Source of the DNA: a virus
Taxonomy: Duplodnaviria; Heunggongvirae; Uroviricota; Caudoviricetes
DNA: 64,000 nucleotides
Direction: 5' to 3' (one strand)
IMG/VR virus record: IMGVR_UViG_3300021963_000036
Within the stretch, counting starts at the first letter, position 1; every line of letters begins with the position of its first letter. A model generated the notes under the pieces. The model was not told the origin of the DNA, did not search any database, and was given only the letters and a program-made list of their open reading frames with translations. A program made the translations under genes and the position numbers. Below are positions 1 through 64,000 of the stretch, piece after piece.

Positions 1-3000
1 TACCCTGTAGATGATGTTACATCGCCACTACCAGCTAACAAAATTAGAACAGAAAATATTCCAGCATACACTGCTGATAATGGTACCAAATATTATCTTA
101 GAGATGTTATAGATGTTAGACCGTATGCTGCAAACACTGCAGCATACGCTGCTACTGCTGCGGCTGCAACATTAAACCCAGTGAGTACTGAAACTTTCAG
201 TGCTGGAAAATTCGTAGCACCAAATGCGATTGTTGAAACAAATCTTGATTATTACTTAGGTCGTAATGATATAGTAATCATCGACAAGAACGGTGAATTT
301 GCTGTAATTGGCGGAACTGCTTCAGATCATCCTGCATACCCGCAAGAGCCAACAAAGGGTATGGTACTTGCACGTATGAACATTCCACCGTTTCCAAGTC
401 TTCCTTCTTCAAAAGCAAACGCGGTTGGGAAAAAAGATTATGGTATTGCTATTAGCTCTAATCAGACGAAGCGCTATACTATGGCTGAAATTGGAGGAAT
501 CGAAAAAAGACTTGGCAATCTAGAATATTACACATCATTGTCACTGCTTGAAACTTCAGCAAAAGACTTTATGGTTACAGATAGCACTGGTGCAAATCGT
601 TTCAAAAACGGTATCTTTGTTGATAACTTTGATAATCTAATTCTTGCCGACGTAAATGGTGGCGAGTTTGCTGCAGCTATCGATCCTTCAAACAAAGATA
701 TTCATCCTAAGTTTAGACAACACTCTCTTGGCTTGAAGGTTGCTTCTACGACAAACGTCACAAACTTTAATGATGTGGCAATCACATTGCCAAAGACAGA
801 TTACTATCTTGAGTCAACATCACAGCCGTATGCAAGTAACTATAAAAACTGCGTGACTAGCTTCTACAATTACGCTGGTAAGATGTCTATTACTCCTGGA
901 TATGATTCTGGTCCAGATACTGTAAAAGCTCCAGACGTAAATATCGACATTGACCTTGCGACTCCTTTCATTGAATTTACTGCAGCTCTTAGTGAAGTCA
1001 TTCCTCTTACTAAGACACAAAGCACAAGATTAAGTAATCGCGTAACCCAAATTACAACTACGACACTTGACACTGTTGCTGGTGATGCGGTTACGAATAA
1101 AATTGGTGATTTTGTTACTGATGTCAACTTCTCGCCGTTTATGAGAAGCATAAACGTTAGTGCACACATTGTTGGGTTAAGACCTTTTACTCGATTCTAT
1201 TTCTTCTTCGACGGTAAAAATGTTGATGCGCATGTAGCATCTGGCAGATACGACGCAACTATCACTGTGCCAAATAAGATTGTCAAAACTTCTAATTTTG
1301 GTGGACGTGTTATGACTTCCGACGCTGAAGGTACACTCAGCGCAGTATTCAGAATTCCTGCTGAAACGTTCTATGTTGGAGACAGAATTCTAGAAGTTCT
1401 AGATGTTCCTGATATCGCAAATAGAGATGCAGCGACTTCTAGTGCCAGTGCAACGTATAGTGGTTTTAACTTCTCGGCTTCAAAGACGACGCTATCAACC
1501 ATTACACGCCCACCATCTTTCTTGATTGATGTCGATGTTACTACAGTAACCAGAAGAAGAAGATCAGACCCAATTGCGCAAACATTTATCATTGACAAAG
1601 ATGCGTCGTCTGATACCGATGTATTTGTGTCTAGACTAGATTTGTACTTTGCTAAAAAGAGTAAAGTCGGTGCAGGTGTTGGTGTGCAAATTAGAGAAGT
1701 AGTTAATGGCTATCCTGCTGGTAATGAAATTCCATTCTCTTCAGTTTATCTAACTGCAGCGCAAGTGAATGCTCCAACAGCATCTGTTGCTAATAACACT
1801 ACAGCATATGGAGCAACAACTATTACGTTTACCGCGCCTGTAGCACTTAAGACTGATACTGAATATGCTATCGTTATTGCACCTGACGCAAATGATCCTG
1901 ATTATCTTGTATGGATCAGCCGCACAGGTGGCACTGATGTTGATAGTAATCTTGCTATTACTCAAGACACAAATTCTGGTGTTCTGTTTACATCAACCAA
2001 TAACAAGACCTGGACACCATACCAAAATGAAAATTTGAAGTTTAAACTTTATGCTTCAAGATTTACTGCTGCTACAGGTTCTGTCAAACTTACTAACAAA
2101 GACCACGAGTTCCTAAGTGTGCAGAATATTTCTGGTACATTCTTAGGTGGTGAATACGTATTCACCGATAAGACATCCGGCTTTGCTGCAGGTACGCTTT
2201 CACTTAATGAAGGTAATACAAGTGTTACTGGAAGCGGAACTTCATTCCTAAGTACTTACACAGCAGGCAAACACCTAGTTGTAAAGATCGGTGCAAGTGC
2301 GCCATATACTTATCAAGTGCTTAAGATTAGATCTGTGACTAATAATACTTCTATGGTTCTTCAAGACGTACCAACGGTAACTGAAATCGCAAATGCTACT
2401 CACTATCAGAGTGCTGTAGGTAACATGATCGAAGTAAATAATGGCGATCCTCAAATGATCATCCTAGAAGATTCTACAGCAGATGCATTAACTAAGTTTA
2501 CATCATCAACAACCGTAGTCGGAGAATCTTCTCTTGCTACTGCGCAGGTTACTGCTATATCGAACCTACCAATAAGTTACATTCAGCCAGCTATCTATCG
2601 TACGAACTTCACTAAGACAAGTACGACTCTGAGAGCAACAAAACTTTATAACGGGGTAGATGAAAGCGGCACGAAGAACCTAGCCTTTAATGACACAAAT
2701 TATCTTTACGAAAATACATACTATATTAAGAGCAAGTCTAACGATCCGGCTTCTTCTGGGTTCGAACTACAAGTTACTCTTAAAAACGAGTCTGCAACAA
2801 CTAGAGATACATCACCAGTAATCGACCATGAAATTTCATCAGTACTTCTTGCAGAATATCGAGTTAATGATATTGCGGCAAATGATATCACTGAGCGTGG
2901 AAGAGTTGGTGCGGCTACTTCTAAGTATGTATCAAAGATGGTACAACTTGCAGATGGTATGGATGCTACACATGCTAGAGTTCTTATTGGAGCTTATAAG

Positions 3001-3345
3001 CCAGTCGGAACAGAACTACGCGTGTACATGAAGTTCCAGTCGTTTACTGACAATAGAACGTTTAATGAAGTCGAATGGACTGAATTAACACTCAAGCCAG
3101 AAACAAACGTAAGATCTTCTACTGCGAACCGTTATGACTACCATGATTACGAGTATTATCTTGGTACTACAGCTAAGCTAGCAGGTGAAGGTGCTTGGGA
3201 CAATTCCGGTACAATCAATTATATCGATCCAAATGGTGCAGTCTATACAAACTACAAGTATTTTGCAGTAAAGATTGTAATGGAATCGGCTGGACACAAC
3301 GTTGTTCCAAGAGTAAAAGATCTAAGAGCACTCGCACTCACATGA
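1..3345 (+). CDS. Large virion structural protein, DUF4815-like (baseplate/tail-associated); 5'-truncated
   Basis: The frame is open from base 1 (YPVDDV...LRDVIDVRP) into the 181..3345 ORF. It has LEYYTSLSLLE, RFKNGIFVDNF, DPIAQTF and C-terminal FAVKIVM...PRVKDLRALAL, typical of T4-like DUF4815 proteins. Confidence 0.75.
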   Translation, partial: YPVDDVTSPLPANKIRTENIPAYTADNGTKYYLRDVIDVRPYAANTAAYAATAAAATLNPVSTETFSAGKFVAPNAIVETNLDYYLGRNDIVIIDKNGEFAVIGGTASDHPAYPQEPTKGMVLARMNIPPFPSLPSSKANAVGKKDYGIAISSNQTKRYTMAEIGGIEKRLGNLEYYTSLSLLETSAKDFMVTDSTGANRFKNGIFVDNFDNLILADVNGGEFAAAIDPSNKDIHPKFRQHSLGLKVASTTNVTNFNDVAITLPKTDYYLESTSQPYASNYKNCVTSFYNYAGKMSITPGYDSGPDTVKAPDVNIDIDLATPFIEFTAALSEVIPLTKTQSTRLSNRVTQITTTTLDTVAGDAVTNKIGDFVTDVNFSPFMRSINVSAHIVGLRPFTRFYFFFDGKNVDAHVASGRYDATITVPNKIVKTSNFGGRVMTSDAEGTLSAVFRIPAETFYVGDRILEVLDVPDIANRDAATSSASATYSGFNFSASKTTLSTITRPPSFLIDVDVTTVTRRRRSDPIAQTFIIDKDASSDTDVFVSRLDLYFAKKSKVGAGVGVQIREVVNGYPAGNEIPFSSVYLTAAQVNAPTASVANNTTAYGATTITFTAPVALKTDTEYAIVIAPDANDPDYLVWISRTGGTDVDSNLAITQDTNSGVLFTSTNNKTWTPYQNENLKFKLYASRFTAATGSVKLTNKDHEFLSVQNISGTFLGGEYVFTDKTSGFAAGTLSLNEGNTSVTGSGTSFLSTYTAGKHLVVKIGASAPYTYQVLKIRSVTNNTSMVLQDVPTVTEIANATHYQSAVGNMIEVNNGDPQMIILEDSTADALTKFTSSTTVVGESSLATAQVTAISNLPISYIQPAIYRTNFTKTSTTLRATKLYNGVDESGTKNLAFNDTNYLYENTYYIKSKSNDPASSGFELQVTLKNESATTRDTSPVIDHEISSVLLAEYRVNDIAANDITERGRVGAATSKYVSKMVQLADGMDATHARVLIGAYKPVGTELRVYMKFQSFTDNRTFNEVEWTELTLKPETNVRSSTANRYDYHDYEYYLGTTAKLAGEGAWDNSGTINYIDPNGAVYTNYKYFAVKIVMESAGHNVVPRVKDLRALALT

Positions 3346-3545
3346 TACAAACCGACGAAAAAGACTTCTCAAGAGATATAACAACTAGAGCCCTAATAAA
3401 TACTAATGTTAGGGCTCTACAAGATCATATCGCTAAAAAAGAACAAGCAAGAAGAATTGAAAAGCTTGAAAGTGATGTGAGTTCTATTATGAGCATTCTG
3501 TTTGAAATACAACACACGATTAAGAATTTAGGAACGGGTAAGTAA
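3342..3545 (+). CDS. Small conserved hypothetical protein (67 aa)
   Basis: The ATG at 3342 overlaps the upstream TGA (ATGA). Sequence MIQTDEKDFSRDITTRALINTN..., with a coiled-coil-like C-terminus. Confidence 0.7.
   Translation: MIQTDEKDFSRDITTRALINTNVRALQDHIAKKEQARRIEKLESDVSSIMSILFEIQHTIKNLGTGK
3395..3402 (+). promoter_or_regulatory. T4 late-promoter-like element (AATAAATA)
   Basis: One mismatch to TATAAATA, about 145 nt upstream of the tail fibre gene. Confidence 0.4.
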
Positions 3546-3547
3546 GA

Positions 3548-6418
3548 ATGGCAAAGGCATTAGTATATCTAGTCAATGGCGTTTTAAGTCCGAACGTCGA
3601 AGCTACCGACACGTTCGCAAGTTGGATTGACACAACCAACCAACTAGTATATGATATGGGTACGGTAGTACTTACTGCTACGGCTAATACTCAGCCTAAT
3701 GGTACGACATCGGCTGCCGGTTGGACAGCTGGTAACTCTCATCTTGAAGGGTTCTTCTCAGCAAATACTCTTGTGGCAGCTACGGCTCTGCGCGGTGGTA
3801 CAGTAAGCACTACCACAGATTTACTTATCACATCTAATACTATATTCAGTCAAGGATCACTCGTTCTAGTTGGTGCGAATACAAATAACTTCACCGTGAA
3901 TGCTAATAACTCATTGTTTACAAGCAACGTTGCTATTGCTAACACATCAAAAGTGTTTACAATTTCTGTTGCAAATACATCAATCAACGACGGCCCGTTA
4001 TACGTAAAGACTAATGCATGGTTCACCGGTGCTATTACAGATATTCTTGGTACAACTGCTAACGTTACGTCAAATACAGTATTCACTTCAAGTACGATGT
4101 TTGCAAACGTTGACCTAGTTACGATTGGTGCAAACGCATCTGATAGTTTAGTCGTAAATTCTGTAGTTGACATCAACTCAAATACAAACATCGACGGTAT
4201 TCTGACTGTAACCGCGAATGCAAACTTTAGCGGTACAAATACAACCTTTACTGCTATTGAAGCATCAGGTGAAATCCGACTCAAGGGTACGTCTACTCGT
4301 ACTATTAAGACACAGAGTACGAACTCAACAATGTCTTCGCTGAATATCAGTGTGGCAAATACATCTGCTACTGTAACTCCACTTATTGTATCTTCTACTG
4401 CTTTGCTGCCAGATACTACGACAACATACGATATAGGTTCTGCTTCCGCAACATGGAATAAGGCATGGTTCAAAGATCTCGATGTAGCGAACAGCGTAAA
4501 CATTCAGGTTGACGCCGAAGTCGATCGTGATATGGTTGTGCGTCGTGACTTATATGTTTATGGAAGTACAACTCTTTCTTCTAACGCAACTCTCTCGCTA
4601 AATACTTCTAGTATTACAGATCTAAATGTATTGAGTACATTATCCTTTATTGGTGGTGCTGGGTTCGATACAAACGCATTACCTACAGCTAACGTGACAT
4701 ATTCGCTCGGTTCAAGCACTATGCGTTGGAATCAATTGTTCGCGAATAATGTAACGGCAAATACCGCTACACTTACAGTGTTGACGACTGGTTCGGTTGG
4801 TTCTGATTTAATTCCATCTGCTAACGTAACATATTCTATCGGTGCTACTGCTACTCGTTGGAATCAGGTATTTGCTAATAACGTAACTTCAAATACTGTT
4901 AACGCCACAACAGTGACTGCAGCGCTTGTAGGTAATGCTTCGACAGCTACTACTTTACAGACGGCTCGAACCATTAACGGTGTTTCATTCAACGGTTCGG
5001 CAAATATTACAGTAACAGCGAATACAAACAATACTCTTACGCGTGGGTCTTATCTTACAGGATCAAACTTTGATGGCTCTGCTGCTACAACTTGGGCGGT
5101 CGATGCTACAACTACTGCAACTGCAAGTAAGGTTGTAGCAAGAGATACTCTTGGTAACTTTGCAGCAAATACTATCAGCGCAGATCTTGCAGGAAATGCA
5201 ACTACGGCAACAACTCTACAAACTATACGAACCATTAACGGTATAAGTTTTGATGGTTCTGCTAATATCATTGTTACAGCGAATACTAATACTACATTAA
5301 CACGTGGAACGTATCTCACTGGTTCTAACTTTAATGGATCTACTGCTACTACATGGGCAGTTGACGCTACAACTACTGCAACAGCGTCAAAGGTAGTTGC
5401 AAGAGATACTCTTGGTAACTTCTCTTCTAATACCATCACTGCAGATCTTGTAGGTAACGCAACTACAGCAACAACCTTTGAAACGGCTAGAACCATTAAT
5501 GGCGTATCGTTCAACGGTTCTGCTAATATCACGGTTACTGCAAACACTAACGCAGTGTTGACAAATGGTTCTTATCTAACTGGTTCTAACTTCAATGGCA
5601 GCACTGCTACAACTTGGGCAGTCGACGCAACATCTACTGCTGCTCTAAGTAACATCGTAGCCAGAGATGCATCAGGAAACTTTGCTGCGAATACGATTAC
5701 TGCGGCATTATTCGCTGGAGTCGGTTCGTCTATAACAAACATTAATGGCACTAACGTTACTTCTGGTACAATTGCAGATGCTAGAATTGCAACCACTCTA
5801 GTTCGCACATCAACGGCTATTACCGCCGGTGACGGTATTGATGGTGGTGGAGATTTAAGTGCGAGTAGAACAGTGGCTGTCGATGCTACGGTTGTACGTA
5901 CAACTGGCGCGCAAAGTATTGCTGGAGGTAAATCTTTTACTTCTAACATTACTACAAACACCGTGACGCCAAATGCTAACGTAACATATAACGTTGGTTC
6001 ATCTAATATGCGATATAACGCTATGTGGGCGACTACATTTAATGGTATCGCTACAACCGCACAGTACGCTGACCTTGCAGAAAAGTATCTAGCAGATGCA
6101 GAGTATTCAGTTGGAACAGTTATTGCAGTAGGTGGTACTGCTGAAGTGACTGCAGCTAGTGTTGATAATGCTCACTCAGTCCTCGGTGTTGTATCCGACA
6201 AGCCAGCATATCTCATGAACAGCGATCTCGAAGGTGGTACTACAGTTGCTCTTAAGGGTCGAGTTCCTGTAAAAGTTGTATACGAAATTAAAAAGGGTGA
6301 CAGACTTGCGCCTTCACCAGTGTCTGGTTATGCATGGGCGGACAACACAAAGGGTGCATGGGCATTCGCAATCTCGCTTGAAGATGGAACTGATATTGTA
6401 GAGGCTGTTATCCTCTAA
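3548..6418 (+). CDS. Tail fibre protein 1 with C-terminal intramolecular-chaperone-like domain
   Basis: T/A/N/S-rich, with three 87-aa repeats. C-terminal YADLAEKY...VALKGRVPVKV domain (peptidase G2/IMC-like). Confidence 0.8.
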   Translation: MAKALVYLVNGVLSPNVEATDTFASWIDTTNQLVYDMGTVVLTATANTQPNGTTSAAGWTAGNSHLEGFFSANTLVAATALRGGTVSTTTDLLITSNTIFSQGSLVLVGANTNNFTVNANNSLFTSNVAIANTSKVFTISVANTSINDGPLYVKTNAWFTGAITDILGTTANVTSNTVFTSSTMFANVDLVTIGANASDSLVVNSVVDINSNTNIDGILTVTANANFSGTNTTFTAIEASGEIRLKGTSTRTIKTQSTNSTMSSLNISVANTSATVTPLIVSSTALLPDTTTTYDIGSASATWNKAWFKDLDVANSVNIQVDAEVDRDMVVRRDLYVYGSTTLSSNATLSLNTSSITDLNVLSTLSFIGGAGFDTNALPTANVTYSLGSSTMRWNQLFANNVTANTATLTVLTTGSVGSDLIPSANVTYSIGATATRWNQVFANNVTSNTVNATTVTAALVGNASTATTLQTARTINGVSFNGSANITVTANTNNTLTRGSYLTGSNFDGSAATTWAVDATTTATASKVVARDTLGNFAANTISADLAGNATTATTLQTIRTINGISFDGSANIIVTANTNTTLTRGTYLTGSNFNGSTATTWAVDATTTATASKVVARDTLGNFSSNTITADLVGNATTATTFETARTINGVSFNGSANITVTANTNAVLTNGSYLTGSNFNGSTATTWAVDATSTAALSNIVARDASGNFAANTITAALFAGVGSSITNINGTNVTSGTIADARIATTLVRTSTAITAGDGIDGGGDLSASRTVAVDATVVRTTGAQSIAGGKSFTSNITTNTVTPNANVTYNVGSSNMRYNAMWATTFNGIATTAQYADLAEKYLADAEYSVGTVIAVGGTAEVTAASVDNAHSVLGVVSDKPAYLMNSDLEGGTTVALKGRVPVKVVYEIKKGDRLAPSPVSGYAWADNTKGAWAFAISLEDGTDIVEAVIL
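4931..5713 (+). repeat. 3 x 261-nt (87-aa) coding tandem repeat in fibre 1
   Basis: GNA(S/T)TATT...RTING units start at 4931, 5192 and 5453. Confidence 0.85.
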
Positions 6419-6426
6419 AGGGCATC

Positions 6427-8445
6427 ATGAATATTGTTTATGTAAACTACACAGTGAGAGACAGTGTATTTGATTATGCATGGCTCTCATTTAAAAGTTA
6501 TGTTGAAGATCATTACAAAGGCTCAGTGAATTGGAATTGGCACTATCCAATTAACGATTCACGAGCTAGTAACCCAGAAGAACTCGCACAGAGAATATTG
6601 CACCTTGACCCGAAGGTTGTGATGTTCTCTGCGTACGTTTGGAATGTTGGTCTATCAAGAGAAGTTGCTCGAATCGTTAAATCGCTTCGTTCAGACCTGC
6701 ATATTGTATTTGGTGGCCCTTATTGTGAATACAAAGAAGATCCCGAATATTTCACAAAGCATCCCTACATCGACTTTACTTGCCAGACCGACGGATATGG
6801 CGAACCGTTCATGAACGAGTTCCTGTACCAAGTCGAAACGGATCTAGATTGGGATAAAGTTCCTTTCATGGTCCGTGAAAATGGTTATTCAAAAGCGGTT
6901 TTTAATAAGCGAGACTTTGAATGGCCAAAAAGAATATTCAAACGTAACGCTGACTATCTCCAAAAAGTCAAGGACGAACGTGTCGGATCAATCACGCTTA
7001 TGACTATTTACGAGACACAACGTGGGTGTCCATATGGTTGTACGTTCTGCGAATGGAGCGGTGGCATCAACTCAAAGGTAACTTTTAAGCCGAGTGAAAG
7101 TGTGATTGAAGACTTCACTTGGTTAGCACAGAATGGTTTCCTTGAAGACCTACATATGGTAGAAGCAAACCTTGGTCAACTCGATAGGGACGTTATGCTC
7201 GTTGAAGAGCTGTGCAAGATCAAGAAAGAATACGGTGTGCCTCGTGACGTTATCCTCGCAGGACTGAGCAAGTCAAAGAAACCGAATGTCTATAAGATCG
7301 ACCGACTCTTAGCAGCTTCTGGATTGTCAAACGGATTCAAGATCTCTATGCAGGACATGGATCCACAGGTTCTGAAAAACATCGAACGCGTTGATGAGCC
7401 TTGGGAGAAGCAGTTCAAAGTCTACAACGAACTTCGCGATGAGTTTGGAATCAAACTTCGTGCTGAGATGATTCGCGGACTTCCGGGTACTACACTCGAA
7501 AGCTTCTATAAGCAAGCGGGAGAAATGGCAAAGCACGGAGTGTTCTGGGATAAATACACATGGCATCTGCTCCCAACATCTCCGGCATCAAACCCTGAGT
7601 ATATGAAGAAATTCAGTATCGAAGCAATTGACCTGCTAACGGACTCTATGAAGGGTTCTGCATTCAAAGCTAAGATGATCGATGAGGACGAGTTTACACA
7701 GATCGGCGGACTCGTAAACGATCAAAGGTTTATTCAACCATCGAAGATCGTAGTTGCTACTATGTCATACTCACGAGAAGACTATGCTGAGATGGTAGTC
7801 TCTGATGGAATCATATTTGCTATGGAGACCGAAGGCTATCTATCTCGGATAACCTCATATCTTGACTCCATCGGAATATCACATGCTACATTCTATAAGA
7901 GATTCTATGATACTTTCATTGACCAGAAGTATTTAAATCCTATCCAATTTAATGTGCTTAAAGCAATTATACACCAAGCACTGGATAAAGTAAAGGAAAA
8001 AAGCACAGCTCCGTTCGAATACTACAAGCTCGAAGGCCTACCTTGGAACATCTACGCGAAGATCCCTACTCTCGTCAATATCGCCATCAATGTTAACCGT
8101 GTAGAATTTTATGCTTCCCTTCTTCGATGGATTGTTGACGAATTCGGCAGCGATGAGAAGCTAGATGATCTAATCAACTGGTCAGCGAATTCAGTGAAGT
8201 GGATAGACTATGATCCGACAAAACCTAGAACATTCTTGACTGAGTATGATTGGACTTCAGACGATTTGATCAAAGGTACTTATTTGAATATTCCGTCAGA
8301 CACCGTCTATTCGAACGAGAATATGGATATTGATTGGCATACATTGTCAATGGAAGAAAGAGTGAAACGGTATTTTATTCGGCTATGTGCTTTGCATGGT
8401 AGCAATAAGATGTTTGAACACGTGAGGGTTACTCATGTTGAATAA
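6427..8445 (+). CDS. B12-binding radical SAM protein
   Basis: N-terminal cobalamin-binding-like region (VVMFSAYVWN...IVFGGP) and RGCPYGCTFCEW (CxxxCxxC). Confidence 0.8.
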   Translation: MNIVYVNYTVRDSVFDYAWLSFKSYVEDHYKGSVNWNWHYPINDSRASNPEELAQRILHLDPKVVMFSAYVWNVGLSREVARIVKSLRSDLHIVFGGPYCEYKEDPEYFTKHPYIDFTCQTDGYGEPFMNEFLYQVETDLDWDKVPFMVRENGYSKAVFNKRDFEWPKRIFKRNADYLQKVKDERVGSITLMTIYETQRGCPYGCTFCEWSGGINSKVTFKPSESVIEDFTWLAQNGFLEDLHMVEANLGQLDRDVMLVEELCKIKKEYGVPRDVILAGLSKSKKPNVYKIDRLLAASGLSNGFKISMQDMDPQVLKNIERVDEPWEKQFKVYNELRDEFGIKLRAEMIRGLPGTTLESFYKQAGEMAKHGVFWDKYTWHLLPTSPASNPEYMKKFSIEAIDLLTDSMKGSAFKAKMIDEDEFTQIGGLVNDQRFIQPSKIVVATMSYSREDYAEMVVSDGIIFAMETEGYLSRITSYLDSIGISHATFYKRFYDTFIDQKYLNPIQFNVLKAIIHQALDKVKEKSTAPFEYYKLEGLPWNIYAKIPTLVNIAINVNRVEFYASLLRWIVDEFGSDEKLDDLINWSANSVKWIDYDPTKPRTFLTEYDWTSDDLIKGTYLNIPSDTVYSNENMDIDWHTLSMEERVKRYFIRLCALHGSNKMFEHVRVTHVE

Positions 8446-9004
8446 GATAGTACTCGCAATGAACATTGAGGTAGACGAAGTCTATAAGATTCGAAATCAA
8501 ACTAACCGCGGTGTGAATGCTGAGTTTATAGAATTTTGTATTGAAGATTCCTATGTAAGAGAGCGTGCACTGAAGAATCTAATTGCGAATAAGATGAGTC
8601 CCGACATTATTGCTGCGTTCAAGAAGTTAGACTTACAGACAGTGTTTAGTTCGGTTCCAGATGAACAGTTGGTTGACTTCTTTGAGAAAATGTGTTATAA
8701 ATTAAATGATATGATCTATACGAAATTTGAGGCCAATACCTATAAGCATCATGATCTGAGTGGAACTATTGTGCTACCAGTAGTATATTCTGGCAATAGG
8801 CCATTTACCGATCACAAATACATAGGTTGGATAACTCCGTATAGCATCGACCATTTGTTAGAACATGAGAAGACCACTGAAGACGTTGCTTCAAAAGTAC
8901 AACTCAGATATGCTGAAATGATGAGAAAACATAAGGATGAGTTCGATGTATTTTTTGATGGATCTTCTATAGAAGAAGTATTGGAGTATATCAACAATGA
9001 TTAA
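8435..9004 (+). CDS. Hypothetical protein
   Basis: 189-aa ORF overlapping both neighbours. Confidence 0.6.
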   Translation: MLNKIVLAMNIEVDEVYKIRNQTNRGVNAEFIEFCIEDSYVRERALKNLIANKMSPDIIAAFKKLDLQTVFSSVPDEQLVDFFEKMCYKLNDMIYTKFEANTYKHHDLSGTIVLPVVYSGNRPFTDHKYIGWITPYSIDHLLEHEKTTEDVASKVQLRYAEMMRKHKDEFDVFFDGSSIEEVLEYINND

Positions 9005-10010
9005 CTGGGCATTCACATGGTCTTCGCGCCGAGCACCTGCATGGGAAAATTGTAATGACGCAATGAACCTTGCTCTTGGGCAAGAATGGATCTTCGGTGA
9101 CTACTATCTTCCGGTAAATTCGGGCCGTACTGGTTCACCATTAGTTGACTTTGTGAATGACGAACGTATTGCTCAGCTAAAAGCGCCTATAATTGAACAG
9201 TTTGAATCAGAGTCATTCAAATATGTTATAGAAGATAACAGATCTGGGCAAAACTTTGATGTGGGTGCAAGAAAAGGCCAGTTGATTCTAAAAGAGCATA
9301 TGACCTTGAGTATTTCTCTTACTGAAGAAAATAGTAGAGTAATCGATTTAGATGAGGTGTATTCTTACTTACAAGAATACGATTGGGTAGCACTTGGTAC
9401 ACCTATGAATAACATCGAAATCAGTAAAAAAACTCTGATGGCAAAATCTTTCTTTTACAGTCGTGATAAGTCTTTTAACATAGTGAATCTATCTGGAGAA
9501 AATCAACCTGATAACCTAGTCAAGTCTATCCCAACGGTTACGTATTGTGTATTTAAGAAGACACGAAATGGCGAACTGATTAGCTGCATCGTTAATCCGC
9601 ATTTAGTAGCAGTTCCTCATATGGATCTAAAGATCTATGGAGATAAGCATGCTGTCTTCGCTCTCGATTCATTTGACTCCACAGTTGAAGATTACTTTTT
9701 GAGACCAGTCATATCTGGAAGTGATACAAACGTACTTAATGGAAATGTTATCTTTACAAACGTACAATTCGAACTGCGTGAATACGAAGCTGGTCTGTAT
9801 TTTACGCGCCACAAATCGTATATACCATTTCCAAGAACGATTAAGACTAATCTTGGAATAACGACAGTTGGTAATGTTATTCAAGTAAATCCAACTCGAC
9901 ATTATGGATATATCTCTATAGAGTATGACGTTGACTCTATGATAAATAGCTATGGCCAAGTATCTAAAATTGGCAAACATAAAATCGAATATACCGTAAT
10001 TAGAGGATAA
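8997..10010 (+). CDS. Hypothetical protein
   Basis: 337-aa ORF coupled to its neighbours. Confidence 0.6.
   Translation: MINWAFTWSSRRAPAWENCNDAMNLALGQEWIFGDYYLPVNSGRTGSPLVDFVNDERIAQLKAPIIEQFESESFKYVIEDNRSGQNFDVGARKGQLILKEHMTLSISLTEENSRVIDLDEVYSYLQEYDWVALGTPMNNIEISKKTLMAKSFFYSRDKSFNIVNLSGENQPDNLVKSIPTVTYCVFKKTRNGELISCIVNPHLVAVPHMDLKIYGDKHAVFALDSFDSTVEDYFLRPVISGSDTNVLNGNVIFTNVQFELREYEAGLYFTRHKSYIPFPRTIKTNLGITTVGNVIQVNPTRHYGYISIEYDVDSMINSYGQVSKIGKHKIEYTVIRG
9941..9948 (+). promoter_or_regulatory. Late-promoter-like element (GATAAATA)
   Basis: One mismatch to TATAAATA, about 70 nt upstream of the 10016 ORF. Confidence 0.35.
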
Positions 10011-10015
10011 CCATT

Positions 10016-10210
10016 ATGGTTGCTGACGTAACAAGCACATTTACAGCTAGTCCTACAGTCACCCCAGCAAAAGCAACTGGCTCAACTATTGATGCTGCTT
10101 CTTTTCGAGAGATGGTGAATACGCTCGACGCATTGATTCAGCATAGTCATACCTTTACCGATGACTATACATCTAACTGTCAGTGTAACTGCCAGAGAGG
10201 CAGCATCTAA
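10016..10210 (+). CDS. Small protein with HxH motif and Cys-rich tail; putative radical SAM substrate
   Basis: 64 aa ending HSHTFTDDYTSNCQCNCQRGSI, directly abutting a SPASM radical SAM gene. Confidence 0.65.
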   Translation: MVADVTSTFTASPTVTPAKATGSTIDAASFREMVNTLDALIQHSHTFTDDYTSNCQCNCQRGSI

Positions 10211-11860
10211 GTGACAACAAATTATGTGAATGTGAAAAGGGTACTCAGTGAAGCCCAAAAGAAACGCTTAGAAAATCATACGCCAACTGTTGTTGAACAG
10301 GATGGCAAGTTAGTCACAACCTTTGAGACCATCAATATCTCAGGTAAAGGGCAGAAGACAAACAAACTCATTACGGTTCTTCCAGCTGAAGAAGAGCAAG
10401 CAGTTCCATTTGCCGATGCGGAGTTTCTATATCGTGACCTGATTCAAGTCAATGCGATGTTGACAAACGCATGTAACCTCAGTTGCTCTTACTGCTACGA
10501 GCAACACAATAAAGACTTTGGTCGATTCACAAAAGAATCCCTTAAGCAAGTCTATGATTGGATGAACTCTCGTAACAATGGCAAGAAGAAGGTGTTCCAA
10601 TTCTTTGGTGGTGAACCCCTTATCCATAAGCCTCTGATTAAAGAGTTTCTCGAAACCTACGATGAAGAGTTGTCGGGTAACTATAAAGACTATCGTGGCA
10701 CATACATTTCGATGTGTACAAACGGACTTCTATTGAATGATGAATTCATTGAGTTCTACTTTGGTAAACCATACACTCACATGATGTTGAGTCTTGATAC
10801 CCTCAATTCTGCAATTGATCATAGAGAAATCACTCCTGCACAGCTGAACAAAGTTCTCAAGAGTATCGACAAGATCGTAGAAGTTCTCGGTGATGATGCG
10901 AACCGTCTTGTGATTCGAGCTACGCTCTCACAAGAGACTTCACGTGACATGAAGAACTTCATCGAGACCTTGTATGACCACGGAATTCGTAACATGGTTG
11001 TTCATCCACTCGTGCTTGACTCAAGACATGGCTACATCTCATGGAAAGACGATAACTGGCAGAATATGCGAAATGCAATCTTCGGTGCACTTGAGAAGTA
11101 TGAAGACCTTTACATTCGATTCTCTGAAGGTGTTGGTCTGAAGGAAGATAGCAACTGCATGGTTGGCTCACATATGGTGGCTATCGATGCGTCTGGTGAC
11201 TTCTCAGGTTGCTACTTCTTTACGAATCAGAAATCTAATGGCGCTGACATCGCTGTGCTCGGGAATGTGTTCCAGGATCGTGTATACATAGATCGGTACA
11301 AGAAGTTTCAAAGCGCTTATCAGGAGATGTTCGACACAGAAGAGCAGTGTCGAACCTGCGACTATCAGGATGCTTGCTATCAATGCCCTGCTGGTAATAT
11401 GGATACTGGTTCGAGAATCTTCCGCCCTGACGATATGTGCCAAAAGATTGTAAAGCTTTACGTTGACTTCCAACATGACGTAGCAAAGAAACTATTCATG
11501 CGACACGTGAAGAAACGATACACTCGACTGCAAGAACATGGTGAAAAAGTCTTAGCTGCGGAGTTGCAGTACTTTTATGAGAAATTTAATGGGAGCGGCA
11601 TAGATGATTTTGAGCATTATTTACGGATGGATCTTCCTCATTATAGTGATGTCATACGTGCCTGGACCGTGGACAGCGAAACCCAAGCAGCCGATCTACG
11701 TTCGCTCTACAACGTCCTCGCAAAAAGATTCGACAAACCAAGAATCGATATCGAAATCACATCTGACTTCATAAAGTGTTATTATATCCAATGCATATCG
11801 ACGATCATCTTCGACAAGAACAGAATGAACGAAGTCAAACTTACGACTTTGCTGGAATAA
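10211..11860 (+). CDS. Radical SAM/SPASM protein
   Basis: CNLSCSYC, FFGGEPL, SPASM-like CMVG...GCYFF and CRTCDYQDACYQCPAG...C. Confidence 0.85.
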   Translation: MTTNYVNVKRVLSEAQKKRLENHTPTVVEQDGKLVTTFETINISGKGQKTNKLITVLPAEEEQAVPFADAEFLYRDLIQVNAMLTNACNLSCSYCYEQHNKDFGRFTKESLKQVYDWMNSRNNGKKKVFQFFGGEPLIHKPLIKEFLETYDEELSGNYKDYRGTYISMCTNGLLLNDEFIEFYFGKPYTHMMLSLDTLNSAIDHREITPAQLNKVLKSIDKIVEVLGDDANRLVIRATLSQETSRDMKNFIETLYDHGIRNMVVHPLVLDSRHGYISWKDDNWQNMRNAIFGALEKYEDLYIRFSEGVGLKEDSNCMVGSHMVAIDASGDFSGCYFFTNQKSNGADIAVLGNVFQDRVYIDRYKKFQSAYQEMFDTEEQCRTCDYQDACYQCPAGNMDTGSRIFRPDDMCQKIVKLYVDFQHDVAKKLFMRHVKKRYTRLQEHGEKVLAAELQYFYEKFNGSGIDDFEHYLRMDLPHYSDVIRAWTVDSETQAADLRSLYNVLAKRFDKPRIDIEITSDFIKCYYIQCISTIIFDKNRMNEVKLTTLLE

Positions 11861-12894
11861 GATCTGTCACAATCTATCTTGGCGATACGTGCAACTTCGA
11901 CTGCGTCTACTGTGATAGAGCATATATTAAGCACGACATTGGTTCACAGAACCTGAACAAATCTGACTTTGACGACATCATAGAGTTTATGAAAGTCGTT
12001 AAAGAACAAGCCAAAGATCTGAAAGCAATTTCATTTCATGGTGGCGAACCATTTTTATATGTGAAGAGAATGGACGAATTACTCGACGCGCTTGATCCGA
12101 TCTTTGGCAAAGACATGGAATACTACATCACGTCGAATGGATCGAAGATCGTTGAGAATGAATGGTTCTTTCAGAAGTGGCCAAAGATTCATATCACTCT
12201 GAGTTACGACTTTAATTATCAATTAGTCAATAGAGAATATGTAGACCTGAAAGCAATTTCAGATGTAATCTATCGTAACGATTGCTACATGATGTTTCAG
12301 TTTGTTATTCCACCAGACGGTTTTGGTGAAGACACACTTGCTGAAGTAATTCGATCATGCAAACTGGCTCGATGCGATACTATCAATATCATTCCACTTC
12401 GGCATCATCGTGGCGCAAGAAAGTTCAAAGTCCTTATTGACGATTTTGATATGAAGTGGTATAGTGTTTACTTAATGCGGTTCATTCATACGCTGTATGT
12501 ACAAGGAATCACTCTCAACATCGACGGAAACTATCATGGCATCGACAAACAATACTTAAACAACCACAGCAAAATGATTCTGAGTCCCGATGGATACGTC
12601 TATCCGGAATTCGATTATCTTGAGTATAAGAGAAAAGAATTTCGAATTGGTAAGTGGAAGGGCGGCATCGAACTCGATCGAGTCAAGGACGAGAATCAAT
12701 TCATTCTTCCCGGCTGTGTCTCGTGTCATATGAGAGACGCATGTGGATTGAAGTATCTCTATAAGATGTTCGATGAAGAGCCAAAGGGAAATTGTGTTGA
12801 CTTCTACACTACTATCAATCTCATGGTGAAACACCTTCATGCGCTCAAACAGAAACCAACTCTGATGCATTGGATTGGGATCGGCGATGGATGA
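11776..12894 (+). CDS. Radical SAM protein with partial SPASM-like C-terminus (start uncertain, 11776 or 11791)
   Basis: CNFDCVYC, FHGGEPF, C-terminal CVSCHMRDAC...C. Confidence 0.8.
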   Translation: MLLYPMHIDDHLRQEQNERSQTYDFAGIRSVTIYLGDTCNFDCVYCDRAYIKHDIGSQNLNKSDFDDIIEFMKVVKEQAKDLKAISFHGGEPFLYVKRMDELLDALDPIFGKDMEYYITSNGSKIVENEWFFQKWPKIHITLSYDFNYQLVNREYVDLKAISDVIYRNDCYMMFQFVIPPDGFGEDTLAEVIRSCKLARCDTINIIPLRHHRGARKFKVLIDDFDMKWYSVYLMRFIHTLYVQGITLNIDGNYHGIDKQYLNNHSKMILSPDGYVYPEFDYLEYKRKEFRIGKWKGGIELDRVKDENQFILPGCVSCHMRDACGLKYLYKMFDEEPKGNCVDFYTTINLMVKHLHALKQKPTLMHWIGIGDG

Positions 12895-13396
12895 ACTATA
12901 TCGAGCTGCATGTAGCGTGAAGACAATTCCGGCAATGAGCTACCACAATTGGAAGACGTGGCACGAATGGCCGTATCGCACGATTGCTGATCATATTACA
13001 CATGACAAAACTATCATCGACGTCGGTGCAGGTTGTGGCTTTCTAAGCATGCATCTTCTCATGACTGGAAAATGTGATAGGGTTATTGCTTACGATACAC
13101 GAGAAACCATGTGTGAGTTCATGTCGATATTGAGTAACGTATTAGGGCTCGCGACTCGACTTGATGTAAAGTGCGAACCTTTCCAAAGTAATCGACATGA
13201 CAACTTAACGGTCTCGACTCGACTTGGGTTTCCAAACATACTATTCAACAACAAAGCTACAACCGTAACGATGGCTCGTACAAAGGAATGTGAGCCGATC
13301 TTTAAGTACGTCGAAACTCCAATTGATTGGAATGAGAAAGTCGCTACTCGTGACGATGGATTCACTATGAGGTTGCTATGGAACTATCAGCAATAA
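12887..13396 (+). CDS. Class I SAM-dependent methyltransferase
   Basis: Motif I IIDVGAGCGFLS followed by VIAYD. ATG at 12887. Confidence 0.7.
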   Translation: MDELYRAACSVKTIPAMSYHNWKTWHEWPYRTIADHITHDKTIIDVGAGCGFLSMHLLMTGKCDRVIAYDTRETMCEFMSILSNVLGLATRLDVKCEPFQSNRHDNLTVSTRLGFPNILFNNKATTVTMARTKECEPIFKYVETPIDWNEKVATRDDGFTMRLLWNYQQ

Positions 13397-13746
13397 TTCT
13401 CCTATACGATGATGATTTTGAAGTTCCTCTCGAAGGAATCTATGGTGTTGTCTATATGATTCCGGGCTTGACAAGGCAATTCCCTTGGTGGATACGTCGA
13501 TTCTCTTTTGCTGAGCATTACCCTATGCCAGATTTTGTAATACCTAATCCAGGAAAGTCAACAGTAATCGGTGTGCCGCTGAGTGAAACTGCTCACGTGT
13601 ATCGCATGGCGATCTTTGGTCAACGTTGGATTGAAGACGTCAATAGAGAAATTGTTTCAACGTTTCCACCTGTGAATGAAGTGAGCGTGCAGGGAGATGA
13701 TTACGTTCCTGACATAGATTTGATGAGGGTTCTCCAAAATGTCTGA
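13378..13746 (+). CDS. Hypothetical protein
   Basis: 122-aa ORF overlapping both neighbours. Confidence 0.55.
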   Translation: MELSAIILLYDDDFEVPLEGIYGVVYMIPGLTRQFPWWIRRFSFAEHYPMPDFVIPNPGKSTVIGVPLSETAHVYRMAIFGQRWIEDVNREIVSTFPPVNEVSVQGDDYVPDIDLMRVLQNV

Positions 13747-14875
13747 TGAAGGCGAAGAGTTCCGTAAGTTCAAAGACCATGACTCGTACTTCATAACTGA
13801 AGATGCGCTCATGCCTCTACATCATGATATAACGTTTAGTCCGACTCGTAAATACTATTGTGCTGCGAATTGCCAAGTTTGTTACATCAAGAAGAAACTG
13901 AACGCACATCTACCGTTCTATTCGGAAGCTATTCCAGAGAAGATCACTAGTGAAGACGAGAAGCGATGGTACGACATTTTTAGTTACTTCTATGTGATAA
14001 GAGTTGTTGACGATCTGAAGTTTTTGAAAGCTCATTACCCTCACATCTATGGTTGGTACAAAGAGCATGCACCGACTTTCGAATACGGCATGACTGACAA
14101 CGCGATCATTCAACAACACGAGACTCTCATGGAACTCGACATGAAGAGTCTATCCGAGGTTGCATTGAGTGAAGAGTTCATGAACAAAGTGAATTCGAAA
14201 AAGAACTATAACAAAGTCATGGAAATCCTGCAAGACTATATTGACAAATACGATCTTCATAAAGTCAAAGTGATCAAGACTTCGAACGAAGAACTTCCAT
14301 ATCATGCAAGAGAACTTGTCGAATGGATCAATGACAAAGGAATCGTTACTTCACTTCACAATGATTATCGTAAAACAAATGTGAATGATAACGAACTTGG
14401 GAATGTTGATCACGATTTGAATGGGCTCTTTGATTATCAGAATAGTCACGTCCTTTGTTATAATGATCGAACGTATCAAGTCTATCGTGGTTCTTTGCAC
14501 CTGTATGGCGATCGATTCTTCTATAGTATTGACGATGCAACTGACATCAATTGGGATCCGTTTCATACGATGAATGGCGACTTCGATCATCAGAAGTTTA
14601 TGACCGATATGATCCAAGGCAAGTTTAATTTGTATTCTAAGTTTGCTAATGAATTAAAGAATGCTGGAAGCGATATCGCAGAAAAATTCCGTAGCTACTA
14701 TATAAATACTACTGACAAGTTTATGGTTGACCGTGAATTCAATTTCATTCCCAATATTATGCTGAGCGACAAATCAAAATACTATCACAAGTTGGTAGAA
14801 CTCGGTTATCGTCCTACTGAAGTTGGATTGTATTTACCAAATGGTTCTCCAAAACCAATTATTGGATTCAGGTAA
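13739..14875 (+). CDS. Divergent radical SAM-like protein
   Basis: CAANCQVC (CxxxCxxC) near the N-terminus; no GGEP and no SPASM cysteines. Confidence 0.55.
   Translation: MSDEGEEFRKFKDHDSYFITEDALMPLHHDITFSPTRKYYCAANCQVCYIKKKLNAHLPFYSEAIPEKITSEDEKRWYDIFSYFYVIRVVDDLKFLKAHYPHIYGWYKEHAPTFEYGMTDNAIIQQHETLMELDMKSLSEVALSEEFMNKVNSKKNYNKVMEILQDYIDKYDLHKVKVIKTSNEELPYHARELVEWINDKGIVTSLHNDYRKTNVNDNELGNVDHDLNGLFDYQNSHVLCYNDRTYQVYRGSLHLYGDRFFYSIDDATDINWDPFHTMNGDFDHQKFMTDMIQGKFNLYSKFANELKNAGSDIAEKFRSYYINTTDKFMVDREFNFIPNIMLSDKSKYYHKLVELGYRPTEVGLYLPNGSPKPIIGFR
14701..14708 (+). promoter_or_regulatory. T4 late promoter
   Basis: Exact TATAAATA about 175 nt upstream of the 14881 ORF. Confidence 0.55.
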
Positions 14876-14880
14876 AAGAA

Positions 14881-15252
14881 ATGGCAATATTAGCAGGAAC
14901 TACTTCTACTGACGTAGCATTATCGTTACGTACAACTTATACTACACCGCTGTTGGCACAAATCGCAAGCGGTAACACAGTGCAAGCTGCGCACATGACA
15001 TTACTCAAAAACTTCATTAATGCTATTGAACCGCATACTCATACGCTAACCGACTATTCTAAAATTCACGAATTTGGAAACACAGATAGTACATTATCAA
15101 CTGTAGATACTGTTACTGCCGTATCAACATCTCCTATATCAGCGACATATGCGACTGGTGGCACCATTACTGCAGCTGATTATACAGCAATGCGTACAAC
15201 TGTAGAGGCACTCAGAGTACACAATCACGCATGGGATGATCTAACGGCATGA
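14881..15252 (+). CDS. Small fibre-like protein with two HxH-motif repeats; putative radical SAM substrate or structural partner
   Basis: Internal repeat ASGNTVQAAH...HTHTLTD / ATGGTITAAD...HNHAWDD, similar to the 10016 protein. Confidence 0.65.
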   Translation: MAILAGTTSTDVALSLRTTYTTPLLAQIASGNTVQAAHMTLLKNFINAIEPHTHTLTDYSKIHEFGNTDSTLSTVDTVTAVSTSPISATYATGGTITAADYTAMRTTVEALRVHNHAWDDLTA

Positions 15253-16523
15253 TGCAATTACCTTGTTATGAACTCAGTGATGGTAGTTCGTTTTATTATG
15301 ACTCTCATTCAAATACAATCTACAACACAGAAGGTGAGCAATTAAGTTTGCCACCTTCAAAAGCTATTGAGTACTACGAAGCTGAAGCGGCGAATCATGG
15401 TGTTGATTATAAGGTCAACAATCCATTTGCGATTCGTATCCTTCTTGGACATGCTTGTAATTACAACTGTACGTATTGCATGCAAAAAGATATTGGAAAT
15501 CCTTTAGAGAGACCGCAGTCAATCTATACCGAAACCTTCATTGTTAATATCAAGAAGAATCTAAATCTCGATAGGCTCAATCGAATCGAACTTTGGGGTG
15601 GTGAACCATTTTTATATTGGAAAGACATGGTCGAGCTTATGAAGTTCTTTGACTCTCCTGATCGAGAGTTCTTCATATCGACAAACGGTTCGGCCTTTGT
15701 ACAAAAACATGTTGACTTCTTCGCGACTTTGAAATCAACTATTCTCATCAGTTGTAGTCATGACGCAGTTGGTCAAAAAGAACTTCGCGGCGACGACATT
15801 CTTGAGAATCCAAAGAAGGTTGACATCATTAAGAAACTGCTTGCACTTCCAAACGTACAACTGGGTTTCTCTTCAGTAGTAAGCAATCAGAACCACGATC
15901 TATACGCGATCAACGATTACTTCAGAGACTTCTGTGATCGCGAAGGCATCAAGGATATGAAGATCACTTTCATTCCAGCAAAGAACTACGACGTGCATGA
16001 TACTGAGATGGCTTCATCGAATTACATCCTTCGTGGTGAGAAACTGAAAGCATTTGCTCAGCACTTATATGACTTTACTCAGGATTCGTTTAAAGATCGA
16101 ACGAAGTTCTTACGTAATAACATCTTGTATTCACCTGAAGGTGTGATCGACTACGCAAAGTTCTTAAGACAGCAGACTCCTATTACAACAAAGTCTGGAT
16201 GTGGTGCCGATTCGAACGATGTATTATCCGTTGATATTCAAGGAAACATTCGCTTGTGTCCTCATACTGACAGTAGTTTTATTGCTGGTAAGTTAGAAGA
16301 CGTCGGGTCTGTAAAGATCAAAGGTATGGACCTTGCCCGTAAGAAAAATCATTGCATGAAGTGCCCAGTAAAACGCTTGTGTAGATCGTCGTGCCCTATC
16401 AAGTTTCCAGATCACGTGTTCTATTCTAATTGCGCACTCGAAAAAGTCTGGTGGGGAAACATTCAACTTCACGCATTCAAATTGTTATTCGGACAAACTG
16501 TGTCCATGAAAGGTACATCATGA
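15249..16523 (+). CDS. Radical SAM/SPASM protein
   Basis: CNYNCTYC, LWGGEPF, CGAD...LCPH, CMKCPVKRLCRSSCP...C. Confidence 0.85.
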   Translation: MMQLPCYELSDGSSFYYDSHSNTIYNTEGEQLSLPPSKAIEYYEAEAANHGVDYKVNNPFAIRILLGHACNYNCTYCMQKDIGNPLERPQSIYTETFIVNIKKNLNLDRLNRIELWGGEPFLYWKDMVELMKFFDSPDREFFISTNGSAFVQKHVDFFATLKSTILISCSHDAVGQKELRGDDILENPKKVDIIKKLLALPNVQLGFSSVVSNQNHDLYAINDYFRDFCDREGIKDMKITFIPAKNYDVHDTEMASSNYILRGEKLKAFAQHLYDFTQDSFKDRTKFLRNNILYSPEGVIDYAKFLRQQTPITTKSGCGADSNDVLSVDIQGNIRLCPHTDSSFIAGKLEDVGSVKIKGMDLARKKNHCMKCPVKRLCRSSCPIKFPDHVFYSNCALEKVWWGNIQLHAFKLLFGQTVSMKGTS

Positions 16524-17266
16524 AACTGAACAAAGCACTCATTGAAGAACATACATCGATGCTACGAAACCATTCGTTGCTTGTGACGAATAATATTCAA
16601 AGCAAAGCTGATCTTCGAATCTTTATGGAACATCACGTCTTTGCTGTATGGGATTTTATGTCACTACTCAAGACTCTTCAAAATGAAGTCGTTCCGAGTA
16701 AGACTATATGGATGCCAACTCGTGGAACACGTTCTGATATCGCACGAATGATCAATGAGATTGTTTTAGGGGAAGAGACTGATATCGCTCCGGGAGGTGG
16801 ATCTATTAGTCACTTTGATCTATACCTTCAGGCGATGTTAGAAGTCAACGCAAGTACTGGTCCTATTTTAACGTTCCTAAACAATCTAGAAACAAACTTG
16901 TCAATACCGTATCATCTTGCCTCGAGGCCAGCTGAGAAGTTCATGCGAAACACATTTGGTACTATCAATCGTGGACCGCATTGTGTTGCTGCATCTTTTG
17001 CGTATGGTCGCGAAACGATCATTCCAGATATGTTCACTCGACTATTAACTCAATTAAATATAAGCAAGCTTGAAGCCCCAAAGTTTCATTATTATCTTCA
17101 AAGACATATCGAAGTTGATGGTGATGAGCATGGCCCAATGTCTGAACATCTCGTTGAATACTTCTGTAATAATGATCCAATTAAGATTCATGAAGCTGAA
17201 CAATCTGCTGTTTCGGCGATCAAAGCCCGTATTGAGTTCTTCAACGATATCGAAAAACTTATGTAG
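16520..17266 (+). CDS. DUF3050-family heme-oxygenase-like (dimetal oxidase fold) protein
   Basis: FMEHHVFAVWDFMSLLK, INEIVLGEETD, SHFDLYL, GRETIIPDMF, RHIEVDGDEHG. ATG at 16520. Confidence 0.75.
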   Translation: MKLNKALIEEHTSMLRNHSLLVTNNIQSKADLRIFMEHHVFAVWDFMSLLKTLQNEVVPSKTIWMPTRGTRSDIARMINEIVLGEETDIAPGGGSISHFDLYLQAMLEVNASTGPILTFLNNLETNLSIPYHLASRPAEKFMRNTFGTINRGPHCVAASFAYGRETIIPDMFTRLLTQLNISKLEAPKFHYYLQRHIEVDGDEHGPMSEHLVEYFCNNDPIKIHEAEQSAVSAIKARIEFFNDIEKLM

Positions 17267-17275
17267 GCAAATTCT

Positions 17276-17283
17276 TATAAATA
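17276..17283 (+). promoter_or_regulatory. T4 late promoter
   Basis: Intergenic TATAAATA followed by an AAGGAG RBS. Confidence 0.8.
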
Positions 17284-17308
17284 GTCATAGAACTTAAGGA
17301 GTAAATCT

Positions 17309-17641
17309 ATGGCTATTAAAGCGAATCTTGTTATAGATCAAGGGTCAACTTTCAGCGCTACAATTGATTTGACCGACACATCTGGTGCTGTTTTTAATCT
17401 TGTAAATTACACAGTTGCTGCACAGATGCGTAAAAATTATGCATCTTCTACTGCTGTATCGTTTGTAGCTAGTCACGGTGGTCTATCTGGTGAAATCAAC
17501 CTATCACTCTTACCATCAACGACAAACGCTCTTGCACCCGGTAGGTATCTCTATGATGTGGAGATAACTTCTCCGGGCGGTGCTGTTACGCGAGTCGTTG
17601 AGGGTATCGTAACCGTAACGCCAGGTATAACGAGAATCTAA
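17309..17641 (+). CDS. Ig-like virion adaptor protein (BppU-N-like)
   Basis: NLVIDQGSTF...GRYLYDVEI...RVVEGIVTVTPGITR, a protein typically found before fibre genes in T4-like phages. Confidence 0.65.
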   Translation: MAIKANLVIDQGSTFSATIDLTDTSGAVFNLVNYTVAAQMRKNYASSTAVSFVASHGGLSGEINLSLLPSTTNALAPGRYLYDVEITSPGGAVTRVVEGIVTVTPGITRI

Positions 17642-17642
17642 C

Positions 17643-17888
17643 ATGAGTATCAAAGCAGTTGTTACACAGGGCATTTCGACTACCGCTAAGGTAACTCCTC
17701 AGCAAAATATTTTAGTCACTAACTACCAAGTAAGTACGAGCAATATTACACTCGATGATCTTTCTGATGTTGTTGTCGGCAATTTGCAGGACGGCGCGCT
17801 TATCACTTACGACGAATCGACACAAACTTGGAGAGCTCAGACTGTGATCGAGAATCCAAACACAGAAATTAACGGAGGATTCTTCTAA
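17643..17888 (+). CDS. Small virion/fibre-associated protein
   Basis: 81 aa with LDDLSDV...GALITYD...W, a fibre-type motif. Confidence 0.6.
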   Translation: MSIKAVVTQGISTTAKVTPQQNILVTNYQVSTSNITLDDLSDVVVGNLQDGALITYDESTQTWRAQTVIENPNTEINGGFF

Positions 17889-20788
17889 TGTCACTCATCA
17901 GAATCAAACGATCAGGTTCTTCCGGATCACCTGGCGCACTCGCTCAAGGTGAAATGGCCTACTCGTTTCTTGGCGGTACACAGTCTAATGGCGGTGAACG
18001 TTTATATATCGGCACTGGTACAGAAACTGGCGGTATTGCAGCGAATATTGAAGTAATTGGTGGTAAATATTTCACTGATAAGTTAGATCATGTTCCGGGA
18101 ACGCTCACCGCAAGTTCAGCATTAATCGTTGACGCAGATAGTAAAATCGATGTACTCAATATCGATAATATCACCATCAACGGAAATTCAATTACATCTA
18201 CAGACGCAAATGGAAACATCGTTCTCGACCCAAATGGTACAGGAAGTGTTAACGTAAGTTCTGCTAAGATCATAAACCTTGCTACACCAACGACCGGCAC
18301 AGATGCTGCGACTAAACAATACGTCGATGATAGATTTGCAGGTGGCTCTGTTGCTATTCAAATCGCTGCAGACTCTGGTACAACCGATTCGGTATTAACG
18401 AACGAAATTGTCACCTTCACTGGCGATACTGGAATTACAACAACTGTAGCTAACAACTCAATCACTATTGATCTTGACGACACTGCTGTCACGCCGGGTT
18501 CGTATGGTAACACAACTTCTATCGCTACATTCACTGTAGATCAACAAGGTCGTTTGACCGCGGCAAGCACTGCAGCGATTGCAACAAACCTGTCAATCGC
18601 CGGTGATAGTGGTACAGACTCAGTTTCATTGCTCAGTGATACTCTTAATTTCAGTGGTAACACTGGTATCACCATTGCTGTTACTAATAATAGAGTCGAT
18701 GTAGATCTTGACGACACCGCAGTAACTCCTGGGTCATATGGTAATACAACTTCTATCGCTACATTTACTGTAGATCAACAAGGTCGTTTGACAGCAGCAG
18801 GTACTGCAGCAGTTGCTACGATTCTTAATATTGCTGGAAACTCTGGCACTGATGGTATATCACTTATCTCTGATACATTGTCTGTAATCGGTGATACAGC
18901 AATCACTGCTACAGTTACAAACAATACAATCACACTCAATCTAGACAACACCACTGTAACTCCTGGAACTTATGGTACAGCAACAGCAATTCCTACGATT
19001 GTTATAGATCAACAGGGTCGTATTACTTCATCGTTTGCGAACACGATTGCTATTCCTTCTACTCAGATCACAGATTTTGCAGAAGCTGTTCAAGATACTG
19101 TTGGTGGTATGCTCACCGGTACACAGAATGGTATCAGCGTAACCTATACTGATAATGGTGTAGGCGGCGGGTATCTTAACTTCGATGTTGCAGATCCTAC
19201 AATTACATTGAGTGGTGATGTTGTTGGTTCTGCAACAATGACAAATCTTGGTAACGTGACTATTAGCACTACGATCCAGCCAAACTCAGTTGCTCTTGGA
19301 ACTGACACAACTGGAGATTATGTGTCAAGTCTTGTTGCTGGAACCGGTGTTACACTTACGAATAATTCTGGTGAAAGCGCGACGCCAACAATTGCTATTG
19401 GGCAAGACGTATCAACTACATCTAACGTCACGTTTGCTTCGGCTACATTCACAGGTTCTGTGTCTATTGATGGTGACTTATACATCGGTGGTAACACCGC
19501 AAGCATTAGCGTGTCAAACCTCAGTGTTGACGATAACATAATCTATCTTAACGCGAATAGTACTGTTACAAATCCAGATATAGGATTTGTGGGCAACTAT
19601 AATGACGGTACCTACGCCCATACCGGCTTCTTCCGCGACGCAAGTGACGGATATTTTAAAGTATTTAAGGGATATACACTCGAACCGGACGTTGGGCCGT
19701 ACATTGACACCACACATGCTTCATTTGCGTTAGCAGATATTGAAGCAGCAAACTTCAGAGGTGCTTTGATTGGCAACGCTGATACTGCGACCAAGTGGGC
19801 AACTGCTAGAACAATTAATCTCTCTGGAGACGTAAATGGTTCTGTGTCTATCGATGGTACAGCTAACGTAACTATCACTACAACGATTCAACCAGATTCA
19901 GTCGCTCTTGGAACTGACACAACTGGTAACTATGCAGGTTCTGTTGCAGTATCTGGTAATGGTCTATCTATCATTGGCACGGCTGGTGAAGGAACTGATT
20001 ATACAATCAACTCAAATGCTACAAGTCTAGTAACTGCTTCTACTATTGTTTACAGAGATGCATCTTCTAACTTTGCAGCAAATACGATTACCGCTGCGCT
20101 TGTTGGTAATGCTTCAACAGCAACTACATTACAAACCGCAAGAACTATATCTCTTTCTGGAGACGTTGCAGGTTCGGTATCGTTTGATGGCAGCGGCAAC
20201 GTTAATATCACAACAGCAGTACAGCCGGATTCGGTTGCTCTTGGAACTGACACTACTGGTAACTATGTTGCATCGATCACGAATGGTAACTATATTACTG
20301 GCGCTGATAGTGGATCAGAAGCTTCTGCACTTACTTTAAACGTTGATGCTACAACTACTCCAACACCAAACAAAGTTGTTGCTCGTGATGCATCTGGTAA
20401 CTTCTCAGCAAATACTATCACTGCTGCTCTTACTGGTAATGCTTCTACGGCAACTACACTTCAAACTGCTCGTACGATTACACTGTCCGGAGACGTTGCA
20501 GGTTCTATATCGTTCAATGGTAGTTCAGACGTCAATATAAGTACTACAATACAGGCTGATTCAGTAGCTCTTGGAACTGACACAACCGGTAACTATGTTG
20601 CTACTATCGCAGTTACATCCGGTACTGGTTTAAGTATATCTGGATCAGGTTCTGAAACAGCTGCAGTTACTCTTGCAGGTATTGATGCTACTACATCTGT
20701 TAAAGGTGTTGCAAGCTTCAGTTCAACTAACTTTACAGTTACTTCTGGTGCAGTATCAATTAGCACTATAGATGGTGGAACTTACTAA
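17888..20788 (+). CDS. Tail fibre protein 2
   Basis: N-terminal IRIKRS...L..GE.AY attachment motif; repeats TPGSYGNTTSIATFTVDQQGR and DSVALGTDTTGNY. Confidence 0.8.
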   Translation: MSLIRIKRSGSSGSPGALAQGEMAYSFLGGTQSNGGERLYIGTGTETGGIAANIEVIGGKYFTDKLDHVPGTLTASSALIVDADSKIDVLNIDNITINGNSITSTDANGNIVLDPNGTGSVNVSSAKIINLATPTTGTDAATKQYVDDRFAGGSVAIQIAADSGTTDSVLTNEIVTFTGDTGITTTVANNSITIDLDDTAVTPGSYGNTTSIATFTVDQQGRLTAASTAAIATNLSIAGDSGTDSVSLLSDTLNFSGNTGITIAVTNNRVDVDLDDTAVTPGSYGNTTSIATFTVDQQGRLTAAGTAAVATILNIAGNSGTDGISLISDTLSVIGDTAITATVTNNTITLNLDNTTVTPGTYGTATAIPTIVIDQQGRITSSFANTIAIPSTQITDFAEAVQDTVGGMLTGTQNGISVTYTDNGVGGGYLNFDVADPTITLSGDVVGSATMTNLGNVTISTTIQPNSVALGTDTTGDYVSSLVAGTGVTLTNNSGESATPTIAIGQDVSTTSNVTFASATFTGSVSIDGDLYIGGNTASISVSNLSVDDNIIYLNANSTVTNPDIGFVGNYNDGTYAHTGFFRDASDGYFKVFKGYTLEPDVGPYIDTTHASFALADIEAANFRGALIGNADTATKWATARTINLSGDVNGSVSIDGTANVTITTTIQPDSVALGTDTTGNYAGSVAVSGNGLSIIGTAGEGTDYTINSNATSLVTASTIVYRDASSNFAANTITAALVGNASTATTLQTARTISLSGDVAGSVSFDGSGNVNITTAVQPDSVALGTDTTGNYVASITNGNYITGADSGSEASALTLNVDATTTPTPNKVVARDASGNFSANTITAALTGNASTATTLQTARTITLSGDVAGSISFNGSSDVNISTTIQADSVALGTDTTGNYVATIAVTSGTGLSISGSGSETAAVTLAGIDATTSVKGVASFSSTNFTVTSGAVSISTIDGGTY
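18362..19063 (+). repeat. 3 x 234-nt (78-aa) coding tandem repeat in fibre 2
   Basis: IA(A/G)(D/N)SGT units start at 18362, 18596 and 18830, with near-identical DNA between units 1 and 2. Confidence 0.8.
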
Positions 20789-20836
20789 TACTATAATCTC
20801 ATAGGCTATATAGCCATTATACACAGATGAGGACAC

Positions 20837-23800
20837 ATGTCAACACTTATTAAAGCAAAAAGAAGCTCTGTACAGGGCAAAGTTCCTCTTACTACGGACT
20901 TAGAACTCGGCGAGTTTGCTATCAACACGTTTGACGGCAAACTCTTCATTAAAAAGAATGTGAATGGTACCGAAAGTATCATTGACATAACTGCAGCTGC
21001 AGTTCCTACACTAGATAGCGTAGTCATTGGTGGAAATACCACGACAAATTCTATTACCGTTGGTGGACTTACTGTTAATGGCGATATTACTGTAACTGGT
21101 ACGGTGGACGGTCGCGACGTATCTGTAGATGGAACTAAACTAGACGGCATTGAATCTGGGGCCACCGGTGATCAAACCGCAACTGAAATTCTTACTGCTA
21201 TTAAAACTGTTGACGGGTCTGGATCTGGACTTGACTCTGATCTTTTAGACGGTCAAGACGGATCATATTATCTGGATTGGACAAACGCTACAAACAAACC
21301 GGATCCAGTAATTACCCTTGCTGGCGATCTGAGTGGATCTGTTACACTTACCGATCTTGCATCAGGTACACTCACTGCTACTATTGTCGCAGATTCGGTT
21401 GCTCTTGGAACGGATACCACCGGTAACTATGTTGCTTCGATTACAAATGGATCTTACATTACCGGTGGAAACGGCGGCTCTGAAGGCGCTGCGCTTACCC
21501 TTGCCGTAGATGCTGCTACGACTGCTACTGCGTCAAAGGTCGTAGCAAGGGATGCATCTGGTAACTTTAGCGCTAATACGATTACTGCAGCCCTTACTGG
21601 CAATGCTACAACTGCAACAACTTTGCAGACATCCAGAACTATTGGCGGAGTTTCATTCGACGGTTCTGCAAACATTAACTTACCCGGAGTTAATACCACA
21701 GGCAATCAAAATACTACTGGTTCGGCAGCAACACTTACTACTGCTAGAACTATTTCTCTTGGTGGGGATCTTTCAGGTTCAGCGTCGTTTAACGGATCCA
21801 CCAATATAACGATCACTGCGACAGTTCAACCAGATTCAGTTGCTCTTGGAACTGATACAACTGGTAACTACGTTTCAAGCGTAACCGGTGGCACAGGTGT
21901 GACTATTACCGGCACAATCGGTGAAGGTTGGTCGCCGACTATTTCTATCGGCCAAAACGTTGCCACAACATCTAACGTAGAATTTCATGATCTGATCCTT
22001 TCTGGAAACCTCACGATTAACGGTACAACAACTACTATTAACGCTACTGAACTAGCGATTAGCGATAACATAATTTATTTGAATGATGGTCTCGCCGTAG
22101 CTAATCCAGATCTTGGTATTGTTGGTAATTATAACGATGGTACCACCTATGCCCATACTGGTGTATTCAGAGACGCTACTGATGACCGTTGGAAATTTTT
22201 CAAAGGATATACGCCGGAACCTGGCCAAACAATTGACACTGCTCACGCCTCATTCCAATATGCCGATGTACAGGCAAATACATTCTATGGTGCATTAAGC
22301 GGTAATGCGACAACAGCTACAACTCTACAGACTGCAAGAACGATCGCAATCAGCGGTGATATAACTGGAACAGCAACTTCATTCAACGGCGGCGCTGATA
22401 TTACTATTTCATCAGCGATTACTGCTGGTGCAATTGTTAATGCTGACATCAATGCAAGTGCTGCAATTGCCGATACTAAACTTGCTACTATCTCAACAGT
22501 AGGCAAGGTATTAAATTCTGCTACAACCGCAACTAACCTGAATACTGCAAGCGCTATTGTAGCACGAGATGCTTCCGGAAACTTTACAGCCGGCACAATT
22601 ACTGCGGCACTTACCGGAGCAGCTTCGAGTAACGTATTGAAAGCTGGCGATACAATGACCGGCAAATTAAACACTGCTGGAAATGATAGTGCTAGATTAA
22701 TTGAAAGTTTAAATACAAGCGCAAGTAGTGCAATTCAATTTTATGTCGAACATAACCTCGCTACGACAAATGTAGGAAATGCACGAGGAGTGCTCAATCT
22801 TGTGAGCACCGGTGCACTCACCATCGGTGGAAGTGTTGCTCTTACAGCAAGCAACTACAGCACTTATGCGTCGCCTCTTGCTGGATCATCGTCGTTAACT
22901 ACTACTGGCACAGTTACATCTGGTACATGGTCAGGATCATTCGGTGCAGTGTCAGGTGCAAACTTAACATCACTAACCGCTGGTAACTTGACCGGAACTA
23001 TTCCATCAGCCGTTTTAGGTAACTCAACCCATTATATCGGTACTACCGCAATTGCCCTTAACAGGGCAAGCGGTTCGCAAACTCTAACGGGCGTTAGTAT
23101 TGATGGTAATGCTGCCACAGTAACAAACGGTGCTCTCACTACCGGAACATTAGCACAATTTGCCGCCACCACTTCCTCCCAACTTGCCGGTGTTATCTCG
23201 GACGAAACTGGATCGGGCGCGCTTGTATTTGGTACGTCACCTTCATTTACAACTGGTATTAACGCTGCTAGTGCAACGATGGCACTATTTGACACCACAG
23301 CAACAACTGTAGATGCGTTCGGTGCTGCCACGTCACTCAATTTGGGTTATGATGGTACAGCGTCATCGTCAACAACAAATATATCAGGTGGCGCAGCAGC
23401 CTCTGCAGTAACAAAGACGATTAATATTGGTATAAATGGTGCTTCTGGATCTATCACAAACATTAATATTGGCTCTGCGACTGCTGGAGCAGTCGGTAAT
23501 ACAGTAGTTAACTCTACATCGCTAATTGTTCCGGGCAATATGTCTGTCGGTTCAAATATTCTTGCTACTACTGGACCAATTCTAACGCTCGGCACTCTTG
23601 CCGGCGGTGGTTCTGGTTATATGGACGGTACACATACTAACCAAGGTCTTACAGGTGGTACTGGTGCGTATATGCTTGGCACGGTTACTGTTGCGCTTGG
23701 AGTTGTAACCGCTATTACTCTTACTTGGGGTGGTCATAGATATTCGGCAGGCGATGTTCTTACTGTGCCTTCGTTATCTACAACTTTAGCTACAACTGCT

Positions 23801-24913
23801 GCTAGCGGTAGTGGTACTACTGTAACGCTCACATTTGCTGCTCAAGCTGCAGCACCGTTTCAAGTCGGTTCACAAATTATTGTAGCGGGTGTTACACCTA
23901 CTGGTTACAACGGAACATTTACCGTCACTGCATGTACGACAACCACGGTTTCTTATGCGAATGCAACGACAGGTGCTCAGACTGTTGCAGGCACAGTTAA
24001 GATGGGCGCTGCACTCACGAACTCAACTATTCCAGTAGCTACAGTACAAGGCACTGATGTATACGTATCTTCTTGGACATCAGACTCAATTGGTGCAAGA
24101 ATTCGTCTTGAAGCAAATGATACCTCAATATCTGCTGGTCAAGAATATGGTGCAATCGCCTTTAGTAGTCGTGATGCTACTGTAAATGGATCTGGCGATT
24201 TAGCATTAATCCGTGGGGTTGCCGTTAATACTTCCGGTGGTGGCGAAATACAATTCTGGACTGCAGGAAATGGCGAAGCACCTAATATATCAGCAACTAT
24301 TACTTCAGGCGGAAACTTTAGACTTTATAACGCGGCTGGTACATTCTATTCAGAGCTTGCAAACAGCCCAACTGCAAACAGAACAATTAGTTTCCCAGAT
24401 TCCACGTTTACTGTAGCAGGAACTAATATAGCTCAGACATTTACTGCTGTTCAAACACATAGCGCAAATATTATACCTTCAACCACAGCTGCATACGATC
24501 TTGGCACAACCGCACTCCGCTGGAACGTTATGTATGGTACAGCAACTGCTGCTCGATACGCTGACCTTGCAGAAAAGTATCTAGCAGATGATGAGTATCC
24601 CGTAGGTACCGTTATGAGTGTTGGTGGTGAAGCAGAAGTAACTGCTGCAACTCCTGAAACAGCACATTCAATCGTAGGTGTTGTCTCTGAAAAGCCAGCC
24701 TATCTTATGAATGACTGCTTAGAAGGTGGTACGGCAATCGCACTTCGCGGCCGTGTTCCAGTAAGAGTAGTTGGAGTAGTGAAAAAAGGCGACAGACTTA
24801 CAGTCTCTACTACTCCGGGTTGTGCAGTTTCTGACAACAACGCAGTTAGATCCTTTGCAATTGCCCTGCATGATTCAAACAAAACTGAAATAGTAGAAGC
24901 AATCATTCTATGA
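20837..24913 (+). CDS. Tail fibre protein 3 with C-terminal intramolecular-chaperone-like domain
   Basis: N-terminal IKAKRSS...P...L..GE..IN..DGKLF, repeat modules shared with fibres 1 and 2, C-terminal YADLAEKY...ALRGRVPV. Confidence 0.8.
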   Translation: MSTLIKAKRSSVQGKVPLTTDLELGEFAINTFDGKLFIKKNVNGTESIIDITAAAVPTLDSVVIGGNTTTNSITVGGLTVNGDITVTGTVDGRDVSVDGTKLDGIESGATGDQTATEILTAIKTVDGSGSGLDSDLLDGQDGSYYLDWTNATNKPDPVITLAGDLSGSVTLTDLASGTLTATIVADSVALGTDTTGNYVASITNGSYITGGNGGSEGAALTLAVDAATTATASKVVARDASGNFSANTITAALTGNATTATTLQTSRTIGGVSFDGSANINLPGVNTTGNQNTTGSAATLTTARTISLGGDLSGSASFNGSTNITITATVQPDSVALGTDTTGNYVSSVTGGTGVTITGTIGEGWSPTISIGQNVATTSNVEFHDLILSGNLTINGTTTTINATELAISDNIIYLNDGLAVANPDLGIVGNYNDGTTYAHTGVFRDATDDRWKFFKGYTPEPGQTIDTAHASFQYADVQANTFYGALSGNATTATTLQTARTIAISGDITGTATSFNGGADITISSAITAGAIVNADINASAAIADTKLATISTVGKVLNSATTATNLNTASAIVARDASGNFTAGTITAALTGAASSNVLKAGDTMTGKLNTAGNDSARLIESLNTSASSAIQFYVEHNLATTNVGNARGVLNLVSTGALTIGGSVALTASNYSTYASPLAGSSSLTTTGTVTSGTWSGSFGAVSGANLTSLTAGNLTGTIPSAVLGNSTHYIGTTAIALNRASGSQTLTGVSIDGNAATVTNGALTTGTLAQFAATTSSQLAGVISDETGSGALVFGTSPSFTTGINAASATMALFDTTATTVDAFGAATSLNLGYDGTASSSTTNISGGAAASAVTKTINIGINGASGSITNINIGSATAGAVGNTVVNSTSLIVPGNMSVGSNILATTGPILTLGTLAGGGSGYMDGTHTNQGLTGGTGAYMLGTVTVALGVVTAITLTWGGHRYSAGDVLTVPSLSTTLATTAASGSGTTVTLTFAAQAAAPFQVGSQIIVAGVTPTGYNGTFTVTACTTTTVSYANATTGAQTVAGTVKMGAALTNSTIPVATVQGTDVYVSSWTSDSIGARIRLEANDTSISAGQEYGAIAFSSRDATVNGSGDLALIRGVAVNTSGGGEIQFWTAGNGEAPNISATITSGGNFRLYNAAGTFYSELANSPTANRTISFPDSTFTVAGTNIAQTFTAVQTHSANIIPSTTAAYDLGTTALRWNVMYGTATAARYADLAEKYLADDEYPVGTVMSVGGEAEVTAATPETAHSIVGVVSEKPAYLMNDCLEGGTAIALRGRVPVRVVGVVKKGDRLTVSTTPGCAVSDNNAVRSFAIALHDSNKTEIVEAIIL

Positions 24914-25410
24914 TAACAACAAGTGAAGCGTATGAGATTCTTTCTCATACGCTATTATATGAGCAGAAGTTAGTAAGAGCAATAGACACTCAGCACCTTC
25001 AACACGACGTGCACGACTTCGGTGAACTCATTCGGTATAGATCAAGCGGATGTTCGATCAAAGTTGAAGGAATGGAACGATTTTCTATTGACATCTTCAA
25101 CCAAGGTAGATTGTATGCTAAGTCGTATCTGCACGACGGTCCAGTGACTTGCCATATGTTCATCTCTCCGGCCGGTTCACCATCATTTCCGATGCATACC
25201 GATCCAGATCATGTAATCATACATTGCTGCGAAGGTATTAAGCGGATGAAGATTCGAGATGATATGATTGATCTTCATCCTGGCTCGTACGCATATATAC
25301 CTTATGATACGCCACATATGGCGTTGAATGAGTATGATGCTCTTACACTTAGTTTTGGATTAGAGCGATTTTTGAAGGACAAGATGAATGAACTGGGTGT
25401 TCTATCTTAA
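24910..25410 (+). CDS. JmjC/cupin-type Fe(II)/2OG oxygenase
   Basis: SFPMHTDPDHVII...EGIKRM (HxD) and YIPYDTPHMA (distal His). Confidence 0.7.
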   Translation: MITTSEAYEILSHTLLYEQKLVRAIDTQHLQHDVHDFGELIRYRSSGCSIKVEGMERFSIDIFNQGRLYAKSYLHDGPVTCHMFISPAGSPSFPMHTDPDHVIIHCCEGIKRMKIRDDMIDLHPGSYAYIPYDTPHMALNEYDALTLSFGLERFLKDKMNELGVLS

Positions 25411-26407
25411 GACTACTGAAACGTGCAATCTGAATTGCAGTCATTGTTTCACAAATGGTATCAATGGAGCAAAGATCTATTTTGATCCGGTAAAAGTATC
25501 GAATTGGATTCACAACTTTCATAAAGAAAAATTCAAAGACGGCGATACGATTCACTATGAGTTTCATGGCGGAGAACCGTTTCTTGCACCACTAGAACAC
25601 ATGAAAATGGTTGTAGACCGATGCAAAGATTTATCAACTAATCAATCATTCGGAGCAACGACCAATTTAACATACAAGTTAAAACAGGATCAGATAGAGT
25701 TTATAAAAAATGAACTTGGTGGTAGGATTGGCACATCCTGGGATCCTAAGATTCGGTTCACTAATAACAAGCAATATAAGTTGTGGCATTCTAACGTTAA
25801 GACCTTGCTAGCCGAAGGCATTCACGTCAAGTTGTTTATAAGCGTCACTCGAGATACGATCTCTTATAAGCCGATCACGTTACTGCGATGGATTCGTAGA
25901 CTTGGAGTTCAAGAAGTATCGTTTGAGCGGTTAACAAGTAACGGATCAGCTAAGATGTTTCCACACATTTTCCCAACTAATATAGAGCTTAATAAGTGGT
26001 TTGTAGACCTACACCTCGACTCCGAACATTATCAGGCTCGCAATTGGTTTGATAACGAATCTTTAGAGAACATATATTCTAAGTTTGAAAAGGGGTACAC
26101 TTGTGCTGGAACTTTCTGTAGAGATTGTGAAGAAAAGATTTTCACAATAAACGCGGATGGCACAATATCTGGTTGTCCTAATGCTGCACCAGAGTTTCAT
26201 TATGGATCAATAGACGACACTGTTAGCGCCATTATAAATAGTCCAAGAAGGCTTCGTAGTATTGTAGAAGAACGAAGCAGAAACCCTAAGTGCTACACAT
26301 GCCCAGTCTTTCAGTATTGTAATGGCGATTGCCATCAGTTAGAATGGCAAGATGACATATGTGGAGCTCCGAAGAGTCTGATGAAATTATTGGCTAAGAT
26401 GGAATAA
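25388..26407 (+). CDS. Radical SAM/SPASM protein
   Basis: CNLNCSHC, FHGGEPF, CAGTFCRDC...GCPN, CYTCPVFQYCNGDC...C. Confidence 0.85.
   Translation: MNWVFYLKTTETCNLNCSHCFTNGINGAKIYFDPVKVSNWIHNFHKEKFKDGDTIHYEFHGGEPFLAPLEHMKMVVDRCKDLSTNQSFGATTNLTYKLKQDQIEFIKNELGGRIGTSWDPKIRFTNNKQYKLWHSNVKTLLAEGIHVKLFISVTRDTISYKPITLLRWIRRLGVQEVSFERLTSNGSAKMFPHIFPTNIELNKWFVDLHLDSEHYQARNWFDNESLENIYSKFEKGYTCAGTFCRDCEEKIFTINADGTISGCPNAAPEFHYGSIDDTVSAIINSPRRLRSIVEERSRNPKCYTCPVFQYCNGDCHQLEWQDDICGAPKSLMKLLAKME
26233..26240 (+). promoter_or_regulatory. T4 late promoter
   Basis: Exact TATAAATA about 170 nt upstream of the 26410 ORF. Confidence 0.55.
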
Positions 26408-26409
26408 GT

Positions 26410-27024
26410 ATGGCTACTTTAACAAATAACATAAATGACCAAAACGTAGTAGACCGTTTCGCTGACTATGTTGTTGCAACTGCAAATGCTAGTATTATAT
26501 ATGCTGATAATGCTAACCCATTCGCACCAACTTATTCATCGTATTTCCCAAACATATGGGGTGGCTCGACAACGGGTAAAACGATCGGTATCACTGGAAC
26601 AAACTTAGGAGGTACTGGATCACTTATTACTGCTGCAACAATCGTAAGTGTGTTGCGTGCAGAAACTACCGCATATACTCGAATTAGAAACCTCAGAGCA
26701 GTATTAACGATTAGTGGAGCTGGCAATACCGTCGGTGCTGGTACTAGAGTCGATGCTGGCCCGATTACTGGTCAGGGTCCTGGAAACATTATTGACGTCA
26801 CTGGTAAAGCAAATCTTAGCACAACATATCTGCAAACTTTAGGCGCGACTGCGTCAACTGGTATAGCTACTGATAGTGATATTAATACTTTGAATTTAGA
26901 AACATTTTTTACGAATTTGCGAACTGCATATACTACTGCTAGGGATACTGTACAACTACAGCAAGTTACAGTATGTCACGCATCATGTCACAGCAATTGC
27001 CACAGCTCGCGTGGTCGGAGATAA
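26410..27024 (+). CDS. Fibre-like protein with C-terminal (CHxx)3 tail; putative radical SAM substrate
   Basis: T/A/G-rich body ending VCHASCHSNCHSSRGRR; its only Cys and His residues are in the tail. Confidence 0.65.
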   Translation: MATLTNNINDQNVVDRFADYVVATANASIIYADNANPFAPTYSSYFPNIWGGSTTGKTIGITGTNLGGTGSLITAATIVSVLRAETTAYTRIRNLRAVLTISGAGNTVGAGTRVDAGPITGQGPGNIIDVTGKANLSTTYLQTLGATASTGIATDSDINTLNLETFFTNLRTAYTTARDTVQLQQVTVCHASCHSNCHSSRGRR

Positions 27025-27028
27025 TATT

Positions 27029-27739
27029 ATGAGTGTCATTTACACCAAAGCCCCTATCGGTTTAGAAGACCTGAAAGTGTATTTTCAAGACAAAGATACT
27101 AAGTACTTAATCGATTATGGTACATCAGATCTGAAAGGTGAAAAACTATTAACATATCTCGGTAATCTAGATATACCTTGCGATATCATATACGATAATG
27201 ATGAATCGTTATTTGAAATGGTTGAAGCATATCTCAAGTTTAATCACATTGTAAACATTGAATCGTTAGAGTCAAGAGTAATTGACATGATCTTTCAACG
27301 AAAGAATCTTAAGCCACAATTCACACCAGAGATTATTGATAAATTTTCTGGTATGCTTGATCAATGGATTCAAAAATTAGAATCGCTTGTACTCTTCAAT
27401 ATATTCTGTGTAAATGACGAGACACTCAAAGATTATGTTCGCGCACAAAAAGAAGATGATACTAATAGTACAGAAGGTATCAACTTTGTCAGTCTGCTGA
27501 AGCATCAAAATTTCTATACCTTTTTCGAAGGTGTTAATGAGTCTGATCTTATATACTACTCTAAATACTTTAATGAATATATGTTTAAAGGAAAAAACTT
27601 ATATTCGTATTGGGCAAATGAGAATAACCCGATGTTTCTTCTTACTTGGGGAATCGTTACTGGTGGCTTTGAAAACCAAGATTATATAGATGCAAAGATA
27701 AAATCAATCGGAGAAGTAGTCGATGTTTCACCTGTTTAA
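27029..27739 (+). CDS. Hypothetical protein
   Basis: ATG at 27029, just after the previous stop. Confidence 0.6.
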   Translation: MSVIYTKAPIGLEDLKVYFQDKDTKYLIDYGTSDLKGEKLLTYLGNLDIPCDIIYDNDESLFEMVEAYLKFNHIVNIESLESRVIDMIFQRKNLKPQFTPEIIDKFSGMLDQWIQKLESLVLFNIFCVNDETLKDYVRAQKEDDTNSTEGINFVSLLKHQNFYTFFEGVNESDLIYYSKYFNEYMFKGKNLYSYWANENNPMFLLTWGIVTGGFENQDYIDAKIKSIGEVVDVSPV

Positions 27740-28889
27740 TAAAGTCTATATAGATTTTGATGAAAAAATTAATATGAGTTATGATCGAATTATCGTGTCG
27801 TCTGAACACGGTGGTAATGAGATTTTAACTGACCTGAAAGTTGTGTTTTATGGTAGTGTTTTAGCTACCGTTAAATCTGTTGATAATCTATTTGGCGAAA
27901 GCGCACCATACTCATCGTTTTTAGATATGTTGATTGCAGTAAAAGAGTGCGGTGATGAAAGTAACCGCCCTGTATACATTTACTGTGATTTTGAATCATA
28001 CTACAAACTAGCTAGTAAATGGCTTAAATTGCTTTTGCCTAATGCTACTACTACAGATGGATGGAAGTTTTTTAAATCACATATGTTCAAAGAAAAGAAC
28101 TTTATCAACAGCCGTATGTCAGCTACACAGCGATTCGCAAATAGTGTTTCTGAGACTTGGGCTTTAGAAGAAGCGCTATTCACAACTTGTTGGGAAGCAG
28201 ACGCAGAAATCAGATCTGACTATAAACAATTCATCGATTCTGTGAAATCAAAACTTAGAGTTGAGTTCCTATTAGCGTCTTATCTTTACGATGGCAGATA
28301 TGCTGAAGAATTAGCTTTTTGTATGTCTCCACTTATCAAGAAAGATATTGAAAAGTTTCTATACGAACATAAAGAAATTTTGCTTGTACACTTCCAAAAA
28401 CCACTGTTTCAACAGCTACTGCAAGTTCAAAACGGACCATATACGTTTGATAATTTTTATGATATGCCAAACGATCCAGCTCCAATGATCGAAGTAATGT
28501 GTCGTCCATCCATTTGGGGTAACACAAAGACGTCTATGTCTGCACCATCTGCTGCTGGCAATATCAACTTGCAAAATATTACAGCAGTTGACATTTCTGT
28601 TCTAAGGCAGTATAGTATTGTAACCGGCACAGTTTGGACTGATGAGCAATGGTATACTATACTGAGATCTGAAATAGATAAGCTAGATTTTATTCCATTC
28701 TTTGCTAATGGTGATGTCATTAGTGTTGCGGATATGCAGAAAGTTATCGATTATGAACTGCACCATCACAATCATGCTGCCGGTGCATTCTATGCTATCG
28801 ACCTAGGATCTGTCAATACATACTTCGTTGACTTTATCCTACAGAACCACCAAAATAAAGAACTCCTTCTTAAATATACGTTAGGTTAA
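27723..28889 (+). CDS. Hypothetical protein
   Basis: 388-aa ORF overlapping the upstream gene. Confidence 0.6.
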   Translation: MFHLFNKVYIDFDEKINMSYDRIIVSSEHGGNEILTDLKVVFYGSVLATVKSVDNLFGESAPYSSFLDMLIAVKECGDESNRPVYIYCDFESYYKLASKWLKLLLPNATTTDGWKFFKSHMFKEKNFINSRMSATQRFANSVSETWALEEALFTTCWEADAEIRSDYKQFIDSVKSKLRVEFLLASYLYDGRYAEELAFCMSPLIKKDIEKFLYEHKEILLVHFQKPLFQQLLQVQNGPYTFDNFYDMPNDPAPMIEVMCRPSIWGNTKTSMSAPSAAGNINLQNITAVDISVLRQYSIVTGTVWTDEQWYTILRSEIDKLDFIPFFANGDVISVADMQKVIDYELHHHNHAAGAFYAIDLGSVNTYFVDFILQNHQNKELLLKYTLG

Positions 28890-28891
28890 TA

Positions 28892-29374
28892 ATGCTTGAG
28901 AACTTTTTATTGAATGGATTCGCGACTGGTATTATGCAGTCTGATTTGGCTTTTTTGTTTAAGAGATTCCAGTTTGCTGATTGCAACGATGGTGATTCTG
29001 AGATAGACCCTGAAGCAGTAAACTTGCTAAATGCACTACACTCATTCATCAGCAATACTTATGTGTCACCTCTATTTAGTGAATACACCATTGCGCGAAG
29101 CTGTATGTGGACCGGCGTGGATAGTCTATCTAAAGACTGGCATAATGATAACTGTGCAGAGTTCAACAGCAATTTCTTAATATATCTAGACGATGGGGAG
29201 ACCTACGGTAACTCTATTGAGATCAAAACACCTTCTGAAGAGTTTAAAATCTATCCAAAGAAGAATCAATTTGTATGGTTGAACCAAGACAAAAAATTCT
29301 TGCACAGAGCTACTCATGTCAGTGGTCCTAGACGCCTGTTGTCATTCGAGTTTAAGATACCAGCCATTCCATGA
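28892..29374 (+). CDS. 2OG-Fe(II) oxygenase
   Basis: WHND...LIYLDD...LHRA...GPRR (HxD...H...R). Confidence 0.7.
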   Translation: MLENFLLNGFATGIMQSDLAFLFKRFQFADCNDGDSEIDPEAVNLLNALHSFISNTYVSPLFSEYTIARSCMWTGVDSLSKDWHNDNCAEFNSNFLIYLDDGETYGNSIEIKTPSEEFKIYPKKNQFVWLNQDKKFLHRATHVSGPRRLLSFEFKIPAIP

Positions 29375-30381
29375 GCATATATGATGTAATTGGCCAGAAG
29401 GTCATTGATTACGCAGAAATCGTAGTCTGTTTATTTGAACATTGTAATCTTGCGTGTGTATTCTGTCCTCAGGATCACCGATCAATAGTTGGCGCGAGTA
29501 GAGAAGAAATACTTGCGAAGGTCGATAGCATAGCCGAGTGGATAAACAACAACAAAAGATCAAAGCATTTTAAGATCCACTTGATGGGTGGTGAGTTGTT
29601 TCAGGACCATTGGATAGAACGCGGTTTTCTTGACATCTACCAAGAGTTTATAGAAAGCATTCGTAACAAAGTGATTGGCGACAAATTTGTTGAAGCCAAC
29701 TTTATCACTAATCTATTGTTTGATGATGTAGAAACGATTCAGTCATTCTTAGAAGAACACGACTACATCATATCTGTATCGTACGATCCGACTGGCAGAT
29801 TTAACAACGATCAACTAGAACAGTTTAAGTCTAACGTAGTTCTGCTAAAAGATCGAATTCGAATGATCAGTTGTGTTGCGACTAAGCAAAGCATTAAGCG
29901 TATCATAGACGGTGATACGTTCTTTGATTATCTGTATGCTAACTTCCCGTGTGATTTTGATTCGCTTATTCCAGCTGTTAGCACATCAGAAGCACTGATG
30001 CCAAGCGAGACTGAGATGCTGGCATTCTACAAGCATCTTGTCGACAACTATCCTGACTGTATAAATATTGCGTACTTCACTGAAGATACTCCGACGAATA
30101 AGATGTCATGTACTAGAGGTAATAGTTATACTGTATTACCTACCGGTCCAGTTCCAATTGGGTGCTCTGGCTCTATATTTCTAACGAACCCATCATCGAA
30201 CGATCTATTCTCTGGTATGATAGTAGAGAAGTTTATCAATCGGTATAATTGCTTTGAATGTGAGTTCTACAAGAAGTGTCCATTTACATGCTTTATTAAA
30301 AATGACTACTCTAAGATAAAAAGAGACCTAGGTGAATGTGTTTTCAAAGAGACCTTTAAGTATGTTGAATCAAAAAGTTAA
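29371..30381 (+). CDS. Radical SAM protein with SPASM-like C-terminus
   Basis: CNLACVFC, LMGGEL, CFECEFYKKCPFTC...C. Confidence 0.8.
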   Translation: MSIYDVIGQKVIDYAEIVVCLFEHCNLACVFCPQDHRSIVGASREEILAKVDSIAEWINNNKRSKHFKIHLMGGELFQDHWIERGFLDIYQEFIESIRNKVIGDKFVEANFITNLLFDDVETIQSFLEEHDYIISVSYDPTGRFNNDQLEQFKSNVVLLKDRIRMISCVATKQSIKRIIDGDTFFDYLYANFPCDFDSLIPAVSTSEALMPSETEMLAFYKHLVDNYPDCINIAYFTEDTPTNKMSCTRGNSYTVLPTGPVPIGCSGSIFLTNPSSNDLFSGMIVEKFINRYNCFECEFYKKCPFTCFIKNDYSKIKRDLGECVFKETFKYVESKS

Positions 30382-32110
30382 TATAGCGTTTATCAACCCG
30401 CCTCATGCTGATTGGTGTTTGGCAAATAACGCTGCGTATCTGATGTTTCAAAGTCACTACAGTAGATACGGTAAGTTTGGTGATAAAGTAAACTGGATTC
30501 CGGCTCCGTATAAGTTCAACGAGTATCAATCTATTGAAGACATCTATGAAGAAGTAAAAGATGCCGACATCTTCTTATTCTCTAGCTATATCTGGAACTA
30601 TGACATATGCGACTCGTTATGTTCATTTGTCAAAGATGTTAAGCCAAATGCAATTTGTGTATTAGGTGGTCCGCAGATTGGTACTAACGATGCCGAATTT
30701 TTAAACTCTCGACCGGCATATGACTTCATACTTAAGCCGACTAAACCTGGAGAAGAGTTTGTAAAAGATCTGATCGACTCATACTTCGAGAATAATAAAC
30801 AACCGAAGCGTGAAGATCTATCATGGGAACTGAACAGTGAGAAAACTTGCCCGCAATTCATGCAAGACTATAGTGTATATAGCGAACACTTCGACTATTT
30901 GAAAGAGACACGAACCTACGCTCAAGACAACTACCTTGAACCGTTCTGTATTTTAGAAACCACCCGTGGGTGTCCATACAGTTGTAGTTTTTGCGAATGG
31001 GGAGGTGGCATTGGATCTAAGGTATACAAAAAACCAACGGATGTTGTGAAGCAAGACATCCTTGCTCTTAGAGATGCTGGCTTCAGAGACATGTATCTAA
31101 CAGATGCAAACTTCGGAGCCTTTGTCGAAAGAGACATGGAAATCTTTAAGTTTGCATATGATAACAAAGCAAACCTCACCGACATTAGTACAATGAAAAG
31201 TAAGGATCTAGCCAGACGTATCAGTTTGGTTGATGCTTGCTTCAACGTAGTTGGAACTGGTCCCGAGATGCATAGCATATCTACTACCAAAAAAGAAGGC
31301 GGGTTTATCCTTGTAGCAGGAGCACCAGAATATACCGCGCAGGTTAATGAAGGAAATCCATACATCAGTATAGTACCAACCGTCAGCCTGCAAAGTGTCA
31401 GTGAAGAAGCTATGAAGGTTGCTGCAAGGGTTGACTTGAAGCTAGATGATAAGTTGAAGTTAAGCGAACACATCAATAAAAGATGTCACGAACAGGGCTA
31501 TCCCGTGCCAGCGTTAGAGTTGATTTTAGGTATGCCGGGAAGTACGAAAGACGACTTCTATAGAGAGTTCGATATACTATGGAACTTTAAGTCGTGGAGT
31601 AGTTTCAGACATGATTATATGTTTTTGCCGGATTCGGCCTTGACAAACCCAGAATACATCAAGAAGTATAAGATCGAACTAGTAGAAGTTTACACCGATC
31701 TTATTGACGAAGAGGGTGTTGACAATCAGTTAAGTTTCTACAAGTCGAAGAGAAATCGGTTTAAGACGATATCGTCTTGCTACTCATACAGTTACACCGA
31801 CATGTGCGAAATGTGGTTTATGAATATCGCTGGTAATACTCTGTTGAAAGAACTTTACCACCTATTTGAAAATGATATAACTCCTGGAAATTTCGGTAAA
31901 CTATGTTACGAAATAATTTCAAGACTCGACGATTATAAACCAATACGCGATGAGATCGCAGATATATTGAATCCTGCAACACCTGCTAGAAATATTAAGC
32001 GCTTAGATGGTGTGCTTAGAAATCAGACTATTAACAATCTACTAGATAAGTATAAAACAATCATAATATCAGAGATGTTTAAACATCTTCATGTTAAGGG
32101 TGCAGCATGA
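30362..32110 (+). CDS. B12-binding radical SAM protein (paralogue of 6427..8445)
   Basis: FLFSSYIWN...VLGGP and RGCPYSCSFCEWGGGIGSK. ATG at 30362. Confidence 0.8.
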   Translation: MLNQKVNIAFINPPHADWCLANNAAYLMFQSHYSRYGKFGDKVNWIPAPYKFNEYQSIEDIYEEVKDADIFLFSSYIWNYDICDSLCSFVKDVKPNAICVLGGPQIGTNDAEFLNSRPAYDFILKPTKPGEEFVKDLIDSYFENNKQPKREDLSWELNSEKTCPQFMQDYSVYSEHFDYLKETRTYAQDNYLEPFCILETTRGCPYSCSFCEWGGGIGSKVYKKPTDVVKQDILALRDAGFRDMYLTDANFGAFVERDMEIFKFAYDNKANLTDISTMKSKDLARRISLVDACFNVVGTGPEMHSISTTKKEGGFILVAGAPEYTAQVNEGNPYISIVPTVSLQSVSEEAMKVAARVDLKLDDKLKLSEHINKRCHEQGYPVPALELILGMPGSTKDDFYREFDILWNFKSWSSFRHDYMFLPDSALTNPEYIKKYKIELVEVYTDLIDEEGVDNQLSFYKSKRNRFKTISSCYSYSYTDMCEMWFMNIAGNTLLKELYHLFENDITPGNFGKLCYEIISRLDDYKPIRDEIADILNPATPARNIKRLDGVLRNQTINNLLDKYKTIIISEMFKHLHVKGAA

Positions 32111-32628
32111 TGAAAGACATTACCATAAAGGGTTTTATCAAGTTTTCAGAGCCTGAAGCACTGGGTCTCATTAACGTGTCAGAATTTAGACTTCTAAACA
32201 CCGAAGAGCGTTCTCGCGATAACGGTGAGAAGGACATCCACCCCGAACTAAAAAGTCGAATGAACATCTTTGCGCAGTATTTGACTCACAAGTATATCTT
32301 ACCTGAGTGGCCAACTGCAAGATATAATAAATTCTTAATATGGGACGGGGTTGATGCTGATAACCAAGGTTGGCATACTGATATGTTTGAAGGATACGAC
32401 ATATTCTTTCTATACTACTTCGACACTCAGCATCCAGATACAGGTGGATCTATCAATTTCAAATGGCGTGATGATACAGGTACTGAACAGACTGCTCAAT
32501 TTTATCCACAAGCTGGCGATTTGTTTATGGTCAATAATTGTAGAGGGTTCTGGCATCGAGCGGAGTCAACTAAGATTACTCGACGAGTAGCCAGTTTCGA
32601 TTTTAACGTGGGGTTGATCGATGACTGA
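32107..32628 (+). CDS. 2OG-Fe(II) oxygenase
   Basis: GWHTD...LYYFD...TGG...WHRA...RR. Confidence 0.7.
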   Translation: MMKDITIKGFIKFSEPEALGLINVSEFRLLNTEERSRDNGEKDIHPELKSRMNIFAQYLTHKYILPEWPTARYNKFLIWDGVDADNQGWHTDMFEGYDIFFLYYFDTQHPDTGGSINFKWRDDTGTEQTAQFYPQAGDLFMVNNCRGFWHRAESTKITRRVASFDFNVGLIDD

Positions 32629-32926
32629 AACGGAAGAGTTACTAAAGAAGAAAGAAGACCTTAGTCAAGAGCGAGATCTTTGCGCTGAGGTTTACAACGT
32701 ATGGATTACTAAGATGCATGATCATCAAGACAATCCAGAAAAGTACAAAATGTACATGGATATGATCCAAGTGATGGAACCTTACGGTCAAGTAATCAAA
32801 GCAGAGATCAGAGACATAAATCGCAGGCTGTGCGAGATAGAAGGTGTTGACTCTATCGATCAAACCAAGTATATTAGAGAATGCAGTTATAAGTATGGAA
32901 AAGATCGTCCTAACGCAGACGTTTAA
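32621..32926 (+). CDS. Hypothetical protein
   Basis: 101-aa helical ORF coupled to its neighbour. Confidence 0.55.
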   Translation: MTETEELLKKKEDLSQERDLCAEVYNVWITKMHDHQDNPEKYKMYMDMIQVMEPYGQVIKAEIRDINRRLCEIEGVDSIDQTKYIRECSYKYGKDRPNADV

Positions 32927-32938
32927 CAAAGTGACATA

Positions 32939-33976
32939 ATGGACCTAATAATCAAGCCGACAGAAGTGTGCAACTTCAAATGCACGTTCTGTTCGTCAAC
33001 AAAAATATCTGCAGATCATACAAGTCAATTAGACTTAGATCGAGTGTACCGTTTTCTCAAGAGATATCCGAACACTAACACAATAATTGTGAACGGCGGA
33101 GATCCTTTGATGATGAGTCCAGCTTACTACTGGAGACTCATCAAGCATCTCGATGATAACAACTACCCAGCGACGATATCGCTTACGACTAACCTGTGGC
33201 CATTCTATAAGAATGTGTCAAAGTGGAAACAGTTATTTCTTCATCCTCGTATAGGTGTAGCAACGTCATTTCAGTATGGCAATGGTAGACTGAAAGGTGA
33301 TTATTCAGTCTTCACTGAAGAAGACTTCTGGGCTGCTTCGAATTCGATGTTGGAACATGTTGGATACCGACCAAGCTTTCTAGCTGTGATCACCGAAGAA
33401 AACGAAGACAGCGTGATACAGACTGTTGAGTTAGCTAAGAAGATGGACGTGGTCTGCAAAGTTAACTATGCTATGGCAAGTGGAGATCAAGACAAGCCGT
33501 ACAGATTGTCAAAGATCTACGAGAAATACATTGAGATATGGAAAGCCGGACTGGCACCATGGGAGCATAACACTCAACAGATGTTGAAGCGTCTAAAGGG
33601 TGAAAACACAATCTGCCCACAGAGTAGAACATGTGACTCGCATATTAGAAATATCAATCCAGAAGGAGACTACTATTCATGTGGTTCGTTTGGAGATGAC
33701 AAAGATAAGTCTATAGATTTTGAATACGAGATGGCAGGAGGATTCTCTACTCCACTAACTGATGACTTAAACTTACTATCTCTGAAAAGATCGTGCTTGA
33801 CGTGTCCAATGTTTGAAATATGTAATGGTTGTAGAAAGACTGTAAAGGACCTAAAGAACTTTGGGATGGTTGAAGAGCATTGCCGCCATATGAAACAACT
33901 TGCGCCAGAAATTATTCTAGCAAATGGATTAACTCTAGAGCCAACTCCATATGTGGATGAATCATGTATACTGTAA
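32939..33976 (+). CDS. Radical SAM/SPASM protein
   Basis: CNFKCTFC, VNGGDPL, CPQSRTC...SCGS, CLTCPMFEICNGC...C. Confidence 0.85.
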   Translation: MDLIIKPTEVCNFKCTFCSSTKISADHTSQLDLDRVYRFLKRYPNTNTIIVNGGDPLMMSPAYYWRLIKHLDDNNYPATISLTTNLWPFYKNVSKWKQLFLHPRIGVATSFQYGNGRLKGDYSVFTEEDFWAASNSMLEHVGYRPSFLAVITEENEDSVIQTVELAKKMDVVCKVNYAMASGDQDKPYRLSKIYEKYIEIWKAGLAPWEHNTQQMLKRLKGENTICPQSRTCDSHIRNINPEGDYYSCGSFGDDKDKSIDFEYEMAGGFSTPLTDDLNLLSLKRSCLTCPMFEICNGCRKTVKDLKNFGMVEEHCRHMKQLAPEIILANGLTLEPTPYVDESCIL

Positions 33977-34875
33977 GTATCAACCCGTCATACTTCTGCA
34001 ATTTCAGTTGTGATTTTTGTTATCTAACTGACTCTCAACTTCGTGATACGAAAAAGATAAGTTTAGAGAAATTAGATGAATTACTGAGTCAAGTACCTGG
34101 CATAGAACATATTGATCTTTATGGCGGTGAAATCGGTGCGCTGAAGAAAGATTACTTCTATTTGATGAAGGACGTAATTCGAAAGCATTACAACGGAGAC
34201 ATCAATATCATCACAAACTACTCAATGATCCATGACGGTTTCTATGAAGACGATGTATACCTCTCAGTGTCTTATGATTTTGAAGCAAGAGAAAAGTCTG
34301 AACTGGTCTATAGGAACATGCTCATGTCGCCCGTTCCTATCGCCGTACTCATACTTGCTTCGCCAAAGGTATTACAGATGAATGTTGAAGAGATGATATC
34401 GATGCTGAACATGTGTTCTTCTATTGAGTCAGTAGAGATAAAACCGTATTCAATAAACCAAGCCAACTCATTTAAAGTTACACACCAAGATTATGAGAAC
34501 TTTGTTATCAAGTGGTTAACAGCTATCACTACAAAGAAGTTTCAGTTTATAAATGAGTCTCACATTCAGAATTCATACAATGGTAACTATAATGCGTTCT
34601 CTGATAACCACGTCTACATTACGCCAAATGGAAAGTTTGGTGTACTTGAATTCGATAAATATGATAGAGAGTACTTTTTAGAACTTGATTCTTGGGGTGA
34701 ATATGTATCATGGGCGCAAAAGGAAAAGACTGAGCTAAGTGATATTTGTAAGGAATGTAAATACTACGGCGGATGTCTAACTGAACACTATAGATATGTA
34801 GAAAATTTAGACACTAGCTGCAATGGATACAAAGGGCTTTTAGATTGGTATGGCTATGCAAGAATGGAAAGTTAA
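33964..34875 (+). CDS. Radical SAM protein with partial SPASM-like C-terminus
   Basis: CNFSCDFC, LYGGEI, CKECKYYGGC...C. Confidence 0.8.
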   Translation: MYTVSINPSYFCNFSCDFCYLTDSQLRDTKKISLEKLDELLSQVPGIEHIDLYGGEIGALKKDYFYLMKDVIRKHYNGDINIITNYSMIHDGFYEDDVYLSVSYDFEAREKSELVYRNMLMSPVPIAVLILASPKVLQMNVEEMISMLNMCSSIESVEIKPYSINQANSFKVTHQDYENFVIKWLTAITTKKFQFINESHIQNSYNGNYNAFSDNHVYITPNGKFGVLEFDKYDREYFLELDSWGEYVSWAQKEKTELSDICKECKYYGGCLTEHYRYVENLDTSCNGYKGLLDWYGYARMES

Positions 34876-35254
34876 ACAAGAAATCTATCATAGACTCAAT
34901 CAAGAGTACACTGATGATTTAAACAGTGTTGACATTACTATAAGCGAAGATTACAGCGATATCGTTCGACACTTCCACGAAAAGGTTGATGAATGGATAT
35001 ATCCAGCTAAGAGTTATTTTGTCGCAGTATGTTATGCAAGTTGGATCAGTTCTGACTACGGCGAAGATCTTATTGACTTACTCAAAGATTCGATGTTACT
35101 TGCTGGAAATGATCCATATTTTGTAACTTACAATCAAGATCCTGAGACGTACGACAAAATCTTAAACGACATTACATTACCACTAAAAATGACTGGTATG
35201 GTGCCAGATGTGAGGGAATATTACAATGAAGAGATTGGATTTAGGATTCAATAA
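34850..35254 (+). CDS. Hypothetical protein
   Basis: 134-aa ORF overlapping both neighbours. Confidence 0.55.
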   Translation: MAMQEWKVKQEIYHRLNQEYTDDLNSVDITISEDYSDIVRHFHEKVDEWIYPAKSYFVAVCYASWISSDYGEDLIDLLKDSMLLAGNDPYFVTYNQDPETYDKILNDITLPLKMTGMVPDVREYYNEEIGFRIQ

Positions 35255-35795
35255 TCTTTACCCAACTTCGGTGTACTTATCGAAGATTAGTAAAGAAGAT
35301 TGCGAAACTATACTGACAGGTGTCATGTCAAACGAAGTTGTTACCTCTCCGGGTGATGATGACGCTTCACTCGTAATACATAAGATACCAAGACTTCGTG
35401 AACTTGCAGAAGAAAAGTTCGCTGAGTACCTCGATAAGGTGTGTGGTATTAGCCTTTATGACTACGAGTTTAAGTTCAAATCATGGTTGACTGGTAGTCG
35501 TGGCGGCTACAGTATGGATACTCATAACCATGCCGGTTCGCCATTTGTTGCTGTTTTCTATATCATGGCTGAGCATGAAGACAAAGGTGGAGAGATTGTT
35601 TTCAGTGATCCTCGAACCAACGCAAACCGCGGATATACTTTAGAATTCCAACAGCAGTTTAAGCCGACTGTTCATATGCCACAGACTGGAGATGTTGTTG
35701 TTTTTCCAGGTTTTCTATATCACCATGTCAGAAGATATGATTCAACTCTGCGCATAGCACTACCTGTCGATTTGTTTCTATACGATCACGATTGA
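35226..35795 (+). CDS. 2OG-Fe(II) oxygenase (TIGR02466-like)
   Basis: THNH...VAVFY...GGEIVFSDPR...GDVVVFPGFLYHHV...RI. Confidence 0.75.
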   Translation: MKRLDLGFNNLYPTSVYLSKISKEDCETILTGVMSNEVVTSPGDDDASLVIHKIPRLRELAEEKFAEYLDKVCGISLYDYEFKFKSWLTGSRGGYSMDTHNHAGSPFVAVFYIMAEHEDKGGEIVFSDPRTNANRGYTLEFQQQFKPTVHMPQTGDVVVFPGFLYHHVRRYDSTLRIALPVDLFLYDHD

Positions 35796-35814
35796 TATTT
35801 TAATATGGAAATAG

Positions 35815-35822
35815 TATAAATA
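35815..35822 (+). promoter_or_regulatory. T4 late promoter
   Basis: Intergenic TATAAATA before gp13. Confidence 0.8.
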
Positions 35823-35843
35823 TCATTAAAGCAGGAGAACATC

Positions 35844-36584
35844 ATGGCTCAACCAACATCACGTACGGAATTCAAAGAATATTGCTTACGCAAATTGGGT
35901 AAGCCAGTCATTGAAATCAACGTCGACGACGATCAGATTGAAGATCGAATTGACGAAGCACTCGCATACTATTGGGACTATCACTTTGATGGCACTGAAA
36001 AAATGTACGTGAAATACCAGATGACTCAAACTGACCTCAACAACGGTTATATTCTAGTTCCAGAAAACGTGATTGGTGTCGTGAATCTATTTCCCATTGC
36101 TGGCAATCTAACAGGGTCTGGTATCTTTAGTGCTACCTACCAGTTTGTTCTAAACAATCTTCACGACTTTGTCAACTATGATCTAATCAACTATTACATG
36201 TCTTTCCAACATCTTGCCTTTATGCAAGAGACGTTAAGTGGTCGTCAGCCGATTCGTTATAATCGTAATCAGAACAAGCTTTACATTGATATGAATAAAG
36301 ACAAGATCAATGTCGGTGAGTTTATCGTTTACGAATGCTACCAAGTCTTAGACCCAGTTACTTACGCAGATGTATGGAAAGACCGTTGGCTTCAAAACTA
36401 CGCAACCGCGAAGATCAAGTATCAGTGGGGTGCAAACCTTACTAAGTTCATCGGTATGAACCTTCCAGGCGGCGTACAGTTCAATGGTGAAAAGATTTTG
36501 AACGACGCTGATGAAGAAATAAAGAAGATGGAACAAGAGATGCTTTCGAGTTATTCTCTACCAATTACTGACATGATCGGATAA
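35844..36584 (+). CDS. gp13: Neck protein gp13
   Basis: YCLRKLGKPVIEINVDDDQIEDRIDEAL...KYQWGANL.KF.G..LPGG. Confidence 0.9.
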   Translation: MAQPTSRTEFKEYCLRKLGKPVIEINVDDDQIEDRIDEALAYYWDYHFDGTEKMYVKYQMTQTDLNNGYILVPENVIGVVNLFPIAGNLTGSGIFSATYQFVLNNLHDFVNYDLINYYMSFQHLAFMQETLSGRQPIRYNRNQNKLYIDMNKDKINVGEFIVYECYQVLDPVTYADVWKDRWLQNYATAKIKYQWGANLTKFIGMNLPGGVQFNGEKILNDADEEIKKMEQEMLSSYSLPITDMIG

Positions 36585-36589
36585 ATGAA

Positions 36590-37249
36590 TTGGCAACGAA
36601 CTTTTACTTCAGTAACTTTTCTAACTCGATGGAGCAAACACTTATCGAGGATTTGATTATTGAAAGCATTCGTATTCATGGTGTTGATATGTGGTACTTG
36701 CCTCGAGTGCTCGGTGCTAAGGATGACTTACTAAACGAAGATGATCTTCCGATCTTCAACAACGCATATCAGATTGAGATGTACATCAAGAACGTCGAAG
36801 GCTTTGGCGGTGATGGAGAATTCCTATCTAAGTTTGGCCTACAGATCAGAGACTCTGTTACTTTCTCTGTTGCTATGAGACGTTATGCTGAAGATGTTGG
36901 AAGATATGACGAGCAGGTCAGACCGAATGAAGGCGATTTAATCTACTTCCCACTCAATCGCAAAATGTATGAAGTGATGTTTGTAGATAACAAGCCTATC
37001 TTCTATCAACTCGGTGCGCTTCAGATGTATGATCTTCGCTGCGAACTGTTTGAATTCTCGAACGAGAGATTCAATACTGGTGTTGAAGAGATCGACATCA
37101 TCTCAGCTAATCTTATCACAACCGCAAATAACACAATGGCTGGCGTTGAATCGATTGACTTTGCTGCTGACAACCTAACTATCGAAAATGTTGCTGATGG
37201 TATTCTCGACTTCACTGAAGAAAACCCGTTTGGTGAGGAAAATTACTAA
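36590..37249 (+). CDS. gp14: Neck protein gp14
   Basis: EQTLIEDLIIESI...SKFGLQIRD...RPNEGDLIYFP...ENPFGE. Confidence 0.9.
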   Translation: MATNFYFSNFSNSMEQTLIEDLIIESIRIHGVDMWYLPRVLGAKDDLLNEDDLPIFNNAYQIEMYIKNVEGFGGDGEFLSKFGLQIRDSVTFSVAMRRYAEDVGRYDEQVRPNEGDLIYFPLNRKMYEVMFVDNKPIFYQLGALQMYDLRCELFEFSNERFNTGVEEIDIISANLITTANNTMAGVESIDFAADNLTIENVADGILDFTEENPFGEENY

Positions 37250-38046
37250 TGTTCGGATACTCATATTACAACCAAACAACGAGAAGATATGTTGCCATAT
37301 TTGGTACACTCTTTAATGATATCTCTATTGGTCGTTCAAATAATGCTGGTCAAGAACAACAACGTTTTAAGGTACCAGTTAACTATGGCCCGTCACAAAA
37401 GTTTCTAGCGAAGATCGAACAAGATCCGAATCTACAGGCTCAAGCAATTACCTTACCTCGTATTACGTTTGAACTCACTTCTATGAACTATGATGGCGAA
37501 AGAAAGCTTACAAACCGTACGCTAGTATCAAAGGGTATCGCCGGTACGAACGACAGAGTCCGTACGCAGTTTACTGCTACACCATATAATCTTGAATTTC
37601 AACTCAACATCATGGCTAAGTATTCTGAAGATGCTACTAAAATAGTTGAACAAATTCTTCCATTTTTTAAACCAGAATTTACTGTTACTGCAAAGATGGT
37701 TGATACAATGGATAACTTAACTGACATTCCGATCATTTTGAATTCTGTCACTACAGAAGACACATATGAAGGAAGTTATGACGAACGTAGAGCAGTTATT
37801 TGGACACTTCAATTTACGCTCAAGGGTTACTATTATGGACCAACTTCTGATAAGAAAGTTATCAAGTTTGTCGATACTAATATCTACTCAGACACTCTTG
37901 CTGCTGCACCTGTAGTGAATATCACGGTTCAACCCGGACTTACAGCAAATGGCCAACCAACAACTATCTTAGCGAATAGTGTTCCATACGCAAACGTGAA
38001 CATCGATGATGATTGGGCTTACATTGTCCAGATAGAGGATTTATAA
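37249..38046 (+). CDS. gp15: Tail terminator / sheath stabiliser gp15
   Basis: FGTLFNDI...VPVNYGP..KF...LPRITFE...EQILPFF.P. Confidence 0.9.
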   Translation: MFGYSYYNQTTRRYVAIFGTLFNDISIGRSNNAGQEQQRFKVPVNYGPSQKFLAKIEQDPNLQAQAITLPRITFELTSMNYDGERKLTNRTLVSKGIAGTNDRVRTQFTATPYNLEFQLNIMAKYSEDATKIVEQILPFFKPEFTVTAKMVDTMDNLTDIPIILNSVTTEDTYEGSYDERRAVIWTLQFTLKGYYYGPTSDKKVIKFVDTNIYSDTLAAAPVVNITVQPGLTANGQPTTILANSVPYANVNIDDDWAYIVQIEDL

Positions 38047-38047
38047 T

Positions 38048-38539
38048 ATGAGTAATGATCAAATCAGTCGGTACCTTGGCTTACCGCCAATGGGAGTAAT
38101 TCCTGACGCTGAAGTGGTTGAAGAGAAAAAACCAGTTGCTACTGTTACTTCTCAGCATATCTCTAAAAAACTTAACAAGAATTTGCCTAAAGAGCCTGAA
38201 ACTCGAGTCGAGCAAGCAGAGAATGATTACGACTATGCACGAAAGAATATGTATGATGTGATCGAAAAAGGTACACAAGCCCTTGAAGAACTACTGGGCG
38301 TAGCAACTCAGTCACAGCACCCTCGAGCCTATGAAGTCCTCGCGACTACAATGAAGACCCTCGTTGATGCAAACAAAGAACTCGTCACCCTTTCAAAGAA
38401 GAAGGTTGAAGAGGAAAAAATTAATGATGAACCTCAGACAGGATCTGGCGGTGTGACAAATAACAACCTATTCGTGGGCACAACGCATGATCTGCTGAAG
38501 GTTTTAGCAGACATGAGGAAAAATGGAAAATCCCAATAA
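38048..38539 (+). CDS. gp16: Terminase small subunit
   Basis: DYDYARKN...HPRAYEV...TNNNLFVG; position before gp17. Confidence 0.85.
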   Translation: MSNDQISRYLGLPPMGVIPDAEVVEEKKPVATVTSQHISKKLNKNLPKEPETRVEQAENDYDYARKNMYDVIEKGTQALEELLGVATQSQHPRAYEVLATTMKTLVDANKELVTLSKKKVEEEKINDEPQTGSGGVTNNNLFVGTTHDLLKVLADMRKNGKSQ

Positions 38540-40166
38540 AGAACCGGAAAAGCAGAAGGGTTACTTAGGTAACAATCTTCTCAAGCGCATCGGCCAACAA
38601 CAGAACTGGACTCCTGAGCAACTTGCTGAAATGGCAAAATGTATGATGGATCCGATCTACTTCGCTGAAACATACATCAAGATCGTTCACGTTGACCGTG
38701 GACTTATCAAGATGCAGATGTACGATTACCAAAAAGACATCGCCCTTAAAATCTTCAACAACCGTCGTGTTGCAGTTCTGACCGCTCGTCAGGCCGGTAA
38801 GACTACTACCGCTGTTGCTATCATTCTACACTATATCATCTTCAATGAACACAAGAATGTGGGTATCCTTTCAAATAAAGGTGAAGGCTCAAAAGAAGTA
38901 CTTGAACGTATCAAACTTGCTTATGAAAATCTTCCAAAGTGGATGCAACACGGTATTCTCGAATGGAACAAGAACTCGATCGAACTTGAGAATGGTTGTA
39001 AGGTCTATGCTGGTACGACTACTTCAAGCTCAATCCGTGGTAAGTCTATTGCGTTCCTTTACATCGACGAATGTGCGTTCGTGGAAGGTTACGACGAATT
39101 CTTCGCTTCGGTTTATCCTACCATCTCATCTGGTGAAGAGACTAAACTTCTTATGACTTCAACGCCGAATGGGTTGAATCACTTCTTTAAGATCTGTGAA
39201 GGTGCAAAGCAAGGCACAAATGGCTATCAATACACTGAAGTAACTTGGGACAAAGTTCCTGGACGCGGGCCTGCGTGGAAGCAAGAGACACTTGAAGCTC
39301 TGAACTTCGACACTGAGAAGTTCGCTCAGGAATACGAGGCTCAGTTCCTTGGTTCATCCGGCACACTCATTGATGGTGCTACACTGAAGATGCTTCAATC
39401 ATCATTCAAGATCCCTCTACATGAGGCTCAGGGCTTAACTGTGTATTCTCTACCTGAGAAGGGCAAGACGTACGTAGCTGTGGCTGACGTGTCCCGTGGC
39501 AAAGGTCTGGACTATTCAGCTTTTCATATCTTCGACGTGAGCCAGATGCCTTACCGACAAGTGGCAGTCTATCGAAACAACTTGATCACTCCAGTCGATT
39601 ATGCAGACATCATCTTCCGAACAACGAAATCATACAACGACGCATACATCCTTATCGAGATCAACGACATCGGTGCTCAGGTATCTGATACGTTGCACTT
39701 TGAATTTGAAGTCGAGACCCTGCTCTACACTGAATCTGCTGGTCGATCTGGCAAAAGGATCTCTGGCGGTTTTGGTGCAAATGCTGATAAGGGTATTCGT
39801 ACCACAAAGCAGGTGAAATCAGTTGGCTGTTCAATCCTTAAACTACTTCTTGAACAGAAGCAATTAGAGGTTGTTGACTTCAATACGATCAATGAGCTAT
39901 CAACATTCTCTAAAAGAGCTTCGTCCTATGAAGCCGAATCTGGATGTCACGACGACTTGGTGATGGGACTTGTTCTATTTGCATGGCTCAGTACACAGAC
40001 ATTCTTTAAAGACATCACTGATATTAACACTATGATGAGATTAAGAGAGAAGACTGATTCAGAGATTATGGACGATTTGCTCCCATTTGGTTTAACCTAT
40101 GACGATATTGAAAATGCCGAACCTGTTTACATGCCGAAGCACGACAGTTGGTTAAATGATTGGTAA
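38523..40166 (+). CDS. gp17: Terminase large subunit
   Basis: ARQAGKTT Walker A, YIDECAF Walker B, STPNG, DVSRG...DYSA, HDDLVM. Confidence 0.95.
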   Translation: MENPNKEPEKQKGYLGNNLLKRIGQQQNWTPEQLAEMAKCMMDPIYFAETYIKIVHVDRGLIKMQMYDYQKDIALKIFNNRRVAVLTARQAGKTTTAVAIILHYIIFNEHKNVGILSNKGEGSKEVLERIKLAYENLPKWMQHGILEWNKNSIELENGCKVYAGTTTSSSIRGKSIAFLYIDECAFVEGYDEFFASVYPTISSGEETKLLMTSTPNGLNHFFKICEGAKQGTNGYQYTEVTWDKVPGRGPAWKQETLEALNFDTEKFAQEYEAQFLGSSGTLIDGATLKMLQSSFKIPLHEAQGLTVYSLPEKGKTYVAVADVSRGKGLDYSAFHIFDVSQMPYRQVAVYRNNLITPVDYADIIFRTTKSYNDAYILIEINDIGAQVSDTLHFEFEVETLLYTESAGRSGKRISGGFGANADKGIRTTKQVKSVGCSILKLLLEQKQLEVVDFNTINELSTFSKRASSYEAESGCHDDLVMGLVLFAWLSTQTFFKDITDINTMMRLREKTDSEIMDDLLPFGLTYDDIENAEPVYMPKHDSWLNDW

Positions 40167-40176
40167 TTGTCTTTCT

Positions 40177-40184
40177 TATAAATA
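40177..40184 (+). promoter_or_regulatory. T4 late promoter
   Basis: Intergenic TATAAATA before gp18. Confidence 0.8.
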
Positions 40185-40234
40185 AAAGGAAGAAGTTATA
40201 CCAAAATAATGCTCATAAAAGGAGATAACCAACC

Positions 40235-41812
40235 ATGGCATATCAATTAAGCCCAGGAATCAACGTATCTGAGGTCGACCTTACTTCTGTCGTTCCAGCT
40301 GTATCAACTACGACTGGAGCTATCGCAGGCGTTTTCGCATGGGGACCAACAAATACTCCAATTCTTGTATCATCAGAAACAGATCTTGTTAATAGATTCG
40401 GCGAACCAGTCACTGGTTTTAATGCTGAAACGTTCTATACAGCTGCAGACTTTCTAGCATATGGAAATTCGCTATATGTAGTTCGTGTAAGTGATGGTAT
40501 TGCTGCTACACCAAACACTGGTTCATCATATGATACATCAATCAGTGCTAAGTACCCTGGAACATATGGTAACAGTCTCAGTGTTTCAGTTATTGGTCCT
40601 ACCGGTAATACATCGCTACTTGGTGTTGGTGCGAAGTTCTATGCTGATAAACTTAGAACCCCTGCAACAGGTAAAGTAAACGTTGTTGTTATGGATACAT
40701 CAGCAAACGTTGCGCTTGAAGTTTATGAATCACTTTCAACTTCAAATACGGCTGTAACTGAAGACGGCGCTACAAACTACATTGCTGAAGTTATTGCACA
40801 AAAATCAAACTACGTTACACTAACGGACGCAGCAGTAACAACAATTATCAGTTCTGGTTCAACCATTGCGATCGAAGAAGGCCTTGTTGGTGGCACATCT
40901 GGTGCTAACGAATCTGCTGTAACTGCTGCAGCACTCATTGCTGGTTACAACTACTTTGTTTCACCTGAAGACATTGATATCTCATTGATTCTTGCTGGTA
41001 AAGCAATGGGTACTAACGGTGTTCAAGTTGCAAATCACATCATTGACAACATCTGCTCAGTTAGAAAAGACTGCATGGTATTCGTATCTCCTTCTTATGC
41101 TAACGTTGTGGCAAACGCTGGAAACGAACTCGCTGCGATCAAAACTTTCAGTGGAAACCTTTCATACTCTTCATACGCTGTTCTTGACAGCGGCTATAAG
41201 TATCGTTACGACCGTTATAATGACAGATACATCTATACTCCGTTGAACGGTGATATCGCTGGTCTATGTGTAAGAACTGACGAAGTACGTGACCCATGGT
41301 TCTCACCTGCTGGTTACAACAGAGGTTTGATCAAAAACGTAATCAAGCTTTCATACAATCCTAAAAAGGCTGACCGCGACGAGCTATACAAAGCTGGTGT
41401 AAACCCAGTAGTAACTCAGCCAGGTCAAGGTACGCTATTGTTCGGTGACAAGACTCACTTAAACGTTACATCTGCATTCGATAGAATCAACGTTCGTCGT
41501 CTATTCATCGTCCTTGAAAAAGCAATCTCAAGAGCATCTAAATCAACTCTATTTGAATTCAACGATGCTTTCACTCGCGCTCAGTTCAAGAACTTGGTTG
41601 AACCATTCCTTAGAGATGTTCAAGGTCGTCGTGGTATCTATGACTTCAAAGTTGTATGTGATGAAACAAATAACACAGCCCAAGTCATTGATAGCAACTC
41701 TTTTGTCGGTGACATCTACATTAAGCCAGCGCGTGCAATCAACTTCATCCAACTTAACTTCGTCGCGGTTAGAACCGGCGTAGAGTTTGATGAAATCATT
41801 GGTCAACGCTAA
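40235..41812 (+). CDS. gp18: Tail sheath protein
   Basis: LSPGINVSEVDLT...WFSPAGYNRG...RINVRRLF...FEFND.FTR. Confidence 0.95.
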   Translation: MAYQLSPGINVSEVDLTSVVPAVSTTTGAIAGVFAWGPTNTPILVSSETDLVNRFGEPVTGFNAETFYTAADFLAYGNSLYVVRVSDGIAATPNTGSSYDTSISAKYPGTYGNSLSVSVIGPTGNTSLLGVGAKFYADKLRTPATGKVNVVVMDTSANVALEVYESLSTSNTAVTEDGATNYIAEVIAQKSNYVTLTDAAVTTIISSGSTIAIEEGLVGGTSGANESAVTAAALIAGYNYFVSPEDIDISLILAGKAMGTNGVQVANHIIDNICSVRKDCMVFVSPSYANVVANAGNELAAIKTFSGNLSYSSYAVLDSGYKYRYDRYNDRYIYTPLNGDIAGLCVRTDEVRDPWFSPAGYNRGLIKNVIKLSYNPKKADRDELYKAGVNPVVTQPGQGTLLFGDKTHLNVTSAFDRINVRRLFIVLEKAISRASKSTLFEFNDAFTRAQFKNLVEPFLRDVQGRRGIYDFKVVCDETNNTAQVIDSNSFVGDIYIKPARAINFIQLNFVAVRTGVEFDEIIGQR

Positions 41813-41814
41813 GG

Positions 41815-41822
41815 TATAAATA
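41815..41822 (+). promoter_or_regulatory. T4 late promoter
   Basis: TATAAATA before gp19. Confidence 0.8.
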
Positions 41823-41845
41823 TAGAAAGATAAGGAGAATCTAAA

Positions 41846-42397
41846 ATGGCTTTCAATATTAACGACCTTAGATCACAACTAACATTTGGAGGAGCGAAAT
41901 CATCGCTCTTCCAAGTACAAATTACAAACCCAGTTAATGGTCTAGCAGACATTAAAGTTCCTTTCATGGTAAAGGCTTCTTCTATTCCTGCTAGCACATT
42001 GAGCACGGTTGAAGTTCCTTACTTTGGTCGTAAGATCAAAGTTGCTGGTAACAGAACTTTTGCTGAATGGTCTGTCACAGTTATCAACGATGAAGACTTT
42101 CTCGTTCGTAACGCGATGGAAAACTGGATGGCTTCTATCAACAGCCACCAAGGTAATATCACAGCACTTGCTTCTGCTCAACCACTTCAGTACAAAGCAC
42201 AAGCACAAATCAGTCAGTTCTCTAAGACTGGTGCAATTCTACGTACATATGAGTTCAGCGGACTCTTCCCTGTAGAAATTAGCGCGATGGAAACTAACTG
42301 GGAAGCCGATGGTATCCAAGAGTTCAACGTTACATTCCAATACGACTGGTGGAGCGTAAATGGTGGCATCACTGGTGATGCTGGTACTCAAGCTTAA
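41846..42397 (+). CDS. gp19: Tail tube protein
   Basis: IPASTL..VEVPYFGRKIKVAGNRTFAEWSVTVINDEDF. Confidence 0.95.
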   Translation: MAFNINDLRSQLTFGGAKSSLFQVQITNPVNGLADIKVPFMVKASSIPASTLSTVEVPYFGRKIKVAGNRTFAEWSVTVINDEDFLVRNAMENWMASINSHQGNITALASAQPLQYKAQAQISQFSKTGAILRTYEFSGLFPVEISAMETNWEADGIQEFNVTFQYDWWSVNGGITGDAGTQA

Positions 42398-42447
42398 GTG
42401 AAAGAAAGCAACAAGCTTTCAATAGATAACTGATCAAGGATAACTAA

Positions 42448-43998
42448 ATGCAGCTGTTCGGCTTCGAAATAAAGCGAAAAGAAGAAGCGAAGGATCAGAT
42501 AAGGTCCTTCGCCGAACCTACTAATGATGATGGAGCTATTTCAGTTGCGACTGGTGGCGCACAAAGTTCGTTTGTAGACTTAGACGGTACGGCAAAGACT
42601 GAAGCAGAATTGGTAAATCGTTACCGCGGAATGCTTCAGCAGCCGGAAGTACAGTCAGCAGTAGATGATATTGTGAACGAAGCAATCACTATTGCTGATG
42701 ATGATAATGTAGTTGAGTGCGTGACTGACGACATCGAAATGCCAGACAGCATTCGTAAGAAGATTCGCGAAGAATTTGAAAACATTCTGAAACTCCTTGA
42801 CTTTTCTAATCAAGGTTATGATATTTTCCAGCGTTGGTATGTAGATGGGCGTTTGAATTATCATATACTTATTGACGAATCTGCTCCACGAAAAGGGATC
42901 ATGGAACTTCGTTACATCGACCCACGTAAGATTCGTAAGATTCGTGAGTTCGAGCGTCAAAGAGTTGATGGTACAAACTTCGCGGTCAAGAAAGTAAAAG
43001 CCGAGTATTACATGTACTCGGAAAGAGGATATGACGGTCAATCTGCAAACGTTCTTGGTGCTACTGATTCTATTCAGGGCTTGAAGATCGCAAAAGACTC
43101 GATCATTCACTGTAACTCTGGTATGCTGAACGAGAGAAACACAGTTGTTCTCTCTTATTTGCATAAGGCATATAAGCCTCTGAACCAACTTCGCATGATG
43201 GAAGATGCTGCTGTTATCTATAGAATCTCACGTGCCCCAGAACGTAGAATTTTCTATATCGACGTCGGTAACTTACCTAAACTCAAGGCTGAACAATATC
43301 TTCGTGATATGATGGTCAACCACAAGAACAAACTCGTATATGATGCTGCAACTGGTGAAATGAGAGACGATCGTAAGTTCATGACGATCACTGACGACTT
43401 CTGGCTTCCTCGCCGTGAAGGCGGTCGTGGTACGGAAATTACGACTCTTCCAGGTGGTCAGAACCTTGGTGAACTCGATGATATTAACTACTTCCAAAAG
43501 AAGTTGTATAAGTCATTGAACGTTCCAATCTCACGCATGGAACCAGAGACTGGTTTCTCGCTTGGAAGAGCTTCTGAAATCTCTCGTGATGAAGTCAAGT
43601 TTGCAAAGTTCATTCGTCGCCTTCGTGCTCGCTTTACTATTCTATTTGATAAAGCTCTTGAGAAGCAATTGATTCTGAAGGGTGTTATTAAGCCTGAAGA
43701 GTGGGATCTTATTAAAGACAAGATTCGTTATAACTTCATGAATGATAATCATTTTGAAGAGTTAAAAGAAGCTGAAATCCTTCGTGATAGATTAAGTATT
43801 CTGGGTGATATAAGTAATTACACCGGCGATTACTTCTCTAAAGAGTGGGTTCGTAAGAACGTGCTTCATATGAGCGAAGACGACATCGAAGAAATTAAGA
43901 AACAAATTGATCAAGAAGCTAAGGATGAGCCTCCAGAAGAACCTGTGACACCGCCTGGACCACTTGATTCAAACCAACCAATTGAACAACCTAAATAA
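42448..43998 (+). CDS. gp20: Portal protein
   Basis: NQLRMMEDAAVIYRISRAPERRIFYIDVGNLPK...DFWLPRREGGRGTEITTLPGGQNLG. Confidence 0.95.
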   Translation: MQLFGFEIKRKEEAKDQIRSFAEPTNDDGAISVATGGAQSSFVDLDGTAKTEAELVNRYRGMLQQPEVQSAVDDIVNEAITIADDDNVVECVTDDIEMPDSIRKKIREEFENILKLLDFSNQGYDIFQRWYVDGRLNYHILIDESAPRKGIMELRYIDPRKIRKIREFERQRVDGTNFAVKKVKAEYYMYSERGYDGQSANVLGATDSIQGLKIAKDSIIHCNSGMLNERNTVVLSYLHKAYKPLNQLRMMEDAAVIYRISRAPERRIFYIDVGNLPKLKAEQYLRDMMVNHKNKLVYDAATGEMRDDRKFMTITDDFWLPRREGGRGTEITTLPGGQNLGELDDINYFQKKLYKSLNVPISRMEPETGFSLGRASEISRDEVKFAKFIRRLRARFTILFDKALEKQLILKGVIKPEEWDLIKDKIRYNFMNDNHFEELKEAEILRDRLSILGDISNYTGDYFSKEWVRKNVLHMSEDDIEEIKKQIDQEAKDEPPEEPVTPPGPLDSNQPIEQPK

Positions 43999-44008
43999 GG
44001 AGACCGAC

Positions 44009-44671
44009 ATGTCAATTAAAGATCTAATCGCAGCAGCATACAATAAAGATGCTATGTCATTTGAATCAGCTTTCCAGTCAATCATGCAGGACAAAGTTGC
44101 TGCAGCAGTTCATTCAGCTTTTGTTCCAGAGGAAGTCGAAGAAGAACTCGAAGAAGCTAAGAAGTCCGAAAAGGACGACGAAGAAGATGAAGACGAAGAA
44201 GATGAAGACGAAGACGAAGAAGACATGAAAGAAGAAGCCGAACAAATCGACGAACTTTCAGACGACAAGTTGAAAGCATACCATGCTAAAGCTGGTGCAG
44301 ATCGTCAAAAGGCTAAAGCAACTGTCACAAAGAACATGAATGCTAAGAATCCTACTGTTGGTGGAATCGATAAAGCTACTGATGCATATAAGCGCTTTCA
44401 AAAGCGTGGTGCTGGCATGACTGCCGCCGCAAACAAAATGTCTGAAGAAGTCGAAGAACTTGACGAGCTTTCAAAGAATACTGTCCGCAGCTATTACAAC
44501 AAGGCTGGTGAACAAGGTAAGAAAATCATGGGCAATATGATGGTCGGCGGTGGTGATTGGTCTAAAGATGGCAAAGACACAGCAACTCTTAAGAAGAGAG
44601 CCGCTGGTCGTGCGATGGCCCTCAAGCGTCGTAGTGGCGAAGTAAAAATGTCTGAAGAAACCGAAGAGTAA
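44009..44671 (+). CDS. Prohead core / internal head protein (gp67-like N-terminus plus repeats)
   Basis: Position after the portal, AGGAG RBS, acidic run, EQIDELS repeats. Confidence 0.6.
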   Translation: MSIKDLIAAAYNKDAMSFESAFQSIMQDKVAAAVHSAFVPEEVEEELEEAKKSEKDDEEDEDEEDEDEDEEDMKEEAEQIDELSDDKLKAYHAKAGADRQKAKATVTKNMNAKNPTVGGIDKATDAYKRFQKRGAGMTAAANKMSEEVEELDELSKNTVRSYYNKAGEQGKKIMGNMMVGGGDWSKDGKDTATLKKRAAGRAMALKRRSGEVKMSEETEE

Positions 44672-44682
44672 TAGGTAATCAA

Positions 44683-46971
44683 ATGAAGACCATTAAGCAA
44701 ATTTTAGAGACTACCTATCTCCCAAAGGGCGGAGATGAGAAGAAGTTCTGGGATAAGCATACCCGAAAGTTGCTTGATCATCCTGTCGCAGAGCCAACTC
44801 AATTCAAAGCAAGCACTAAAAAGTCAACTACGAATACCGCTAACCGTGACGAGGCTTCAAGCGAGTCCGTTTACGAAGCTGCATTCAATGACACATCTGT
44901 GCACACAAAACGCGCCGACAAAGAGCCTGTAATTTCAAGAAGCATCGATCCAAAGACTCGTAAGGGTATTAACGTAGTGAAGAAAGCTGCTACCGGAGAG
45001 ATCAAGATCGGTGAAGAAGTTGAACTCGAAGAAGGCACTGTCGGTCACGGAAAGTACACTATCACAACTGGACCAAAAATGTCTGGTATGGGCGAAGGTG
45101 GTCCTGCGCATGTTGTAGCAAAACGGGCTAAGATGGCGAAACTCGGTGTTCCGCATCATGACGATCCAGGCGAATATGGCCACACCGTAAGAGTCACAGT
45201 GAAGAACAACGAAACTGGTGATACAACTCATCACCATGTCTATCAGAGTGATACGGATCGTGGAAGTAAAGAAGCACTTGTTTCAACACGTTCTGTTGGC
45301 TCTGTTCGTGCTAAGCAAAAAGAGCATGAAAATGTTCTTCACAACTATCTCTCTGGCAAGAAAGTTTCTTCACTAAAAGAAGATCTTGACGAAGCGGTAA
45401 ACGAAAAACAGATCAAAAAGGATCTGGATTCTGGTATGTCGCACGACGTCGTTATCGGTAAGCACGCTAATAAAAAGCTTACGAATACAGATGAAATCCG
45501 CAAAGTGATCCAACAACATGCGTGGAATAAGCGTATGAAGAAGGAAGAAGTCGACCTCGATGAGAAAGTAAAGAACCCATACGCTATCGGCATGGCTGCT
45601 GCTATGAAGCAAGCTGGTGATACTCCTCCATTGAAGAAGTCAACTATCGTCAAGGGTCACGAGATCGCTAAGAGCATTAAGAAAGAAGCAATGGATCCAG
45701 TTGGTAAAGCTGATGCAGACATCGACAATGATGGTGATGTAGATAAGTCAGACAAGTACCTACACAATCGTCGTAAAGCGATTAGTAAAGCTCTTAAAAC
45801 TGAAGGTGCGAAAGAATCGTCAGAAGCGAATCATAAGAAGTACATTGCCGGTGCTAAGAAGACTAAAGAAGAGTTCAAAGAAGAAGCTGAACAGATCGAT
45901 GAACTTTCAAAGAAGACTCTCGGTTCATATGTAGCAAAGGCTTCATCGGCTGCCGCTTCAGATGCAGCTAAGTATGGTCAGCAAGGAAGTTCTGAAAAGG
46001 GTCTCAGTCATTTCCGTAAAGCTTACAGTAGACTTCAAAATATCAAGACAGCTGCCGGCAAACTAGCAAAAGAAGAAGTTGAACAGATCGACGAACTTTC
46101 ACCAGATACTCTGCATGCTTACATTAAGAAAGCAGTACCAGATGTTGTAGGTCGTACTATGTCAGCTGTAGCTTCTAATCAGTCTGCTGAAACAAAGAAG
46201 CATGCTTCAAAACTTGGTAAACGCATTAGCGGTATCACGAGTGCTTCAGGTCGTTTGGCTGACAAAGCAAATGCTGATCAATATGAAGAAGTCCAGCAAA
46301 TGGATGAAATCTCAAAGAAGACTCTCGGTTCGTATGTGAAGAAAGCAAGCACTGACCAATATCTCAAGGGTCAAGCAGTTCAGTATCATACAAATAGAGC
46401 AAATACTGCTCAGGGTGCAGATGCGGCTTTTACAAAAACAACTCGTAAAAAGCACAATGATGCAGCAGGTGAAGCTCTTCGTAAAGCTTCGAATCGTGAC
46501 ACCGGTATTGGTCGTGCGATTAACCGTCTTACGAAAGAAGAAGTTGAACAGATCGACGAAATCTCAAAGAAGACTCTTGGTTCTTATATCAATAAGGCAA
46601 GCATGAGAGTTGCCGACAAAGCAAATCATGCTGGAGAAATCGAAGGCAGAGGCGATAGTAATATTACTCCAGCAGCTAGATCAACTCTAACAAAGCTTAA
46701 CAGAAAAACTGCTAATAGTTTGACTGGTATCTCAAGAGCAACAAGCCGTCTTACAAAAGAATCGGTAGATCTTGACGAAGCTTTCAAAGCAGGTCAGATG
46801 AAACTCAAAGATGGTTCTTCTGTAACGGTCAGCAAAGATTGTGCAGAATCACTTAACTCACTATTCAGTCAATTGAACCCAGCGAATAAGACCAAAATGG
46901 AAGAGCGTCTCATGTCAAGTCCAAAGGGTTATAACGAGATCCTCAGCTTTGCGGAGAACATTAATGGTTGA
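44683..46971 (+). CDS. Large prohead core / internal head protein with repeated EEVEQIDELSKKTLGSY modules
   Basis: Lies between gp20 and gp21. Basic segments separated by (I/L)xE motifs; gp68-like C-terminus. Confidence 0.6.
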   Translation: MKTIKQILETTYLPKGGDEKKFWDKHTRKLLDHPVAEPTQFKASTKKSTTNTANRDEASSESVYEAAFNDTSVHTKRADKEPVISRSIDPKTRKGINVVKKAATGEIKIGEEVELEEGTVGHGKYTITTGPKMSGMGEGGPAHVVAKRAKMAKLGVPHHDDPGEYGHTVRVTVKNNETGDTTHHHVYQSDTDRGSKEALVSTRSVGSVRAKQKEHENVLHNYLSGKKVSSLKEDLDEAVNEKQIKKDLDSGMSHDVVIGKHANKKLTNTDEIRKVIQQHAWNKRMKKEEVDLDEKVKNPYAIGMAAAMKQAGDTPPLKKSTIVKGHEIAKSIKKEAMDPVGKADADIDNDGDVDKSDKYLHNRRKAISKALKTEGAKESSEANHKKYIAGAKKTKEEFKEEAEQIDELSKKTLGSYVAKASSAAASDAAKYGQQGSSEKGLSHFRKAYSRLQNIKTAAGKLAKEEVEQIDELSPDTLHAYIKKAVPDVVGRTMSAVASNQSAETKKHASKLGKRISGITSASGRLADKANADQYEEVQQMDEISKKTLGSYVKKASTDQYLKGQAVQYHTNRANTAQGADAAFTKTTRKKHNDAAGEALRKASNRDTGIGRAINRLTKEEVEQIDEISKKTLGSYINKASMRVADKANHAGEIEGRGDSNITPAARSTLTKLNRKTANSLTGISRATSRLTKESVDLDEAFKAGQMKLKDGSSVTVSKDCAESLNSLFSQLNPANKTKMEERLMSSPKGYNEILSFAENING

Positions 46972-47212
46972 TATTGTACTTAAACCTACAGGTACGCAGG
47001 TTGATATCGCAACCGCAAATACTGTTCATAATTCAACGTTGGTGCGTGTATATGCACCAACTGAAGCTCTTATTACATATGCCGATTCTACTAATACCAC
47101 TATTGGTACTATGATAATGCCAGCTGGCTTTGTTGAAATTATGGAAAAACTTAGAACTGATAAACTGTCGGCAAATACTACTGTATGGGCTACTCCATTG
47201 GCTTATAAATAA
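46964..47212 (+). CDS. Small conserved head-region protein
   Basis: ATG at 46964 after a GGAG RBS. Confidence 0.6.
   Translation: MVDIVLKPTGTQVDIATANTVHNSTLVRVYAPTEALITYADSTNTTIGTMIMPAGFVEIMEKLRTDKLSANTTVWATPLAYK
47204..47211 (+). promoter_or_regulatory. T4 late promoter
   Basis: TATAAATA before gp21. Confidence 0.75.
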
Positions 47213-47229
47213 AGGAAAAGGAGAATAAA

Positions 47230-47892
47230 ATGGCCTTACTTATTAAAGATATTGTCGAAGATATTCAATATATCACCGAATCAAATGAAAAAGGTGAAAA
47301 GAACACTTTCATCGAAGGTATCATTATGCAAGGTGATATTAAGAACCGTAATGGTAGAATCTATCCATCAAATGTTTTGGTGAGAGAGATGAACCGTTAT
47401 AACGAAAACTACGTATCCAAAAATCGTGCGTTTGGAGAACTCGGTCACCCACAAGGTCCAACTATCAACCTTGATCGTGTATCACACATGTTCACCGAAC
47501 TGAAGTCAGATGGATCTAACGTAGTTGGCCGTGCTAAAATCGTTGATACTCCTATGGGTGATACGGTAAAAGGTCTGATCAAATCAGGTGCACAACTTGG
47601 TATTTCTTCACGCGGAATGGGTTCTGTGAAGCCTAACAAACAAGGCATCATGGAAGTTCAGGACGACTTCATGCTAGCGACGGCTGGTGACATTGTTGCT
47701 GATCCTTCAGCTCCAGATGCCTTTATCAAAGGTATCATGGAAGGTGTAGAATGGATCTATGATGTTGCGTCTTCTTCTTGGAGAGCAGCTAACACATTTG
47801 ACCGCATCGAAGAAGAAGTGAAGAAAAACTATAAGCAATTCGATGAAGCTGCTGCTGCAGACATCTTTAAGAAGTTCTTGAATAGCTTATAA
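47230..47892 (+). CDS. gp21: Prohead protease
   Basis: NRNGRIYP...GELGHPQGPTINLDRVSH...GISSRGMGS...DIVADPSAPDA. Confidence 0.95.
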   Translation: MALLIKDIVEDIQYITESNEKGEKNTFIEGIIMQGDIKNRNGRIYPSNVLVREMNRYNENYVSKNRAFGELGHPQGPTINLDRVSHMFTELKSDGSNVVGRAKIVDTPMGDTVKGLIKSGAQLGISSRGMGSVKPNKQGIMEVQDDFMLATAGDIVADPSAPDAFIKGIMEGVEWIYDVASSSWRAANTFDRIEEEVKKNYKQFDEAAAADIFKKFLNSL

Positions 47893-47909
47893 TCAAAAAA
47901 CCGTATTCT

Positions 47910-47917
47910 TATAAATA
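47910..47917 (+). promoter_or_regulatory. T4 late promoter
   Basis: TATAAATA before gp22. Confidence 0.8.
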
Positions 47918-47946
47918 ATACTGAATTACCATAAAGGAGAACCAAA

Positions 47947-48846
47947 ATGGATGACCTAAATGAAAAGAAAGCTACTGGTGAAGAGTCATACTCTGCTGAT
48001 CCAGTAGTGGGCGCTGGCGGTCCAGTAAAGAGCCGTCTTGGCGATGTAAAGAAAAAAGTAGACCCAGTTGCTGACGACATTGAGAAGAATGTTAAGACTC
48101 CTCAAGGTTCAAACAACGCTGGTCTTCATGAAGCAATCGCTGCGCTATTTGGCGACACCGAACTTTCAGAAGACTTCAAAGAAAAGACAGCAACTCTTTT
48201 CGAAGCAGCAGTGCACGAAAAAGTTGAAGAAGCTCGTACTGCTATTGCAGAAGAGTTTGAAGTAGCTCTTGAAGAACAGACTGCAGCTATTGTCGAAGAT
48301 CTTACCGACAAACTCGATGCATACCTCGATTATGTAGTTGAGAATTGGATGTCAGAAAACGAAGTTGCGCTTGAAACTGGCTTCAAAGTTCAAGTTGCAG
48401 AATCACTATTTGATGGACTTAAGTCGCTTATGTCCGAGCACAACATTGAAGTTGACGAAGAAACCGTTGACGTCGTTGCTGCTATGGAAGAGCAAGTCGC
48501 AGAATCAAACGCTAAGTACAACGCACTCTTTGAAGAAATGCTTGCACTTCGCGAAGAAACCGAAATGCTTCAGAAGAACGCAGCACTTGCAGCAATCTCT
48601 GAAGGTATGGTTGCAACCGACGCTGAAAGATTCAAGGTTCTCGCTGAAGGCGTAAATTACGAATCAGTAGAAGAATTCGTAGCTAAGCTTGAAACAATCA
48701 AGGAAAGCTATTTCTCTGAATCAGTCGCTCGTGCAGAAGATCAATCCGATCTTCTTGAAGAAGAAGTAGACGAAGTTAAGGCGCCAGCTGTTACTGGTGC
48801 AGTTGCTGCATATGTCGCTTCACTAGATAAATTCGGCAAAAACTAA
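47947..48846 (+). CDS. gp22: Prohead scaffold protein
   Basis: LSEDFKEKTATLFEAAV...LDAYLDYVVENWMSENE...IKESYF. Confidence 0.9.
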   Translation: MDDLNEKKATGEESYSADPVVGAGGPVKSRLGDVKKKVDPVADDIEKNVKTPQGSNNAGLHEAIAALFGDTELSEDFKEKTATLFEAAVHEKVEEARTAIAEEFEVALEEQTAAIVEDLTDKLDAYLDYVVENWMSENEVALETGFKVQVAESLFDGLKSLMSEHNIEVDEETVDVVAAMEEQVAESNAKYNALFEEMLALREETEMLQKNAALAAISEGMVATDAERFKVLAEGVNYESVEEFVAKLETIKESYFSESVARAEDQSDLLEEEVDEVKAPAVTGAVAAYVASLDKFGKN

Positions 48847-48850
48847 TTCT

Positions 48851-48858
48851 TATAAATA
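48851..48858 (+). promoter_or_regulatory. T4 late promoter
   Basis: TATAAATA before gp23. Confidence 0.8.
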
Positions 48859-48892
48859 ACTATATCTAATCCATCAAAGGAGAAAATAACAA

Positions 48893-50161
48893 ATGAGAAA
48901 CGAAGAGTTAATGAAAAAGTGGGGCCCAGTGCTTGAGCACAACGCCCTACCAGGAATTAAGGATTCACACAGAAAGTCTGTCACTGCACAGCTTCTTGAG
49001 AATACCGAGATTGCTCTCAAAGAAGGTTCAAGCTATTCACCTAGCTCATTCCTTACCGAAGCCCCAGTGAACGCTACTGGTGTAGCACAGAACTACGATC
49101 CAGTGCTTATCAGCCTCGTTCGTCGTGCAATGCCTAACCTCATCGCTTACGATATTGCTGGCGTTCAGCCAATGACTGGCCCAACCGGCTTGATCTTCGC
49201 AATGCGTTCGAACTATGCTAACACCACTGCTGCAACCGGCGAAACCTTCTACAACGAAGTTAACACCGCGTTCTCCGGCACTGGTACAATGGCTGGTACA
49301 ACCGGTACTGCAGCTACTGCAAACACCGGTACTGGTATGTCAACAGCAGCTGCTGAAGCTCTTGGTGACGGCGCAGGTACTGACTTCGCACAAATGTCAT
49401 TCAGCATTGAAAAAGTGTCCGTGACTGCAAAGTCCCGCGCTCTCAAAGCAGAATACACAACTGAACTTGCACAAGACTTGAAGGCAATCCACGGTCTTGA
49501 CGCTGAGTCAGAACTTGCTAACATGCTTCAGGCTGAACTGCTTGCAGAAATCAACCGTGAAGTTGTTCGTACAGTGTATAACACAGCTGTAACTGGTGCA
49601 CAAACAGGTACTGCAGTTGCAGGTATCTTCGACCTAGACGTCGACGCAAACGGCCGTTGGTCAGTTGAAAAGTTCAAGGGACTTATGTTCCAAATTGAAC
49701 GTGAAGCTAACCAAGTCGCAAAAGATACACGTCGTGGTAAGGCTAACATCCTCATCTGCTCTTCTGACGTAGCTTCTGCTCTTCAGATGGCTGGTGTTCT
49801 GGATTATACCCCAGCGCTTAACAGCAACTCACTTAACGTTGACGACACTGGCAACACCTTCGCTGGTGTGCTTAACGGTCGTTTCCGTGTATACATCGAC
49901 CCATATGCTGGTGCAAACTACATGGTCGTTGGTTACAAAGGTTCTTCAACATTCGACGCAGGTCTCTTCTACTGCCCATACGTTCCGCTACAAATGGTTC
50001 GTGCAGTTGGCGAAAACAGCTTCCAGTCAAAGCTCGGCTTCAAAACCCGCTACGGCATGGTTGCTAACCCATTCGCTCAGGGTCTTACAGCTGGTGCTGG
50101 TGCTATCACCGCAAACAGCAACCTCTACTACCGTAGAGTTCGCGTTACTAACATTCTCTAA
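48893..50161 (+). CDS. gp23: Major capsid protein
   Basis: LVRRAMPNLIAYDIAGVQPMTGPTGLIFAMR...KSRALKAEYT.ELAQDLKAIHGLDAE...GFKTRYG. Confidence 0.97.
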   Translation: MRNEELMKKWGPVLEHNALPGIKDSHRKSVTAQLLENTEIALKEGSSYSPSSFLTEAPVNATGVAQNYDPVLISLVRRAMPNLIAYDIAGVQPMTGPTGLIFAMRSNYANTTAATGETFYNEVNTAFSGTGTMAGTTGTAATANTGTGMSTAAAEALGDGAGTDFAQMSFSIEKVSVTAKSRALKAEYTTELAQDLKAIHGLDAESELANMLQAELLAEINREVVRTVYNTAVTGAQTGTAVAGIFDLDVDANGRWSVEKFKGLMFQIEREANQVAKDTRRGKANILICSSDVASALQMAGVLDYTPALNSNSLNVDDTGNTFAGVLNGRFRVYIDPYAGANYMVVGYKGSSTFDAGLFYCPYVPLQMVRAVGENSFQSKLGFKTRYGMVANPFAQGLTAGAGAITANSNLYYRRVRVTNIL

Positions 50162-50196
50162 TAAGAGAATCGGGTTAACCGATCAAAACCTAAACT

Positions 50197-50222
50197 GGGA
50201 CTCCTTCGGGAGTCCCTTTTTT
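50197..50222 (+). terminator. Rho-independent terminator after gp23
   Basis: GGGACTCC-TTCG-GGAGTCCC followed by T6 (UUCG tetraloop). Confidence 0.9.
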
Positions 50223-50237
50223 ATTCTGTGCTGTTAA

Positions 50238-50245
50238 TATAAATA
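50238..50245 (+). promoter_or_regulatory. T4 late promoter
   Basis: TATAAATA before gp3. Confidence 0.75.
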
Positions 50246-50282
50246 TAGTCAGTATCACACTAAATGTCAATAGGAAAAGTGA

Positions 50283-50774
50283 ATGCAGCAGAACTTTCTT
50301 TCACCTACAGGGTTTAGATTCTCAATTAAAAGACTTCCGAATGTAGCGTTCTTTGTTCAGTCAGCTACGATTCCTGGAATCAGTATGAATGCTATTGAGT
50401 ATCCAACTCCGTTTAAGACTCTTGAATTTGCATCAAGTAAATTAGCATTTGAGCAATTTACAATTAATATCCGTGTAGATGAATACATGGATAGTTATAA
50501 TGAAATTTTTGATTGGATGGTTGGTCTGGCTCCCACAAAATCTTTTGATCAATATAATGCACTCAATAAGAGCGAATTCGGATTATACTCTGATGCTTCA
50601 CTTATAGTACTGAACAGCAGACAGAATCCAGCTCTTGAAGTAACTTTTCAAGATATTTTTCCTGTATCTCTTGGCAGTGTATCACTTGATACGACAACTC
50701 CAGACATCAATTACATCTCTTGCAGCATCACGTTTGCACATAATGGATACAAAATTACTCGTATAAATGGTTGA
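50283..50774 (+). CDS. gp3: Tail tube terminator / completion protein
   Basis: NFLSPTGFRF.IKRLPNV.FF.Q...IPGI...YNEIFDWM...F.D.FP.SL. Confidence 0.85.
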   Translation: MQQNFLSPTGFRFSIKRLPNVAFFVQSATIPGISMNAIEYPTPFKTLEFASSKLAFEQFTINIRVDEYMDSYNEIFDWMVGLAPTKSFDQYNALNKSEFGLYSDASLIVLNSRQNPALEVTFQDIFPVSLGSVSLDTTTPDINYISCSITFAHNGYKITRING

Positions 50775-50799
50775 CATTTCTACTACTTTGTAGTAATAT
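50771..50799 (+). promoter_or_regulatory. Sigma70-type promoter for uvsY
   Basis: TTGACA-N17-TAATAT, then an AGGAG RBS. Confidence 0.6.
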
Positions 50800-50819
50800 A
50801 GCATGTCAACCATAGGAGT

Positions 50820-51260
50820 GTGATGATGGATATTGAAGCGATCTACAGTGAATGGGCCAAAGATGGCGAGATCGATCAAACAAATGTTTCTAGGGCAGTT
50901 ACAGACATCCCGAAACTACACAATAAATACTTTAAGATCTACGTAGACGAAGGTCTTAAACTCAAGAAGCTTAAGGCAGAGTATAAGATTCTCTGGAAAA
51001 TCAAGGGCGAGTACTATCGCGGAGAACTTGATGAAGAGGAACTTAAGCAACACGGATGGAAGCCACAGGCACTCCGTATTCTCAAAGCAGACGTTCCTTC
51101 TTATTTAGAAGCTGACCCAGAAGTGGTCAAGAAGTCTCTGCTTATTGGGTTACAAGAAGAAAAAGTCGCATATTTAGAATCAATTGTTAAACATATCAGT
51201 AATAGAAACTTCCTCCTGAAAACCATCGTTGATTGGGAGAAATTTAGAACAGGCGCATAA
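50820..51260 (+). CDS. uvsY: Recombination mediator UvsY
   Basis: IPKLHNKY...EYYRG...YLEAD; position before uvsW. Confidence 0.8.
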   Translation: MMMDIEAIYSEWAKDGEIDQTNVSRAVTDIPKLHNKYFKIYVDEGLKLKKLKAEYKILWKIKGEYYRGELDEEELKQHGWKPQALRILKADVPSYLEADPEVVKKSLLIGLQEEKVAYLESIVKHISNRNFLLKTIVDWEKFRTGA

Positions 51261-52717
51261 TGGATTTAGTACAAGTTGAGAAAGTCGACGAAGTTTATGT
51301 AAGAGTACTTGCTGAGCCATCTATAAAGATGGAAATGTCAGAATACTTTACGTTTGAAGTGCCAGGTGCAAAGTTTATGCCAGCAGTTCGAAACAAAGTA
51401 TGGGATGGCAAAGTAAGACTTCTCAACACAATGACTGGTTATATCTATCATGGCCTAGTTGCGTACATCCAAAAGTTTTGTGATAAGAATGGTTATGAAT
51501 GCAGACTTGATAAGAACCTACAAAATCAAGAACCAGTTCCAGATAGCTATGCTGAAGAGATAGCTAAAGAAGTAGAAGCAGCATTTGAAGTTAGAGACTA
51601 TCAGGCCGAAGCGGTTAATCATGCCATTCGTAATAACAGAGCTCTGTTCTTATCTCCAACAGCATCGGGTAAATCGTTCATCATCTACCTGATCATGTGT
51701 CACTATTTGATGCTTGGTAAAAACATACTGATCGTAGTTCCTACCACATCGCTAGTCGATCAAATGGCTTCAGACTTTGTTGAATATAACAAAGGTCGTA
51801 GGATGGACATACACAAGATTCGTGGTGGCATGGAGAAAATATCTGATGCTAGAATCACTATCACTACATGGCAATCCGTCTATAAGATGAAGAAGGAATT
51901 CTTCGAGAAGTTTGATGTGGTGTTTGGTGACGAAGCTCATAACTTCAAAGCCAAGTCACTCACTTCTATCCTCGAAAAGATGCCACACGCTAAGTACCGC
52001 TTTGGTCTCACTGGTACACTTGATGGGACACAGACTCATAAGCTTGTGCTTGAAGGACTTTTTGGTCCAGTGTATCAGGTGATCAAGACAAAGAAGCTCA
52101 TCGATGATAAGGTTCTTGCTGCGTTTGATATCAAAGCTATTGTGTTGAAGTATTCAGACGAGACCCGAAAAGCGAACAAGGGTAAGACATACCAAGAAGA
52201 AATCGACTGGATCGTTCGCAACCAAGCACGAAATATGTACATACGAAATCTTGCATGGAACCTGAAGGGTAACACACTTATACTGTTCCAGTTTGTTGAC
52301 AAACACGGACAAGTTCTATATGATATGTTAAACAAGTCTGAAGAACATTCTGTACACTTTGTACATGGTGGAGTCGGTACAGATGAACGCGAAGCGATTC
52401 GACTTGATGTTCGAAAGACACGTGGTAATATTATATGTGCTTCTTATGGTACTTTCAGTACAGGTATAAATATTCCTGAATTGGATAATCTCATATTTGC
52501 TTCTCCTTCAAAGGGTCGTATTCGTAACCTTCAGTCTATCGGTAGAGTACTACGTAAAGGAAAAGAAAAATCAACTGCAACGCTATACGACATCGCTGAC
52601 GACCTTCAGTGGAAAAATACACAGAACTTTGCAGTAAAGCATTTTGTTGAGCGTGTAAAGATTTACAATGATGAAGGTTTCGACTTCAAGATCTACAACG
52701 TAGACGTAAAGGGATGA
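51260..52717 (+). CDS. uvsW: DNA helicase UvsW
   Basis: SPTASGKS, DEAH, GLTGT, TFSTGINI, QSIGRVLR. Confidence 0.93.
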   Translation: MDLVQVEKVDEVYVRVLAEPSIKMEMSEYFTFEVPGAKFMPAVRNKVWDGKVRLLNTMTGYIYHGLVAYIQKFCDKNGYECRLDKNLQNQEPVPDSYAEEIAKEVEAAFEVRDYQAEAVNHAIRNNRALFLSPTASGKSFIIYLIMCHYLMLGKNILIVVPTTSLVDQMASDFVEYNKGRRMDIHKIRGGMEKISDARITITTWQSVYKMKKEFFEKFDVVFGDEAHNFKAKSLTSILEKMPHAKYRFGLTGTLDGTQTHKLVLEGLFGPVYQVIKTKKLIDDKVLAAFDIKAIVLKYSDETRKANKGKTYQEEIDWIVRNQARNMYIRNLAWNLKGNTLILFQFVDKHGQVLYDMLNKSEEHSVHFVHGGVGTDEREAIRLDVRKTRGNIICASYGTFSTGINIPELDNLIFASPSKGRIRNLQSIGRVLRKGKEKSTATLYDIADDLQWKNTQNFAVKHFVERVKIYNDEGFDFKIYNVDVKG

Positions 52718-52718
52718 C

Positions 52719-53069
52719 ATGCAACTGATCCACATTAAAATGAAGAATGGTGAAGACCTATTGGGATACCTTGTTTCTTCAACGGATCATCATATCGAAG
52801 TTACTACACCTATTGCTGTTGACATAGAACCATCACTTGGATTCTTTGCCAAGTCTTGGTTGATGCTCTCAGAGAGTAACTCTGTAAAACTATCAAAAGA
52901 AGACTATATGTTCTGGTCGAATGCAAACAAGAAAGCTACAGAGTACTATGAAGAATTTATGCATAGACTCACTGATAGACCAGATACACAACACGATGCT
53001 GACTACACTTCCGAACTGGAAGATGTATTTACAGCTCTACTTGAATCAAAGTCATCTATTAAACACTGA
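52719..53069 (+). CDS. Conserved hypothetical protein (Sm-like fold suspected)
   Basis: IKMKNGEDLLG; usual position between uvsW and gp55. Confidence 0.6.
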   Translation: MQLIHIKMKNGEDLLGYLVSSTDHHIEVTTPIAVDIEPSLGFFAKSWLMLSESNSVKLSKEDYMFWSNANKKATEYYEEFMHRLTDRPDTQHDADYTSELEDVFTALLESKSSIKH

Positions 53070-53145
53070 AATATCCAAAAGCCATAGATGGATTATACAC
53101 CTTTGTTCTAGAGTGTCAACCAAAAAGTGCACTCGAAACAAACTG

Positions 53146-53174
53146 TTGACACTGTTACATTTTTATGGTATACT
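53146..53174 (+). promoter_or_regulatory. Sigma70 promoter for gp55
   Basis: TTGACA-N17-TATACT with an extended -10 TG. Confidence 0.75.
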
Positions 53175-53200
53175 GGTCAAAATACAGAAAAGGAGGGAGC

Positions 53201-53785
53201 ATGGCCCTTACGACAAAGAAGAAAAAGAACTATGTGAACAACGCAGAGTTCTTAGCAGCAATGATTGTTTACAAGAAGGCTGTTCGAGAAGCTGAAGACA
53301 GTGGTGAGCAATTGCCACGTATCCCCAATTATATCGGGGAATGTATCTACCAGATTGCAAATCGGTTAGCATACAAACCAAATTTCATCAACTATACATA
53401 TCGTGATGACATGGTTGCAGATGGTCTTGAAAATGCCATTACATGTATCAACAACTTTGATCCAGAGAAGTCGAGCAATCCATTTGCCTACTTTACTCAG
53501 GTTATCTATTTTGCTTTCATTCGGCGTATCCATAAAGAGAAAAAGCAGACATATGTTCGACATAAAGTTCTTGAAAATGCAATGCTTACTGATACAGCAT
53601 TTCAACACGGTGAACAGAGTGACTTTAATAGTTCTTCTATGAAGGAACTTACTAACGATTATATGAATGACTTTGTAGAAAAGTACGAAGCGACCATGGA
53701 AAACAAAAAGAAAATTGTGAAGAAGAAAAAGGGTCTTGAAGTGTTTTATGATGAGGCTTCTGATACTCAGGAGAATCTTGATTGA
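53201..53785 (+). CDS. gp55: Late transcription sigma factor
   Basis: NYVNN.EFL...IPNYIGEC...NFINYTYRDDMVADG.EN...NFDPEKSSNPFAYFTQ. Confidence 0.95.
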   Translation: MALTTKKKKNYVNNAEFLAAMIVYKKAVREAEDSGEQLPRIPNYIGECIYQIANRLAYKPNFINYTYRDDMVADGLENAITCINNFDPEKSSNPFAYFTQVIYFAFIRRIHKEKKQTYVRHKVLENAMLTDTAFQHGEQSDFNSSSMKELTNDYMNDFVEKYEATMENKKKIVKKKKGLEVFYDEASDTQENLD

Positions 53786-54843
53786 AAGTAGCAGTAATTA
53801 CTGATCAACACTTCGGAGTTCGAGGTGATAGTATACTATTCCTCGATTACTACGAAAAATTCTATCGTGATGTATTCTTTCCAACGCTTGATGCTCGCGG
53901 TATCAAAGTTGTTCTAGACCTTGGTGATACATTTGATCGTCGTAAGTATATCAACTATCTCACACTTCGTCGTGCAAAGGAAATGTACTTCGACGAGCTG
54001 CAGAAACGTGGCATTAAAGTCTACTCGGTTGTTGGCAACCACACCACATATTTCAAGAACACGAACGAAACCAACTCGATGGATCTCTTGCTAAAAGAGT
54101 ATCCAAACTATAAAGTTTATACCGACGAACCGGTTACAATTACTATAGATGGTTGTGACATCATGCTATCTCCTTGGATCTGCGCAAGTAACTTAGAAGC
54201 TTCTTTCAAAGCTTTTAAAGAGACGAGTGCCAAGATAGTCATGGGTCACTTTGAGTTTGCTGGCTTTGAAGTTATGAAGGGGCAGTTAGCAGAACATGGC
54301 CTTGAAACTGCTGACTTCAAAAAGTTTTTAGCTGTATACTCGGGTCACTATCATCATCCATCATCTCACGACAACATCACGTATCTTGGTGCTCCTTACG
54401 AGATGACTTGGACTGATTATGATGGTAAGCGTGGCTTTCATTTGTTTGATACTGAAACACTTGACATGGAATTGATTCAAAACCCATATAGTATCTTCCA
54501 CAAGATCGACTACGATGACGTCGATATGACTGTAGAAGATATTGATGAACTTGATGTTTCTGTGTTGACATCTACCTATGTTAAGGTTATAGTAAAGAAC
54601 AAAACAAATCCCTACACGTTTGACTTGTTCATCGACAAGTTACAGTCTGCTGGCTGTGCTGACATCAAAATCATCGAAGATCACTTGAACTTCGAAGCAC
54701 TGGATAGTAATGAGTTGATTGATGAGGCACAGGATACTATGTCCTTGCTGCGCACATATGTTGATAGCATGGAAATCAAAGCAAACAAAGAAAAGGTTAC
54801 GGTCTTCTTAAGAGATCTGTACCAGGAGGCTATGAGTCTATGA
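53782..54843 (+). CDS. gp47: Recombination endonuclease, Mre11-like
   Basis: ITDQHFG, LGDTFDRRK, VGNH, GHFE, SGHYH. Confidence 0.92.
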   Translation: MKVAVITDQHFGVRGDSILFLDYYEKFYRDVFFPTLDARGIKVVLDLGDTFDRRKYINYLTLRRAKEMYFDELQKRGIKVYSVVGNHTTYFKNTNETNSMDLLLKEYPNYKVYTDEPVTITIDGCDIMLSPWICASNLEASFKAFKETSAKIVMGHFEFAGFEVMKGQLAEHGLETADFKKFLAVYSGHYHHPSSHDNITYLGAPYEMTWTDYDGKRGFHLFDTETLDMELIQNPYSIFHKIDYDDVDMTVEDIDELDVSVLTSTYVKVIVKNKTNPYTFDLFIDKLQSAGCADIKIIEDHLNFEALDSNELIDEAQDTMSLLRTYVDSMEIKANKEKVTVFLRDLYQEAMSL

Positions 54844-54998
54844 AGACTAAAATCGTTGAGCGTAAGCTTGAGGATGGTTCGACCGAGTATGGTGTTCAAT
54901 ACCACGACGGTCATATAAAATGGTTCGCTTCACTTCCACATGCGCAGTACGCGTACGGAAAGAACCTTAACAAGAAGAAGCATAAGGTTACTGCATGA
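54840..54998 (+). CDS. Small hypothetical protein (52 aa, absent from the ORF track)
   Basis: MKTKIVERKLEDG...KVTA, with ATGA overlaps at both ends (gp47 and gp46) and an AGGAGG upstream. Confidence 0.6.
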   Translation: MKTKIVERKLEDGSTEYGVQYHDGHIKWFASLPHAQYAYGKNLNKKKHKVTA

Positions 54999-56704
54999 TT
55001 TATTTTACTGAGGTTCGTTACAAGAATATCCTTTCAACTGGAAACACTTGGAACGTAATCAATTTGAACCGAAACAAGTCTACACTGATTGTCGGCGAGA
55101 ATGGTGCTGGAAAGTCAACCATTCTCGACGCAATCTCATTTGCATTGTATGGTAAAGCTTTTCGCAAGATTAACAAACCACAGTTGATGAACTCTATCAA
55201 TCAGCGTGATCTGATGGTGGAAGTATCATTCACATCGAATGGTACTGATTACGTAATCAAACGTGGTATGAAACCTAACATTTTTGAGATTTGGAAGAAC
55301 AACGAACTCCTAAACCAAGATGCATCTTCGCGCGATTACCAAGCTTATCTCGAAGAGAATATTCTCAAGATGAACTACAAGTCATTTGGTCAAGTAGTTG
55401 TACTAGGTAGTTCTACGTTTGTTCCTTTCATGCAACTTCCAGCTCAGCATCGCCGCGAAGTGATCGAAGATCTTCTTGATATTCAGATCTTCAGCACAAT
55501 GAACAACTTGCTGAAAGAGAAGGTGTCAACTAACAAGACTGATACAACTGAAGTCAAGTACCAGATTGAACTGATTAAGAACAAAATCGAAGCTGCAAAA
55601 GAGCATAATGAGTCTATTCGAAAACTCAAAGAAGACGAGGTTCTTCGGGTAAAAGAAAAGATGAGAGAAAAGATCACTCTCATTGAATCAGAAGAGAAGC
55701 TTTCTGACGCTCTTGATGAAGAGATTACAACACTAATTTCTACAATCGAAGATAAACAGGACTGTAAGACTAAATTCGAAAAATTCAAAGGTATCAAAAA
55801 CGATCTTGATACAAAACTTCTTGCTCTGCACAAAGAGGTAAAATTTTATGATGCGCATGATAACTGTCCAACATGCAAGCAAGGGATCGAGCACGAATTT
55901 AAAGCATCGACCATTGGTGAAAAGTCTGGGAAAATTTCTGAAATCGAAGACGCCTTATTGGTCCTTAGTGAAAAAATCTCAAAGGCTTCAGCACGGCTCG
56001 ATGAAATTTCCGAAACCGAGTCAAAACTACATGGACTCAGTCTACGTCGAAATGATCATACTGCGAACATACGAATCGCAAAGTCGGCGCTTGTTGGACT
56101 TAAAAAGGAACTTGACGATGCTGAGAAATTTGCATCTGAAATCGACACCGCGAAAATTGACGGATATCAAGAAGAACACCGGGCGTTAGTAGTTCATCAG
56201 AAGTCATTGCATGATGATAAAGAAACGCTTGCTATAGTTAGTTCTATGTTGAAAGATGGTGGTATCAAAACCCGTATCATCAAACAATACGTTCCCATCA
56301 TGAACAAACTAATCAATAAATACCTCGCGGCTATGGACTTCTTTGTTGACTTTCAACTCGATGAGAGTTTTAATGAGAAGATCCTAAGCCGTTTCCGAGA
56401 TGAGTTTTCTTATTCTTCGTTCTCTGAAGGAGAGAAGCTTCGTATCGACCTCGCTCTTATGTTCACATGGAGAGCAGTATCTAAACTTCGTAACTCAGTA
56501 ACAACAAACCTTCTTATTATGGATGAAGTACTTGACGGCTCACTCGACCAAGCTGGTACAGATGAGTTTTTGAAGATCATCAACGAACTGACCGCAGACT
56601 CGAACGTGTTCATCATCAGTCATAAGGGTGATCAATTATACGACAAGTTTGATCATGTAATCAAATTTCAGAAGGTAAAAAACTTTAGTCATATGGCTGC
56701 ATAG
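54995..56704 (+). CDS. gp46: Recombination ATPase, Rad50/SMC-like
   Basis: GENGAGKST, CPTC zinc hook, FSEGEK, MDEVLDGSLD, ISH. Confidence 0.95.
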   Translation: MIYFTEVRYKNILSTGNTWNVINLNRNKSTLIVGENGAGKSTILDAISFALYGKAFRKINKPQLMNSINQRDLMVEVSFTSNGTDYVIKRGMKPNIFEIWKNNELLNQDASSRDYQAYLEENILKMNYKSFGQVVVLGSSTFVPFMQLPAQHRREVIEDLLDIQIFSTMNNLLKEKVSTNKTDTTEVKYQIELIKNKIEAAKEHNESIRKLKEDEVLRVKEKMREKITLIESEEKLSDALDEEITTLISTIEDKQDCKTKFEKFKGIKNDLDTKLLALHKEVKFYDAHDNCPTCKQGIEHEFKASTIGEKSGKISEIEDALLVLSEKISKASARLDEISETESKLHGLSLRRNDHTANIRIAKSALVGLKKELDDAEKFASEIDTAKIDGYQEEHRALVVHQKSLHDDKETLAIVSSMLKDGGIKTRIIKQYVPIMNKLINKYLAAMDFFVDFQLDESFNEKILSRFRDEFSYSSFSEGEKLRIDLALMFTWRAVSKLRNSVTTNLLIMDEVLDGSLDQAGTDEFLKIINELTADSNVFIISHKGDQLYDKFDHVIKFQKVKNFSHMAA

Positions 56705-56712
56705 GAGGTAAG

Positions 56713-56925
56713 ATGACAACCTGGAACGAAACTCATGACGACACATTTGTGGCACCTCAGCGATACAGACACAAGAAAACTGGTGGAGTTTATCAAGTGT
56801 TGTTCGAAGGATTAGAAGTAACTGGTGACGAAGGTGTTCCTTCTGTTGTATACCAAAGTGGTAATGGTCAGGTTTTCATTCAGACGAAGTCAAGATTCGA
56901 AGACGGGAGATTTGAAAAGCTATGA
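56713..56925 (+). CDS. DUF1653-like small protein
   Basis: RYRHKKTGGVYQVL...VVYQ...RFE. Confidence 0.55.
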   Translation: MTTWNETHDDTFVAPQRYRHKKTGGVYQVLFEGLEVTGDEGVPSVVYQSGNGQVFIQTKSRFEDGRFEKL

Positions 56926-57077
56926 CATTTGAAAAAATCCAAGAGAAGATCAAGAGTCTAACTGAACGAATCCACGTTCTAGAAGCTGAACGTGCGAACG
57001 AAAAGTACATACTACCTTTATATGTAGAACTCAGCACACTCCTTGACAAGATTCAAAAGGCACAAAGATTACCGTGA
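56922..57077 (+). CDS. Small coiled-coil hypothetical protein (51 aa, absent from the ORF track)
   Basis: MTFEKIQEKIKSL...RLP, with 4-nt overlaps at both ends. Confidence 0.5.
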   Translation: MTFEKIQEKIKSLTERIHVLEAERANEKYILPLYVELSTLLDKIQKAQRLP

Positions 57078-57775
57078 ACAGATACATATTTGATGTTGAT
57101 GGAACCCTTACACCATCACGAGAATCGATAGATAAAGACTTTGAACAATGGCTCATAGAGTTTTGTACTAAGAACAAAGTCTATATTGTAACCGGAAGCG
57201 ACAAGCATAAGACTATCGAACAGTTAGGCCAGAAGATCTGGTCGTTAGCACAAACTGTTTATCAGTGTTCAGGTAACGATGTTTGGATAGATGGTAAGAA
57301 CGTTCGAGTGAATACGATGCATCTCTCTAAAGAGATGGAGCAATTCTTCCATAACTGGCTTGAATCAAGTTCATACCAGACGCGTACTGGGCAGCACGTT
57401 GATATTAGACCTGGTCTGATTAATTTTAGTATAGTTGGACGAGGCGCTACAAAATCTGAGAGAGCTGATTATGTGAAGCATGACATATCGACTTTCGAGA
57501 GAATCAACATAGCTGAAGCTTTCAATAAGCAATTTGGTAAAGACATGGTTGCTCAAGTTGCAGGCGAAACTGGTCTAGACATCATAATGAAAGGTCGCGA
57601 TAAGTCACAGATCATACACGACTTCAGTCCACACGACAAACTGTATTTCTTCGGTGACAAAATGCAGCCAGATGGTAATGACTATACACTCGCTATAGAA
57701 GTTGCTAATTCTGGTGGAAATATTTACTATGTAAAGGATTGGAGAGAAACATGGGAACATCTGAAAAAACTATAG
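57074..57775 (+). CDS. HAD-IIB hydrolase, phosphomannomutase (eukaryote-type PMM)-like
   Basis: FDVDGTLT, GSD..K..EQL, INFS..GR.A...ER, FFGDK...GNDY. Confidence 0.7.
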   Translation: MNRYIFDVDGTLTPSRESIDKDFEQWLIEFCTKNKVYIVTGSDKHKTIEQLGQKIWSLAQTVYQCSGNDVWIDGKNVRVNTMHLSKEMEQFFHNWLESSSYQTRTGQHVDIRPGLINFSIVGRGATKSERADYVKHDISTFERINIAEAFNKQFGKDMVAQVAGETGLDIIMKGRDKSQIIHDFSPHDKLYFFGDKMQPDGNDYTLAIEVANSGGNIYYVKDWRETWEHLKKL

Positions 57776-58185
57776 GGTTTACTGCATCTACATTTGACCT
57801 TCTCCATGCAGGTCATATATCGATGTTGAGAGAAGCAAAGACGCAGTGTGATTACCTCATCTGCGGATTACAAGTCGATCCTTCGATTGACAGACCAACG
57901 AAGAACAAACCGGTGCAGACTCTCGTCGAAAGACACGTTCAGCTTTCGGCTGTAAGCTATGTCGATGAAATCGTTCCTTACGTCACTGAAGAAGATTTGG
58001 TTGACATTCTGAGTATGTATGATATAAATGTAAGGATACTCGGCGACGAGTACAAAGACAAAGACTTCACTGGCAAAGACGTGTGTCAAGCCCGTGGAAT
58101 TGACCTGTACTTCAACAAACGTGATCATCGGTTCAGTAGTTCCGGATTGCGTAAACGTATTTTCGAAATGGAGAAATCTAAATGA
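57739..58185 (+). CDS. Cytidylyltransferase (TagD-like)
   Basis: FDLLHAGH (HxGH), YVDEI, LGDEY, R...SSS..R. Confidence 0.8.
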   Translation: MERNMGTSEKTIGFTASTFDLLHAGHISMLREAKTQCDYLICGLQVDPSIDRPTKNKPVQTLVERHVQLSAVSYVDEIVPYVTEEDLVDILSMYDINVRILGDEYKDKDFTGKDVCQARGIDLYFNKRDHRFSSSGLRKRIFEMEKSK

Positions 58186-58628
58186 GTGAGAACTGGGTAC
58201 AAGACATCAATGATATGCATGCTAAGTTTGGTGTGCACAAGTGGGTAGCACAGAAAGTCGCCGAACGTGATTATGAGTCACTCCGTAAGTTTATGCAGTT
58301 TCGTGTTAACTTCTTAAAGGAAGAACTGAAAGAGACTTCTGACGCTTTTTGGTTGAGTCAAGATGGTTCTGAACGTGTTATCGATCCAGAAGAAATCGTG
58401 GATGGTCTGATCGATCTTTGTGTTGTTGCCATTGGAACTCTTGATGCTTTTGGCGTTGACGCCCACAAAGCTTGGGATGCAGTACACGCAGCTAACATGA
58501 GTAAAGAACCCGGCGTGAAGCCTTCTCGCCCGAATCCGCTTGGTCTGCCTGATCTGATCAAGCCTGAAGGTTGGACTGCACCTTCGCACGAAGGTAACTA
58601 TGGCGACATTGATATGTTGGGTGCCTGA
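58182..58628 (+). CDS. MazG/PRA-PH-like NTP pyrophosphohydrolase
   Basis: EELKE...EIVDGLIDL...AWDAVHAANMSK...DLIKPEGW. Confidence 0.7.
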   Translation: MSENWVQDINDMHAKFGVHKWVAQKVAERDYESLRKFMQFRVNFLKEELKETSDAFWLSQDGSERVIDPEEIVDGLIDLCVVAIGTLDAFGVDAHKAWDAVHAANMSKEPGVKPSRPNPLGLPDLIKPEGWTAPSHEGNYGDIDMLGA

Positions 58629-58659
58629 AAAATAATTGCGAAAAAGTGCATTTTGCCTA

Positions 58660-58688
58660 TTTACACTAGCTGCGTCTTTGTATATAAC
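58660..58688 (+). promoter_or_regulatory. Early sigma70-type promoter
   Basis: TTTACA-N17-TATAAC with an upstream A-tract. Confidence 0.6.
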
Positions 58689-58723
58689 TAACTAGTAAGG
58701 CAAAACAAAGCAAGGTAGAGAAA

Positions 58724-59086
58724 ATGACCAAGTTCGCAAAATTCGATCGTAAGAACCTCACCGCTCTTCGTGACGAAATGAGCGCTCTCTTGAGCAAATA
58801 CGGTGTTGACACGAACATCAACTTTGAAGTCGGTAACATGAAGTTCAGCGAAAACGAAGTTGAGATCAAAGTCAAAGCGAAAATCGTCGGTGCCAAAAGC
58901 TTCACTAACGTCATCCTTGAGTCTCGTGTAGCTGCTCTCGGTTTGAAGCTGAAAAACGCTCTCGGTGATGAACTCGTAGATTACAATACGAAAGCTTACA
59001 AGATGCCCTTCGTCTATCTCAACGCTCGCGACGGTAAGCGTTACAAGTGTGACGAACGTACCGCACAAATTCGGTTCGCAGCTTAA
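58724..59086 (+). CDS. Hypothetical early protein
   Basis: 120-aa ORF after a promoter and RBS. Confidence 0.65.
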   Translation: MTKFAKFDRKNLTALRDEMSALLSKYGVDTNINFEVGNMKFSENEVEIKVKAKIVGAKSFTNVILESRVAALGLKLKNALGDELVDYNTKAYKMPFVYLNARDGKRYKCDERTAQIRFAA

Positions 59087-59093
59087 ATAATGA

Positions 59094-59124
59094 AAAAGAG
59101 GGGTTGACAATCTTCCCCTCTTTT
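59094..59124 (+). terminator. 10-bp inverted repeat (terminator-like) with TTGACA in the loop
   Basis: AAAAGAGGGG-TTGACAATCTT-CCCCTCTTTT. Confidence 0.55.
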
Positions 59125-59158
59125 GTTATATCTAACTAGAGCAAACAATAGGTATATC

Positions 59159-59404
59159 ATGACTCGCACTCAAAACTATCGTTATACTGTCAAAATGAAA
59201 GACGGTAAACCTGTCGGCTGTGACCTCTCGATGGTAACTGCCCTTCGTCAATTTGTTTCATTTCTGAACAAATCGAACGGTTCAAAACTTTACGTTAAAC
59301 TTCAAGGTCGTGGCCCTCGTAAGGTGAACGGCCGCAAATATTTTCAATCACTTCCGCTCAAATTTGCAGAAACCGCTGACGTTTACGTGTACGAACGGTA
59401 TTAA
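59159..59404 (+). CDS. Hypothetical basic protein
   Basis: ATG at 59159; LYVKLQGRGPR...DVYVYER. Confidence 0.6.
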   Translation: MTRTQNYRYTVKMKDGKPVGCDLSMVTALRQFVSFLNKSNGSKLYVKLQGRGPRKVNGRKYFQSLPLKFAETADVYVYERY

Positions 59405-59412
59405 GGAGTTGT

Positions 59413-59988
59413 ATGTCATTATGTAAGACGCCGCAAACAGTTACTTTTACATTAACTGAAGAGCAAAAATCCCATATTCAAACTATGGCTGAAGGGATTC
59501 ACGGTTGTCCTATTAGATCGCGCAGAAGAAATTTCGACGCGATCTATAAGTCTGTGAAGAACGGTGCTATCCTCGAGTTCGCTCTAGTTGAACAAGGAGC
59601 AGTCAAGAACGAAGCCGAGTTCGATCATACCAACCCATTGTCGTATTGCTGGGATGTGTTCTGGGATGGGCAACGCGCAGAAGTCAAATGCTTCTATTTC
59701 GACTCATCAATGTCGTGGGTAACGTTCCCTTTGAGGTTTGTACAGACCTTCATCAATACCACTAAGCGCGGCAAAAATCTTGTTGACATTATCATCTTTG
59801 GATACTATGATGAAACTCCAGAAGGTGTGATCACCGCCAAGTGGCGACTGATCGCGCCGAGTGATACATTCGCGAGCAAACTTCGAAAGTGTAACACACA
59901 ATACAAAAGTAGTTATGACTCTTTCACAGGTGAGTTGAAGTATTTCTATTCTCATCCATCTGAACCAAGGGCAATATTCATTAAGTGA
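59413..59988 (+). CDS. Hypothetical protein, possible PD-(D/E)XK nuclease
   Basis: AAGGAG RBS; E...WDV...AEVK arrangement. Confidence 0.35.
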   Translation: MSLCKTPQTVTFTLTEEQKSHIQTMAEGIHGCPIRSRRRNFDAIYKSVKNGAILEFALVEQGAVKNEAEFDHTNPLSYCWDVFWDGQRAEVKCFYFDSSMSWVTFPLRFVQTFINTTKRGKNLVDIIIFGYYDETPEGVITAKWRLIAPSDTFASKLRKCNTQYKSSYDSFTGELKYFYSHPSEPRAIFIK

Positions 59989-59994
59989 GGCACA

Positions 59995-60324
59995 ATGAAA
60001 TACGATAAAGGTAAACCCAAAATTCATCTAGTTCCACCAGAAGCAATTTATGCCATCGCTTCTGTCTATGGTTTTGGCGCAGAAAAATACGGTGAAAACA
60101 ACTGGCGTAAGGACATTCATAAGTATCCTTACTCGAGACATTACTCGTCTATTATGCGTCATATGCTAGCGTTTCATTCTGGTGAAGATACTGATCCAGA
60201 GTCTGGACTTCCTCACCTTGCACATGCAATGACTCAGATGATGATCCTTTACATGACCACTCTTGAAGCTCCTGAGATGGATGATAGATTTAAAGCGGAG
60301 AACGATGATGCAGAAAGTAAGTGA
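59995..60324 (+). CDS. DUF5664 / dATP-dGTP diphosphohydrolase-like protein
   Basis: KYDKGKP...FGAEKY...NW...RH...GEDTDPESGLPHLAHA. Confidence 0.75.
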   Translation: MKYDKGKPKIHLVPPEAIYAIASVYGFGAEKYGENNWRKDIHKYPYSRHYSSIMRHMLAFHSGEDTDPESGLPHLAHAMTQMMILYMTTLEAPEMDDRFKAENDDAESK

Positions 60325-60973
60325 TATTCGGGCTAAGCTCATTCAACAATACAAAGATCAAGAGTTTGTGACTGACAAAACTGGCGTGAAGACTATCGAG
60401 TTGATCGGTGAGTCTTTCATCGCTGACGAAGATGCTATCTTTGGTAAAGTCAACTGGGATTATGTTCAGCGTGAACTCGATTGGTATAAGTCGATGTCTT
60501 TGAATGTGAACGGCATTCCAGGCGGTGTAAAGCAAGAGACAAATCCTCCTCAGATCTGGATGACTGTTGCTGATACCGAAGGCTTTATCAATTCTAACTA
60601 TGGTTGGGCGATCTGGTCCGATGATAACTGTAATCAATATGAACATTGTGTTGCTGAACTGAAAAAGAACCGCGACTCTCGTCGTGCAATCATGATCTAC
60701 ACTCGTCCGCAGATGTGGTATGATTATAACAAGAATGGTCGTTCTGACTTCATGTGCACAAATTCTGTTCAATACCTCGTTCGTAACGACAAGGTTCATG
60801 CAGTTGTTCAGATGCGTTCGAATGATGCTATCTTTGGCTACAAAAATGATCGCGCATGGCAAGATCACGTTCTGCGTGAAGTTGCTCGTGAAACCGGATA
60901 TGGAGTCGGTGACATCATCTGGAATGCCGGATCACTTCACATCTATGAACGCCACTTTGGATTAGTTGAATGA
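60305..60973 (+). CDS. gp42: dCMP hydroxymethyltransferase (thymidylate synthase fold)
   Basis: INSNYGW, RRAIMIYTRP, SDFMCTN, MRSNDAIFGYKND (Asp at the dCMP-specificity position), GSLHIYERHF. Confidence 0.8.
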   Translation: MMQKVSDIRAKLIQQYKDQEFVTDKTGVKTIELIGESFIADEDAIFGKVNWDYVQRELDWYKSMSLNVNGIPGGVKQETNPPQIWMTVADTEGFINSNYGWAIWSDDNCNQYEHCVAELKKNRDSRRAIMIYTRPQMWYDYNKNGRSDFMCTNSVQYLVRNDKVHAVVQMRSNDAIFGYKNDRAWQDHVLREVARETGYGVGDIIWNAGSLHIYERHFGLVE

Positions 60974-61422
60974 ATAAGTGGGATCACCGCTATCTCAAGC
61001 TCGCGTATGGAGTAGCGCAATGGTCGAAAGACCCATCGAGTAAGATCGGTGCTGTTACAGTTGGAGCTAAAGGACAAGTTTTGTCCCAAGGCTTCAACGG
61101 CTTTCCTCGTGGTCTGAAAGACGACTTCACTCGTTTGAACGATCGTGAAACAAAGTACAAGTTTATCGTTCATGCTGAGATGAATTGCATTTACAACGCA
61201 ACATATAATGGTGTATCGCTAGACGGTGCAACTCTCTATGTCTATGGCCTTCCGATCTGTTCTGAATGTGCCAAGGGTGTTATTCAAGTTGGGATCAAAC
61301 GTGTTGTCATGCCTAAGCAAGAGATGCCTGAAAAGTGGCGAGACTCTTGGATGACGAGTATGAACTTCTTTGACGAAGCAGGAGTAGACTTTGACTTCAT
61401 CGATTTTGATCCTCGGGATTAA
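60970..61422 (+). CDS. cd: dCMP deaminase
   Basis: SKDPSSKIGAV, GFNGFPRG, HAEMN, PICSECAK. Confidence 0.88.
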   Translation: MNKWDHRYLKLAYGVAQWSKDPSSKIGAVTVGAKGQVLSQGFNGFPRGLKDDFTRLNDRETKYKFIVHAEMNCIYNATYNGVSLDGATLYVYGLPICSECAKGVIQVGIKRVVMPKQEMPEKWRDSWMTSMNFFDEAGVDFDFIDFDPRD

Positions 61423-61756
61423 TCCTTCGAGTGGTCGGCCAAACAAGACGAGTGCAACCATCCAGCGGCTCAATCGCTGGATGGACACTCTAGGATTCAT
61501 TCACTATTCATTCACAAACGTGATACATACTACGGGCAAGTACCGACCAGAACTTGTAGACCTAGATACAATTAAGCTATTCTCTGAAGGATATGAGAAG
61601 GTGATTGCTCTTGGCCCCTTTGTTTCAAAATCACTAAATAGAGCACACATCAACCACTTTACACTTCCGCATCCGTCACCTCTGAATCGACAGTTGAACG
61701 ATAAGACGTTTGAGCAAGACTGTCTGATGAAGTGTAAATCATATCTAGAGGAATAA
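61391..61756 (+). CDS. Uracil-DNA-glycosylase-like fold protein
   Basis: ILGINPS...SFTNV...VIALG...LPHPSPLN. Confidence 0.5.
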   Translation: MTSSILILGINPSSGRPNKTSATIQRLNRWMDTLGFIHYSFTNVIHTTGKYRPELVDLDTIKLFSEGYEKVIALGPFVSKSLNRAHINHFTLPHPSPLNRQLNDKTFEQDCLMKCKSYLEE

Positions 61757-61757
61757 T

Positions 61758-62618
61758 ATGCAAGTACTTGTAACTGGCGCAGCAGGCTATATTGGCTCTC
61801 ACGTTGTAAAAGCTCTATACAATCGAGGTTATACTGTAGATACGCTTGATCGAGCGATTACAACTAACAGCGAAGTAATACAGCATATGGTACGGCACAT
61901 GTACCACGGTAATATCATTGAACGTATGATAATCGACGTACGTTACGACGCAGTAATTCATTGTGCTGCACTCATATCTGTAGAAGAATCGATGCGGCTT
62001 CCTCTCGTGTATTACGAAGTAAACACTGCTGGAACGCTTAAGCTTCTGCAGGAACTGAAGTACGACCACTTCATATTTGCATCGACCGGTGGTGCGTTTG
62101 ATCCTATTTCGCCTTATGCTAAATCAAAGATCATTGCTGAAGAAGCAGTTCGACAGATTGCTCCTAAGTATTCTATCTTTCGATTTTTCAACGTTGCCGG
62201 AAATGATGGTCAACTGAGACAACCATACCCAGCAAGTCATATCATCAGAATTGCGGCAGAAGTTGCTGCTGGAAAACGTGATAAGATGGTAATCTTTGGT
62301 AATGATTACGACACTCCTGATGGCACATGCATACGTGACTATGTTCATGTCGTTGACCTCGCCGAAGCAATCGTTAGAAGCGTACCTCTTCCAGCAAATT
62401 CAAACTATGAATGTATCGGTTCCGGTTCAGGATTCTCTAATCTTGACATCATAAATACCATGAAGGAAGTAACCGGCATGAACTTCCCTGTAGAATTCGG
62501 TCCAAGACGTTCTGGAGATCCAGCTAAACTTTTAGTTGACACTGTATCAAAATATGTTAAGATCGATCATGACTTGAGAGATATGTGCCGCTCAGCATAC
62601 ACTATGGAGTTGAAATGA
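61758..62618 (+). CDS. galE: NAD-dependent sugar epimerase, GalE-like
   Basis: TGAAGYIGSH, YAKSK (YxxxK), FRFFNVAG, DGTCIRDYVHVVDLA, RRSGDP. Confidence 0.8.
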   Translation: MQVLVTGAAGYIGSHVVKALYNRGYTVDTLDRAITTNSEVIQHMVRHMYHGNIIERMIIDVRYDAVIHCAALISVEESMRLPLVYYEVNTAGTLKLLQELKYDHFIFASTGGAFDPISPYAKSKIIAEEAVRQIAPKYSIFRFFNVAGNDGQLRQPYPASHIIRIAAEVAAGKRDKMVIFGNDYDTPDGTCIRDYVHVVDLAEAIVRSVPLPANSNYECIGSGSGFSNLDIINTMKEVTGMNFPVEFGPRRSGDPAKLLVDTVSKYVKIDHDLRDMCRSAYTMELK

Positions 62619-63718
62619 AAAAAATTCTAATCACCGGTATGAACCGGTTGCAATGCAATAAAGACTTCTATCTGAAGCAGCAGTTGCAAGTTGTCCCTTC
62701 TCATTATTCAGTGATTCGTTGTCTTGAAGACATGAACTATGAAGTAGAGCAACGTGACGTTACTCTTGGAGAAGACCTATCTGCTTATGACGAAGTGATC
62801 GTCTATATCCACAGTATTCAAGCGTTCTGCCAACATATTTGGTCTGGCTTGTACGCTGTTGCTGCTCGCCCTAACTGCATCATCGCATTTGATGATTGGC
62901 AATTTAACCAGATCTATGGCGCAATTCAAACGTATCACGATGACCTAGTTGCTGGTGATGAGTCCGTTTATCGCGACTATCTATTTGATCTATGGGCAGG
63001 TAAAGAAGATCGTGATACTGTTAAGAAGTATCATCAGTCATATATTGACGCTTGTAAAATCATCGTGTCAAAACAGAACCGTCTATTGGTGAGTGCCTTC
63101 TCAGGTGGTGATATTTCGCTATTGAACCTTGGCTGGGAAGACTCCAAAATTCACGTGTTTAATCCAAACCCTTATCACCTGAACCGTCGAGCTGATAACG
63201 GATATGGCACTGGTCAGATTGTATCTACAATCGATTCACTTTTTGGTGACGAAGAAGAAAAGACGTTCCGTTGGAATTTTGCTTCGCTGGTTCAAGAAAA
63301 GACTCGCAAGTGGTTGAAACTTCAGAATCCAGAAAAATGGAAATGGGAAATCGAGTACTTCGGTGCTAAGCGCGGTAAGTATAAATCAGAGCGTAAGACA
63401 GAACCTGATATGGTTAAAGTGTTTGAACAACAATGGGGTTGTCTGATGCCGGGTTACTTCCATGCCGGTTCTGGCTGGTGGAGAGCACGCCCACTTCAAG
63501 TTGCCGATGCTGGATCGATTATTATTGGTGACATTCCCGAGATGATGGTATACTATAAGGATGAGTCCATTGCTAAACTGCGCGTGCAGGATATTGAAGC
63601 GATGGATGTTACTCAGCTGAAAGCTACTGCTGCAGCTCAGAAAGAAGCATTGTATGCTACTCATCCTCTTAATAAAGCAGTTCAACGTGAAGAACTGAGA
63701 AAGATCCTCGAAGCATGA
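62615..63718 (+). CDS. Putative GT-B DNA glycosyltransferase
   Basis: Sits between the epimerase and the mutase in the gp42 cluster. About 367 aa, with a YFG...R segment and C-terminal RARPLQVADAGS. Fold call is inference only. Confidence 0.4.
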   Translation: MKKILITGMNRLQCNKDFYLKQQLQVVPSHYSVIRCLEDMNYEVEQRDVTLGEDLSAYDEVIVYIHSIQAFCQHIWSGLYAVAARPNCIIAFDDWQFNQIYGAIQTYHDDLVAGDESVYRDYLFDLWAGKEDRDTVKKYHQSYIDACKIIVSKQNRLLVSAFSGGDISLLNLGWEDSKIHVFNPNPYHLNRRADNGYGTGQIVSTIDSLFGDEEEKTFRWNFASLVQEKTRKWLKLQNPEKWKWEIEYFGAKRGKYKSERKTEPDMVKVFEQQWGCLMPGYFHAGSGWWRARPLQVADAGSIIIGDIPEMMVYYKDESIAKLRVQDIEAMDVTQLKATAAAQKEALYATHPLNKAVQREELRKILEA

Positions 63719-64000
63719 AACAAATTCTCGTAGTTGGCGCTGGCTTGTCCGGCGCCACTATTGCTCGTGAACTTGCAGAGACTGAGCAATATAAAGTCTG
63801 GATATTTGATAAGCGCAATCACGTCGCGGGAAATGCTTATGACTACACAAACATTCATAACATCAGAGTGCATGAATACGGCCCGCACTTGTTCCATACA
63901 AACAATGTAGAAGTGTACAATTACCTCAGTAAATTCACAGAGTGGGTTGAGTATAAGCACAAGGTCAAAGCGCAACTTGATGATGGTCGGCACGTTACTC
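63715..64000 (+). CDS. glf: UDP-galactopyranose mutase; 3'-truncated, absent from the ORF track
   Basis: MKQILVVGAGLSGATIARELA...DKRNHVAGNAYD...VHEYGPHLFHTNN.EVY.YLSKFTEW..Y.HKV. Confidence 0.88.
   Translation, partial: MKQILVVGAGLSGATIARELAETEQYKVWIFDKRNHVAGNAYDYTNIHNIRVHEYGPHLFHTNNVEVYNYLSKFTEWVEYKHKVKAQLDDGRHVT

Follow-up and report, generated by a model that had tools for sequence, protein, structure and literature searches.

An uncultured T4-like phage of a marine T4-superfamily clade appears to encode the enzymes for a DNA hypermodification in which 5-hydroxymethylcytosine (5hmC) would carry a sugar that has yet to be demonstrated on this base, most likely galactose in its five-membered-ring form. 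We put the probability that the product is galactofuranosyl-5hmC DNA, possibly extended by a second glycosyltransferase of the GT-A type, at about 0.6. The evidence comes from a 64,000-nucleotide stretch of the phage genome (the window) and, beyond its end, from the source contig (ENA ERZ27296343 k141_1539590, 129,563 bp; locus L004).

A coupled run of genes in the early replication region

The genes considered here, in window coordinates, are as follows.

57074–57775, +, HAD-IIB/PMM-like protein (PF03332, E 5.6e-22)
57751–58185, +, RfaE-domain-II/TagD-like nucleotidyltransferase (PF01467, E 2.7e-11)
58182–58628, +, PRA-PH MazG-like pyrophosphohydrolase (PF01503, E 2.2e-8)
59413–59988, +, candidate DenB-like endonuclease IV, 191 aa, which opens the packed run (phrog_1360, E 7.5e-5, weak)
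59995–60324, +, MazG-like all-alpha NTP pyrophosphohydrolase, 109 aa (PF18909, E 5e-32; phrog_801, E 1.4e-39)
60308–60973, +, T4-type dCMP hydroxymethylase, 221 aa (PF00303; PDB 1b5d/1b49, E 4.4e-83)
60970–61422, +, dCMP deaminase, 150 aa, counterpart of T4 cd (PF00383, E 6.6e-19; phrog_174, E 2e-43)
61391–61756, +, small UDG-superfamily-like protein, 121 aa, TTG start (PF03167, E 2.2e-4, below the Pfam cut-off; DUF1643, E 2e-3)
61758–62618, +, short GalE-like UDP-hexose 4-epimerase (SDR), 286 aa (TIGR01179; PF01370, E 3.7e-36)
62615–63718, +, GT-B glycosyltransferase, 367 aa (phrog_14998, E 3.6e-27; AF2 fold)
63715–64000, +, UDP-galactopyranose mutase Glf, first 95 of 336 residues (TIGR00031, E 1.1e-27; PF13450, E 3.9e-18)

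The last six, at 60308–64000, form the translationally coupled run that a sequence-only reading of this DNA had described, all on the + strand. From the DenB-like gene to Glf, successive intergenic distances are 6 nt (before the MazG-like gene), −17 nt (the overlap of the MazG-like gene's 3′ end with the hydroxymethylase start), −4, −32, +1, −4 and −4 nt. The cassette lies between gp46 and gp45, in the early replication region and not among late structural genes. Its coupling is real, and the arrangement is not due to chance, since the TS gene and Glf flank the glycosyltransferase in most related IMG/VR loci: among 80 such loci, mostly from one related phage group, GT-B is preceded by a gp42-type TS gene in 72 and directly followed by Glf in 49.

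The sequence of the TS homolog strongly supports synthesis of 5-hydroxymethyl-dCMP. The enzyme is about 60% identical to T4-like gp42 and 27% identical to RB69 gp48. Its motifs SDFMCTN and MRSNDAIFGYKND place Asp, Cys, Asp and Asp at the equivalents of ThyA L143, C146, D169 and N177, a signature identical to that of T4 gp42, catalytic Cys included, and present in the TS homologs of all 71 related loci (71/71). Newly described 5-hydroxy-dCMP synthases are diagnosed by Asn at the D169 equivalent (D169N) (PMC13326640). This position is Asn in RB69 gp48 (MRSQN) and Asp in the window enzyme (MRSND), so the earlier assignment to an Asp-type hydroxymethylase holds.

The deaminase has both zinc-site motifs, HAE and C-S-E-C (CxxC). 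The UDG-like protein carries GINPS and HPSPLN, has homologs in 36 of the 80 loci, and is nearest to Atlas clusters in which 20–27% of members match PF03167. For the DenB-like gene, a weak precomputed match to PF26887 (Phage_T4_End_IV) is also on record for the source contig. The MazG-like protein encoded at 59995–60324 is a candidate dCTPase analogue; BLAST found no similarity between it and T4 gp56.

Two enzymes would prepare the sugar donor. The epimerase scores best among NCBIfam families against GalE (TIGR01179, 233.7 bits, cut-off 262.3; next family at most 144 bits), carries GAAGYIG (GxxGxxG) and YAKSK (YxxxK), and would convert UDP-Glc to UDP-Galp; a homolog occurs in only 16 of the 80 loci. 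The glf gene predicted at the window end is indeed there: its in-window part matches TIGR00031 model positions 3–92, and the gene runs on to window-equivalent 64725, complete on the source contig (L004:11101-12111, 336 aa). Full-length Glf matches PF03275 (E 5.1e-56) and PDB 3hdq (E 1.4e-76), reaches 290.3 bits against TIGR00031 (cut-off 303.75), and, aligned to D. radiodurans UGM, keeps the FAD motif together with RVPxR, YQAMP, LPYRS, FYPV and GR..Y.Y.

Whether the upstream trio at 57074–58628 belongs to the system is uncertain. Its matches to TIGR02199 (74.8 bits) and TIGR01518 (67 bits) fall far under the cut-offs, and genes for the PMM-like protein and the nucleotidyltransferase are confined to 3–4 of the 80 loci; the PRA-PH gene is present in 38. 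Just past the window end, a GT-A glycosyltransferase is encoded five genes 3′ of GT-B; its fold matches include the galactofuranosyltransferase GlfT2, at rank 50. A C5-cytosine methyltransferase homolog, kept in 75 of the 80 loci, also lies just downstream of the window. It counts against fully hmC DNA, because such DNA would offer it no substrate. Homologs of the T4 dCTPase gp56 and dNMP kinase gp1 were not found in the 74 kb examined; complete replacement of cytosine is therefore unproven.

The GT-B glycosyltransferase and its pairing with Glf

The 367-aa protein belongs to no Pfam or NCBIfam family, and its homologs fill at least 670 clusters, unnamed almost throughout. Its AF2 model (pLDDT 91, pTM 0.89) has a GT-B fold, as the sequence-only reading required, and is distantly related in structure to T4 beta-glucosyltransferase (BGT). 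Foldseek ranked BGT first (1qkj/1j39, E 2e-7), and so did VIA-align (1c3j, Z 16.6, rmsd 3.7, 293 residues aligned), with T4 alpha-glucosyltransferase (AGT) third (Z 15.4); VIA-align gives nearly as high scores (Z 14–16) to many GT-B enzymes whose acceptors are not DNA. At the sequence level, hhalign gave a probability of 5% against BGT, with no significant similarity to BGT or AGT; none was detectable to RB69 gp50/gp52, and tblastn recovered no Rhizobium phage. We infer from its fold, position and partners that this protein is a DNA 5hmC galactofuranosyltransferase.

The pairing of GT-B with Glf, by 4-nt overlaps or direct adjacency, recurs in four unrelated lineages.

Marine T4-like clade of the window phage: gp42-type TS with the T4 signature
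Aeromonas phage 25/Erwinia FBB1 (Straboviridae): gp42-type TS with the T4 signature
PolA-type actinophage DSL-LC01: gp42-type TS with the T4 signature
Kyanoviridae phage C48C1: TET/JBP dioxygenase immediately upstream

Each of these genomes thus encodes, beside the pair or elsewhere, a putative maker of 5-hydroxymethyl pyrimidines, either gp42-type or TET/JBP. In C48C1, TET, GT and Glf are consecutive genes; hmU is a possible acceptor there in place of hmC, since TET is present and a PF00145 methyltransferase is not. No GT-A homolog was found in Aeromonas phage 25, Erwinia FBB1, DSL-LC01 or C48C1, and GT-B is therefore Glf's only transferase partner there.

The GT-B family is not bound to galactofuranose in every member, because Glf is absent from 31 of the 80 loci, which keep GT-B and GT-A, and GalE occurs in so few. 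Alternatively, the host may supply UDP-galactofuranose to relatives without Glf. At matched TS and MTase divergence, comparing a Glf-plus with a Glf-minus locus gives a GT-B identity 10–16 points below that seen inside either class (in the 0.60–0.65 bin, 0.538 across classes versus 0.695 and 0.624 within them), these pairwise statistics not being phylogenetically independent. For GT-A this drop is absent. Within GT-B, ten class-specific positions are grouped next to invariant motifs, at 22–28, 188 and 282–294.

Predicted pathway and competing explanations

The pathway would combine pre-replicative and post-replicative steps of cytosine hypermodification. The gp42-type enzyme would convert dCMP to 5-hydroxymethyl-dCMP, with the deaminase keeping the supply of dTMP in balance, the role of cd in T4. 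Removal of dCTP may then fall to one of three MazG-like pyrophosphohydrolases, while hm-dCMP would be phosphorylated by a kinase not found here and hm-dCTP incorporated by the phage polymerase; the DenB-like nuclease would attack only cytosine-containing (host) DNA. Going by their families, the epimerase would turn host UDP-glucose into UDP-galactopyranose, and Glf would contract the ring to give UDP-galactofuranose. Fold, synteny and co-occurrence suggest that the BGT-like GT-B attaches galactofuranose to 5hmC in duplex DNA through its hydroxymethyl group, yielding 5-(galactofuranosyloxymethyl)cytosine, to which, more speculatively, the conserved GT-A could add a second sugar. Galactofuranosyl-hmC had been put forward from the sequence alone, and it held up wherever it could be tested in silico; sugar and acceptor are those the recurrent GT-Glf pair and its 5-hydroxymethyl-pyrimidine makers point to.

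A possible but clearly less probable explanation is that GT-B adds a different sugar to 5hmC, either glucose or galactopyranose, in the manner of T-even phages, or arabinofuranose made by Glf from UDP-arabinopyranose, and that galactofuranose, if used, is a second sugar attached by GT-A or serves another purpose. The 31 loci that keep both transferases without Glf fit this explanation, as do the two transferases of the window lineage with possibly two donor lines (GalE/Glf, and PMM-like protein plus nucleotidyltransferase) and the existence of GT-A-type galactofuranosyltransferases such as GlfT2. Some UGMs also accept UDP-arabinose. Against it, Glf adjoins GT-B in the four genomes that lack GT-A, and the extra divergence across the Glf boundary falls on GT-B and not on GT-A. 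The arabinofuranose version, which the sequence-only reading had offered as an alternative, has no specific support, because genes for UDP-xylose or UDP-arabinose synthesis were not found in the window or L004.

It is unlikely that GalE, GT-B and Glf act on virion proteins or host surface glycans, in an auxiliary metabolic or superinfection-exclusion role, and stand near nucleotide-metabolism genes by descent only. The synteny is partly inherited, because most of the 80 loci represent one phage group, and the non-DNA GT-B enzymes fit the model well; yet the two independent aligners both place a DNA glucosyltransferase first among solved structures, the genes are coupled to gp42 and cd in the early region, and gp42-type or TET/JBP enzymes accompany the pair in four unrelated lineages, including the TET-GT-Glf order of C48C1. 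Still more improbable is 5-hydroxycytosine as the base, with the sugar ether-linked directly to C5 as in RB69, DLP3 and Rhizobium phage RL38J1. The only published phage pathway to involve a phage Glf, that of RL38J1, does use TS-made 5-hydroxycytosine (PMC13326640), but the diagnostic Asn is absent from the window enzyme, which is far closer to gp42 than to RB69 gp48.

Relation to known systems and significance

Compared with the T4 system of 5hmC glucosylation (gp42, cd, gp56, gp1 and the alpha- and beta-glucosyltransferases; PDB 1b5d, 1qkj/1j39/1c3j, 1y6f), the window phage shares a gp42 ortholog with an identical active-site signature, a cd homolog, and a glycosyltransferase whose best structural match is BGT. 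This gene lies 3′ of the hydroxymethylase gene among T4-type replication genes, the order of gene 42 and beta-gt in T4, and in many relatives no other gene stands between the two. Unlike T4, the phage has a transferase whose sequence is not significantly similar to that of BGT or AGT, shows no gp56 or gp1 homologs in 74 kb, and carries the additional GT-A and C5-methyltransferase homologs. It also encodes its own donor-tailoring enzymes, the GalE-like protein and Glf, which favours UDP-galactofuranose over host UDP-glucose as the donor.

RB69 and DLP3 attach arabinofuranose to 5-hydroxycytosine (Lee et al., NAR 2026, PMC13326640). The RB69 arabinosylation mentioned in the earlier reading is now known to be built on that base and not on 5hmC. 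Rhizobium phage RL38J1 (Pootjesviridae) adds galactose and then glucose to 5-hydroxycytosine, with a phage UDP-galactopyranose mutase (PMC13326640). In all of these a TS-family enzyme yields modified dCMP ahead of replication, and in RL38J1, as here, DNA glycosyltransferases would be fed by phage NDP-sugar enzymes, Glf included. A furanose on cytosine derivatives, established for RB69 and DLP3, is predicted for the window phage, which differs in its hydroxymethylase signature and in a transferase unlike gp50/gp52.

Metavirome clusters for 5hmC hypermodification combine a C5-MT plus TET/5mYOX, or ThyS, with a GT and sometimes a sugar epimerase, and those GTs that need the epimerase put hexose, HexNAc, HexA or heptose on 5hmC, as shown in E. 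coli (PMC8256090, Burke et al. 2021; 10.1101/2023.12.21.572611). A GT-B beside ThyS, dCMP deaminase, epimerase, methyltransferase and gp45/clamp genes is a general layout described there and shared by the window phage, and C48C1 represents a TET-linked version of the GT-Glf pair. The mutase and the predicted furanose set the window cassette apart; that work mentions neither, with 0 occurrences of "mutase" and of "furanos" (PMC8256090; 10.1101/2023.12.21.572611).

If the galactofuranosyl-5hmC reading is correct, contraction of the sugar ring and a furanose attached to 5hmC would both be novel, within a general strategy that is well known. The cultured carriers of the cassette (Aeromonas phage 25 and relatives, Erwinia FBB1 and actinophage DSL-LC01) make this reading directly testable. 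The modification would be expected to shield phage DNA from restriction enzymes and CRISPR nucleases, and also from those type IV enzymes that are specialised for hmC or glucosyl-hmC.

Gene run and predicted base

The window comes from an uncultured T4-superfamily myovirus: it encodes a T4-type major head protein, portal, sheath, large terminase, UvsW-like helicase, gp55, gp47, and gp46. Its major capsid protein shares ~70% identity with those of Sinorhizobium phages phiN3 and phiM12 and 63 to 68% with those of Methylophilales and Pelagibacter T4-like phages. Megablast of the window against the GenBank phage collection returned no near-identical DNA. The protein encoded at 62615-63718 is found in identical form on nine metagenomic contigs, including the 129,563-bp contig ERZ27296343 k141_1539590, which contains the window. 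The locus taken from this contig (L004) reaches 9.7 kb beyond the window end, and a window coordinate equals the L004 coordinate plus 52614.

All six genes named in the sequence-only reading, from a dCMP hydroxymethylase to a UDP-galactopyranose mutase, were recovered on the + strand in tight coupling, neighboring genes being separated by 6, -17, -4, -32, +1, -4, and -4 nt between 59413 and the window end. A scan of 56500-64000 found no + strand terminator inside the gene run, and sigma-70-like promoter matches in this interval are not above expectation (21, versus 15.1 +/- 4.0 in shuffled sequence).

Genes of the coupled run (window positions)
59413-59988, + strand: DenB-like endonuclease IV candidate (weak)
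59995-60324, + strand: MazG-like NTP pyrophosphohydrolase (PF18909)
60308-60973, + strand: thymidylate synthase (TS) homolog, T4-type dCMP hydroxymethylase
60970-61422, + strand: dCMP deaminase
61391-61756, + strand: uracil-DNA glycosylase (UDG)-superfamily-like ORF, 121 aa, with GINPS and HPSPLN motifs; below the Pfam cut-off
61758-62618, + strand: GalE-like short-chain dehydrogenase/reductase (SDR), 286 aa
62615-63718, + strand: 367-aa protein (here GT-B), in no Pfam or NCBIfam family
63715-64000, + strand: first 95 residues of a UDP-galactopyranose mutase (Glf), complete on the source contig at 336 aa (L004:11101-12111)

The TS homolog matches PF00303 (E = 1.3e-17) and T4 dCMP hydroxymethylase (PDB 1b49/1b5d; E = 4.4e-83 over residues 18 to 235), and it is ~60% identical to many gp42 orthologs and 27% identical to RB69 gp48. 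At the positions equivalent to L143, C146, D169, and N177 of ThyA, the window enzyme carries D/C/D/D, as does T4 gp42; the corresponding residues of RB69 gp48 are E/C/N/D. The motifs SDFMCTN and ...YKND supply D, C, and D, namely, the acidic residue at the L143 equivalent, the catalytic Cys, and the Asp at the N177 equivalent. Asp in place of N177 gives dCMP specificity, and an acidic residue in place of L143 admits water to the methylene intermediate (PMC13326640).

The TS homologs of RB69, DLP3, Shewanella phage Thanatos, and Rhizobium phage RL38J1 make 5-hydroxy-dCMP, not 5-hydroxymethyl-dCMP (PMC13326640; 2026). These 5-hydroxy-dCMP synthases of the RB69 gp48/DLP3 gp80 type are diagnosed by an Asn where E. 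coli ThyA has D169 (D169N; PMC13326640). At this position the window enzyme has Asp (MRSND), versus Asn in RB69 gp48 (MRSQN), and 5-hydroxycytosine as the base was rejected on this ground. The T4 signature with Asp at D169 was present in 71/71 TS homologs adjoining related glycosyltransferases in IMG/VR and likewise in those of Aeromonas phage 25, Erwinia phage FBB1, and actinophage DSL-LC01. Given the D/C/D/D signature and the identity to gp42, the enzyme is predicted to form 5hm-dCMP from dCMP and methylene-THF, and the base is predicted to be 5-hydroxymethylcytosine (5hmC).

The BGT-like transferase and its probable mutase partner

GT-B belongs to a large family, almost all of it unnamed, with at least 670 clusters (90% identity; E of 1e-3 or better) and 256 IMG/VR stretches. 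The AlphaFold2 model, computed from an alignment of 40 sequences (pLDDT 91, pTM 0.89), has a GT-B fold with two Rossmann domains. The comparison with T4 beta-glucosyltransferase (BGT) proposed in the sequence-only reading bore out its assignment, with BGT the best solved match in both aligners. In Foldseek against the PDB, ranks 1 to 5 were all T4 BGT (E = 2e-7 to 4e-6), and VIA-align, an independent comparison against all representatives, put T4 BGT 1c3j at the top (Z 16.6, with 293 residues aligned at an rmsd of 3.7 A) and T4 alpha-glucosyltransferase (AGT) third (Z 15.4), with the phage HY126 DNA glycosyltransferase at Z 13.3. Ordinary GT4-type enzymes follow close behind, with nearly equal scores (Z 14 to 16); thus, a DNA acceptor does not follow from the fold by itself. 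Comparison of the 40-sequence profile with T4 BGT by hhalign was not significant (probability 5.2%, E = 0.0074, over just 61 N-terminal columns), and we therefore call GT-B BGT-like, by fold and context, rather than a member of the BGT family. The same profile gave no significant hhalign match to T4 AGT or to Aeromonas phage 25 ORF225c, and BLASTP of the window protein found no match in RB69 gp52 and gp50, from the arabinosylation cluster. The residues invariant in GT-B include D93-D94-W95-Q96, which comes after a strand at residues 89 to 91, as well as N183/P184/N185/P186, R191, K216, R260, E263, and G287-W-W-R290-x-R292.

Gene context speaks to the acceptor. In T4, the beta-gt gene directly follows gene 42, and 72 of the 80 best IMG/VR relatives have a gp42-type gene ahead of the GT-B homolog, often immediately upstream. 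GT-B is also paired with Glf in phages of other, unrelated lineages: Straboviridae, an actinophage, and Kyanoviridae. In Aeromonas phage 25 with many relatives and in Erwinia FBB1 (Straboviridae), the order is Glf then GT-B, adjoining motA. Aeromonas phage 44RR, a relative of phages 25, Aes508, and phiAS4, has neither gene. In the PolA-encoding actinophage DSL-LC01, the order is GT-B then Glf, among replication genes (L096:4878-8499 plus L105; OQ999401.1). There, the GT-B homolog, Glf, and a 329-aa protein lie within ~14 kb of replication module that also holds a dimeric-dUTPase/MazG-like gene, a C5-cytosine methyltransferase, and a TS homolog whose signature is that of T4 hydroxymethylase. 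The genomes of phage 25, FBB1, and DSL-LC01 all encode a gp42-type TS. When the flanks of the pair were scanned with Pfam in C48C1, DSL-LC01, and phage 25, the dimeric-dUTPase-like gene of DSL-LC01 was the only addition.

Kyanoviridae phage C48C1 has a TET/JBP dioxygenase directly upstream of the transferase, a GT-B homolog with 34% identity, and Glf comes next; the three genes are consecutive and overlap one another (L001:6598-10045; OQ984149.1 49583-53030). No TS homolog and no PF00145 methyltransferase are encoded in this genome. Since the methyltransferase is missing, the acceptor there may be hydroxymethyluracil (hmU) rather than hmC, which suggests galactofuranosylation of thymine-derived hmU, a base-J-like chemistry with a furanose. 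Because GT-B adjoins or accompanies gp42-type or TET/JBP genes in four lineages, we infer that its acceptor would be 5hmC in duplex DNA.

The two sugar-donor enzymes are recognizable at the family level. The GalE-like SDR matches PF01370 (E = 3.7e-36) and is of the extended-SDR type, with GAAGYIG (GxxGxxG) at residues 7 to 13 and the catalytic YAKSK (YxxxK) at 120 to 124. GalE is by far its best family: TIGR01179 scores 233.7 bits, under the 262.3 cut-off, for 286 aa against a 332-position model. Its GalE substrate is only inferred because the score falls under this curated cut-off. A heptose reading was rejected, as the heptose epimerase model, the next unrelated family, scores 63 bits versus 234 for GalE. 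Full-length Glf, from the source contig, has an FAD-binding Rossmann N-terminus (PF13450; E = 4e-17) and a GLF domain (PF03275; E = 5.1e-56, positions 2 to 203 of 203) and aligns with the Deinococcus radiodurans mutase (PDB 3hdq; E = 1.4e-76), with the aligned substrate-binding motifs kept. It lacks ~35 to 40 residues of the helical domain (query 104 to 110 aligns to chain residues 130 to 170 of 3hdq), and, coinciding with this deletion, it scores just below the TIGR00031 cut-off (290.3 versus 303.75 bits). The protein has 336 aa, as does C48C1 Glf, versus 367 to 399 aa for solved bacterial mutases; thus, phage Glf seems to be a shortened viral version of the mutase.

Downstream and upstream neighbors

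Beyond the window, the source contig continues into further candidate DNA-modification genes and into replication genes.

Genes downstream of Glf on the source contig
L004:12104-13306 (window-equivalent 64718-65920): C5-cytosine DNA methyltransferase homolog, 400 aa, overlapping the end of Glf
Next: Rv2179c-like exonuclease
L004:13938-14408: MazG-like protein
L004:14408-15340 (window-equivalent 67022-67954): 310-aa protein (here GT-A), phrog_1574, no Pfam family, just before gp45
Then: gp45, gp44, gp62, regA, small heat-shock protein, DNA polymerase gp43

D82 and D84 form an invariant DxD in GT-A, and 63 of the 80 related loci encode the protein. It has the fold of a GT-A glycosyltransferase: its top match is STIV A197 (E = 7e-9), and collagen galactosyltransferases and Mimivirus R699 come next. 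GT-A is probably another sugar transferase acting on DNA. Two probable DNA-directed transferases make a disaccharide possible and raise the question of which of them uses the mutase product. A GT-A profile matched nothing in C48C1, FBB1, DSL-LC01, or phage 25, in a search run without a positive control genome; GT-B is therefore the sole candidate user of UDP-galactofuranose in those four.

Natural variation in Glf also separates the two transferases. The mutase gene is missing in 31 of the 80 related loci, where GT-B runs directly into the next conserved gene. We contrasted 42 non-redundant loci (22 Glf-plus and 20 Glf-minus), matching pairs by the divergence of the flanking TS homolog and methyltransferase; such pairs are phylogenetically non-independent. 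Mixed pairs had the lower GT-B identity throughout. In the reference-identity bin 0.60-0.65, GT-B identity was 0.538 in mixed pairs, versus 0.695 when both loci were Glf-plus and 0.624 when both were Glf-minus; in the 0.65-0.70 bin, the values were 0.560, 0.728, and 0.664, a pattern that cassette exchange could also give. GT-A showed no such deficit in the 0.60-0.65 bin, with 0.653 in mixed pairs versus 0.613 (both Glf-plus) and 0.725 (both Glf-minus). Ten positions cleanly split the GT-B classes, clustering at 22-28, 188, and 282-294, and these adjoin the invariant S29, N183-P186/R191, and G287-R292. Whether by divergence or by cassette exchange, GT-B and Glf behave as one unit.

The methyltransferase homolog matches PF00145 (E = 2e-20) and M.HhaI (E = 5e-6) and has Pro-Cys, ENA, QxRxR, and N-terminal LIGGE motifs. 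It lies downstream of GT-B, with or without Glf, in 75 of the 80 related loci, though hmC is made before replication. A distant C5-methyltransferase lies ~4 kb downstream of the pair in DSL-LC01, and none was found in Aeromonas phage 25, FBB1, or C48C1. The similarity between the homologs of the source contig and DSL-LC01 is only at the level of generic motifs; hence, a common origin of the methyltransferase-GT-B-Glf pattern is unsupported. A scheme combining all of these genes would have GT-B and then GT-A build a galactofuranose-containing di- or oligosaccharide on 5hmC. In it, the methyltransferase-fold enzyme would be functional, either hypermodifying hmC-DNA through Pro-Cys covalent C6 chemistry or marking a mixed epigenome of C, 5mC, and glycosyl-hmC. 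We regard this full scheme as improbable.

Upstream of the run, 57074-58628 encodes a HAD-IIB/PMM-like protein, an RfaE-domain-II/TagD-like nucleotidyltransferase, and a PRA-PH-type MazG, whose ends overlap. The first two genes are restricted to the closest relatives (3 to 4 of the 80 loci) and may provide a second activated donor (heptose, glycerol phosphate, or hexose). The DenB-like candidate and the PF18909 MazG gene (59413-60324) are coupled directly to the hydroxymethylase gene. In a 92%-identical relative (L008), the same slot holds a 253-aa protein and a Tmk-like kinase, the latter directly upstream of the hydroxymethylase; thus, the slot upstream of gp42 is exchangeable. Tblastn against the window plus L004 (74 kb) gave nothing below E 0.03 for T4 gp56 (dCTPase), gp1 (dNMP kinase), beta-gt, or alpha-gt, nor for the L008 Tmk-like gene, the 253-aa ORF (L008:5018-5779), or RB69 gp45. 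With gp56 and gp1 homologs not found in these 74 kb, complete replacement of C is plausible but unproven. Any one of the three MazG-like all-alpha pyrophosphohydrolases (58182-58628, 59995-60324, and L004:13938-14408) could act as the dCTPase. The UDG-like ORF, located after the dCMP deaminase gene and ahead of the sugar genes, occurs in 36 of the 80 related loci; it scores 21.8 bits against PF03167, under the 24.3 gathering cut-off, and is too short for a canonical UDG. Its two motifs and its Atlas neighbors suggest a minimal UDG-like fold.

Relation to known DNA glycosylation

The T4-type TS signature, the BGT-like fold, and the context of GT-B and Glf lend computational support to the sequence-only reading of this cluster as a source of hmC carrying a furanose. 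We estimate a probability of about 85% that the cluster makes glycosylated 5hmC DNA. It is somewhat more likely than not that the base-proximal sugar is galactofuranose, added by GT-B.

Glycosylation of hydroxymethylcytosine is the classic way in which phages withstand restriction enzymes and CRISPR, and the identity of the sugar decides which defenses (type IV restriction, GmrSD/BrxU-type enzymes, and Cas nucleases) still recognize or cut the DNA. The nearest mechanistic model for the window cluster is T-even glucosylation. A furanose on a cytosine derivative is established for RB69 and DLP3, which carry arabinofuranose on 5-hydroxycytosine, and a phage Glf has been invoked for the galactosylated 5-hydroxycytosine of RL38J1 (PMC13326640). 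Metavirome glycosyltransferases adjoining ThyS/TET genes, some of them epimerase dependent, put hexose, HexNAc, HexA, and heptose on 5hmC; that study mentions neither a mutase nor a furanose (bioRxiv 10.1101/2023.12.21.572611). Apart from PMC13326640, the literature searched yielded no paper that links galactofuranose to hydroxymethylcytosine or hypermodification, or UDP-galactopyranose mutase to an Aeromonas phage. We found no report of a furanose hexose on 5hmC in that literature.

We rate the proposed system as a new sugar and a new transferase family acting on a known base through a known strategy, that is, as a modest step beyond a well-studied paradigm. Because mammals have no galactofuranose, a DNA glycosyltransferase that transfers it could serve 5hmC labelling. 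The predicted system is widespread, and it is directly testable in cultured phages that carry the GT-B and Glf pair, namely, Aeromonas phages 25, Aes508, and phiAS4, Erwinia FBB1, and DSL-LC01, the last of which lies outside the T4 superfamily. A furanose hexose on 5hmC, if true, would join the sugars already known there, namely, glucose and gentiobiose as well as the metavirome enzymes' hexose, HexNAc, HexA, and heptose, and naming the GT-B family would bring annotation to many environmental phages.
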